The notes below the pieces were generated by a model, which was not told where the DNA came from, ran no database searches, and saw only the letters and a list, made by a program, of their open reading frames with translations. From Podarcis liolepis (Eukaryota): 64,000 nt of DNA. The position numbers were made by a program, and so were the translations under genes. The stretch lies in assembly GCA_965112155.1 (NCBI GenBank), contig OZ218101.1, one strand, 5' to 3'. Below are positions 1 to 64,000 of this stretch, piece after piece (position 1 is the first letter of the stretch; every line of letters starts with the position of its first letter).

Positions 1-780
1 AAGTTTTCTGTATTTGTTTATATGTTAGGGGTGAGTTGACTGAAACATTACAATGAGAAATCCAGGGGTCAGTAGGTTCTATGGCTTATAGTTTTAAAAT
101 GATTTACTGGACTGATTTGAAACTTGACAGTGTAAAAGAGGCACATTTGTAGATGGCCTATGCTGAATCTGGGGCAGGGAAAAAAATAACTTATATGAAT
201 AAAACATTCTGCGAGTGACAGGTAGTATCTATTTTTCTTTCATAGACCATGTCTGGATGATTTTTCTGCAAAGATTTATCTGATAGTACCGTTTCTTTTG
301 GGAAACTGGTTGTTGACATAGATCGAGGGAAATGTCTGGTGTGTGCTTGTGAAAAATGTTTGCAGTTTTGATTAAAAAGGCATTGTTGTGGCCAGTGTTA
401 ACCAATGGGAATTCATAAGGGTGTTGTGTACACATGCTCTGTATGAACCTGCTGCAAGGGAAGGTTCAGTAAAGGTTTAACTGAACCCAGTGGCTGAGTT
501 GTAGTCTTTCAGTTGGATGGAATGCCAACATCAGCAACTCCCTGCTCAGTGAGCAAAGGTGGCCGAGAGTTGGGGGAAGGCCAGAGAATGAAAATTAGAA
601 TCAGTATCTTTGGCAACCACCATCTTCCCCACTGAAGGCATTTTTGCTAGTTTTTCAATATATCTATGATGTGTACTCAGCATGGTGTTGAGTGTTGGAC
701 TATGTCCTGAGAGGTCAGGGTTCAAATCTCCACAGCACCAGCCACTGCCTGCTAGTCTCAATCTTTACCTCACAGCATTG

Positions 781-918
781 CATACCCTTCAACATTTCTC
801 CGATGAAAATAGGGACGTCCTAAGGAAAAGCAGGACATTCCAGGATCAAATCTGAAACCAGGGCAGCTTCTATAAATCTGGGACTGTCCCTGGAAAATAG
901 GGACAATTAGAAGGTCTG
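781..918. mobile_element. Short TIR element with 6-bp TSD (hAT-like, GGGAC/GTCCC motifs)
   Basis: CATACC...GGTCTG termini; TSD GCATTG (775-780 and 919-924); second copy at 54046-54174. Confidence 0.75.
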
Positions 919-951
919 GCATTGTTGTGATGATGGGGAAAGGGTCATATA

Positions 952-1137
952 CAGTGGAACCTTGGCTCTCGAACAGCTTAGTTGACGAACAAATTGGTTC
1001 CCAAACACCGAAAACCTGGAAGTGTTCTGTTTTTGGAACGTTTTCGGAAGCTCCTGCAGCCAATCGGAAGCCACGCTTTGGTTTTTGAACAGTTTCAGGA
1101 GTCGAACGGATTAAGTTCGAGAACTAAGGTTCCACTG
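952..1137. mobile_element. Tc1/mariner MITE family B (CAGTGGAACCTT TIR)
   Basis: TA|CAGTGGAACCTT ... AAGGTTCCACTG|TA; related to 21774-22024. Confidence 0.85.
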
Positions 1138-1479
1138 TACCACACCTTGAGCTCCTGGGAGGAAACGTGGGGTACAAATTCATAATAAATAAAACAGTAA
1201 TATGTTTCTACTCTCTCTTTTTTGAACGCATTTGATTATTCGCATTTATTGAAAGGCTGGATAAAAATCCCTCACAATGCAACCCTGCATGTAAAGTAAA
1301 AGGTAAGTCTGCTGATAACTGGGTCTGTAGAGAATGAGATTCTTTAATATCAGCTTGGCTGGGTTCAAGCCCCACGTTGGGCAAGAAGATTCCTCGTGCT
1401 CCCTTCCCAACCTTCAATTCTGCAGTCCCAGGTGTCCCTCTGAATACACGGAACTGACTCCTATCACGCAGATGGGAGC

Positions 1480-1990
1480 GAGCGCACCGAGGCCTCGAGG
1501 CTGAGCCAATGGCGCGCCCCCAGTATAGGAAGGCGCGGCGTCACGGCACGTCACGCGCCGCCCGAGCGCCTATTTCAAGCGGGCGAGAGGGACGGAGGCG
1601 CCTCCGCCTGGGCGCCAGGCCTCGGGAATCCCCGCTTTCTTCCCTTCCTTTCCCTCCGCGGGAGGGAGAAGCCTCGGCGAGCTGCGGCGCGAGCTTTGCG
1701 GCCGGGAGTTTCCTCAAGGAAGCGGCTGCTCCGGAGAGCAGCGTGCCGCGCCCCTCGGGAGGCGTAGGCGGCCAGCCGCAGCGCGCCACCACCGGCTCTC
1801 CATTTGCGGCTGCAAGGTGTCTCCGCGGGGGAATTTCGGGGTCCGGAGATGGCGGCGCGAGGGGCGCCCCGCCGGCGGGTCTAGTTGCCCTCGCGCCCTT
1901 TGCAGCTGAGGCCGCCGCCGCCACTATGGTGCCGAAAAGGTGAGTGGAGCCTCCAAGCAAAGTCTCGCACTTCGCACGCTCCTTCCTGGA
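1480..1990 (+). promoter_or_regulatory. CpG-island promoter and 5'UTR of ICOSLG with CCAAT box and NF-kB motifs
   Basis: CpG-dense. CCAAT at about 1506; kB-like GGGAATCCCC (1624-1633), GGGAGTTTCC (1704-1713) and GGGGAATTTC (1828-1837). Confidence 0.75.
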
Positions 1991-4900
1991 GCTTCTCTCT
2001 CAGCTAGTTGTTGCTTTGCTTGCAGGCCAGGTGGCATAAATTTGCTTGCATACGATATTTAAAGAGAAGATAACGCTGAGGCGATTTCCTACACTTGGAT
2101 GTTGCTCTATGCTGTATTCCGATCGCTGCTGCTGCTATTATTATTATTAAAATGTTGCTTGCATTGATATGCTTTTAACAGCAGTCAGGCACCTTTGCTG
2201 AAACTTAAGTATTACTAAATTGAATGGAAACAACCCTAGTGCAAGCTGGGGTGATCCAGGCTTTATTAATTAAATTGTTTTCGTCTCCAAGGAGCCTAGG
2301 GTAGCAAACGCATCAAGAGTAATGCAACCAAAAGTAAAGGCGTTTTAACATTGCTTTCTGGATATATGTATTGAATGGCTGCTAGTCAGGACAGGGAAAT
2401 GAAGCTGATTTGCTAGTAGACAGAACTCCTGATTTTTGACTACTTTGTAAGCCAGGCTTTTTTGTGTGAGACGGGTCCCGCTCAATTCAGCTAAACAACT
2501 GAAAGACATAACACAAATGACTCATCTTTATTGATACTATGGCATTTTTGTAATATAGTTACAGTTAGCTTGTGGGATTCTTCTTTGTAAGTTTTGAAAG
2601 GTGACAAATAGAAACGTCACAATTGAATTTGTGACTCAAAACACTCTGGCGGTGTTAGCCCAGTGTTGTGGAAGTGGTTAGTGAAACTAACCACAACATA
2701 AGCAAACCTGAATACCAAGAGAATGAGACAGGAATAAATAGAACATGAATTGAGTAAACAAACATTTTGAAACAAATTCTGATGGCTTTTATTTCTCAGT
2801 GGTTGGAAACCAGCTGTTCCTGACCATTGTTTGTGGAAGAGCAGGTATACTTCCTGATTCAGAACCAGTGCTTCAAATAAATATAATGCAATCGTGTTAG
2901 AAACAATTGAATCATCTTGATTATCTTGGCAAAATAAGTGCTTAGGGTGGTGCTTTCTTGGCTAAATCTGCTTAACAGCACAACGTATGCTTCTGGACAC
3001 ATTAATTTTGCAACAGCATTGTCCCAGCATTACAATGCTGAAACAAATGCTTAGGATCACACACTAACAATAATCTATACTGCATTGTAGCTATAGCAGG
3101 GATGTTTCTGATACTGACTGACTGATTAACTTGAGTTGGTGTGAACTGGTTGACTGTAGCTCCCAACACGACTAATTGTCTGTCAGGGGTTGAGGTGTGT
3201 AACCACCAGGGAAAGGCACCCTGGATATTTAGTTATTTTACTTATAAAAATATTTCTGTGCAACTATTTCATAAAATATATCAAAGTGGTAATTTTTAAA
3301 AAGAAAGATGAACATGAGACATCAATTAACCATTGTGGAATTAACCATTGCTTCCTGGGGGGGGGGGAGCTGCACCGCTTTGCCAGCAGCCTTCCTCCCT
3401 TCCCTCTTCCTTTTGACAGCTCAGGGGAGGTTTCCCTCCCCCCAGGAAGCAATTGGGGGTTGCGGGCAGGCGGCATGCCGAATGTCACCCCCTCCCCCCC
3501 CCCAATAATTATACCCGGGGTGGACCACCCCCTTTCTCTGCCCCTGCTTCAAGGACAGCAAATTAATAAATATAAATACAGTCACAAAAGCACAAACACA
3601 CATGAGAGTTGGTGTAATGATTCAACTCATAGTCTGGACTGAAGTGAAAACATAGTCTGAACTGAAGAGAGCCACAATCTCCTGGCTTCAGGCCTTTCCC
3701 ATAAGCAACACAGAGATAAAAATATTGACCTGCCTTCTTAAAATCATACAGTTGGAAGGGAAGTCAAAATGCTGTCTAGTTCAACCCCCAGGCACTAGCA
3801 AATGTGCCAAAAGAAAAAAAACTTACAGAGGAGTCTTTCACCATCTAAGCAGCCTGTTCCACTGTCCCAACAGCTCATACCAACAGAGAATCCTTGTTGA
3901 TGTTCATTTAGCATTCCCTTTCTTGTAACTTGAACCCTTTGGTTCTGGTCTTATCCTTTGAAGCAACATAAAACAAATTTCCATCACAGTTATTGGGTTG
4001 TTGGGTACAAAAAGAAGAAATTCTGAAATATGGGAATACCTGTGAGGACTGCAGAGAAAAATTCTAAAGTTGCTATTATACAGTCTTTGTATCAATATTT
4101 GTTGTTTAGTTGTGTCTTACAAATTCTGAATATGTATTTAGTAGTTTATAAAATTCTTGCCTCGTAATCTGTTTTTATTTTGTTTCAGCTTTGGATTTAT
4201 GATGTTTCTTTGGGTTCAGACAGCTGGTAAGTTATGAATGCATTGTTTGCTATGCTCAAATATAAAGCAAACCTTTAAATATCCTGATAATGTGGATGAT
4301 CAATCCTGTCTTTACCCTAAAGTTCAGGGTGGACTGCAGAAATGCAAAGCCACTTTAAAATATACAGATGACTAAATTAACATTTCAGGTAATAATCATA
4401 CTCTTAATACTTGCAGATAAAATCGCTCAGATTTGGGAAGAAGTAGACTCCACCGTGGGAGCAGGGCCAGGGCGGGAGAGTGCTATAGTCCTGTCTAGTC
4501 AAGTTGTGTGGGATCAATTCCAATCTGTTACCTCCGAGGATGTGGACAGGCTGCTTGGACGAGTGAAGCCAACCACCTGTCTCCTGGATCCTTGCCCATC
4601 CTGGCTTATAAAAGCTAGCCGGGAAGGACTGGGCGATGGGCTTCGTGGGGTGGTGAATGCTTCCCTCCGTGAGGGAGCCTTCCCAGACCCGCTGAAAGAG
4701 GCGGTTATTAAACCGCTTCTTAAAAAACCATCTTTAGATGTGGCCACGATGGCCAATTATCGCCTAGTCTCAAATCCTCCATTCTTGGGCAAGGTAATTG
4801 AGCGAGTGGTTGCTGAACAACTCCAGGCACGCCTGGAAGAAGCGGGCCATTTGGATCCCTTCCAGTCGGGATTCAGGCCTCATCATGGGACTGAAACTGC

Positions 4901-7900
4901 CTTGGTCGCACTGGTTGATGATCTCCGGTGGGCTAGGGACAAAGGTGAGAGCTGTTTCCTAGTTCTGCTGGATCTCTCAGTGGCGTTTGATACCATCGAC
5001 CATAACATCCTTCTGGACCGTCTTGAGGGGCTGGGAGCTGGGGGCACTGTCATACAGTGGTTCCGCTCCTTCCTCCTGGGCCGTGTTCAGAAAGTGGTGG
5101 TGGGGAATGAGTGTTCAGACCCCTGGGCTCTCACTTGTGGGGTGCCTCAGGGTTCTGTCCTCTCCCCCATGCTTTTCAACATTTACATGCAGCCACTGGG
5201 AGAGATCATTAGGAGGTTTGGGCTGGGTGTTCATCAGTATGCGGATGATACCCAGCTCTACCTCTCTTTTAAATCAGAACCAGTGAAGGCGGTGAAGGTC
5301 CTGTGTGAGTGTCTGGAAGCGGTTGGAGGATGGGTGGCGGCTAACAGATTGAGGTTGAATCCTGACAAGACAGAAGTACTGTTTTTGGGGGACAGGAGGC
5401 GGGCAGGTGTGGAGGATTCCCTGGTCCTGAATGGGGTAACTGTGCCCCTGAAGGAGTCATTTTGGACTCACAGCTGTCCATGGAGGCACAGGTCAAATCT
5501 GTATCCAGGGCAGCTGTTTACCAGCTCCATCTGGTACGTAGGCTGAGACCCTATCTGCCTGCAGACTGTCTCGCCAGAGTGGTACATGCTCTGGTTATCT
5601 CCCGCTTGGACTACTGCAATGCGCTCTACGTGGGGCTACCTTTGAAGGTGACCCGGAAACTACAACTAATCCAGAAAGCGGCAGCTAGACTGGTGACTGG
5701 GAGCGGCCGCCGAGACCATATAACACCGGTCTTGAAAGACCTACATTGGCTCCCAGTACGTTTCCGAGCACAATTCAAAGTGTTGGTGCTGACCTTTAAA
5801 GCCCTAAACGGCCTCGGTCCAGTATATCTGAAGGAGCGTCTCCTCCCCCATCGTTCTGCCCGGACACTGAGGTCCAGCTCTGAGGGCCTTCTGGCGGTTC
5901 CCTCACTGCGAGAGGCCAAGTTACAGGGAACAAGGCAGAGGGCCTTCTCGGTAGTGGCGCCCGCCCTGTGGAACGCCCTCCCATCAGATGTCAAAGCGAT
6001 AAACATTTACCTGACATTCAGAAGACATCTGAAGGCAGCCCTGTTCAGGGAAGTTTTTAATATGTGACATTTTAGTGTATCTTTCATCTTTGTTGGAAGC
6101 CGCCCAGAGTGGCTGGGGAAACCCAGCCAGATGGGCGGGGTACAAATAATAAATTATTATTATTATTATTATTATACAATTCCCATAATGCTTTCTCTTA
6201 CCTAGGAGAGCTGCCATGCTAGAATCTCCTGTTAATGTTTCCCCCTCAGATAGGTTCTGTGTCTTTAGTATGTGCACTGCTGGAAGATAATCAACATACG
6301 CATCGCCACATTTGCATGTTAGGAAGAGCTGTACCTGTGGCATGGAAGATGTGGCCATGGACTCTTGTGCCTTGTGGCATGGAAGATGTGGCCATGGACT
6401 CTTGGAGAAGAGTCTGAGAAGACCCTGAGACTCAGTTAAGTTTAATAAAGTTAATTCAGACCGAGGTCACCTTTCCATTAGAGTGTATAATATCAAGTGA
6501 ACTCAAACTAGTGAATTAAGTTATTCTCTTCAGTGGGAATGAAAAGAAATGTGGCCCCAGTAAAACTGGATTTTATGGAGACATTCGTAAAAAGCATATG
6601 TTTAATTTCCCATTTTGTCTTTATAGCTAACATATCAGTCACTGGCATAATAGGAAGTACTGTTGAACTGAGATGCGATGAGTTAAATGGCACGTTCATC
6701 TTAAATAACTTTCGAGTAACATGGCGAAAAGAAGGGGAAAGAAACTGCTTTGTAGAAACCTATTATTCTGATGAAGATCTGACTTCATACCGTGAGAAAA
6801 ACCAGTGTGCAGACTTCAGAGACAGGACTCGGTTTAATGTGGAACTGAAGGAGGGCAAGTTTACTCTGCAACTGTTAAGGATCAGTCCTAAAGATGAGTT
6901 CACATATACCTGTGTGGTACTGAAGAAGGATGAAGAAGGAAAATTAAAAGTACATAGAGAAGTAAAAACAAACCTCAAAGTGGCAGGTAAAGCAAATATT
7001 TATAAACCATCAGTGATAAATTCCTGTTCTTTTGCCAAACTTTGTGTATGTCAGAGAATGGCATAGAAGAAAGGTGTGTTCAAGTGTGTTTCTGAGTTAA
7101 CACAGGGCACGGAGGACCAATGGTGTTTTAAACAAGAAAATGTGCTTGGCACACCAGGGCCAATCCAGTCCATTGCCCTGTCCTTCTTTTTCTCCCACTG
7201 AGCAAGGGTCGTAGGAAACTGCCTTGGTCCATCCAGCTGAGTGTTGCCTACACTGACTGGCAGCAGCTCTCCAGGGTTCCAAATAGGAATCTCTCACAAC
7301 CCTACCTTGGAGATGTCTAGGACCTTCTGCATGCTGCAAAGCAGATGCTCTACCGTGGAAGTAGGGCCTTTCCCCTGGCACTGCCGTGTCAGCACCCCTC
7401 CTGTTCATGGAGAGCTTTTTGCAGAGGAGAGCTGAAGGTGTGTAGACCGAAACCTCATTCACCCCAACAGCCCATGAGGTCACAGTCTACTACAACGCTA
7501 CTTCCAATAGTTCTGGTTCAACAGTAAGGCATCAACGTGGCAGTACAGTGGTACCTCAGGTTAAGTACTTAATTCGTTCCGGAGGTCCGTTCTTAACCTG
7601 AAACTGTTCTTAATCTGAAGCACCAATTTAGCTAATGGGGCCTCCTGCTTCCGCTGTGCCGCCGGAGCACAATTTCTGTTCTCATCCTGAAGCAAAGATC
7701 TTAACCTGAAGCACTATTTCTGGGTTAGCGGAGTCTGTAACCTGAAGCGTATGTAACCTGAGGTACCACTGTACAAGTTACTTAGGTGTGCAAACAGGAC
7801 CCTACCCCCACTGCATGTGTTAGTGTAATCCGAGGACTGAAAATCCTTCTCTCAACCTTTTATACTGACAACAGCTCCAGACTGTGTTAATATATGTCTC

Positions 7901-10900
7901 CCTTACTTTCCCCCCCAGCAAATTACAGCACACCAATTCTAACTCACACGCCATCTGGAGAAGAAACAACATTTAATTGCACTTCTAGCCACGGGTACCC
8001 ACAGCCAAAAATTTATTGGGTAAATCATACTGACATCAGCATCTTGAACTCAACTCAACAGTATACTAGAGAGCCTGACGGGACGATCAGTGTTTTCAGT
8101 ACGTTAACAGTTAAAGCAGCTACTGCTATCAAGTTAGAGTGTACAATTGAGAATGAGCAGCTGCATCAAAATCTAACTGCCACCAGTAAGTTGATGTTCT
8201 TCATTTTATCTCCTCTCCAATATTTTTCATGCACAGTGAAATATTTATAGCGAAGAACAAATTTGTCAAGTAGGCTAAAAAAGCAACAACTACAGTGTGA
8301 TTCATGTCCAGAGCCCAAAAAAACTTGACTTTCTGATCATTTGTCAGCTAGAACAAAAGCCTTTGGCCTCTTAAATAGAGAGGAAAGCTTCAAATTTAAA
8401 TTCAGATGCAATAAGAAATCATATAGCTTCCAGTGCAGGCTACTTAAAGCCTTCGAACAAATTATTGGCAGGTTAGCTCATATCAGAAGGTGACATTTGG
8501 CCCACCTACTCCTGCTGCATCTTTGCTATTAAACAGACCTACCTTAAATCATAACTTTTGTTTCAATTCTGCTAGCTGGAATGCCGTTTTTAAAACTCAG
8601 CAGTTGTGAAGTCTGTTATCTGGCTGACCTTTAGGGAAATGGGAGCTGGATGTAAGGCTATAACTCGATCTGGGAGTGTATGTAACTTATTGACTTAGAT
8701 ATGCTTGAGGAAAGTCTCTGGGTTATGGCCAAAGTTTTCTATCCTTTTACATGCAGTGTGCAAATTATTAGGATAAAAGTTCCTTTTGCTAAAAGGTGAT
8801 TCTTAAGTTTCATTGTATTTTAGTAAAATCCAGTTTCTGTGCATGTGTTGTAAAGCATAAAAACACTTAAGATGTGCAGTTTATGTTGTTTGCAGACCTG
8901 TTCTGTCTGAGCCTTTTTTAAAAAAAACCTCTCCTCCTTCTCCCCTTGTCATTGTTTCTATTTAGTTGACACGAGCAGTCCTGAAAATAGCCCCTCGGTT
9001 GATAACAGCCCAAGTAAGACAAAAGGTGTAGTTCTGGCTTCTGTTGCAGCTGTCTCAATAGTCATTCTACTTATTTTGTACATCGGGTGGAAGAAAAGGA
9101 GGACTTCTGTTCTAATGACTTACACTGGTAAGTGAACAGTACACCCAGTTTAACAAGCCCTAAGAAGTAGGAGTAGAGAAGCAGTGGTTCATCCCCAAGA
9201 CTTCCAGAATGGTTAAACTAGCATTTCTGAGGCAGCAATACAGCTGATACTTTGTGTAGACAACCAAAGTAGCTTGTCATGTAGAGTATACATCTTCACC
9301 CAAGGGTGCTTCCTGGGGAATCTCTTCCCATGATTACCAGTAAGGTTTGCCACAGTCCACATTTCAAGTACACACCAGGTTTAGCAAGGCTGAAGTGGAC
9401 CTGCTGTTGAGATCACTGGAAGGGTATGTAGCATTATCTCCTTGAGTGGAGGAAGACAGCTAGTTCCTAATGAAGCGGGACCTATTTTAAGATCTGTTAG
9501 CATGCACCCTAGGCCTCAAACCACTTTCCACTTTCACTCCCACCTACTCCATTTGCATGCCTGCTTGTGAAAACTGAAATGATGCTGTAGTGGCCCATCC
9601 TGCAGCCACAAACTTAGGAAAACAGGCATGTGAAAGGGGAAACTGAGGAGATTAAAAGAAAGACGTGTTGTGCTACACTTATTGTAGTCCATTCTCAAAA
9701 TATGGGGATACTTCAGAGTCGGCCTTCTCAAAGGAAGCCTGCCACATCTTATTTGTTGTCTCCGTTCATCCTGGCTTGCTCTGGTTGCTAGAACATGTAG
9801 GTTTCCTTTTTACAAATAGCCCTTGCTACAATAAGAGCTGAAGAACAAAGTGCTAACTTTGGACAACCTGTGGACAACGTATGGCAAATCTCCCCCCAAA
9901 AAGGGCGAGTTGTGTAATATGCACTTATCATGAAAAGCTACTGGCTAGAAATGCCTTTAGGCTTCCTTCTGTAAACTTCGTTGCTGGTGTAGAGCAGAGG
10001 TTGGGGAAGCTAATGTCTTCCAGATGGTGATGGACTCCCATCAGCTCAAGCCAATGGGACCAGTGGTTAAGGATGTTGTAGTCCAACAGCCACTGGAGGG
10101 GCTCATGGCCCTCATCCCTGGGGTAGTCACTCTGCTTCTAACTCAGGATTCTACTAATGCATAATTCAGGATTCCCATTGGGTCAAAGACAATATGCTCC
10201 CCTCCCAAAAAGACTCTAGCCACACTTGTACTAAAGAGAACTAATAATGTCAATAAAGAGAGCCAATAATGTCACCATGGCCGAGTATTCTTGGCTCCCG
10301 TGCCATTCTTATTGATGTTTATGGCTCAGCTGTATTTATTTGTTTCACTGGAAGAATGGCTTCTGCCTCCAAAACATCATCTGGGTCTACCATATGCTAA
10401 TTGTTACTTAAAACAATGTTGTCATATCAAAGCAATCAGAACAACATTGGCCATAGCAGCTTACTCAAATAAGAAAACCACAAAGCATAGAATCAGTTCC
10501 ACATCTGCAGAGCATCTGATTAATCATAGATGCCTTCCAGGTCATATCCATCCGTAAATTCCTAAACTTGCTTGCCAACAAATGCTGGCAAGGGTTTGTA
10601 GGCAGTAAACCTTCCATTCATCATGTTGGGGTTTTTCATCTTGTGCACTTTCATGTAATCCTGGCTCAACAGACAGTTCCTTCTCTTGGTGTCAACTCAA
10701 ATTAGACTAGCTGTCTCTCTGTAATTCCTATTTAAAATATGCCATTGAACTTCCTTCCCTTTGTGATGTCTTGAGTCCTTGTGTGCCATCTTGAAAGCAG
10801 TTTCAATGGTCCTCATTCTATTTAGAATACACAACCACGTGTAATACAACTCAGTCCAAAAGTTCTACAATCTTTTTTTTCCTATCAATTGGTGTTCATA

Positions 10901-11685
10901 AAAATAAAGAATCAAACAACAGTAGAAAATGGTTCACTTAGCCCAGTAGTGTTTTCCTGAAGAATGCATACGTATTTCGGACCCCTAAACTGAAATTTTG
11001 TACTGATAAGAACATACATTTTAGCTTGATGCAGAGCTCTGAGCATCTTGTAGCTCCCTTTACAATATTTTTGACATAAGAACTTGCATACTTTTCTGGG
11101 TTTGCTCATTTCTTTCTCTTGCAAATAAAAGTTGGTCAGTGCTGCAACTGGGCTATATCTAGCTAATGATTCCTCTTATAAGGATATTGTGGTCCCTTGG
11201 CTTCCCACATTATGGGAGATCCATTGCTCTGAACATTCAGAGTGCTTGGATGCTGTCATGTCCCAAAGGAAATAAATTTAGGCTGGGTCCTAACCAGGGC
11301 TATTTTCAGCCAGAACTCAGTTCCGGCACCTCTCAGGTGGACGCCCTTGCCATTATAAGAGAACAAGGGCATTCATGGTGCGTTCCGGCACCTTCTTTTC
11401 TTAAAAATAAAAAATAGTGCTGGTCCTAACAAACCAGACACCATTACTTTGATTTGTTAGCCCTTGTTGCTGTGACAGCTGTAGATGGGCAAGACAAGAG
11501 GCCTTGAGGGGGGGCGGAAATGGAAATTATCTGGCAGCACCAGGGTTTGATGTTTTAATCCTGTCCTACTACATAACATTTCTGTAATCTGACCCATATA
11601 ACATTTGTATATTCTGTTGTGTGTGTGTGTTTTTTTTAAAGCTCCTGCTGAAATAGGAAACAGAAATTTTGGACTGCCAGAGTAA
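1926..11685 (+). CDS. ICOSLG: ICOS ligand (B7-H2/CD275), B7-family type I membrane protein, about 294 aa
   Basis: Exons 1926-1939, 4189-4226, 6627-6986, 7919-8185, 8966-9127, 11642-11685, all GT-AG and in phase. They give signal peptide MVPKSFGFMMFLWVQTA, IgV (VELRC..W..F.LQL..DEFTYTC), IgC (ANYSTP..FNCTSSHGYPQPKIYW..LECTIEN), TM GVVLASVAAVSIVILLILYIGW followed by KKRR, and a short tail. The exon pattern and the position tail-to-tail with GATD3 match mammalian ICOSLG. The last exon is the least certain. Confidence 0.88.
4410..6175 (+). mobile_element. 5'-truncated L2-clade LINE (RT domain and C-terminus, one frameshift) in ICOSLG intron 2
   Basis: ORFs 4368..5546 and 5462..6067: TTCLLDPCP, QSGFR..TETAL, LDLS.AFDT, GVPQGSVL.P, YADDTQLY, SRLDYCN, HITPVL..LHWLP; (TTA)n tail at about 6150-6175. 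Confidence 0.93.
6627..6986 (+). CDS. ICOSLG: ICOSLG exon 3, IgV domain
   Basis: ttatag| ... GTGGCAG|gtaaag, 360 nt, phase 1-1; lies inside ORF 6533..7066; Ig B-strand Cys, C-strand Trp and D.x.Y.C motifs. Confidence 0.92.
7546..7771. mobile_element. Tc1/mariner MITE family A (CAGTGGTACCTC TIR)
   Basis: TA|CAGTGGTACCTCAGGTTA ... TAACCTGAGGTACCACTG|TA; near-identical to 16047-16288. Confidence 0.9.
7919..8185 (+). CDS. ICOSLG: ICOSLG exon 4, IgC domain
   Basis: cccccag| ... ACCA|gtaag, 267 nt, phase 1-1; inside ORF 7894..8250; C.S..GYP.P.I.W motif of B7 C-domains. Confidence 0.92.
8966..9127 (+). CDS. ICOSLG: ICOSLG exon 5, stalk, transmembrane helix and stop-transfer
   Basis: tatttag| ... 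ACTG|gtaagt, 162 nt; hydrophobic 21-22-mer followed by KKRR, ending ..TYT(G). Confidence 0.88.
9995..10120. mobile_element. Degenerate MITE family of about 120 bp (GGACTCCCATCAG/GTAGTCC core)
   Basis: CAG...CTG ends and a shared core with 20837-20955, about 26291-26385, 28821-28964 and about 53479-53610; TSDs decayed. Confidence 0.5.
11295..11422. mobile_element. hAT MITE
   Basis: Imperfect TIR CAGGGCTATTTT/AAAATAGTGCTG; 8-bp TSD GTCCTAAC; internal repeat GTTCCGGCACC. Confidence 0.8.
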
Positions 11686-13213
11686 TGTTGCCTGGAAACA
11701 TTCCCACAGAGACTGATGGTTGTGAGTTATCTATCTGCAGCAGAGCATGGACTGGAGCAGAACACTTATGTACTGCCAGCAGCTTGCCATGTTTGCCCTT
11801 CTACTGGTGAAAGGCAGAATGCTACCTGGCCCACGTCTGATAGATAAAGGCTATGCTATAAAGTTAGTCCACCAAAAGAAACCCAGAAGGGGCACACGTC
11901 TTGGGCACAGCTCAAAACTGATTCTGTGGGGGGAGTCAACATACATCTTTGAGCTTTCCAAGGACTGCTTCACTTGTTAATGACATTTTGGTACTGAAGA
12001 AATTCACGGAGGAGCATTTTGTCAATGGCCTAATGGAACTTCTTTGTTCCACAGCAGCATATGCCAGTGACTAGAACTTTCATGCCTTGTTTTTCGGCTT
12101 CCTCGAAGCAAATGATTCGCCTCTTTTGGAAGTAGGCTGCCGGACTAGATGGACCTGATCCAGCAAAGGTGGTCATCTTCTGAAGTGTGGCGGCACTTCT
12201 GAGCCCAGTCTTCCAGTGGTGGTATAGAACGGAAGATTGACATGGAATCAGTCCCCCAACATTAGACCCAGAGGTCTGGTTGTATAGGACAGACACACAA
12301 GGACAGCTGTCTTTGGGGGGGGGTATATGCCATGGACACCACCTCCAGGTAGGTGGGCAGGTCTGTTAATCAGTTGGGAATATGATCCTCTACACCAGAC
12401 ATCACTTTGGGACCAAGTTAGGCCAGAGTTCTTATCTCAGTTTAATGGCTTCATCACAATCTGAACATCAACATATGCGTCTTACCTACGTGGGAACCAT
12501 ATTAACTGCAAGCTCTGCCACTGTTGAAGGCAAAGCAATCTTGGGCAAAAAAATGAAAAGGCCTTGGGCTAATTATGATTGCTTTTCCCTGTTAGATACT
12601 TCAGCCAGTTAACAGTCAGCCCAGTTGTGTAACAATAGCAAATGGAATGTTTCAAATGCTGGCATGTGAATGCATTACCATTTGCCAGAGCTTCTTCAAG
12701 AGCAGCTTTAGTGGACAGACATCTCATTCCAGTACAGCTGCAAAATCTAAACAAACCAAAGGCTGGGCTTCAGACATGCAAGATTGCAAAGACAGGAACT
12801 TGTAAATCATAGTTGTAATATTTCATCCCAAGTATTCTATGCATTTGCAGGGGAAGTGTCATGTGCATTTACAGGTTGAACATTGAAGGAGTACAGACAG
12901 CTCTGCTCTGTTCATGCTTCCTCGTGAACAGTGTATGCAGCAGAAGGAATGCAGGGCTCTGGATTTGTGCAAGTGTTCGTATGATTTACTGAGTTGTTGG
13001 CTTCATGTTGCCAGTGTGCTAAGTCTGAACTGGAAGATATGATGGCAAGGTAGGCATGTGAAGATAGCAGCACACAGCGAATGGTGTTACATGCATTAAT
13101 CTGGGGTTTTATTAGATTGGATTATTTCTCTTAACCCTTTATGCCATGCTTAGCCATCTGAGTGTTAGAAAGGGGAAGTTTCAACTTGCCATGTTGACTA
13201 AATTACCTTAGAG

Positions 13214-14621
13214 CAGTGTTTCCCAACCACTGTTCCGTGGCACACTAGTGTGCCGCGAGATGTTGCCTGGTGTGCCGCGGGAAAAATTAAAAAATTCGAA
13301 AGATTTTTTTTTAAAAGTCAAATTTTCGATTGGGGCGCCGTCACTAGATGACCCCTGGGGTTCCCTCCCTCTCTCCCGCTCTGCGCCTCCCTCCTCCTCC
13401 TCCTCCTTCGGGGAGGCCCTTCCTGGCTCTCGGCCAAGGCTTGGCGGCTGCCACTCACTCACTCGCTCGCCCACCCGTCCCTCCATCCCTGCACCCGGCC
13501 TCTCCCCCTCCGTCCCCGGCATGGGGGCTGCCGGGATCCGTAGTCCCCTCGCCCTTGGGCTCCGCGCCCGCGCGAACTACGTTTCCCAGCGTGGCCTGGC
13601 GGGCCGGGCGTTTTGTTTGAAGAGCTCTTCTCCCGGCCATGGAATGAGCGCAGCGGCGGCGGCCGGGCGGGCAGGGGCTCTTCCGCGCAGACCCCGCGCA
13701 GCCTGCCTGCGCCCCCGCGGAGATCGGGCGGCAGGATGGAGCCCGGGGATCCCCGCGGAGGCGGAGGCTGCCCCCCAGGTAGGGCTGCGTCGGGGGGTTT
13801 TAATTTTTGCAATGCTGCATCCGCGCCAGAGGGGACGCATCGGACCGCGGGGAGACCCCTTGGCGGACGTGCAAGGCAATGCATGCGTGCAGGCGTTGCA
13901 TGGAGTGCAGTGCAATGCAATGGCAACGCGGTGCCCTGCATGCATGCATGCAAATTCCACCGGCGCTCTGGACTTGGCAGGTGAGGGGGGTCCCCAGTGG
14001 GCGGCAGAGAGAGCCGGGAGGGCGAAGGGGAGCCGGGGGGGGGAGCAGCGCTGCTCCCCGAGCCGAGCCCGGGGGGAAACCTCGGTGTCGTTGTGCCGGG
14101 TGTTGGAAGCGGAGGCTGGCGGGGGCCCCTCACCTGCAAAACCTGGTCGCCTCTCATATATTTCGTGCATTGCATTCATCGCCCGCTTTCTCCTCCAAGG
14201 AGCTCCCGGGGGCGCGCGTGGTTCTCCCCGTGTTATCCTCGCAACAGCCCTGCGAGGTGGGTCAGACAAGTGGCCCAAGGGAGCACCCAGGGATTGTCCT
14301 GGCCAGGTGGGGTGATTTGAACTCTGCTCTCTGCCCGGTCTTCGTCCTCATTTAGCCCCCACATGTGCATGACTGTGCATGACTGAGGTTTTCCCCCCTC
14401 GTCTTGGCTATGGTGTGAGTCTGTGCTGTTAATTAATGGGGTTCTGCCTTCGGAGAAGATGAACCAGCCCTCAAGGAGGTGATTATGTAATTTGCTAGCA
14501 ATTCATGTCCCTCCCGGCGTGACGCTGCGCACTGACGTCACGGGGCTGTAATGGTGGTGTGCCTCGAGATTTTTTTCATGAAACAAGTGTGCCTTTGCCC
14601 AAAAAAGGTTGGGAAACACTG
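13214..14621. mobile_element. Non-autonomous hAT (Charlie-like) DNA transposon, 1408 bp, GC/CpG-rich interior
   Basis: 15-bp perfect TIR CAGTGTTTCCCAACC/GGTTGGGAAACACTG; 8-bp TSD CCTTAGAG (13206-13213 and 14622-14629); no transposase. Confidence 0.92.
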
Positions 14622-16046
14622 CCTTAGAGGGTACATGGAGCTTTCTGGATCTCACTTAACACTTTTCAAGTAAAATCTCAGGGTTACCATGGAAGTCCTC
14701 AGGATGTATTTATATTAATTGATCCATACAGTTAAAATTTTGGCATGCTAAATCAAAATCTGTTTAGCCCCGTGACATCTGTGTTGATTGGCATGATAAA
14801 GTAGACAAATCTTGGGGCACATACTTTAAACAACGTACTTTATCAATTCAGTCATCATAGACACCAGAAAAGCGGTGTAAATTACAGCCTTGATGAAACC
14901 AGAAGACTTGAATTGTTTATTAGAGAGCCAGTGGAATTCTATTGATGGTCTTGTTACAACTCAGTCCTAAATACTTGGGAAAGTATTCAATTATTTCCTA
15001 AGTATGCATTATTGAAAAACCTGCCTTAAAAGCACCACTCTGCATTTTTACTCTGCAATTATTGTACATATTGTACAATAGATGAGCTGAAAATTCTTAT
15101 GAAGCTAATACTTTACTTAGTTAATCTCACAGGGATATCATTTATTTGACTTTACAAAAATACATTTTTTTTATTTCTTTGTTTATAAATTCTGCAATGT
15201 GAAACTTTGGTCTGTTTCTTCCCAAACAAATCATGTCCTGGTTGTTGTTTTGTTCTAGTGCACTGTAATAAAATGGGTTTTCACACTGTTCAACACATTG
15301 GTGGAAACTTCAAGTTTTACTTATTTCAATGCAGATAACTCATTTTCTCTCATCCCACCCTTCACCTCCTATTCCCTCACTGACAAAAGTCGGATACTTC
15401 CACTGCTACCAGCAAAGGAAAAACAAATTGGAATTTTCCAGTTATAAACACTTGTGCCCTGCATGAAGCATTATCTTTCATTTCTTTAGAAGTTTCCTGA
15501 AGACTGATCTTTTAGTGCAGGATCTACCTGATGTATAAGATTGGACCTTGTACACAGTATTTTTGCATGGCATTTTAATTGTGTTTTTATCACATTGTTT
15601 CAGTGTTTGTATGTTTTATACTGTTGTACACTGCTTGGAGATCAAGCATGCACCTTCAATGTACTCTTTTTGGCGCCTACTCAAAACATTCTTGTTTAGA
15701 CAACCCTACTCAGTTCCTTAGAAAGTTGAGGTAACTTTACAATAAACAAAAAAAAAAAAAGTTGAGGTAACTTTAATCAGTTTTAGTATTTAAACTTTTG
15801 TATGTTTTGAAGTATGGCTGTGAATTTTTCTTGAACTTAATTGCTTTATCTTTTTGCAAGCTGCTTTGAGGCTTTTTACAATCGTGCTGTGTAAATTTTA
15901 TTAAATAAATGAATACATATTTTTTGAAAATGTTTTTAAACCAATGTAAGCTCCATTTTCCTTTGAACAAAGAGCCAGTTCCTAGATGATTAAATTTTAT
16001 TATCCATCCTCCTACAGATGGTCTCAGGGTGGAATCCAACATTATA

Positions 16047-16288
16047 CAGTGGTACCTCGGGTTAAGTACTTAATTCGTTCCGGAGGTCCGTTCTTAACCT
16101 GAAACTGTTCTTAACCTGAAGCACCACTTTAGCTAATGGGGCCTCCTGCTGCCGCTGCGCCACCGGAGCATGATTTCTGTTCTCCTCCTGAAGCAAAGTT
16201 CTTAACCCGAGGTAGTATTTCTGGGTTATCGGAGTCCGTAACCTGAAGCGTATGTAACCTGAAGCGTATGTAACCCGAGGTACCACTG
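16047..16288. mobile_element. Tc1/mariner MITE family A
   Basis: TA TSD; TIR CAGTGGTACCTCGGGTTA; extra 16-bp internal repeat CCTGAAGCGTATGTAA. Confidence 0.9.
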
Positions 16289-17999
16289 TATAGCAATATA
16301 AAATGCAGCATTAAAAACAGACTTAAAACACTACAATCACAACTAGCACAAGTTATGCAGGGTTTTGGATTTGCAGTTCCTCTGTGTTCAATTCTCCTAC
16401 CCCCGGTTCATTAAAAACCCATCAAATGTTTAAATGAATTACGCCTGGCAACCACCTCCACCCAGTTGCAGTCTGTGCCATGGGTTACAACAGTGAAAAC
16501 ACAATCTTTAAAAAGCAGTTTAGAACAACTTAAAATTGCAGAAATAGGATGGGTCCTAAAAAACAATAACTATAAAATGTCAAACTATAGAAGTCCTGCT
16601 TTTGCCCCCCAGGCAAACCAAGTGGCTGTATCAGGAGTGGGGAATTATTTTCCGCCTGAGGGCTTGTGGCAGTTGCATGTCTGTGGTGGGCTGTGCTAGA
16701 GGCCAGAATAGATGGAGCAAATGGGTGTGTCTTATTGCTCCATACAGCCAGCAGGCAGGAGGTTTCTACACACATATACCCTGACTCACTCCATATTTTT
16801 TCATTCAGCAAATGAAGGGGCCTGACCACAGTTCAAAGACACATTCCAAGAGAGCATGAGCAAGCCAGATAGAGGTTGCGGCCATGGAAGAGAGTCCCCA
16901 GAGCTTGTCAGAGAGGACTAGAGGGTTCACGGACAGAAAGTTTGATATTCCTGAGTTACTTGCATACCATGGTAAGTTGCATTTTAACCAACGATCATCT
17001 GTATTCCCTTGATTTTATATTCTAATTCAGTCAACCACTTCTTTTACCCTCGGTGGTCAGAGATTCACTGGACTTCAGGTATAGGAGGAGATTTTATAGC
17101 CACTTGCTCAGTTTATTTCCTAGTTAAATGACAAAGAACTATTCACATTTTGGATCTTTAAGTCAATGATCTCAGAACATCCACCCCCACCCCAATATCC
17201 CCTCAAATTCTAGGTTTATGGGCTTCCCATAGACATTTGGATCTCCACTTTGGGAATAGAATGAACCTTGGGCCTGATGTTGTGATCTTACCAGTATAGT
17301 TAAGGAAAGGTTTCTCAAAAGTGTTTATTTTGATATTATGTATCTCAAACTCTTTAAACACATTTCAGCTCCATTACTCTTAGGTGTCTGATGAATGCTA
17401 AACCTGGTACCAACCATTAGGTTTATAAACATTGGTGAACAAAGCAATATTAAGAAAGAGGAGGCCCTGTCCATATTTCCTTAACACATATATGGTACAT
17501 TTGCATATGCTGTTGACTGGGCTGAAAAATTGTACTTAAAACTTTTTAGGCAGATCAGAAAGGGGCTGGTTTTATTTTCAAACAGTAGTCTCTTTTACAA
17601 TCACCACTTGTCCTGTTTTCTTCATAGTTCATGTAAAGTTTAATGTTGAATTCAACTAAATTTGAAGGCAAGTTCACGCAATCCACTGAAGTTGCCATAC
17701 TTGAGGTTTTCTAAATGTCAGTTCTTTCATCATGTGCTAATGAGTCTGCTCTCATTATTGCACATTTGTTTCACTCATGTCCAAGCCCACTTCTTCTTTT
17801 GTAGGTGACATGCTGACACAAGCAAAATAAGTACATTACATGATGGTTTCACACACAAATGCCAAGCTGTTGGTCCATTGCTTATCAGGTTTGCCCATTG
17901 ATTCAGGCTATCACTTGCCTGAAACGTAATCTAGCATACACAGCAGATTCTTGAAACTAAAGTACACATCAATAACATGAGCAATGTGGATGTTGATTA

Positions 18000-18754
18000 C
18001 CGTATTTTTCGCCCCATAAGACGCACCGGCCCATAAGACGCACCTAGATTTTGGGGGGGGAAATAAAGGAAAAAAATTTTATTTCCCCCCAGGTGCGCTG
18101 CGCTACACCAGGAGCTTGGGGCGTGCGGAGCTCAGCGCGCCCCAAGCTTCTGCGTGCAGGCAAGGTCTCCGCTAGCGTGGGAGAGCCGGGCGCCTCTCCC
18201 AGGGCTAGCGGACTCCTGCGCTAATCCAGAAGCTTGGGGCAAGCTGAGGTCAGCGCGCCCCAAGCTTCTGCGTGCCGGCAAGCAGTCCGCTAGCCCTGGG
18301 AGAGCCGCGGGGCTCTCCCAGGGCTAGCGGATCGCTGCGCTATACCAGGAGCTTGGGGCGTGCTGAGCTCAGCGCGCCCCAAGCTTCTAGGTGCGCGCAA
18401 GCAGTCCGCTGCCGCCCCAAGCCTGGCGCACCCGGCAGGAGGTCCCACCGGGTGCGCGAGGCTTGGGGCGGCAGCGGACTGCTTGCGCGCACCTAGAAGC
18501 TAGCAGTCCGCTGCCGCCCCAAGCCTGGCGCACCCGGCAGGAGGTCCCACCGGGTGCGCCAGGCTTGGGGCGGCAGCGGACTGCTAGCTTTTAGGTGCGC
18601 GCAAGCAGTCCGCTGCCGCCCCAAGCCTCGCGCACCCGGTGGGACCTCCTGCCGAGCGCGCGAGGCTTGCAGGCATTCGCCCCATAAGACGCACCCCGAT
18701 TTCCTCTTCATTTTTGGAGAGGAAAAAGTGCGTCTTATGGGGCGAAAAATACGG
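18000..18754. mobile_element. Non-autonomous Tc1/mariner (pogo/Tigger-like) element with hairpin-rich GC interior
   Basis: TA TSD; perfect 27-bp TIR CCGTATTTTTCGCCCCATAAGACGCAC. Confidence 0.9.
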
Positions 18755-19736
18755 TATAACAGAGTGCAATTATGAGAGTCATTGTAGTCTTTGATAAACA
18801 CCCTTGGAATGTTTTGTGAATAGTTGCTTCCCATTTTTCTTTCTTGATACTTCTTCATCAAGCCTTAGCCAGTATGACTTTGCATATTATGCTTCACTTT
18901 GGAAATGTTTAGAGAAGAGAAGCTATAGTGAGGAATGAATGCTAGAAGTACTAGGTGGATTTTGCACTGGCAGTGCAATTGCCTGTCCTCATGCAGTGGA
19001 TAAGGGGCATAGGTAAGCTTGCTGCAAGAAGGACAGGCTGTTAATGTTCTACCCCCTCTCTTTTAAAAACCGATCAGGATTGCACCTATGTACAAGAGGC
19101 AGGGATCACATAGCTCTGTTCCACTAGTCCTAGTTCTCATTTTCATAATATATATTTAAAGGTAGTGTGTTCTTGAATACATGCCTGTAACCACTGGATG
19201 AGGATGGATCAACCTGACTTAGTCCAGAGTTTAGAGGGGCCTGCTGAAAATTGGCAAACTCTTACAATGTGTTACTGTGTCAGACAGGCACTCGTAGTTT
19301 GGCCTGGCTTGGCTTGCACTGCATGTGAGTTCATAATTTCTTCAGATAGCAGTCTAAGAGGAGATGGTTTGCCTCAATCTGGGAACTGTGTGAAACAAAG
19401 GTTCATACCTGAGAGCTAAAAATTTATCACATGGAGTGCAGTACTGAAAGATGTTCATCAAGTTTCCATTTACCCTCCTAGGAAAGTCCCACCATGTTTC
19501 CCTACTCCTACTCTTTTGGCCCTGGTCTAAGAAGATATGAAACTATATTGTGCTATGACTGATCCTCTTTTCTAAAACTGACAGTGTGTTGAGAAAATTT
19601 GAAGTTGTTGCAAACTTTGGTTTCTGGAGGGTTAGCCATGTTAGTTTGTTATACTGAAAGCAACAGAGTCTCTTGGCACCTTAAAGACTAACAAATCTAC
19701 TGTGGCACAACCTTTCATGTGAAACCTAATCAAATA

Positions 19737-19945
19737 CAGGTTACAGACACTTCAGGTTACAGACTCTGCTAACCCAGAAATAGTACCTCGGGTTAAGAAC
19801 TTTGCTTCAGGATGAGAACAGAAATCGGGCAGCAGTGGCGCCAGCGGGAGGCCCCATTAGCTAAAGTGGTGCTTCAGGTTAAGAACAGTTTCAGGTTAAG
19901 TACGGACCTCTGGAACGAATTAAGTTCTTAACTCGAGGTACCACT
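19737..19945. mobile_element. Tc1/mariner MITE family A, inverted and missing one end
   Basis: Reverse complement of the 7546 and 16047 copies; ends GAGGTACCACT. Confidence 0.8.
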
Positions 19946-21773
19946 ATGCACAAAAAAAGTTAAATTCTGTCTTCTGCAGAATAATTTGCTATCAAATTTC
20001 TTAAATGCTAAAGTTAATAAATGAATGGGGCATTTCTTCCCTATTCTTTTAAAGAAAGATACCATACCATTTGAGGTAGATGGTCTTATTTTTATGCAAA
20101 AGGGGAATCTTTGCAATAATGAGAAGGAAACTCCGAGGGGGAAGCAAAGGGTATTTGGAGTGGGGGGCCGAGAGAGGAACTGGTTTTACTCCCACCAGCG
20201 TAAATGATACTAAGGAAACGGAATTTGATTTCCCTTTGTAAAAGGGAACTATCATATTTCCTCAGCAGAGAGGATATCTGAGTTAAAAAAATTAGGTCAT
20301 GAGATTCCAGGAGTAACCTATTATTAGCACATACATTTAACAAAAATGTTCTGAAAATTCCACTTGCAAGTTGCAACTTGGGGAGTCCTGGTGGTGCACC
20401 AGATGATATCCTTCATAGTTTAGAGTACCAGAAGCGTTTTCAATATAAAGACATTTTACAGCCCCCTCACCATCTTTTTTGCACAGACCCTAAATGGTTG
20501 ATGGGTTGTAAAGTGTACAATCAAGCGTGCAGCTTCAGTTATTTGCAGGTACTAGTGGGCATCATTTTACCTGCCATATTTCTTAGGGGCCATAACTTTC
20601 CCACAGGTCCTAATGAGGAAACATCTTTAGTATTAGTATTTAACAGTACAACTTGCCCTTACAGCTATGCTCCCATGCACTGACTTTACAATATTTTAGC
20701 TGTTATGGGGAGATATTTGTGTTTAGTAGTGTAGTGTTCTGTGCACTTAACCTGAGAGAAAAAAATAACAGATTGAACATAGTGGGACTAATTTCCAAAT
20801 AAGCATGCAGAGGAGTACACTGCTATTACCATAATGCAAGGATGGGGAGAACCTACTGTTTTTCAGATATTGTTAGACTCCCATCAGCCCCAGCCCCAAA
20901 AGGCCAATGATGGGAGTCCAGCTTCATCTGGAAGGTCTCAACTCAGCCAACCCTGCAGTAACAGGGTTACATATTTAGCAATGATCTTTAAAGTTAGATC
21001 TAAAGTTGCCCAATTTATTCAATGGTGACTAGCTAGTCTTTTATGTATTGTATGTGTATGGATTATTAATGTATTTGGATGACTGTATGATTTTATTGTT
21101 TAAGCTTATGCCAATAAAAGCTAATAACAATAGCAACATAAAACTCTTGATTCGTTAAGAAGCCCTATAGTATTTTTGGCTTTTTGCCAATTCTAATCTA
21201 CAGTGTTATTAGGTAGGAGTAGACTCTATTGTCATGTGGTTTGAGCTAATCACTATGTGCTTTCAAAAATTAAGCAATTGTTGAAAATGAATTACAGTAA
21301 GAAAAGGGCTTTGGCTTAGCCCACCACCACCATGTAGAACCTCGGTGACATAAGCTACTTACTTGACTATGTCCAGATAATATGGAATAAGATACATTTG
21401 ACTACTTACTTGTGGTGACAGGTTGTCAAGACTCTTAAACAACATCTTCGCAGAGGCTACTTGACAGTGCATCCCAACAGGGCAGAGTAACCTAATTTCT
21501 GAGTAAGTAAGCACCAACCTTTGGTTTTGACTTTGTAGCTAAATATACTGTGAGTTTGGCGCAGTGGTGATTGCAGAAGAATTTTGAGTACATTTTGCTG
21601 CGGATGGTTTGGTTCATGAGAGCTTCAGTCACTGGTTTGCACACAGCCTTCAGACTCTCCAGGTACCTTCCCGATACCAAACTTTAATAATTTCAGGGCA
21701 CTTACCACACACCCAGTCATGTTATGTTACACTGAATGAGACCATGCCTATATCTGATTTCTCAAGGGATATA

Positions 21774-22024
21774 CAGTGGAACCTTGGTTCCTGAACTTAA
21801 TCCATTCCGAGAGTCTGTTCGATTCCCGAAACAGTTCGGGAACTAAGGAGTGGCTTCTGATTGGCTGCAGCAGCTTCCTGCAGCCAATCAGAAGCCGCGG
21901 AAGCAGTGCTGGGCGTTCAGCTTCCAAAGAACGTTCAAAAACCGGAACAACTGCTTCTGGTTTTTGTTCATCCAGGAGCTGGAACATTCGGCTCCCAAGG
22001 CGTTTGGTTGCTGAGGTTCCACTG
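21774..22024. mobile_element. Tc1/mariner MITE family B, opposite orientation
   Basis: TA|CAGTGGAACC ... GGTTCCACTG|TA; internal palindrome around CTGCAGCCAATC. Confidence 0.85.
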
Positions 22025-24289
22025 TAACTGGTTTGAGGAAAGAGAAATTGACCCCAGCAAGTTACATTTTTAAAAAATAAGAAAAGCTGTGTAAGCTGCT
22101 CAGCATCAGTGAGAATCATATATAACCAGAGTTGATTGCATTCATGTTCTTAAGATTCACAGAACCAGAGGAAGCTATTTATCCATCTAGCCCAGTATTG
22201 CCTGTTCTGACTGGCAACAGTTGCTCTAGGGTCTTAGGTTTTCCCCATCACCTGCTACCTGAGCCTTTTAAGTGGAAATGCCATGGGTGGAACTTTTCTG
22301 CCTAAGTAGCACATTGTACATGTATGTAATGGTGACTGAAAAGCCCGTTCTAACTAGGTCATGATGTAGCTGCTGCTGCAGCCACCAACTATTTTCTAAG
22401 ATGCATCATGTACGTGTATGTAAAAGGAGTTTAAACACGATATTCTACTTTGGAGATACTGGTCTCCTTGATTTGGACTCTGTCCATATATACAGTGGCA
22501 CAATGTGCAAGGTCTACCTGTTTACCAGCCAGTATCTGACTTTAAAGCATGGAAATCCCCAGAAAATTCCCTTAAGCCAGATTGTCAAAAGTTCCTCCAT
22601 GCAATGCACATGGGCAAGTCCCATTCTGTAAAAAATTCCTTTCCAGACAAATTATAATCTCGTATATGGGAACAGTGCCAAGTTGTGGCATTGGCAGCTG
22701 AACTAGTGAAGAGTTTATCCACATAAAACCAATAAATTGCTGTGTCTTGAGTGCTTTCACTTGATTGTGGATATTTCAGAAGTACAGGATCAGGTGCCAC
22801 AGTGCAGGAAATTCCTCTATGCAGTGGGACTCTAGAAATCCATCCCTAGTCTAATAAGTATCATTTTCTTAGAATGGAGCTATTTGCACCATCTTGTGGA
22901 TGTAATTATCCACAACAAACCTGTTAAGTGTGGACCTTGTTCATGTCTACCATATGCACATGACACACAACCTCGGTGGGCAACACTCCCTAGATACATG
23001 AAGGAACAGAGATGTTGCCCACACATATGTTTAATACGGAAGTGGGGGAATACAGTATACAAACGTAGAGCACATTTATGCAACAATGCGTGGAACTGCT
23101 TTGACGAGTGCTTGAACTGGATATTAACAAAGGAAAGTGAGCTCACTATTTCCTGTGACATGTTTAACTATTACCTAACAGACACAGCAACAAATATTGC
23201 TTACTTCTTCTGTAGAGGAAAGATGCTGATTTGTTGAAAACACATAAAACCTGGGAGTCCTTTCCCAGCAGAGCTGCTGCTATCTTGAAATGACAGCTGG
23301 AACCTCTCCCAAATAGGAGGCTGGGACTTAACTTACTCATGAGTAAGGATAATGACCTGCCACAGAAAATAACAGGGTGGAATGCTTATTTAATTGTGGT
23401 CAGGGCAGCATGTTTGAAATGGGAATATTAATCGTTAATGGAACTTTATGATCAGCAAACTGATCCCAGTAGTTGCTGAACTTGTGGGTGGAAATACAAG
23501 AAAGCTAAACAAATCAGAGAAATTTAAAACCATGATGTGACTGAAATCAGCTGGAAAAAGTTTCCTTCAAGGAGGAAAAAAAAAAGTGAGATGTTGGTTA
23601 TGGCAGGGTAAAAACAAAATGTACAATAGGAGTCATCTTCTGTTTCCACAATAATCAGTCCAATTAATCATGAGACAAGATAGTTGGCTGTCAAATTATG
23701 ATTTAAAGCTAACGTACTTGTTAACTTCAGCTAGCCCTGATAAAATAAACCATGGATTCATTCCAACAAAATTGTGAGGACATTTATTTCCTTTATTTAT
23801 TTTATATTATATAACTTAAAACAAATCCTTTTTATTTTGTGGTTTCTTTAGTAGTCTTCTCCCCCAGTTTCAGAATTCTTGATTACATGCTCTCAATGTC
23901 CAGGTATACATTTTCAGAAGGTAGGAATTTATTTGGAAACATATTTTATGCAATTAGAATAGTCTCTGAAAAGGCTTGATAAGCGATTGGAAAGATTTGG
24001 AGAGGTTATGATGTAATTGCTTTTATTATTCCATTATCAATTCAGATTTGTTAAACAGTGACCATCTCCAGAATTAGTTGTCAGATACACTGTATGACGA
24101 TGTGAAGACTGTTGCTGAAATACGGAGGGGATGCATGATTCAACCGGCCTGAGCTGCTTCAGTGCTGAAAATTACACACGCCATTCCAATACAATCGTAA
24201 GCATTCTTAGAGGCAACTCCTGTGCTAGGTCGGCGTTATAAGGACCATATTTCCTAAAGTTATTGTCACTGATATTATGGGTATCCACT

Positions 24290-27200
24290 TCATTTGCCTG
24301 TAAGCTTCAATACATTTTTTACCATGGCTCCAATGCCATCATAAATGTGATGCAATTCTGTTTCACACATAAAGGCTGGGGTAGTTACAACCTTGTGGTT
24401 TGTGTCCACATGGGCCTCATAGAAGACAGTTAAGGAAAACACAGGGACTAAGCCAAGTGACAGAATAAACAGGAATATGCCTTTCTGCCTCACAAACCTT
24501 TATATAGTTATACATAATGACAGCCACCTAAATGTTAGGTGCCTGTCAAGAAACTAACCACACCGTTAGCAAACACCTAAAGTCAAGGAAGCAATCTCTC
24601 AACCTTGTGTGTCACTCTGACCCCACTTAATAACCTGGTAGCTAAGATGGGAGTCCTGCATGCCATTTGGGAATCCCTGAGCTTATGATCAATTTCTGCA
24701 TGGAATTCAACCACAAAGTGGCACTTTCTTATCACTTTTATGTGACTACTCATTTTGTTATTCATGTCTTGAAAAACATAGATGCAGCCATGCAAAATGT
24801 GATGACTAAAAAACAATGTTTTATCATAGTTAAAATTCAAATTTACTTCGTTAGTATTGTGTGACTTTGCATAACTTTAGGATGAATGACAGAATGATTA
24901 AAGGGACAGCAGACTCAGCTCTTTACTGTAAACTTGGTGGCTTCATTCAGGAACAAACCTGGGTGAGCCATGTGGTACAGTCACAAGGAGATCAGAAACT
25001 GCTTACTTTTTAACTAATCACATTATGTCTGACTGTATTTTTAGCCCTATAGGACGCACTTTTTCCCCTCCAAAAATGAAGGGGAAATCTGGGTGTGTCC
25101 TATGGGGCGAATGCAGGCTTTCGCTGAAGCCTGGAGAGCGAGAGGGGTCGGTGCGCACCGACCCCTCTTGCTCTCCAGGCATCAGGAAGACATCCGCAGC
25201 CTAGGCAGCCCTGCAGGAGGTCCTGCAGGGCTGTCTATGCTGCGGATAGCAGCCTGCTGCCCAGCGCGAGGGGCGCCCTGAAGCAGAGCGCCCCTCGCGC
25301 CGGGCAGACATCCACAGCGTGTGGAGCCCTGGAGGAGTTCCCCGCAGGGCTCCCCACGCTGCGGATAGCAGCCTGCTGCCCGGCGCGAGGGGCGCCCTGA
25401 AGCAGAGCGCCCCTCGCGCCGGGCAGACATCCGCAGCGTGGGGAGCCCTGCAGGAGTTCCCCGCAGGGCTCCCCACGCTGCGGATAGCAGCCTGCCACCC
25501 GGCGCGAGGGGCGTCCGGGCAGACATCCGCAGCGTGGGGAGCCCTGCAGGAGTTCCCCGCAGGGCTCCCCACGCTGCGGATAGCAGCCTGCCGCCCGGCG
25601 CGAGGGGCGCCCTGAAGCAGAGCGCCCCTCGCGCCGGGCAGACATCCACAGCGTGGGGAGCCCTGCAGGAGTTCCCCGCAGGGCTCCCCACACTGCGGAT
25701 AGCAGCCTGCCACCCGGTGCGCGAGGCGCAGAGCGCACCGGGCAGACATCGGCCAGCCCCACAAGCCTGGGGGACAGCAGGGAGGCGCAGCGCCACCGTC
25801 CCGCTGTTCCTCAACCTGGTTCGGTTTCCCCGACCTGGTTTTGGGGGGGAAATAAAGGGGAATTTTTTCCCCCTTTATTTCCCCCCCAAAAAAAACTAGG
25901 TGCGTCATATGGGACGGAGCGTCCTATGGGACGAAAAATACGGTAAGTAGCCCCGTCACCAAAGTCACATGGCTCTTCCTGCCTCCTTCACATTAGGTCA
26001 TAACTTTCCAAGTGGGATGCGTGCTCCATGCATGGATAGCATAGTTATTTAGAACCCTGAGAGCTTCCAAAATGTTCCTTGTAGCTGTGCCAGGGAACAG
26101 TGTGTGAGCCTGAGGCTCACTTATTTAACACTAAACCATAATTTAGTATTACATTGGAATGAGGCCGGTTACATTGCTAGAAAGCTTTTCCTGGGTTTAC
26201 AAATTTGTTTCGAGAAATAAAATAAAAAATCAAAAGGCTAACACTGTAACTGAGAATGTGATCTAACATATGTTCAGGAACTGTATAGAACAGTGCTGGG
26301 CAACTTGTGGATCTCAAGATACTGTTGGGACTCCAAACAGCACCAGTAGTCTGGGATGATGGGAATTATAGACCAGGACATCTGGTATTCACATTTAAAA
26401 CAGTCTCTTATGTTAGAATTTTGATAAAAAGTTTAATGGTTTTCCTAAAGCAAATGTTATCCTACTTCTGAATTGAACATACTAAGGCTGAAGTCCTAAC
26501 CCTATTTCCTGGGATTAAGCCCCACTAAATTAATTAAGGCTTACTTCTGAGCAGACATGATTAGTATTGTGCTAGATCATAACTAATTATCAGGGTTTTA
26601 GAAAGCCAAGGAAGATGGACATGCAGTTTATCAGCTAATCCAAATATATCACAGAATGCTTTCCCGAAAGCTCTTCAATTCTGTACAAAAATGTACATCT
26701 CTGATGTCTTATCACACTTAACCTCCTAAACCCATATACACTTAAGGAGAAAGAAAACCCTGTTATTGGTTTCAGTGCAACTTGCTTCCAAACATGTGGC
26801 TCTTTGGGAGTAGCAGGGGGTGTGGGGAGGGGAGAGGAAAAGACACTTAAATTCAGCCTTCATCCAGCAAAAAAGGATATTGTTACTTCTTTAATATGGT
26901 GTTTTCCACCCAGTGCTTTAATGGCCCCAGCAGTTCCAGCGTAAGGCCACTTACCACCTTCTTCTTCTTCATGTCCCACAGTGACTTCAGTACCAGGAAG
27001 AACCTTTGCAGCCAAAACGGGTGAAATGCAGCACAGACTGAAAAAAAAGGTGGACAGAAAACCTTCACTTAGGTTCCTCCATTGATGATTTACTGTATTT
27101 ACACCTCCCTGTTCCTTTGCTTATAAAGATTTGGCACACCCTCAAAAATAAAAAAAGTTACTAAACTGAGTAAAAGCCTTATTAACCATTACACAGCAAT

Positions 27201-30200
27201 GGGAATTTCAGTCCAACAGAACCAGGAAAAGAAGGCAAGGGCGGAAAGTAATCTCAACAAAATCCTAAAAGGAATAAGGTAACCTTAGACTTCTAAAATG
27301 CAGCTTTAAAAAAAAAAAAAAAAGTAACAGCCCTTGGGAGAGGCAAAATAGTCCAGGGACAGGATTGCTGAACCTTTTCACCTCTCAAAATTATGCCTTC
27401 TCCAGCTGTTTCCTCACACACAGCTGATAACAGGGGGAGGACACTCTTGAGTGGAAAAACACCCAGAGGAGAAAGTGTTAGGCAGTTCCATCCCATGACG
27501 CTTTTCTGTTCCTTGTGGCAGCTGCCCAGAATGCTTCTCCATAAGAAAAGGAAACACACACACACACAGAAATCATTAGAAATTGTATGCTGGCTGTTCC
27601 GGTCCTGTAAGAGAGGTGGAAGATAAAATCTGGGTGCTGGGAAAGCTCATAGGGGACCTTAAACAGGAAAAGTTGTGGGCTGTTAGCAGGACAGAAAAAC
27701 AGAAGCAAAAGTGACAAGGAGTGTGAAAGATCAGAAACACAGTTTGAAGAAGGTCTGGAGGCAGAAGGAAGGAGGACAGGGAGGCAGGAAGGTGAGAACA
27801 GGGACCTCAAACAAAAGTGTGTTGCTACAATGTCTGAAGGAAAGAAGAGGTAGAGAGACACTGGACTGGGGAGCATTGGTGTGCTGTACAGGTACAGAAA
27901 CTAGCACACCTTTTGAGTCATGTCCTGCTTGTGAGATTTCCAAATGCTGCCATTGTAGGAAATGGGATGCCCGGCCCATCAGGGCTCCTCTTTCGGCTGA
28001 TCAACTGAATAGGCCCTGCCCAACTTGTGATCCATTAGGCCGAAAGCAGCTAACCATCACCTACTGTGTGGACTGCCAATGCTTGACAACCTCGTTGTGC
28101 CAGGCAGCCAAAATATTTGTGGCTGGTGGGCTGAAGGCAGGTCGGTAGTGTTCCATACAATATGAACAAATACTCCCATCTTATAACTTACACACCCAAT
28201 GGGTTTCCCAGCTTTGTTGAAATCCTTTAGCACACGTTCAACTTCTCCATTCACTTTACAGTCTTTTCCATCCACTGCAAACGTAGACCTTAACACAAGA
28301 ATGAAAGACCCATAAATTGTAATTTTCCATTTCCAGAGGTACACCACGCTTAAAATAAGTAAAAGGCCCTTCCCTGTCTCTTGAAATACAATTTAAACTA
28401 CTCAAAGAAAGAAAGCAATCCCCACTTCCTTTCAACTTCTGCCCTAGCTCACTGGCAGAGCATCATATTCGCATGCAGAAAGCCACAGGTGCAAATCCCA
28501 GCATCTCTAGATAAGGCTAGGAATATCTCCATTCTTAAATTCTGGAGGTCTGCTACGAGTCAGTGTGGACAATGCTCTGACTCAATATAAGGCAGCCTCC
28601 AAGATTCTACCCTTAAACCCCACCTAAAAAATAGGGCTGTGAGGCAGGAATTATTTATTCATAAAAGCAATTAATATCCTCTGCCTTATTGCAATACAGA
28701 AGCCAAGACACTCCTCTGCTTCAATACTGAGGAAAGAGGGCAATAAATATGGCCACTCCCTCCTCAGGAACACTAGATGCAAGCTATATTTTTGGTAACT
28801 GTTTTAGTGTTGGTGTAAACCAGAGGTGGCTAACCTATGGCCCCTGGAGTGCTATTCAACTCCAGCTCCTATCAGCCCCAATCAGCATGGTCAATAGTGA
28901 GGTATGATGGGAGCTGTAGTCCAGCAATATCGGGGGGGGGGGGAGACAAAGGTTTGCCATCTTGGTATACATGCACAGCCATCATATGAAGGTTGTTTAA
29001 ATCACCTGTGCTGCCGATCCATTTGCGTGCTGTGACTCACAGAGCTGACTGGGCAATTAAGTAAACACAAACTTCTTTCTATGGGTGTACATAATGGCCC
29101 ACCACAGAACAGTTTGAAATTTGGTTCTCAGATTTGTGCTGGTCAATTTCTTTGGCAGATGAACAGCTGGATAACAGCCAAGAGAAGGAAGCACCCCTTC
29201 CTTCAGACTTTATGTAGTTCCCTCCCTGGTTGCTCCTCTGAGTCTTTTATAATCATTTTGCTCCAAGGTTCCAATCATAGTCACAGAGCAAGTGGCAAAG
29301 TTTTTGAATACAGCTATCCTTATTGGACCTCTTTAAGATTGCCTGATAGTTTAGTATTTTAAGTCTGCTTTTTTTATCTGTATCAACATGTATTTTTATT
29401 AATTTTATCAAGTGTAATTTTCAATTGTTAAAAAATATTTTAATAGTCTATTGACTGCTAGTAAATAAAGCCACCCACACTCAGTGGGTGAATTTATATA
29501 CGTGGGGGGGGGGGGGAGAGTTGGATTGCTTAAATGCAAAACAGATGCAAAGATAAAGCACTAACAAAAATTCCCAAGGCAAAAGTTATACAAGGCATCA
29601 GTACTGTTTCTGTAATACATGAGAACCATTCTAGCTCCGATGCTGCCAAGCCAGCTTGAAAACATATTCCTCTCAAGCAGCAATAATGCAATAAAGCTTC
29701 ATTGTTTATTTTCTTATTCCATTAGTGATCCACAGACTCAGCCTTAAAAGACCTCTTTAAAATATTTTGACTCCCCCCAAGGGAAAACAGGCATGCAAAT
29801 AAGTAACAGATTGCTTCAGTCTTCAACAACTGCCTGCAGCTGCAATCCTTCATGCAATTCCACTGATTTCAGTGGCCCTTAAACATAAATGGCAGCATGC
29901 CAAGAAAACACCACCAGGAAGAATAATTATTACTTCTTAATAATTATTGTACTTATATCATAATGTTGTACGTTTAACATAGTTATCTGAGTGGCTCACA
30001 AATATAAAATGGCACATTAAAATAGTTTATAATTTTATCTTTAATAGTTTCAGCATCAAGATTTCCATACAATGCGGCATAAAACTTAAGGCATTTTTAA
30101 AAATAAAACTTTCGATTCTGTTTTTCAACATTAGACTGGGGCTTGATTTGGCTGTAAAAATGGTATGTGTATTTTTCTGGGGCATCAACAAACACACAAC

Positions 30201-32470
30201 AATGAAAATATTTGTCCTTATGAAACAAGAAGCCTGAACGAACGCATCTGGAAAATTGTATTTCTTAATGAACTATAACTTTCCCACAGCATCTCTTAAG
30301 AGTGGCTAATTATCTGGAATTTAACAATTGCAATAGCGTATAAATTCAGAACTCACAGATTTTTGGCCGCACCGAAGCCTCCAGGAAATATCACAGCATC
30401 ATGATCCTTTGCAGTAAGTTTAGCCAAATCTGCAATTTTACCACGAGCGATCCTTGCCGATTCTGCTAAGACATTTCTTAAAGAAAAGTGGTATAAAGTG
30501 AAGAGCAGAAGTTGACTACATAGACATAAAAGGAGCACTATTAAAGGACCCCAGGAAGTAACAGCCTGAGATTGATAATTTAAAGTTACTGGACTTATTG
30601 GTAAAGTATTTAATAAAGTACAGTCATACTCAAATGGTTTGAGGGCAATATACAGAACTGTGATCCAAATACTGGGAACACTATTTACATATAACTCTGG
30701 GTGGGAGAGACAATCTAGAAAACTGAGGTTTAGATGAGACCAATTCAAATAGTGAGGGTAGCCAGCTTCCCACAGAGTATCAATAGATGTATGTGTATAT
30801 GTGTGCACTGGATAAATATAAATCTAGATATATTCATGTAGCTTGTCTTAAAATATGTTCTTACCTTGATTCACCCTCAGCTGGCTGTCCTTTGCTATGA
30901 TCGATAACGTGCATCTGAGAAATATCTGGGGCATACATCTGAACACTGGCTCCTTCACGGCTCAAATGGACCAATATCCTACAAAATACATAGATATAGG
31001 AGATGAAGTTGCAAAATAAGCACAACATTACACTGAAATTTACTTCATATCTTGGTAGAAACTATGGGGGGGATAGGGTATGACGCTCCAAAATACTCAA
31101 GGAGAAGCTATCTAACAAAGAAATACTGCCTACGTAATTGGACTGTTTATCAATCAATTCAACTGTTGATCATTTGGAGACCCAATGATTACACAAATAC
31201 ACTTACGCTGAGGCTTCATGGATTTCAGTACCATCATAAACACCACATCCTGATAAGACCTGCAAAAAGAAAATCAGCCTAGTGATTTCAACATCACATT
31301 TATTTTCCCAGTTCACATACACAGAGGCAACAGTAGTTTCTTGTCCAACTCAGTTCATTATTTCCAGAGTGACTCTGTTCGTATGCTTTCCTTACTGCAG
31401 CATAAACTTTCATGGATGAAGTGTTACTCTTGAAGGTCCCACATAAGAACACTTTGTTTCTATAGACTGTCTAAACTCCCAGGGAACAATAGTAAATTGT
31501 ATTAAGATTTCCTTCTCCAAACCTCTTCCCCCCCCCTCAAAGTCAGTCACCGACTAGGGCACAGAAGTTTTGTTAACGCTCAACTGTCTGCAACGTTCTC
31601 CAAATTCCCCCATAGGTGGCAAATGCTTCACTCGGGACCCTTACATGAAACCATAACAGAAGTCTGAACTGTTACTCTCCACTCCACTTTTCACTGCAGC
31701 TGTAGTAAGTCTTTATGAGCCTGGATATGGTTTTTATGAGCCTGGATATTGTTATATATTTCAGCATGAGCACGGAATGGAAGGGGGCGTGCGCTATAAA
31801 ATATAACTACCGTATAAACAAAGAAAGCCAATACTATACAGTACTGATCTGCGGCCGCAATTCTCGACACTACTGAACCCAGCGAAACTTGCTTCTGAGC
31901 TGTAATAATTTTACGTGTAGGGAATTGAGCAGAATTACGATAAGAGCCAAAGAAAGGCAGCAGAAAGGAAGAGAAACCAAACGAGGTATCTCGTTCTCGG
32001 AGCTGCAGCTCGACCCCGACCAACTGCCTCCCTTCCAAGGACGCCAACTTTCCACTCCGCCATCTCTTTTTCCTTGGCGGCCTTTCCCCCGTGCCTTCAT
32101 TAACAGCAAGGCAGGAGGAGGCAGTGCAGCACGTGCAGCTTTGCCCAGGGCTGCAGCTGCCGCTCAACCTGCTGCATTTCTGCCTGTGTGCCGCACAGCC
32201 GCCGAGGGGGTGGCAGGGAAAGGTGGTAGTAATTTTCCACGAAGCTCTCTCGCCTGTGGAGGAGCAGAAGCAGCGGCCGCCGCCCCTTAGGGCGCAACGG
32301 GAAAGAAGGCGCTCATCCGCTCACGCTCGGCTGGCAGCCGGACTCACCACAGCGACTCTGGCCCCGCGGAGACGCTGCGCCGAGCAATGAAACCCCGCGG
32401 CCGGGAGCCCCCTCAGCACCCGGAGCGACGATAGGGGCGGCCTACAACCCGCTAACCTGGCGGCCAACAT
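24290..32470 (-). CDS. GATD3: Glutamine amidotransferase-like class 1 domain-containing protein 3 (ES1 homolog, mitochondrial; DJ-1/PfpI family), 262 aa
   Basis: Exons 32470-32348, 31259-31207, 30978-30865, 30476-30357, 28288-28196, 27037-26881, 24418-24290 (789 nt). Arg/Leu/Ala-rich transit peptide, then [66 protein letters not shown]. Confidence 0.95.
24419..26880 (-). other. U12-type (minor spliceosome) intron, last intron of GATD3
   Basis: 5' site |ATATCCTTT starting at 26880; branch point TTCCTTAAC at 24437-24429; 3' end reads ..TCTTCTAT|GAG. Confidence 0.88.
25033..25943. mobile_element. Related Tc1/mariner non-autonomous element with an internal minisatellite (about 120-bp unit), in the GATD3 U12 intron
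   Basis: Imperfect TIR C(C/T)GTATTTTT.G.CC.ATAGGACGC; TA on the right side; about 5 internal units. Confidence 0.85.
28444..28602 (+). mobile_element. Old tRNA-derived squamate SINE
   Basis: A box TAGCTCACTGG, B-box-like GGTGCAAATCCC. Related copies at about 7215-7365 (-), 22180-22310 (-) and 49385-49510 (+). Confidence 0.55.
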
Positions 32471-32780
32471 CCCCGCACTACTTCGCTTCGAAGGGAACGA
32501 GCCGCGGAACGAATGGGGAGGGAGCTATATACACGGCCACACCGGAGCGCTTAGCCCGTTGCACCGGCGTCAATGCGAGCGCGGCATGGGCCCAGGAGGA
32601 GCGCAACAGCGCCACCCTCCGGCAAGGAGGCCTGTCGCGCCGCTGACGTTAGAGGGATGAGCTCGCAAGGAGGGTCTGACTGAGTAGGTCACTGGGCGAA
32701 CCGGCGCGGGCTGGCAGGCGCGGCCGGCGCTCTGTGTCGGCCAACCAGGCTCAGGCAACGGAGGGGGCGGCACTTTTATA
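32280..32780 (-). promoter_or_regulatory. CpG-island promoter of GATD3
   Basis: CpG-rich around exon 1; TATA-like GTATATAG about 55-60 nt upstream of the ATG; CRE-like TGACGT/TGACGC at about 32567 and 32644. Confidence 0.65.
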
Positions 32781-34160
32781 CAGTTTAGTATCCTCATAAA
32801 TTCCTCATCATATTTTGCTTTTCTATTTTGAACGCATTTCCCCAAAGCTCCAACTTATAAAAAGAACTTGCATACACTCAAACAACGTTGCAAAAGAGTG
32901 GGTGGCTTGACAACTCTATCAACTGGACATGCCCAAGCATCAACAAGGCCTGAAGGAATTTGGGCGACAAAATTTGCAAAGGAACCATGTTTGCAAAACT
33001 ATTTTACAACAATGTAGTAAAATCAACCACTAAAATGCTGGGTTTTGATTCAGGCATTGAAAAACATTTCCCTTTAAACCAAATTGCCCCCTTCTGTTAA
33101 GGGAGAGGAGGAGTGTGGAAAGATCTTCCCCTCCCCCGCAAAAAAGGGGGAAAGGTGGGTATCACATACTAATCTAAGAAAAATACATTTCAGCAGTGTC
33201 TTTCTTGGGCGCAAACAGCCTCAATGGGTACAGGAAACTCAACACCTAATAACTCATTTGTTCTTTCATTCAACTGAAGTCCAATTCATATGACCCTTTT
33301 AAATGTTGAGATGTGAACAACCGCTCACTAAATCTACACCCACCAGTTGGCATTGTTGCTGCATCCTATAGTCAAGGTCAAAGATGTGGTATAAGACATG
33401 TCATAGTGGAATAACTGCACCATCACTTCCCCCAGTTCACCAATCTCACCTGTTTTCAAGCACGATTCCAAGTGCTGGTGCTGACATTTAACGTGCTATA
33501 TGGCTTAGGATCCAAGTAGCTAAAGAAACAACTTTGGCCACAATAACCTGCCCAGGAGAAAGGTATTTCTATCTGCCGTTTGGTATGACTGTTCTTACTG
33601 TATTCTTTCTTTGGAAAAAAAATGGAATTGTTTCGTGAATGATGGCATAGAGATCAATAAAAATAAAATTTCACACTCCCTACACCTAGCTAAAATCCTA
33701 GCAATCAACTAATAACACCAAAATACCATTTGGAAACAACATTGTTCACTTTATCCTGTGATACACGATTCACATTCAGGCTACAACAGCTGAGCATTTG
33801 CTGTTGTTTAACGTAGGAGACCACATTATTACATACACTTTTCCACATTCGAGTCACAGTAATTTTCTAGTACTTCATAAAAGTAACTACATGCCTTAAT
33901 GCACTCCAGACAACCTGTAAAGCTATGAACATGCCTTTATTACTTGACCATATTCTCATATTGATATCTGTGAATACATCATGGATTATGAATAGCTGGA
34001 ATCACTTGTGCATGGCCTGTTTCTAGAAATTGTCAACCAGAGTTATTTGGGACATACAATGAGCTACTTCTTAAGAAAGAATATTTGCCTAGATATTCAT
34101 TCAGTTGATCTCAGATCCCACCAGTCCTAGTATTTGGCTTTCCCCCATAAACAACTAATA

Positions 34161-34464
34161 CAGTGGTGCCCCGCAAGATGAATGCCTCGCAAGACGGAAA
34201 ACCCGCTAGACGAAAGGGTTTTCCGTTTTTCAATGCACTTCGCAAGACGAATTTCCCTATGGGCTTGCTTCGCAAGACGAAAATGTCTTGCGAGTCTTGA
34301 GATTTTTTCCCACTCCCCCCCTTTTTTCTAAGCCGCTAAGCTGCTAAGAGCCGCTAAACCGCTAATAGCGCTAATCCGCTAATAGGGTTGCTTCGCAAGA
34401 CGAAAAAACCGCTAAACGAAGAGACTCGCGGAACGGATTAATTTTGTCTTGCGAGGCACCACTG
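34161..34464. mobile_element. Tc1/mariner MITE family C in the probable PWP2 3'UTR
   Basis: TA|CAGTGGTGCC.CGCAAGA ... TCTTGCGAGGCACCACTG|TA; repeated CGCAAGACG motifs. Confidence 0.85.
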
Positions 34465-34996
34465 TAGTTGAATTTTATATCAATGAAATTGTGCTAAAGG
34501 TCATTGGACCATTTGCAATATGACTGCAGCACTTTTACACGTTTACCCTAAAGCCAAGAAAAAAGCTAAGGCTGGGATCCACCCCCACTCACATTCCAAT
34601 ACTTCCATGAATGCCAGAAGTCTATTTTTTCTTTCAGTGGCACCCCATGTATTCTTGCAGGGTGCCACTCTGAATGACTTCCCAATCCAGAAAGGGCTGT
34701 CAATGGAAGGAGAGAGCTTCAAAGTTCCTGTGCAGAAACAGAAGTCAACTGGTGGCAGATGGATCCTGCCCCTCCTCCCAGGCATCTAAAATGTTTGATG
34801 ACATTGTCTTGCTTAAAATTTAGCAGTATCAAGAATTTACATGCTAGTCTAGAAACAGAGGACAAAAAGGAATAGCCTGCTTACTCCCAATCATGTTGCT
34901 GCATCACCTGTACAAAATATGCCTCTATGAGGGCTGCTCAGTTCTCAGTGAATACCACTGTTTAAATTACATGTATGCAAAAGCATTCTCAAAAGT

Positions 34997-37117
34997 TCAT
35001 GGAAGTGCAGGCAATTCTTCCATGACAGAGTCATTATTGGAGTCTTCCAAATCTTCATTTTCAGACACTTCTGCTGTACGTTTCACACCCCTCTGTTGTG
35101 AAATGGCCATAATATATTTCATGTTATAACAGTTCCAGTCACAACTGTAGAGACAAAGACCATTGGGGGGGGGGATTAGGTAGATTCAAAGCAGTGCATG
35201 CAAGAGCTTTCCTATGTTTATAAAAAGTAGCCAATAATCAGACCACTATCAGCAACAAACTACTTGCATTGGTTCACACATGCCACACTCATAGCTTAAT
35301 TTCTCAAGGCAAACCTGAGAATGGCTCCAATGAAAAGTATTATGTTTGAGGCAATATGAAAGTTATGTCTGTGGATTTTAATTGAGGATGCTTCATTGGC
35401 ACAACTAATTAACCATGATCTTTCTTACTAGCTGCTTCTGCAAGTAAACTCCATGTTGCAAGATGCTCTAAGGCTGAAATAACAAACAGATCTAACATAC
35501 ATGGTGACTCTCTAGCCTGCCAGACTTTCCCCAAGCCCTTTCCTCACCCCAGCTTTCTCCATGCTCTTCTGCTGATCAGTGCAGCCCAGTGAGGAAGGCC
35601 CATTTTTCATCCCCACAAAGACACACCAGAAGGGTGGAATTAAGATAATGGGAAAGAAGACCTCTTCCTGAACTAATCACCGGAGCAGGTTAGCTATTGG
35701 GGGCTGTTTGTATGTCTGGTATGTACTGTGTGTTTGTGCTTGTGTGAATGGGGAATTCATGTGTGCATTCAAGGATGGAGTACAGGACTGTCCGTACTAA
35801 CCAGTAGTATGCAGCCCCCAACTACCTACCCCACCCCTGAAGGAATTCGGTGTTGGGAATGGGAGGGGTCCTTAAGGCTACAGGAAGAGGTCAGTGAGTG
35901 AATGGCAAGGAACTTGACAGAACAAAATCACACAAAGCTAGAAGATCCCAGGTAAAATTATCCCCAATACAATGTGGGATGTTAGGTGGAAGGAAGGGGA
36001 AAGGGAATTTTCATTAAGAAATGCTCAATAGTCTAGTCAGAGTCATCTCTTTCTACTGGGAAGAGAAATTATTTGAAAGAGAATGCAACTGAACAAAATA
36101 CGTACAGTTTGGAAACGTCTTCAAAGTGACGCTGAATGCTTTTCTGAAGGAATTGAATGGTGGGCAGCAGTTTCTCTGACCTGCAAAAGCACACAAAAAA
36201 CTTAACTCTTGGTTTGTAAAAATCATTCTGTACATTTTAAGAATAAAAAAGGGCTAAATTCAAAGAACTGAGACAGCTGTGAATGGTGACTTGCAATGAA
36301 ACAACTACTACTTGCAGAAGTGGTAAATTATCTCTCTCACACACATACACAATATTGCTACAATTTAAGGTTCTGTCCACCGTGGCAGCTACCTGGCAAT
36401 TAGGAATGTAATTTTCAGTCCAATCACCTTAAAGGGATAAAATTGGTACAAATACCAATTTTGCTAATTCAAATTCACATTCTAAAGAATGATATTTAAT
36501 TTTCTAAAGCTAAGCAGATCTGGGCCCAACCAGTTCTGACGGGAAACCATTCCAAATTTCTTGGATATGGGCAGGATACCAGTATGTCTTATTCTCTCTC
36601 TTCCCACACCCTTATCCCCAAGGTCACTAACCTTGTTTTTAACTTGCATCCATGTAACATAAGCAACTTCTGAGTCCAGATTAGATAGAATTCCAAATGA
36701 CGAGATGTCTCAAAGGAAGAGGCTAAAAACTCTAGCATTTTTTCTATATACACTTCTGGAAGCACTGAGGAGATTACTTCAACTGCGGTTTAAAAAATAG
36801 TAAGTTATTAGTTTAAATCACATGTGCAGAATCTTAAGCTAAAAAACCCCAGTATATTCTATATGATTCATCACTAAGTTTTCCAGTTCCAAGTTGTTGT
36901 TTTTTTAATTTAAAAAAAGATATCTCCAGGCAAAGGAAATCCAAATCAATAAGCTGCCATATTGCACAATGCTATTCTTTCCCTATTTCCCCCTCTTCTA
37001 GATTCAGGTAGGTAGCCGTGTTGGTCTGACGCAGTCAATATATATATATATAAATAAATAAATTGTCCAGTAGCACCCTACGAGACTAAGAACAAACTTA
37101 GTTGGTCTCTAAGGTGC

Positions 37118-37155
<38 letters not shown>

Positions 37156-40100
37156 TATTTCTCTCCCCCTCTTTCTGTTCCTCTAATGGTCACTACTTGC
37201 ATTCTTGCACATATGTCAAGCACCTGAGATCATTTGGGACTTCATATACTTTCCCTTCTCCCTAGTATATAGGCAAACCAAGTATTGGAGACGTCTTAGA
37301 ACCTCAGGAAATCTAGCTTTTTGCAACCACCACATTAGACTGGCAACAGAATTCCAGCTTACTTTCATTGTATGGAACAGTTTCTAGGACCTCCTGAATC
37401 AGCTTCTTCTCATTCAGTCGAAAAGACATGACAATCGCCTTGGTGTACTCCTTCTGAACCAGTACTTTACGAATACTGCTAGGGGTGATGTCAATTTCTA
37501 GGTCGTATGGATCAAAGACCAGACTAGAGTCCAAAGAATAGATAAGAAGACCTTCTGTGGTTGTTGCTGCCCAGCTTCGTCCTACAAGAGAAATATTGCT
37601 TGTGCTAGTTAAAATTGTTCATGTCTGAAAGGAGGAATATTGGAAAATTATATTAAAGACAGCTTTTATAAACCATGATCTTGAAGAATAAATCTACATG
37701 TACAAACAACTTTGTTCTTAAACTGTACTGGCTGGCATAAAACATGTACTTTCCACTAGTCAAATCAAAGTGCAAATAAGTGACAAATATCTAGTAATTA
37801 TGATTAGTTATGCTGTTCTAGGGGTGAACTAAGACAGCCATCTCACTCCAAAGCAAGTAATGGTGGGAACTGTAGTTTAATTCAATTCCCAGTTCCTTTA
37901 ACAAACTACAGCTTCCATGACACTTTGGGGGAAGCCCTGTGCTTTAAATGTGTGGTGGGACTCTACCCTGCCCCTGTCCCTGCAGATCCTTGTTTCTTCA
38001 AGTTTCCTTCACTACTCCTTCCTGCTGCAAATGAAAGGCAGAGGTCTGATTGGTTGCCTCTCAATGCTGATGGCAAGAGATGGATGCACAAAACAGCATA
38101 TGAGGAGTGTTAGGGAAAACACTCAAGGCAGAGGCATAGCATGGGGAGGGCCAGGGGGGCATGATTTTGAGGGAGCACAAGCACACAGGGATCCCCACAT
38201 GTTTCATATGGGCATCAGTTTTGTGTGGATACCTATTTGGACATTTGGAAGGCTTCTTAACGTATGTTTAATTTAAGATTTACTTACTAATGGTGGTCTA
38301 TCTTTAGTATTATTTGTATATGCCAGTTATCATTATCCCTTTTTCTCTTCTTTTATTTCCTCTTTTTCCTTGTTCTTCTCATTAAATTCGCAAACAAAAA
38401 AAATATTAATAGCAATTTTTAAAAAGACAGCCCCTTCCATTTCTTTTAAACCACCACAACCTGATCCTAAAAGCAGCAGCACACCATTGCCAGCTCCCTT
38501 CTAAAAGCACCCACCGGTAGGAGAGAAGCGGAGGCTCGTCACTCTTATTTCTGGTTTAAAGGATCGAGAACTCATGTCACCTGAAACAAAGTAAAAGACA
38601 AATTCAATTAAGTTAAATATTAACTTTCTTGTATCAACCATGAGAATCTATGTTCATTCCATTTAGTTAGCCATCAGTACAATATTCCTAAAAAAGGTTT
38701 AAAACTGTTTGCCAGAGTAAAATGTTTAAACAGCATAGTAAAAACTACATTTTCGGCTCTATCCAACACTGAAAGCTTCACACAACATGTGAAGCTGCAT
38801 GCAATGGAACTTCCTCTCACGTACCCCACCAGTCCCACTGACACACTCAAAATAAGTTTTTGGAGGGCTGGGGAAGCCCTGGAGCAGCTTTTGCTGATGT
38901 ACCAGAAAAAGAGAGGCAATGAAAGTCCTGTTGCACAAGTGGAACTCTGCTTGCGCAGTGTTGGATACAACCCATTTCCTTCCCTATCATCACTGTCACT
39001 GAACAGTACAGATTGTTGCAGGAATCTAGGAATCTAGGAATCTGCCTATCCTTCTGATTGCAACATTGGATGGGGCTGATGGGAGCAAAAGCAGATTAAG
39101 ACAGGTAAACTGCAAGAGAACACAGGAAAGAGGCAACAGGGACAACTTCACAAAACAGGGATGGATGTGAAAATGCTGGTGGCGACCACAGTGCTGGAGG
39201 CACTGAATCACTGCCCCAGAACCATCACAGAATGTGAAACTGATGGCTGCATTGACTTCAGCATTTTGAAATCTTAAATTCCAAGCGCCCATTCTCACAC
39301 AATGGCAGGAGATGTCAAAAGAAGACCAAGTGCTATTAGCTGGACTCCCAGCTTAAAAAAAAGGTTTGATCACCGCTTTAGGAAGTAAAAGTGAGAAAGC
39401 ATAAACAAAAGGCTTGCTTTGCGTGTTCTCACCCTTTCCATTCCTCCCCGACTCAGCAAGGGAGCTTCCTAGCTCACAGAGTACCTGGCACACAGGAAAC
39501 AGCAGATAAGCTGAAAATTGTGAAATGGAAAAAGATACCTCTTTTAACTCCCGGAAGAGGGATTGCAACATTATCATCATCCCCAGTTCCTTCATCTATT
39601 AATGCCATGCTACCAAATTCAGTCATTTTCCTGCGATCCAAGTACTCCTGTAAAATTGAAAAACAGCAACAACATTGAAAAGCTTATATTCTTTTTTTAA
39701 AAAATAATATTTATTACTTTTAAACCTTACAAAGAGAAGAAAAGCAAAGAAAAAGGAAAAAAGAAAAGAAAAAAGAAGAAAAAACATACAGTACAATATA
39801 TAAACAATACACAACACAACACATTAAACAAAACAAAAGCAAAAACAATTCAAAAAACACACATCATACCATCTCGATATCCTCTCTTTCATTCCCTTGT
39901 TTCATCGACCTCCTCTCACCTCCCTTTTTGTATTCCATTTCTATTAATTATTTCAGCAAATCCTTTCCATCTTTCTCTATTTTCTGTCATATAATTATCT
40001 TAACATATTTTAACCTTATTTTCCATTAAAACTATAATAGTTATTTATGCTTAATTCCTTAAAACATTTCTACTAAAGCCATATAATTTCCTTCCAACAT

Positions 40101-43100
40101 TTTTCTAACACTCATTAATTTTACATTATTTCCATATATAGATTTTAAACTTTTTCCAATATTCTTCCACTGTCTCTTCTCCCTGGTCTTGGATTCTGCC
40201 AGTCCTATCCGTCAATTCTATATAGTCCATCAACCTGGTGATCTTCTGTCTGAGGCTCTTAACTCTTTTCCAAGTTCCTTCTGCGAGTCTTCTTCATGTT
40301 TATACATGCACTTTACTTTGTCTTCTCCTGAACTTGTTCTTATTTTCCTTCCTTTGATGCTGAAAAGTAGATCTCGGGGAAATTCCCACCTAACAATGTT
40401 TTTATTCCTTCTCGGCAAATCAGCCAAATCTCCATAGTCACAAGTAAAATTCGCAAGATATTTCCAGTCGTATTTCAAAGTTCCTCCAAGTCTGGTGGTC
40501 CCCACATCTCCAGTCTCCTCCTGACCCAAGTCCAGGTCCCAAAGGTTAATAACTCCCTGCATGCAGGGATCTATCCAACTTTCCTTCTCCAGTCCGAGCG
40601 GGGCTCCAGTCCTCAAGGTCTGGGTTTCTCTAAATTCAGTCATAAAAGGCATCAACTTATAGTCATCAAATTGCACCCGCAAGGCTGGGGCTCTAACAAC
40701 TTTCTCCCCCGCCTTCTCCTCAATTTGCCATGTCAAAGTAGATCCCTGTATCGATTCCTGAATAGTTTCTGTATTAATATTCACTTTTTGTCCCAGGTTA
40801 GTCACTTTTTGTTCCAAGTTGTCAACTTTTATAATCATCACATCCGTCTTCCTATGGAGCTGTTCCAGTGAGTCATTAATCTTACATAATGCAACCACTA
40901 AGGCTTCTTCTGTCAACATTCTTAACGGTCCAAGGTCAATCCCAGATTCCCACGGTCTTGTCTTACAGCTGGAAATTCCCCCAGCTCAGTTCATGTAACA
41001 ATTTCAAAGGCTTCCTCTAGGGGGAAACAGTTTCTATTTGTATCAATCCTTTTAAGCACAGTTCAAACAATAAAGTTAGTTTCAATCCTTTTTAAACGCA
41101 GAAGGAGACAATGGAAACAATATATTTCTCTTCTTTAACTTACTGTCAACAAACGATCTATTCACAGCCACTGAGCATATCCAAAACTTCAATCTTACTA
41201 GCAGCCCGTTTCCAGGTTCAGAGCGGTGGTAATTTGGCTTTCTTCACTCTCTCCTGCAGGCTTACGCGGTCTAAAAAATTCCCCCCTCCTCCTGCTTCCG
41301 AGGGGGGTTTGATGATTTTAGCCGATGGAAGTTTAATCCTTTATAAAAAGCTTTCCAAGACTTTAGCTTGCAGCCTTTTTGCTTCAGTCTATTTACAAAA
41401 GGGGAAGGCGGACTTCCTGTTTGAAACCTCCCCGTTTCGGTACCAAATTAAGACGTTTAAAAATCCAATTTTCCGTTCTACTCATGGGTAGTTGTTTTAA
41501 AATCAAATTGTCCACAGGAAAAAGTCAGCGCTCTCCGGCAACAGCAATGCGGCTTCACTCCGTGAAAGAAGCAGTCAATTCAAAGCACCGCGCCACTCAC
41601 CCCACGTCGCTCCGGATCCCCGAAACCGGGTTTCCCCGCGAGTAGGGGATGCGCAAAAGGTGCCAGCTGAAACCCACGTTTACAGGCTTCTCCCGCCTGT
41701 GATTTTTTGTGGGTCCCCGCCTTCGCCATGGCAGCCAGACCCTAATTTCCACAAAGCGAATTCCTCCCAATCAGAGGAATTCAGCCATTACCGGAAGGAA
41801 AAGCTTATATTCTTCAGGTAGAAGGCATGTGAATTCAGGTAAACTATTTGGAATTTCTATAATGTTTCAGAATATTTAAAGGGCTACAGCATTTGCTCAA
41901 TCTCTATCCCTCCAAATCTAAGATGAGCCCATGCTTTCTGGATAAAAGTCAAGCACTAGAAAGACAACATTGATTCATACCAGAAATAGGTTGGAATGTC
42001 ATAACTTTGGAGCACAGATTTGCATCACTTGGTCCAAAGACTGAATTCATTGACGGATTACAACTCAGGTTGCCACAGGGAAGCAGAAGCACAAACATAC
42101 TTCTGTTTAATAGTGTCATATAGATCATACCCAAACATACACAACAAATGAGGGGGAGGGCGGGGAATCAATCACTAACCTCCATTGCGTCCAAAGACAA
42201 GTTGCAAGATATTTCAAATTTCTTAATGAGCATCTGTTCCTTGACATGATAAATGCAAACAAACTTTGACTGCCCTCCTGCTAGAATACACTGCCCATCA
42301 GCTGAGTAACATAGAGTAGTAAAAGATCTGGGGAGGAAAACAAAGATATGTTAGATTTATGTTATAAGTCAATCCCTTCCACCAAGAGAGATATTCTGGT
42401 TATGCTGCAGATAGATGTCTGTTGTGCTAAGAAATTAGGTCCTCATTTCTCTACCCAACCATTCCAACCATAGACATCTTAAAATCATTTCTTCATGAAC
42501 TAAAGAGACTCAACACATAATAGAAAAAGGTCAGGATTGAAATAAACAATGTTGTGACAGCCTGAATACCATGGGGTTATTAATTATAGTAGAGCCTTCT
42601 ATTTTATTAGTGGGAGATTAAAAAAAAGAGAAAATACTCATCTCGCCTGACATGTTCATCACTGTTTAAAAACCTACCTGCAATAAGTTATTTCTTTGCA
42701 AAAATTATCTGAATAAGTTATCTGAATACAGTCCTTCAAAACATATGTCTGCCATTCTCTTACTGCCTTTGACTGCTAACATGGTAAGAGGGGTGGCTGA
42801 ATGAGCTCTAACAAATTGCAAGGTTACCTTTTGCACAGCAACAAGTAAAACCTAAGACTCTGACTACAAGTCTGACTACAAGCTCATAGCTGATGGGAGC
42901 ATTAAGTCAGATGACCACATCTTAAGAAGTTATTAAAACCAGATACTAATACAATCACATATGCACACTTTTATCTGCAGTAAGGAGACACATTTAATTT
43001 ACAAAACGTCACTAGGACGCACAAGAGAGCTTTCAAAGGCAGCCAGCAATGCACAAGCTTCCTACTTCTCTATTAAAACTAGTCTAATAAAACTCAAGTT

Positions 43101-46100
43101 CACCAGATACACAGGTAGTTAATTCCAACAACTATATTAAGTATCCCTAATTCAAAGGAAGGGAGCTACTCCTTCTTAGAATAGGGTCACAAATGGGTTA
43201 GATGACACCGGAGATCCCTCCCAACCCTGTGATCAAATAGTCAACCTACTTATGTAACAAGCAAATAGAAAGAGAACCTATCCAGTTGGCGCTGACACAA
43301 AACCCCACACATACATGATAAAAAACAATATAAGTTTCACCACCACCCCTGCTCTCCCCTTCTCTCCATCCCTGACCTTATACTGTACTCAACACTAATG
43401 TCTCATAACAAATGTAACTGATCTGTAGAAAAGGCTTTACAACCTGAAAAAAGAGACAAGGCATGTACTTCTGTAAACCAAGAAAAAAAATATATTTTTT
43501 TAAGGCTACCTACTTCCCCTTAGCAGATTGTTTGGCGGTTATTTTGTCCAGCTCTTTTCTGCCCATCTGAAGGTCATGTCGCCCTACAATTGATCCAGTC
43601 TGCACAGCATTTTCATGGTCCCAGAAAGTGATCTGTCCATCCAAGGAAGCAACTGCAAGTTCATTGCCATCCGGACGAAAAGCAACAGCGAGCACTGAAA
43701 AAGGTAAGGGAGCAAAACCAAAAGTCACGCCTTCCTGTATGTACATTTCGGCCACATTGCCCTCAGTTGTTAAAAAACACACACAGATAAACTCAATGAA
43801 ACCAGATTCAGAACTTCCAGAAATCGCACATGAAGACACACACTCAACACATAACATATCCATCGTCACAAAGACTATATATAATGCTGTGCTGTATAAA
43901 GTCGTGCTGAAACATAACCATTTATCCTGGCATTTTTTTCATTTCTGAACCTTTTGCAGTTTACATTTAAAAGCAGGTACTGCTAACACCTGCTGTACTG
44001 GGTTGGTTGGTTTTTAAAAGCTTGGTATTGCCAAGCTTTTATGCAATGACTGCATTTACTCATTTTAATATGAATCTTATAATGCTTGCTCATTGACTGT
44101 TTCTCATCTGATCCTTCAGCTTGTTATTATAGTATTTATTGCAGTTTATGGTGCACTGCATGTTTTGCAACCTGCCCTGGGACTGGGCAACAAAGAAGGG
44201 AGAGAGAGACAGAAATGCTTCAAGTAAATACAAGTAAACACAGATGTACAAATTAAGTTCCAGTCGTGAGGAAAAAGCTGCATTATATGCAAGCTTTCTT
44301 CCCAGAACCTAGGGCCAGCTGAAGCTTTAACCAGCCACCCAACATCACTTGGAGAACATAGCTGCCTGCAGTCGCACAAGAGATTTCCAAGGGACTCACC
44401 ATCCGAGTTCAGTGCCAGTGTTTCCTTGGTCCTCCAGCTATCCAGCATATCCCACAACCTGACTGTCTTATCCCAAGAGGCACTTGCTAGGACACACTTG
44501 ACGGGATTAAAACACAGGCTACTGATGGGGCCTTCATGACCAGCTAAGACCTAATGGAGAAAAGCCATGTATATGTTGGTTTACACAGGATCTTATACAG
44601 GGAAAACAATAATCCACAGATGGAACTATATGCATACAAAATGCAAAAGTTGCACATTAGAGATTTCATTACTGGGTTGCAATTCCCAACATTTAAAGTT
44701 ACTATAGTATATGACTTTTGGGCCACATTTAAAATCAGCAAAGCACATGACCAGATCCTTCTAATGCACCATCAAATCAGTGCAAGGATCCAGGATCACA
44801 AGCGCTAGGACTTTCAATATAGCAACACTAGAACAATCACTGTATCGCCATCACAGCTGTGGATCAGCAATGCAAGACACGACTATTTGGCAACAGATAT
44901 CATTGCCAGATTCAGCACGGCAGCACACACGGAACAGCTAACATACAGGGGATCATAATGGGAGTGAAAATGATAGGCAGACCTCTCCACTTGCTCTACA
45001 AAGGATTCTGTTGAAACTATGAAGACACAGGGAACACCAAGTGGGCACAGCTGTGCCGATCAATAGGGTTTGATGTTAGAAGCTGAATTTATATGCAAAA
45101 ACTGAACATTAGCTAGTAAGATAAATTAAAGATATGCCTATTTTTAATCATGCTCAACTCACTCAAGTTCAATGATTGTTTTCAATCCTGCAAACATCTA
45201 CGGTCTCTGCTCTAAGGATGGAGTCAGCCTCAATTAAAAGCAGTTTCAAAAGGAATTGAGACAACCAGAACAAAATGTCTCTTACATCTAAGAGTCGCCC
45301 ACTCTGCACTGACCACACAAATACTTCAAAGGAGTCCTGAGAACCAGCTGAAACAATCTCGCCACTGGAGTCCACAGCCAAGCAAGAGAACTGAGTTGGT
45401 CGTGGGGAAGTGAAGGTGCGGAAATTGCGGTACCTGTTTAAAACATGCAGGAATGTGATTTAAGGAAGAACTTTGGTGCCTGTATACTATTCTAGGTAAA
45501 AGTCCCTCAGTGATATCACAAAAAGTGATGGAATATCCCAAGTGATGGAATATTTATACAACCAAAGCCTAGGCTTCTCCTCAATGGAGAAGGCTAGGCT
45601 TTGGTTGTTTCTGAAACTGGGTGCAATTTTTCTATTGGATACTTTCAAATTATGAAATGCTCACATGACACAATGGCACAAGAGGAGTGTACCACATCTA
45701 ACCAAACAACATTCTAGATATTAATTAGAAATATTCCCTCTAAATTCTCTGGTTTTCCACTCCAAGCTCAGGGAAGAGAGAATTTTGCTAGGGGGGTAAA
45801 AGAATAATTTACCTGTGCAAATCAAAAGCTCGAACTGTCCCATCTAGGGAAGCACTCAGAATGACATATCCTGAAGCAGTAAATGTTACGGCAGATATAC
45901 TGCTTGTATGTTCTGTAAAGGTTACAAAACAGAAACCACTGCTGGTGTTCCACACCTTCACCTGAAAATAAAACAGAAAATGCTCCAGTAAGCTTCAGAA
46001 ATATTCCTTTTCTGGGACTGACACAGTATTGAGATTCAAGTCTCTGAAAGAACATTCCAGTACACCACACTTAGCAGAGCTAAACTTCCAGGGAAGTTAA

Positions 46101-49100
46101 GCAAGTCATTCAAAATCACACATGCAGAAGCCCAAGGACATGAATTTATCATTTTGTCGTCAGCCGGAAACATCACTGACAACATGATCTGGCCAGACAT
46201 TACGAGTCGCTACAGCCAACCAAGAACGTGGTCAACTTCCATGTTACACAGCTTTGCTTCTGCTCCAAATATACACTAATGTCTTTTTTCTAAAAAAATA
46301 ATGCAAGCATCAGCCATAGCAAACAGGAGTGACAACATATCCAAAATAAATTAAGGTTCCTAGCTCCTAGGAACTTTAAGAGCTCCTTTCTTAGTATCTT
46401 TATTGCATATGTCCAGAAATTGCAGGTTTTAGAGAGTTACAAACTCCATGTTCAATAACATGCGGCAGACTTACTTTCCCATCATCTCCGCCAGTGACTA
46501 AGTACTGTCCATCTGGAGAATATGCAAGAGAAACCATGCTGTTGAAATGGCCTTGCTGCTTCAGCACATAGGACTCGCTCTGCCATTCCCAAACCAGAAG
46601 CTGCCCCAGACCTGTAAGGATAATGACAAGTAGTACAGACTCAAATACAACTATTCAATCTATACATTTTCCTGCAGCACCAATACATAGAATACACCAA
46701 CAAACACAAAGCTAAGTCTGTAAATTGTAGTTAATGAGATCAGAAATATGGTGGGTGAAAGAACTGAACCAATCAAGACTGACCAAACTGGATTAGCATT
46801 TCACCGCTCTCAGGGTTCTACTGGATTCTTATTTTTTACACAAACTTGTGCTTGCCCATATTCACAAGGACAATGTGATGCATGAACTGGCAATGCAACA
46901 CACATTGCCGTGACCAAGCCTTATGAGGAATGGTCGAGGGAGCTGGGTATGTTTAGCCTGGAAAAGAGGAGATATGATAGCCACCTTCAAATATCTAAAA
47001 GGCTACCACATGGAAGATGAAGGAAGCTTGTTTTCCCCTGCTCTAGAGGCTAGGGCCCAAACCAATGTAATCATGTAAGAAGAAAGGAGATTCTGACTAA
47101 GCCTGCTATTGTTCGTGATTTCATAACCCAGCTTGATAAAGAAATGGGTCCAACCTCTCTAATTTTGCCTGGATGTGATAACTTTCCAAAGTCTCTAAAG
47201 GAGCAATCATATGCACAAGAAGATGACGCAAAGCAAGCTGGTGTAGGTGAAGACAGCATGAAGTGAAACCTGATCCAAACACTGTCCAACAGTGGGGCTG
47301 CTGCTCTGCAAGCCTTTCAAGGTGTAGTCTATGGCAGGGCATGCAACCAAACTGAATGGGCTCAGGATCCAGCCTAAGTCGGAGAGAGGGCGCTGGTCCT
47401 GCCCCAGCCATGACCTTTTCTGGGAGCTTACACCAGCTTGGCTTACCAGCTTTACCTCACCTGGCTGAACCTTGACTAAGCAAAGATAAGCAAGTTATGC
47501 TACGGTGTCTTCAACAGTGTCAGCATTGGGGACTTCTTAACACCAGCAGAGCTGAAGATTTAAGCTTCTCATCCCAGCAGCCCCCCATTTATATCTAAAG
47601 GAATTTCCACAGATGAAGTGTGTCAAAGGGTTCTCTCAACATAACTGACTGTATAAACAGGCCCTCATTCAACTCTGTGTCTTATAGTTACACACCTGCA
47701 CATCCAAAAGCAATCCAGTCACCAGTACTGTTGATAGAAATAGATGCGATCCTTTGGTCCGAAATGCTAAGTAGCAAAAAGAAAGAAAGAAACTGCTTAA
47801 TGCGAAGCATTTGGGTGACCATGCTAAAATTTCAGACCCATATAAAATAATGCATTATTAAGTCACAAGAACCTGTAGATGAAGAAAGGACACTAATACC
47901 AGCATCACTCTGTCCAAGCTTATAAAGCAGAAATTGCTTTTAAATAAAAAAAAGATTTGTTCTTTCTCTAGAATTACATTTCTGTACAATAAGCAATATC
48001 CATACTTACCTTAAAGAATGGATGAGATTGAATTCTGGAAGTTCGTGGAGGTGAAAAATTCCAGACGCAAAGCCAGTGACTAGTAGGTGAATTTTCTTGT
48101 GGTAAGCTGCAGCTGTCAAGGTGTTAAAATCACCTTCTTTGTTGAAAAAGTATCTGAGAAAACAATTGAAATATACTACTGACATATGTTTAATACAGGG
48201 CATATTTACCACTCAATTAATTTCATAATACACCAGCAAAAGACCAACGGTACTCTGACATTTTGGAAATGAAGTAAAAACAAGTAAAGAAGGGTAGCAA
48301 TCTCTTAAAAATCCAAGCAATGTCCAACCCGCCACTTAAAAAAAAAATGCTATAAAAAAAGTCAAAGGAAAAAACAATGTTGTGGTTAACACTGGATACC
48401 ACCAGCAGTAGCTTCCACCTGCCCATGCACTGTCCGGCACAGTGGGGACTCGGCAGCAGAGCAATGCCTGCCCCCACCCCCTGGTTAACCAATGAATCAG
48501 GGGATAGAATTGCTCGGTATGGCATTTTTCTGTTCCACCTCTAACATGTCCACTTCAGATCCTGCCACATTGACAAGGGAAGTCTGAGCCCGTTTCTTAT
48601 TAACTGGATGCTTGTTAAGACAGTGTTGTCCACCGCAAGGGAAAGTCTAAGTGCTTTCAGTTGAACATGCTTGGAGATTGTGGTGTGGGAGATCTTCACA
48701 CTTTAGAAGGTTAGAATGCCATAATCCTAATCAAGAGTCATGCCTGCAGCACATTCATACTGTGACAATGAGACAGTCTAATGGAACTGTTTTGTTTTCA
48801 TATACACTGGCTTTGACTACATGACCAAGCTCCTGGTTGCAACATATTCCTCCTTTTCTCTCTGGAAGATCACTTACTTGGCAGCACATGAGTATTTTAC
48901 TCTCTTTCCCTTCTCTTTTTTCTTATGTGTGCTGGCTTTCCCATGGACCTCTTTGCCCTTCTGTTCTTCCACCAACTCTTCATCTAGGCCTTCTGCCAAT
49001 TCTGCCTCGTCTTCAGTTTGATCTTTTGGGGGTCGAACTTTCAAACCATCTAGTTCTGTATCGCACTGCCAAACACACAAAGCCCCATCTCTGCTGACAG

Positions 49101-52100
49101 TGTACAACTGGAACACCAAAACATAACAGTTAACATCATTGCACAACTGAAATGAGCCTTAAGCAAATGAGCTAAACAAACATTTGATGTCACTATGCTC
49201 AACTGAGAGTCGAAAGGATACTTAGCTCAAAAGACTGCAATTCTCTAAGAATAAAATGTTCTCTCATGAAACTGTAAAACAGAATCTTGTAAGCTACTTG
49301 ACTTACAAGGAAAAAAATGACCACAGTTCAGCGAAAAAGCATCTCCCTTGCAACATAGTCATGCAGATCCCCAATTTAATCTCTCATGTCTCCAGATAAG
49401 AGCTGTGAAAAGCTCCTGCCTAAAAGCCTGGAAACTCACTACCAGTCAGTATAGACAAGACTGAGCCTGATAGATTAATAGCTAGATTCAGTATGAGCCA
49501 GCTTCCTGTGTACCTAATTACAAAGACATTATCTTTCAATTTGAACTTATTTGAGAGAAAGCAAGCTTGGATGTGAGATGTCTAATAAACTGAATTTTTA
49601 GACCAAATATAAAGCCTTGTTGAGATCCTACTTTATCTTACGTTTATTGTACACTTTTGAGCTCCGCTGTATACATACATTCTAAATATATACATTAATT
49701 AACTGCCAATGTCCAAAATCCGTAACAGGCCCCTTCTGGACTTAGATATATGGGAACATAATATATCTGAGGTGCTGATTGCTGGCTTATTTCTGGGCAC
49801 CCAGGATATCAGTTCTGGGCACTTTTTTTAAAGAACTGCCACTGCCCCCCAGATAAGCAATCTGCAGAAGACCCCTACAGTATGTAAACACCTTGAGGAA
49901 AGTAGACTATATACAGCCTTTCATTGACTTGTGCCATATAATTATCCAAAAGCAAAGTACACTAACCATAAAAACCAATGCAATATATATAGAAGAGGTA
50001 CATACATCTAGACTGTTTCCTTCAAAAAAACAGGCAACAATGGCATCCTTATGACCTCCCAATGCATAATAAATCAGATTGGCCCAGCGCTCTGCTCCAA
50101 ACACCCACGTTGACATATCTTTGCTTCCTACTGCAAAACATCTAGAATAAAAGAATCGTGGTTAGAACATCTCAAAAAGTACATCATAGTGGAGATGTCA
50201 ACAAGCAGTTTATACTGCTCAACTCTCTAGTGAGAGTGAGAGGCTTTGCAAAGATAGCAAGGAATGAAGAGACAGATTTGGATCCAAAGGTTCACTGCCA
50301 CTGGAAGGAAATCATGGGATTCCAAACCACAGTTCCCAGTTCCCGCTATCTGAGTGGATAGTCTCTCCAGTTTATACTGGGAAAAGGCATTCGGTCAATC
50401 CCTTACTGCTATTGGCCAAAGTGTGTACATGTGGATGTACAAAACAGAGGTAATGGAAATAGATCAGTGGATGCTTAATGATATTAGAAACTGATTTAAG
50501 TAAACTTTTATAGACAGTGAATTCCGAGAAATACATTATATTTATTTGAAAGAGGAGAAAATTAAGGAGTCATTTTTTATATATTTCAACAAACCTTTTT
50601 TAAAGAATGGAATTATTGTATGAAGCGATGGAAATTATTGCATTACAAATCTTAAGTTGGATTCAGAGATCCATGTGAGGATTTCTGCTCAATAAATGGG
50701 ATGTTTCCAGGTCTAATTCACAGAAGAGTGGGGAAGGCAATTTTCACTGGTCCTTCTCTTCTACAATACTCTGCACCTATACACCCCATCTACTCTGGAG
50801 GGTTGGGGAACCTCTGGAACAGTGTAAGAAGTGGCAGCAGAGAGCTGTAAGAGGAACAGATTTAAAAAAGTGTGTCCCTCTTTCTATTCAGGGAAACTTG
50901 GGCTTGACTGCAGCACCTTCTGTGTAGAGAAAGAATCTTTCCATTTGCAGACAGGTTCTGCTGGACCCAACCCTCTGTTTACTTTAATAAAAATTGTTTA
51001 TTAACTCAGGAGGTAACAAAATCTCTATTAACAAATGAAAAATGTGGACAATGGAGAATCCTGAAACAATAACCTGAACTTTTAGCATTACTGTTAAGGG
51101 AATTTATGAGGTGAGGCACTACCTAAATACACTCTCCTAAAAAGAGCAATGCAAGATTTTCTTTTCTTTTCTTTTCTTTTCTTTTTGCAATGCAAGATTT
51201 TCAAAATTATCAGCAGATACAATCAACCCAATTCGCATTGGCTTTCAATGTATTTGCTCATTTTCTATGTTGCCTTGGTAAACTGCATATATTAAAACTT
51301 ACTTAGAATCATCTGTCCAATCAATGCATGTTGTTTCGTCATATGCACCATAGTAAGTTGTGTCAAGGACAAACGCATTAAATTCTCGCTTTTTTCCTGG
51401 GGCATGGTACATCAGAGCAACGTTCTCCTTTGTGACCACAAATTTCCTGTTTAACATAATATGAAAAATGAACTTAACATACATAATTATTCAGCAGAGA
51501 AATAAAAATGAACAAGATAACACCAAGCGCATGTAATCAGATAATGCAGTAGAACTGTGCAAGTTTCCAAGGTTTATACATCTACACACATACATAAACA
51601 TAAGTGAAAGTCTGTATTTACAGCTAGATAGTCATTTGTAATTATTTTGTCACCAGACACTTTTGTATAAGAAGCATATTGATTTTGGGTGTATAAAGGT
51701 GATCCAGTAAAAAGGGTCACGTTTCCTACTGTGTCTATTACTTCCCAACTCCTATGATAAGCAAAATTCATTTCAACAACTGGTACTACTATCACTTATA
51801 CATACAAAAAAAGCACAAAACCAGGAAGTTTCTCTTACTTTCCATTTGGGGAAAAACAGACACTGTGTACAGGTTTCTGAAAATGGAACTGATGAATCAC
51901 AGATTTACTGATCAAGCTGACAAGTAAGGCAGCTCCCTCTGTTGGAAAAAGAACAAATAGATTGAGCATCATTTATATTCAGCCCAATTTCAAACTCAAA
52001 TTTCTAAATGAAATAAAAGAGTCATGTTATTCAAGGGACTATAATAAAAGCAACATTTTTTGCCTTGATTGTAGAATAAAATATATAAAAGATAGTTATA

Positions 52101-54325
52101 CTTAAAATGAATCTAACCGTAACTTATATTTCTGTTAAAAAATTGTGATTCTGATTGAATTCTTTTTTATTATGTTAAAAATCTAAAATACCTTCATCAA
52201 CTAATATAGCAAGATTTCCATCTGGAGAGAGTCCCACACATGTGACATTGTACTGGGTTGCCAGTGGTAATGTTTCAGACTTGTTACTGGAAGAGAAGAG
52301 GGTGAAAGAATCAATAAAACGTCCAAACAGTGACAGAACAGTATGCAAAATGCTAATCTGTCATACACCTCTGCCCAATCCAGGAAGTGTGAATTGCACA
52401 TAGAAATACATTTCTGCACAAATGTTTCTCAGGCCAGATTTCCTTTATGTCATCCCACATGTATGAAGGGGAGTGGGAAATAGCTACATCCTTCCCAGTG
52501 TGAATGCAGTGTACTATTCATTAGCCCATTTTATAACTTTGATAATGGAGCACATTCTTTCACTATAGTGGAACAACAGAAGAGCCCCAGAAACAGACCC
52601 AAGTAGCCCTTTTTAACAGTCTGTGTTGTATGCAGAGGCTCAGTACCTCTAGTGATCATCTACTCTTTGAGAAAGCTCATTTATAAAGACAATGAAAGAA
52701 GATGCATACTTTTTCAAGTCAAAGACGGTAATTCTGTTTCCCACAGGACTAATCAGAGAGTTCCCATCTGGAGTGAAATTCAGGTTTCCATGTCGGTAGA
52801 CTGTACCCAGCAAGTTGGAGAACTGAAAAGAGAGAGAAGTGAAGTGAATGCAGACTTAACTAGTAGTTGGTCTCTAAGGTGCTACTGGACAATTTTTTTT
52901 ATATAAATACCTATGAAGTTTCAACTAGGCAGCATCTTAAAAAGCAGAGACATCATCTTGCCAACAAAGGTCCGTATGGTTAAAGCCATGGTTTTCCCAG
53001 TAGTGATGTATGTAAGTGAGAGCTGGACCATAAAGAAGGCTGATCGCCGAAGAATTGATGCTTTTGAATTATGGTGCTGGAGGAGACTCTTGAGAGTCCC
53101 ATGGACTGCAAGAAGATCAAACGCATCCATTCTTAAGGAAATCAGCCCTGAGTGCTCACTGGAAGGACAGATCCTGAAGCTGAGGCTCCAGTACTTTGGC
53201 CACCTCATGAGAAGAGAAGACTCCCTGAAAAAGACCCTGATGTTGGGAAAGATGGAGGGCACAAGGAGAAGGGGACGACAGAGGATGAGATGGTTGGACA
53301 GTGTTCTCGAAGCCACAAACATGAATCTGACCAAACTGCGGGAGGCAGTGGAAGACAGGAGTGCCTGGCGTGCTCTGGTCCATGGGGTCACGAAGAGTCG
53401 GACATGACTAAACGACTAAACAACAAATGAAGTTTCAAATAGTACAAACCAGTGAGGGGATAAATTAAGAGGATATAGTGCAGAAGCAGCCAATGTGGGG
53501 CCCTCCAGATGTTGTTGGACTCTCATCAGCCCTTTACAACATGGTCAATTGTCAAGGATCACGAAAGTTGCATTCCAGCATCATCTGGAGATCACAACAT
53601 TGTCTACCTGAATAACGGATGGGATGAAAGAAGAGTATTTGACTTGTAGCCAACTCATTCTCCCAACCACAGGGAGGATGAGCACAGATGCGTCTATCTG
53701 TCAAGTGGGAGGAAAAAACGGGCGTTTCGCAAGGAAAAAAGGCAGCTAGGGGATAGAAAAGGTGGTGCAAATGGAAGTCAGCATTACTGTTCAATTTCAA
53801 CGATTTGTGGCATGCCAAGTACCAGAGTCAGCTAGTTAAGCAACACATAAAGATAGCAAATTTTGTGTGCATTTGCCAGATTATGAGCAAATGCGGATAG
53901 TCGGCAGTGGCGGAGGTCGGCAGGAGAGTTCCTGGTTTCCCAGAGGATTACAGCTCGTGTGGAGGGGCTGGACACGCTACTCGAGCAATTTGGCAAAATA
54001 ATGATTAAAAGGAGCAACAGGGAGGGAAAAGGAGGGCAGGGATCACATACTCTCCAACATTTCTCCAGTGAAAACAGGGACATCCTAAGGAAAAGTGGGA
54101 CATTCCGAGGTCAAATCAGAAACCTTATCTAAATCAGGGACGCCCCTGGGAAACAGGGACGCTTGGAAGGTCTGGGATCAAGCGGCCGCCCAGAGGCTGG
54201 GCCCTCCAGAAACGGGCAGCGACGGGCTCCTCTTGCCAGACCAAGGGCTGCCCAAGCTCCGAGACCCCCGGCCAGAAAGGACGAAGCCCCCCGCCCTGTA
54301 AGCGAACCTTGTAAGAGAACTTCAT
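34997..54325 (-). CDS. PWP2: Periodic tryptophan protein 2 homolog (UTP1), WD40 SSU processome subunit, 910 aa
   Basis: 21 exons: 54325-54308, 52822-52710, 52286-52192, 51938-51839, 51446-51303, 50141-50006, 49107-48878, 48153-48010, 47766-47696, 46611-46475, 45961-45813, 45433-45286, 44550-44400, 43694-43514, 42327-42180, 39647-39539, 38580-38515, 37581-37363, 36782-36632, 36180-36106, 35144-34997 (2733 nt, phases consistent). MKFSYKFSNLLGTVY.., YALGGHKDAIV, LAGHEGPIS..SASWDKTVRLWD, FDPYDL. Confidence 0.96.
37005..37122. mobile_element. Penelope-like terminal fragment with short inverted segment
   Basis: Same GGTAGCCGTGTTGGTCTG...CCAGTAGCACC sequence, followed by inverted TTGGTCTCTAAGGTGCTACTG. 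Further relics at about 52864-52900 and 19628-19720. Confidence 0.7.
37123..37153. repeat. (CA)n microsatellite
   Basis: About 15 units, directly next to the Penelope fragment. Confidence 0.95.
39694..41797 (-). mobile_element. Non-autonomous, internally deleted L1-like retroelement (about 2.1 kb) in PWP2 intron 15
   Basis: 17-bp TSD GAAAAGCTTATATTCTT (39677-39693 and 41798-41814); CpG-containing 5' end starting CTTCCGG; 229-aa coiled-coil ORF 40919-40230; T-rich 3'UTR, AATAAA and A-tail; no EN or RT. Confidence 0.8.
46912..47068 (+). mobile_element. CR1 LINE ORF2 3' fragment
   Basis: Degenerate PYEE..RELGMFSLEKRR..DMIA.FKYLKG.H.E motif. Other CR1 3' relics at about 3742-3985 (-) and 43150-43235 (+). 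Confidence 0.7.
52925..53426 (+). mobile_element. 5'-truncated RTE-BovB LINE 3' end in PWP2 intron 1 (antisense to PWP2)
   Basis: ILKSRDI.LPTKV..VKAMVFPVVMY..ESWT..FELWCWRRLLRVPWTARRSN..HGVTKSRT; CAA tail; 12-bp TSD ATGAAGTTTCAA (52913-52924 and 53427-53438). Confidence 0.93.
54046..54174. mobile_element. Second copy of the 6-bp-TSD element
   Basis: Homologous to 781-918; TSD GGATCA (54040-54045 and 54175-54180). Confidence 0.75.
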
Positions 54326-54660
54326 CCCCGCGCAGATGCAGGCACTCGGTCGGCGAACACATGGGCAGCACGAGTCGGCCGGAAGAGCCTCTTCGTTTTG
54401 CTTCCGGGTTCAGAACATTTCCAGGGCGACCGATCTGCTCTTTCTCTCTCTTTCCGCCGGCTCCTGTTGCGTCACTCTGACAGGGAACCGGAAGCTCCCG
54501 GGAACTCGCACTCCGAGTTCCGAGCAACATTCCTCCCCTCCGCTGACGCCCCAACCCGCGTATAATTTGGGCCGGTGGGGAGCAGCGAGGTGCAGCTCAT
54601 TTAAAGGTTGCTTTCTTGAGCACTCTTTCTCGAGAGCATGCCTCGAGTCGTTATTTATTA
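54180..54660 (-). promoter_or_regulatory. CpG-island promoter of PWP2
   Basis: CpG-rich; several ETS-type CCGGAA motifs (about 54379, 54402, 54488) and TGACGC half-CRE sites upstream of the ATG at 54325. Confidence 0.65.
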
Positions 54661-56038
54661 TGGTTATTTTTATAAAAAATACGTTCTTTCCATACAAGCA
54701 GAAGGGTGCTTGTTTCCTTACGCTTTTATAGCAGCAGGGCAGCGGAAACAAAACCTTCGTTATGGCTGCAAGCTGTAAAAAGTGAGCTTGAAATGCAAAA
54801 GCGCACACGTGGCCAGGTTTACTGTTTTCCATCAGGATTGGCACGCGGTCTTTCGCTTTTATTTCAACGTGTCAGGAATGTAGCAGCTGTGCGGTGTCAT
54901 TTTGTGGCTCACAACTTAATGCACGTGGTCATCCGAAGGGCATAAACTACTAAATCCGATGTCTAAAATTATCCAGCTGCCCCACTGGCGAGAGAGCCCA
55001 GATTTTGACTGCGGTTGTTAGAGCCAGACTAAGACATCTTGCTGGCTGAAGCCGAGCAGCAAATGGCACTTTCTCACCCGCAAGCACGACATCTACTACT
55101 GGCGAAGTTATTTTGGCATCTGAAACCTTGCCCTTTCCGAAACCCCACGGAGAACCTCAGCTTCCCTGTCAGTAAAAATACAAGTTTTTAAAAACAAAAA
55201 TAAAAAAACTATCAAATTTCTACCTTTCCGTGACATTCAAAATAAGCTGCTTTACTCTTGCCTATTAGTAAAGCCCGGAGAGGATAGCATCGCACAGTCA
55301 TTGCATGGGCACCACAGCCTATTACACCCTCTCCCATAAGGAGATGATGTGCACACTATTTTAGCCCTTTTCAATAATACCAATATAGAAGTTGGTCCTG
55401 TGCAGAGTGTCGAAATGACTGATACCTACATACATGTTATTTGTATGCCGCCTTTCCATAGCTAAAACCATGCTCAAGGTGGCTTAATATTTTAAAAATG
55501 TACACAGTATAACAAAAATAGTAATAAAGAATAAATAAGACACATCAAAAAGTACACAACTAAAGAGAACAGTTTACACATTAAATCATAAATCTAAAAA
55601 TAAAGATACAAAAAAATAGTATCAGTAACACCAACAACCCCCCGCCCCTGCCTAAATAATACCCCAACCCAATAATGATGAGTTGTGTATCAGATGGAAA
55701 ACTTTTGTGGATTTCTTGAGAATGGAATCTCAATCCTGGATCAAGTACTGTTTTTAAAAGGGTGCTCTTGGCACAGGTCAAAGGTAGCTAGCAAGATTTA
55801 GTTTATGAATTCCAGATTCCTACCACAGTCTGCTTTTCAATATGAACTAGATCAACCACCTTTATACTGTCACTTTTATTTGTAGTGTACAACTAATTTT
55901 ATCCAAAGTTAAAATGTAAAACTGGAAGAAAAATTATCTTTAAAGAAAGTTAGTCCCCAAATGCTTATTTGGGTTAAAAGTGAATCCCAGGTAAGAAAAG
56001 GTTGAAGACTTCTATTTTAAAGAAACTTTCACACCAGT

Positions 56039-56260
56039 TACAGATAGGTAGCCGTGTTGGTCTGCCATAGTCAAAATAAAAAAAATCCTTCCAGTAGCAC
56101 CTTAAAGACCAACTAAGTTAGTTCTTGGTATGAGCTTTCGTGTGCATGCACACTTCTTCAGATACAGGTATCTGAAGAAGTGTGCATGCACACGAAAGCT
56201 CATACCAAGAACTAACTTAGTTGGTCTTTAAGGTGCTACTGGAAGGATTTTTTTTATTTT
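56039..56260. mobile_element. Penelope-like element terminus in inverted-repeat form
   Basis: GGTAGCCGTGTTGGTCTG tail plus perfect 93-bp inverted repeat; flanking direct repeat TTTCACACCAGT; hammerhead core motif. Confidence 0.75.
56167..56206 (+). ncRNA. Minimal type I hammerhead ribozyme motif (Penelope-associated; mirror copy on the minus strand)
   Basis: GGTAT-CTGAAGA-A-GTGTGCATGCACAC-GAAA-GCTC-ATACC: stem I GGTAT/ATACC, CUGANGA and GAAA core, palindromic stem II, vestigial AGCU stem III. Confidence 0.6.
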
Positions 56261-56989
56261 CACACCAGTGTGAACTCTACTCCCCTCCCTGCACATTCCA
56301 CTCTGCAGTTTTTCCAACAGTAACCATTCACAGTAGGTGGTGCTTCTGGAGAAAATCAATCCTAGATCTGGGAGCTGAAGATCCATGTCCAGAGAAACCA
56401 TTCTGATGTACAATACTTCAACAAGCAGGCATTTAGCAGGTGGCTTTCTCCAAAAAGCATTGCCTTTTGAACCAGGATGTGGTAGTGCTGCTTTGGTTTG
56501 TCACCCAGTTCACAAAAGAGACTCATCATACTGCAAGAGTCAACATCATTTAAAGTAGTTGCCAGAATAAGCTGGTGCCAAGTTTCATCTGTAGTGACTC
56601 CTTAAACTAGGAACGACAATGTTTGCTTCCCAAAGCTCTGATACATACATAAATGCTACCCCAAATATACCAAGAAACATCAGGAGAACGTGAGAAGATA
56701 AAACTTCCTGGTAGGATTAAAAAAACACAGTGAAGCTAAAGTAGCTGCATGTGATAAGCCTTGTGCACCACCATATAATTATCTTAAGGTATATTAGTAC
56801 TCTTGTGGCTCAGCCTGGTCCTGCAAAATCAATTAACTGAGAGCCAACAGATGCTACTAATAGAAAAGCTGCCTGAAAATAACTGATCAGCTCAGCTTAG
56901 AGCCACTTAATACCTAGAAATCTCAAACCAAGGAACATATAAAGGAAAGCTGAATGTCAGAACTGTAAGCAACTTTTGTTTAAAATATT

Positions 56990-59311
56990 CAAGATTTTTA
57001 TTCATTTTCCTACTGGTTGGCTTTTCTGGGGGGTTTTATTGACAGTTTATTCCCTAAGTTTCATGGCACCATTAAAATAAGAAACAAGACTGGGTAACTG
57101 TGTTTCTGAATATCCTTTCCCTACAGTTTGCTTTTCTATGTTTAAATCCTCTGTGGAGTGTAACAGTCTTACAGAACTACAAGTAGGAAGTGTCACAAAT
57201 GTCATTGTTGAACTTTAATTTCCATTGTAGGAGTTAATTTTTCCAGTCACAAATAAACCTGTGAAATTCACAAAAATTATACTCCTTTAACCCATTTGAT
57301 AGTATTTACAAGCTTGACAGATATCTATAAATAGCATAATCCTTAATTTTTCAGATACACATATTGCAAATTGATTATTTACATCTTTACCCAGAAACCA
57401 AACCCCTCTCCATATACACATGTAGTCTCCTGAAGTAGTGATTAGGCTATGGTTCTGCTGCATTTTAGTGAAGTCCACCATTTCAACGTAAGCATAAAAA
57501 TGTTACGGTGCTCTAAAACCAAACCAGAGAAAACACATCAACACTAACTGCTAATAAAATCATTTCTTGTGAAAGACCCAAAATCAAGGTATCAAGTTGT
57601 TCACCACATTCGAAATGTACTTTTAACATTCAAGCTGTTGTTCACAAGTATTCAATGTAGAAGGGCCATAACAAGTTTAAATACATTTTATCATTTAGAT
57701 GCAAAATTGAAGTGTGAACATATCAATATTGTGTAGTCTCATTAATTCTTATAACTGAAAGAAGGTACAGAGGCAATTCTGTTGAAAAACGTTTAAGGGG
57801 TTGCATACATTTTTCCCTAACTTAATTAAAGTAAATTAAACACAAAGAGACAGTCAGCCAACCTCCCACTGTAACTTCAAGAAAAGAAGTGCCCAAATAC
57901 AAGTGTATGTTTCTATTTCCAAAAAGAAAACTCAACTTACTTTAACTTTCAAAGCCAAGTGACTGGCAAATTCATGAGAAACACGGGGCTTGCTTTTTGC
58001 TCCCTCTAAAAATAAAACCTCATTTGCTCTTAAGACATGAGAAAAGTAAATCAAGAATTAATAGATACACACAGTGTTGGAACACACATACCACACTTTT
58101 TCAGAATTCAAATTTGGTTTGCTACTGCCTCCTGCCTCAAAGATATTAAAAACCTATAGAAAGAACCAAGAATTATCAGTGTTCCTACAAAGCTTGTTCA
58201 TACAATGAAGGCTGTTCCCCAAGAGGCTGCATATGTTGCAAGAAGAGAATTATTGTGTAAGCCAGTAACAGGAGTGAACAGCAGCTAGGATTGTAGCCAC
58301 AAGTTTTAAGGAAATGTGGTATGTACAAAAATACACAGTTTGAGAGCTGGAAAAAGTTATATGCACTAGACTTATTTACAAGCTTTGATTTTCACACCAA
58401 TAAAAACACATTTATTTCGTCCTTGATTCCGGGAGCAAATTATACACAGACATTATATCAGTTAAGTTTAGTTTAGATTTTTTTTAAAATAATCATTTGT
58501 ACAATAAATTTACAACTGAAAGTAATCAGTTGGAATGGTGTAACTGCAGTTTGCTGGACCAGAAGAGGTTCAATAGTAGGACCTTAAATTTCCTCATAAG
58601 CAGACTGGAAAAGCAGTCAAGTAATCCTTGGTTTTATTTGCTTCTTCTCAGATTACTTTAGAATAAGGTGCAAATATATATATATAGTTATATGGCTCTG
58701 TAGTCAATAATAAGTTAACAGTAGTTGGGACAGGAGAAACAAATAAACTTTGGTTTTAAAAATATCAAGTGAAATATTGAATAAAAGCTATATAGTGAGA
58801 CTCAATATAGTAACCTTAAATAATTTAAATATCAAACTTGGGGGAAAGCTTGTTCAGTGAAACTTTACTTCCAACTTAACCACTTATGTGCCACTTCATT
58901 ACTTGCTTCCTGGTGTGTGTGTGTTTCCCCAGTGAGCTTAAGTAATGGCTCTCTATATGGTACGCATTCAAGAGTTTGAGTGGACTAATAAGTTTCATAT
59001 GTATCCCAAGGCACAAAAGAAGTTAAGTCCTCAAGAAAATATATACACATATTTAAAATCCTGTTGATAGCTGTAGGATTAAGAATTACTATACAGAAAT
59101 TTGGATAGCTATCCTGGTCCAGGAAACCAAACAGTTGTGTGACTAGAAAGGCACACACGTCAGTCATTAACAGCTACACTGCAAGGCTTATTGTATGTCA
59201 ACCTGAAATTTTCTTTGAACAGAAATTTAATTACTCCCCCCGGAAAAAATAGCAGTTCTGGAAGCTGCCGAAAATAAAGAGAAAACTGCAGTAAGTATCC
59301 TTTATTTCACC

Positions 59312-59363
<52 letters not shown>

Positions 59364-59601
59364 CCAAAATTCATTTTACACAAACACCCTAAAATAGCAA
59401 TAGAAACTAGCTGACACAAGCATCACTGTACATTTAAATTGATACAATTGTCTGATGCTTCCAGGGCCAGTAAGTGTTGAGTTGCCATAGGCCTCGTTAG
59501 CGTTAGAATGTTTCAAATGAAGAACAATCAGGTTATGATCCCTTAAAGTGCATTCATTTTCAAGTCTCATGTGCATGTCCATGCACATGTACAGAGAGCT
59601 G
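56990..59601 (-). other. Probable TRAPPC10 3'UTR
   Basis: AT-rich, repeat-poor sequence after the stop; minus-strand AATAAA candidates at about 57000, 57037, 58412 and 58636. The true end is unknown. Confidence 0.5.
59314..59359. repeat. (AG)n microsatellite in the TRAPPC10 3'UTR
   Basis: About 23 AG units. Confidence 0.95.
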
Positions 59602-62600
59602 TCATGTGACATTGACCTCCAGAATGTGATCATCCTTGCTGGGAATGACAAGGATTTGCATGCCAGAGCTGGAGTTGAAGACCTGTCCGGGTGAAAACGA
59701 TTGCAGCCGAGGCATTGGTAAACCTTTGTGTTCTGCACTGGCTGCTGAATGTATGCTGCCTCTGCTCTTTATGCTGCTGCTGTCAGCTTGATCATCCATA
59801 TTCTTGTCTACAGAGAGATTATCGTTTTCGATCCAACTATCTGTTTAAAAAACAAAAATGCAAAACTTTATTCCATGTGCATCTACAGTATGAACTAGAA
59901 TCAATTTAGGGTTCATCACCTAGAAGGAATCAGAAGTCACTGCATGACTTGTTATTTACAGAAACACTTTTAGAAATCTGTGCTAAAAAGACTGAAGAGA
60001 GCCCAAGGCTCATGCCATCAGCTCCTGAAAAAACTGCCATTGGCCTGAGAGTGCTCACTTGGAGCACTCCCTTTTCCACCTCTCCACAGGCTACAGACTT
60101 GGGTGCCCAGAAGGGGAAGCAAAAAAGGCCAGGCCAGGGAGTCCATTCCATCAACTCCTGGAAGGACAAAAGGTCTGAAACAATTCTGCTGTTATATCTT
60201 CTGTACCTCGTTTTTGTTTTAGTGATTTACTGAGTGCCCTGGCATAAGGGCGGCATATAAATGCAGCAAATAAAGCATTGCAGCAAATGGGGAAGCCCTA
60301 GCACATACAGATTTCTGTGCACTTACTGGAACTCCCACAAGAGCAAGAAACTGTTAAATCATACCTCAAGTATCTGCCAGTCCCGCGCATAAGAGCACTG
60401 AAAGCATTCCAAGGCAATGATTGCACATAATGTGTGTCATGCCATGCCATCAAGCTACAGGAGAAATGGGACTGCAAACGTTCTCTATCAGCAGCCGTCC
60501 CACCAGACGATGGGGGCAGACAGAAAAAAAGGGGTGGAAGTCCACAGCCTTTCCACTGACTGCTGAAAAACCAGCAATATGTGACTCCTGTTTCCCGTTC
60601 CAGCTGGTCATGAGAACTATCATTAAGTGTCAGTGCCTGTTTTCCTCATCTCTCCCAATACCTTTTCTTTTTGAATTGTGTCTTTTCAAATATAAGCCTG
60701 ATACTATCTCATTACTGATATTCTGCAAGCCACCCTGGGAGACCCTTCTTGCTGAAAATCAGGATAAACGTGTCTTTCCAACTTTTTCAGCTGAAAAATT
60801 CTAGCGCATTTTAAACATTCACGCAAGCGCCTAAGCAAACTGTTCAAGATTATCCATGTTTCAGGCCTTTAAATGAAGTGTTGAAAAGAATGCATTCTTA
60901 CCTGCATCGAGCTGCATAGAGTGAGCAGAGTAGTGCGGGAGGTATTTAAATAGCCTAACATCAGGAAAAGGGAGGTATCCAGCAAAGAGTGGCATGACTT
61001 CCATGTGCACTTTGTGGGTTGCCCGAACTGCAATTGGCATAGATATTACCCCTGAGCTCTTCCCACAGACTGCCCAGTTACTACTATTGTCTACAACTGA
61101 AACAAAAGAGAAAACACTATTAAAAGGAAATAGTTACTGAGACCCATTTTTCATTTTGAATACTGTATAAGCCACACTTATGAGGGAACTATAAAAAATG
61201 TCTTATGTAGTCCTTTTACAAGCGTCATGAGATAGTGATGCCATACGAACAAAATGATTTGAAGAAGATACATACACATATTTAAAATCCTGTTGATAGC
61301 TGTAAGATTAAGAATTACTATAGATTTAATTCAAGATAATTGGAGGGGTGTAAATTCTTTGGATATTAGAGGTACATACACTTTTGGGTGACCTGAGTGA
61401 CTAAACCACACAAAATGCAGTCCAATTAGTATGCCTACCTTCATACATTAGCTTTGTTGTGCAGTAACCATCAGATTCTGTCAATGCTTCGTCTTTGTCC
61501 ACATCCAGGAGGTCTGAAAGGCGGGTGATCGACACCTCCAGTGAGCACAACGAGCCTGTTTTACAATATTCTGCCCCCAATGGGGGGGAAATCTCAGCTT
61601 TCACATTATATAATGTCTGGCAGGAGCACAATGATATTCATGGTCATTATATACACAAGGTTAAACATTTCCACAATTAAACTGATTAGGAAAGATAATC
61701 TATCAGTAAAAGGAGATTGGCAGAGGAGGAGAAAGTCTGTCTTCTACTTTTCCATAAAAAATAGGACCAAGCCACAAAAGCTAGGGCGAAAGCCTGAAAA
61801 TCAACTCTGTATCGTAAACACAAACAAGCCCAAAACGTATTGATGCTAAACAAGTACCAAACATTACATTCGACATGTGATGGCTTCCTAAAACATCATC
61901 ATGTGGCAACTCCGCCACACGGAGGTTGTAACATCTAGAATGGCTTGACCCATGGGGCACTGCTGTCATGCGGAAATCTCTATAACACCACTAGCCACTA
62001 TCAGAAATTCCAGCAAGGGCCCAGAAATGCCACAGGGCTGTGACAATCCACAGATAATCTGCTCTAGGCACTGCAGGAGAAGTAAGAGCTACTTGCCAAG
62101 CAATGATCGAGTGGTCTCAATGTGGCAAGTGCCTGGCACAAACCAACCCTTCGAGTTTTCCAGAATTACAACATGGAATTTTAAATTTTTACTCCTGTAA
62201 ACCATTTTGAGATTGTGTGATAATGGAAAGCAGTAAATGAATACTGTTAAATAAATAAACATTTGAAAGCCCCACCCCCACCCCACAATCTTTTAATGTG
62301 GATGCCTTGAATCTGCCTGCTTCCACTCTGGAAAATATCAAACCTATCTGATCTAGCTACCAGCGTGGCAAAAACTTACAAAAAAGTTTTCCAGCTGGAA
62401 TTCGTAAGTGTACGGCTTCAGAGACAGTGAGTGCTCTTCAGAAGGTGCTGAACAAAAGTTCACTGAAAACTGGCATTGCAAAGATGAGGGAAGTTCTTTT
62501 GTCCACTTCAGTTCCCATACAAAGAATACTGCTTGCTTAGTGTAGATATGCTGAAAAAGAGAGTTATGAGTTTGTCAATAGTCACTCTGGTGTTAGCTAA

Positions 62601-63759
62601 CAAAGAACAGAATATACATACTTTAAAAAAATAAAAACATTTCAACAGGGGTGGACAGTGTATTCGTCAACAGCACTGCATGCAGCAACCCCTTCCCTCA
62701 AGGCTGAATAGTTTGCTCAGAACCCTGGATCCCTCACATTGGTTTTACTTAAAATAAATGTCTAGCTCTTGTGGTTAGCTATGACAGCTAACTACACACA
62801 AAGCAAAACTGTGTCTGTTTCAGCCCTCTTGGCTGATGCTGGGAGAAAGCAAACCACGAGGCTTGGCTTAGTGTTACATCCAAACCTGAGATTGTGCTTT
62901 GCTTTGCTCCCAAATCATTATGTGTGGCCAACATTTGTTCTTGGATTATTGATTGCGGATTGCTGGAACCAAACAAACCACGATCCATGGTTCTGACATA
63001 TTGCTAAGTCGCAGGCTGTGATTTGTTTTCTCCCAGCATGAGCTGGAAGGAGCAAAGAGGAGGGAAGCAGGCATAATTTGGGTTGTGAACAGCAAAACTG
63101 GGGTTTATGCTGTGAGAATTCTGTGCATGAGTCTCCCTCCACCAATATGGCTGCAACCAACTGCTATTTCGTTTTCCTCTCGCAGAACTATCTCCAGCAA
63201 TTGCTATTCCACAGTATTTTTTTTTTTTTGTGTAGGACTTGGAACCTGACTCCATTTTCTTTTCTCCTTTTTCTTTTGAATGGTGTTGAATATGACAAAC
63301 CCCAGCTAACTAAAAATGGAAGAGAAAGTTTCTAACTCCTTCTCCTGGCCGTGCAAGAGCAAAATATGGGAGCAAAGTAGCATGCCAGCTAGGGAGGAAG
63401 CTAGGTTCATTTATGTTTTCCTAACAGTTTAGTGTGGCATTCAAACACAGTCAATGAGTTCCAATTAGCTGAGGTTCATATTGCTTTTTCTATACACTTT
63501 TGGGGTCGGGGGGGGGGGACAGATGTGAGAAACAGATGTGATGTTTGTATATTCGTAACGTGTATGTATTATTGTTGAATTATCTTAATAATAAAAATTT
63601 ATTTATAAAAAAAAGCAAGAAAGAAAGCCTACCTGTTCAGCTTTGGAGTTTAGAGGATCAAGACTTAAATCTGTGCAGATGCCAGAACTTTTAAGACTAC
63701 TGTCAGATAACTTAAAAGAGATATCTGACATGTTCTGCACGCAAACCTGTATGTATTTC
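59602..63759 (-). CDS. TRAPPC10: Trafficking protein particle complex subunit 10, last five coding exons (gene continues beyond the window)
   Basis: Exons 63759-63633, 62550-62380, 61616-61439, 61096-60902, 59840-59602, in phase. VDNSSNWAVCGKS, PLFAGYLPFPDVRLFKY; C-terminus DSWIEND..EHKGLPMPRLQ..DDHILEVNVT*. Confidence 0.95.
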
Positions 63760-63833
63760 CTAAAAAAAAGGGAAAACATATTTTTTTAACATTGCAAAGA
63801 ACCTACTTTGTTATGTATTGTATTGTTAGATAG

Positions 63834-63881
<48 letters not shown>
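63834..63881. repeat. (ATCT)n microsatellite
   Basis: About 12 units. Confidence 0.95.
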
Positions 63882-64000
63882 GCTAAAGGCTGAAATAATA
63901 GAGAAAAAGAGCTCTACATATTCATAGCACTGTTTAATCATGCTAAAATTACATTTAAATTAAACAAACCACTATATTCAAAGTCTAGATTATGTTTTTA

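Follow-up and report, generated by a model that had tools for sequence, protein, structure and literature searches.

An intron of the minor-spliceosome type with AT-AT ends in the lizard GATD3 gene, probably derived from an AT-AC intron

Introduction

The last intron of GATD3 has already been catalogued in mammals. Human GATD3A/B and mouse D10Jhu81e are listed as minor-intron genes in the consulted part of one supplement (PMC6717393), and in that of another the human GATD3A/GATD3B intron (chr21:44143362-44144820) is given as U12 AT-AC, with the boundaries GTC|ATATCC...CAC|GAAGCT (PMC8280824). According to the sections of the latter study used here, depletion of CENATAC raises the PSI of this human intron from 0.07 to 0.42, ZRSR2 mutants show a rise from 0.07 to 0.35, and AT-AN introns are handled as a single class.

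Introns of the U12 type that end in AT at both sides are a known and rare class, and in plants they are all but missing. The portion of PMC1557818 available to us counts six of them in human and six in mouse, together with four switches between AT-AC and AT-AT, and AT-AT ranks second among the non-canonical minor termini of animals in the corresponding portion of PMC10639083. The human AT-AT introns lie in UBR3, ERCC5, KCMF1, SMC3, IK, SRSF12, TCTN1 and HNRNPLL, and therefore belong to the same subtype as the intron described here but to other host genes; human GATD3 is absent from this set. The AT-AT intron of ERCC5 is CENATAC-dependent, with a basal PSI of 0.07, in the part of PMC8280824 that treats it. 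The human-mouse switches (ERCC5, Gpaa1, Zc3hdc6 and Slc9a8; Sheth 2006, Table 3) likewise consist of a single-base substitution at the final intron position. The GATD3 switch differs from them in that raw reads support it and that the two species compared are human and a lacertid-like lizard.

Our literature search on the C21orf33/GATD3A U12 intron, on intron retention and on AT-AT introns of lizards and squamates returned no paper on the lizard intron, although catalogues may list it. GATD3 had no match in the accessible portions of the supplements of PMC11347168 and PMC7367187, and those of the articles PMC2831892 and PMC7367187 held nothing specific to the GATD3 intron. Since human and mouse catalogues already contain this intron, and since both the AT-AT subtype and AC/AT switches are known, the finding is less surprising than the earlier note on this DNA had held.

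The GATD3 gene and its last intron

Within the window, by which we mean the whole stretch of 64,000 nucleotides that was analysed, GATD3 is encoded on the minus strand (32470 to 24290 for the coding sequence). The exon model places coding exons 1-5 at 32470-32348, 31259-31207, 30978-30865, 30476-30357 and 28288-28196, and introns 1-5 are all GT-AG. Exon 6 (27037-26881) ends in GAA GTA ACA in phase 0 and is supported by tblastn, by the exon model and by RNA read ends that run on into 26881. The coding part of exon 7 (24418-24290), which runs from EAHVD to LTGK and the stop codon, is supported by sequence, tblastn and RNA coverage, and this coverage continues through the 3' UTR to about 23800. 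When exons 6 and 7 are joined at an AT-AT junction, the seven-exon coding sequence specifies 262 amino acids, and the database protein P0121 agrees with it at 262 of 262 positions; the AT-AT junction is already used in database protein models. By protein comparison, the closest named homologues come from lacertid lizards.

Intron 6 occupies 2,462 nucleotides (26880-24419, minus strand), a delimitation that rests on sequence, on the exon model and on junction reads. It opens with ATATCCTTT, in longer context ATATCCTTTTTTG from 26880, directly after the GAA GTA ACA of exon 6 at 26881. It closes with TTTTCCTTAAC TGTCTTCTAT, that is with CTAT at its 3' end, the last T being position 24419, and exon 7 begins with GAG GCC CAT from 24418; no AC stands at this boundary. 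The intron's U12-type 5' splice site ATATCCTTT (26880-26872) is predicted to form a duplex of 8 bp with the genome's U11, at the 5' end of this RNA, and the branch sequence TTCCTTAAC (24437-24429), with its presumed branch A at 24430 or 24431, is predicted to form a duplex with the genome's U12. Rough expectations from base composition are 2.6e-5 for finding ATATCCTT by chance at a fixed exon end, and 1.1e-4 for finding TTCCTTAAC by chance within 20 nt of the acceptor. The 3' splice site AT (24420-24419), whose use is documented by junction reads and whose letters are documented by DNA contigs, lies 11 nt from the presumed branch A. An in-frame AG within the Glu codon (24417-24416), without listed use, follows 14 nt from the same A. 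The acceptor stretch (24300-24500) has a single match in the genome.

Searches of the genome for U11 and U12 gave three matches to U11 and two to U12 above the Rfam cut-off, and the recognition regions of these RNAs are, by prediction, complementary to the donor and to the branch motif of the intron. An RTATCCTT 5' splice site, a branch sequence close to the 3' end, minor snRNAs and a conserved position place the intron in the U12 type; genomic termini AT and AT and an unambiguous mRNA junction place it in the AT-AT subtype. Other exact U12-like motifs occur in the 64-kb window at 49221 (-), 11187 (-), 20406 (+), 57110 (+), 59295 (+), 17307 (-), 17477 (+) and 42237 (+). When translated, the one at 49221 showed no GATD3-like link. 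Two TTCCTTAAC motifs, one on each strand and separated by about 170 nt (17289-17307 and 17477-17485), lie away from known exons and are probably due to chance.

The junction used in RNA

Raw RNA reads join exon 6 exactly to position 24418 in all three runs examined, which were picked by species label (29 reads in X23, 16 in X24 and 30 in X21, 75 in total), with a consensus agreement of 0.99-1 at the junction; none of the runs listed as containing the stretch was recorded as RNA. In addition, a 60-nt junction contig of run X18, at a depth of 309, ends at 24418; that X18 is an RNA run is a guess. Because a shift of one base in either direction would alter the read sequence, the assignment to AT-AT is unambiguous. 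The earlier note had read the intron as U12-type with apparent AT-AT ends that would keep the Glu of EAHVD, and DNA and RNA reads now show these ends to be true, its proposed check on junction reads having turned out in its favour in three of three raw runs.

The same note considered that both tandem acceptors may serve, the AT ending at 24419 and the AG ending at 24416, and would thus yield isoforms with and without the Glu. This is improbable. The AG is in frame and just 3 nt further on, 3' site choice in U12 introns is described as error-prone in the part of PMC3584512 that we used, and AT-AG U12 introns exist according to that of PMC1557818. Against these points, 75 reads end at 24418 and none is listed at 24415: among the loose read ends listed for the three raw RNA runs, at a threshold of 3 reads per run, none corresponds to a junction at the downstream AG, and use of this AG up to roughly 7-11% per run could fall below that threshold. 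Moreover, the residue is missing in none of the cleanly joined homologues. The tandem-acceptor idea is not supported.

Removal of the intron by the major spliceosome, either as an AT-AN intron of the U2 type or with the help of cryptic GT-AG sites, has to be weighed as well. The earlier note had stated that there is no GT donor at the boundary. A GT is in fact present 6 nt upstream of the donor (GAA|GTAACA, at 26886), and a strong consensus-like U2 donor (GTG|GTAAGT) is found at 26954 on the minus strand, inside exon 6 at the GKW codons. From the reads at the acceptor side, neither 26886 nor 26954 was seen joined to exon 7, and the use of a GT donor was rejected, as reads join 26881 to 24418. 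In other species, gene models built ab initio impose GT-AG junctions at this place, which would favour cryptic sites along with the two GTs themselves; the perfect U12 donor and branch motifs and the exact joining of 26881 to 24418 speak against them. So does the human orthologue, which is affected by CENATAC and ZRSR2, whereas depletion of CENATAC left major AT-AC introns without a response (PMC8280824, in the sections covered). Altogether, we regard removal by the major spliceosome as very improbable. Should minor splicing fail, the GTG|GTAAGT at 26954 could serve as a cryptic donor.

As a rough measure, the ratio of unspliced to spliced depth at intron 6 is 0.056, 0.075, 0.119 and 0.034, or 3-12%. 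This resembles the control PSI of 0.04-0.07 given for the human AT-AC orthologue in the accessible part of PMC8280824.

The terminal T in DNA

Could the terminal T be an assembly error or a private variant, the species being truly AT-AC? An AC end is found in human and in the metagenomic locus L068 described below, and contig data mask rare alleles: Logan contigs lose rare variants, so that a low-frequency AC allele could escape. Yet no letter other than that of the assembly occurs at 24419-24420 in the four of four DNA-type runs examined, which come from four studies and three coded organisms (X1 from organism A, X13 from C, X3 and X9 from B), and the contigs that cover this position do carry ordinary differences elsewhere. 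The unspliced contig of X18 (24389-24770) agrees, as it differs only at 24481 and 24507 and not at 24419. For organism B, RNA and DNA were sequenced from different samples, and X18 alone carries both the spliced and the unspliced form. Eight of the 24 listed runs were mapped, over 23700-25020, and the AT at the 5' end is therefore a reading of the assembly. The T thus passed the check for an AC-to-AT error that the earlier note had called for; an assembly error at 24419 is very unlikely, and the reading as a whole, private variant included, retains hardly any probability. Intron 6 of GATD3 is a real, read-verified addition to the known rare AT-AT class of U12 introns.

Conservation of the intron

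The lizard intron shares with that of human GATD3A/B its codon position, its phase, its AT donor, a U12 branch motif whose distance to the intron end is 10-11 nt, and a G as first exon base. It differs in ending in AT rather than AC, in a better match of the branch sequence (TTCCTTAAC versus TTCCGTAAC in human), in its greater length and in the transposon that it contains.

Among 120 homologous proteins (P0001-P0120), many GATD3 models are mis-predicted at this place, with ISF... read-through, VFSLT..YEAHVD insertions or truncated C-termini. In all 29 models that read through the donor the first residues are Ile-Ser, and in none are they Val-Ser, which indicates that lizards, birds, fish and mammals share an AT donor; at the other end such models cannot separate AC from AT, as Tyr and His codons fit both. 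The residue at the Glu position is kept in 77 of 77 cleanly joined homologues (E in 71, D in 3, Q in 2 and C in 1).

In metagenome contigs, a pattern scan found 115 loci, and in two of them (L068 and L116) the encoded last exon is GATD3-like, with an identity of about 70%. The acceptor of L068 ends in AC|GAA. That of L116 (305-316, minus strand of the locus) reads CCTTAAC...GCAA|GAAG and ends in AA, or in AG one base further on. The exchange of a human C for a lizard T is likely a change from AC to AT; its date and direction rest solely on human and L068.

A model for splicing at AT

A mechanism can be proposed in which the donor and branch sequences define the intron, and its 3' end would be set mainly by the distance from the branch A. 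The last base would then be only loosely constrained, and the spacing, together with the A at the 5' end, would select AT at 11 nt over AG at 14 nt. In the part of PMC3584512 that we used, the optimum between branch and 3' end is 11-13 nt and AT-AG is disfavoured; by our own count AT falls inside this range and AG outside it, and the counting in that study may differ. We infer from motif and orthology that the intron would depend on the minor spliceosome in the lizard. Very probably, then, this is an ancient last intron of the minor type whose final base is T where human has C, and which is spliced exactly at AT, likely by the U11/U12 minor spliceosome.

Transposon and antisense RNA at the locus

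The 0.9-kb hairpin-rich transposon that had been noticed inside the intron was found again. Analysis of repeats and of genomic copies delimits a non-autonomous DNA transposon of 911 bp (25033-25943), with terminal inverted repeats of about 29 bp and a hairpin-rich unit of 119 bp. Its 29-nt arms (25029-25057 and 25919-25947) are 83% complementary, and the unit, which is GC-rich and forms many hairpins, is repeated 4.8 times. The left end has 1,111 candidate copies in the genome, and the 40 that were scored are 95-100% identical. Other copies are flanked by TA on the left in 8 of 9 cases and on the right in all 6 of those in which that end was located, which conforms to a TA duplication, whereas the intronic copy has GA on its left flank and TA on its right. 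The short terminal inverted repeats, the TA flanks and the many near-identical copies are like those of Tc1/mariner-type non-autonomous elements; the internal GC-rich array of 119-bp hairpin units and the GA flank of the intronic copy are unlike them. The CCGTATTT ends presumably recall the Tc2 group. The element lies 614 nt from the acceptor and more than 900 nt from the donor, no tie between it and the splice ends was shown, and it is likely a passenger.

In one run (X23), five reads join 24196 to 26982 on the plus strand and define a GT-AG intron (24197-26981; C|GTAAGC ... TTCTTCATGTCCCACAG|T) in a spliced antisense RNA, which overlaps the 3' UTR and exon 6 of GATD3 and skips the U12 intron. 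The opposite-strand depth at 24015-24239 is 0.2-6.4 in X23 and zero in X24. Exons encoding an Ig V-set domain (6632-7000) and a CD80-like C2-set domain (7891-8190) lie on the plus strand in a gene placed tail-to-tail with GATD3, which is likely ICOSLG, judging by human synteny. The antisense RNA may originate from this gene. Upstream of the Ig exons, reverse-transcriptase-like open frames (4359-6064, plus strand) resemble by eye a LINE-type element.

The AT end might, alternatively, have been selected as a weaker site that tunes the output of GATD3, in which the antisense RNA or the transposon might also take part. Non-canonical termini are often spliced less well (PMC3584512, in the part covered) and the antisense spliced RNA does overlap the locus, but retention of 3-12% is about that of the human AT-AC intron (4-7%), the antisense junction amounts to five reads of one run, and the transposon is more than 600 nt from either splice site. 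We therefore consider such tuning quite unlikely, and retain the reading of an ancient minor-type intron spliced at its terminal AT.

CpG decay as a possible route to AT-AT

The ancestral AC|G junction, as seen in human and in L068, contains a CpG. The hypermutability of CpG is well established, and deamination of a methylated C at AC|G would yield AT|G in one near-neutral step. In supplement file 1 of PMC8280824, as far as it was tallied, the first exon base is G in 5 of 8 human U12 AT-AT introns (and A in the other three) versus 7 of 44 AT-AC introns (Fisher p=0.011), the latter being a hand count over the first 45 rows of a table sorted by splicing effect, 44 after removal of one duplicate acceptor. 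If the same introns are assumed to be concerned, the genes that are AT-AC in human and AT-AT in mouse in the accessible part of PMC1557818 (Table 3) have AC|G in SLC9A8 and GPAA1, and AC|A in ZC3H6. This small sample suggests CpG decay as a route to AT-AT; the excess of G could alternatively reflect selection on the +1 base. Among the titles that our literature search listed, none concerned CpG deamination as a route to U12 AT-AT introns.

We therefore advance, tentatively and at somewhat less than even chances, the idea that CpG decay at AC|G is the main origin of AT-AT minor introns. GATD3 would then offer a natural allelic series, with AC in human and L068, AT in the lizard and possibly AA in L116, in which the minor spliceosome chooses the 3' end by how far it lies from the branch point and passes over an in-frame AG three bases further on.

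Conclusion

The case of GATD3 leaves the known picture of U12 splicing unchanged. It shows why gene predictors mis-model the C-terminus of GATD3 in many vertebrates. A read-verified, natural AT-AT minor intron beside a competing AG also lends itself readily to tests of 3' end choice by the minor spliceosome.
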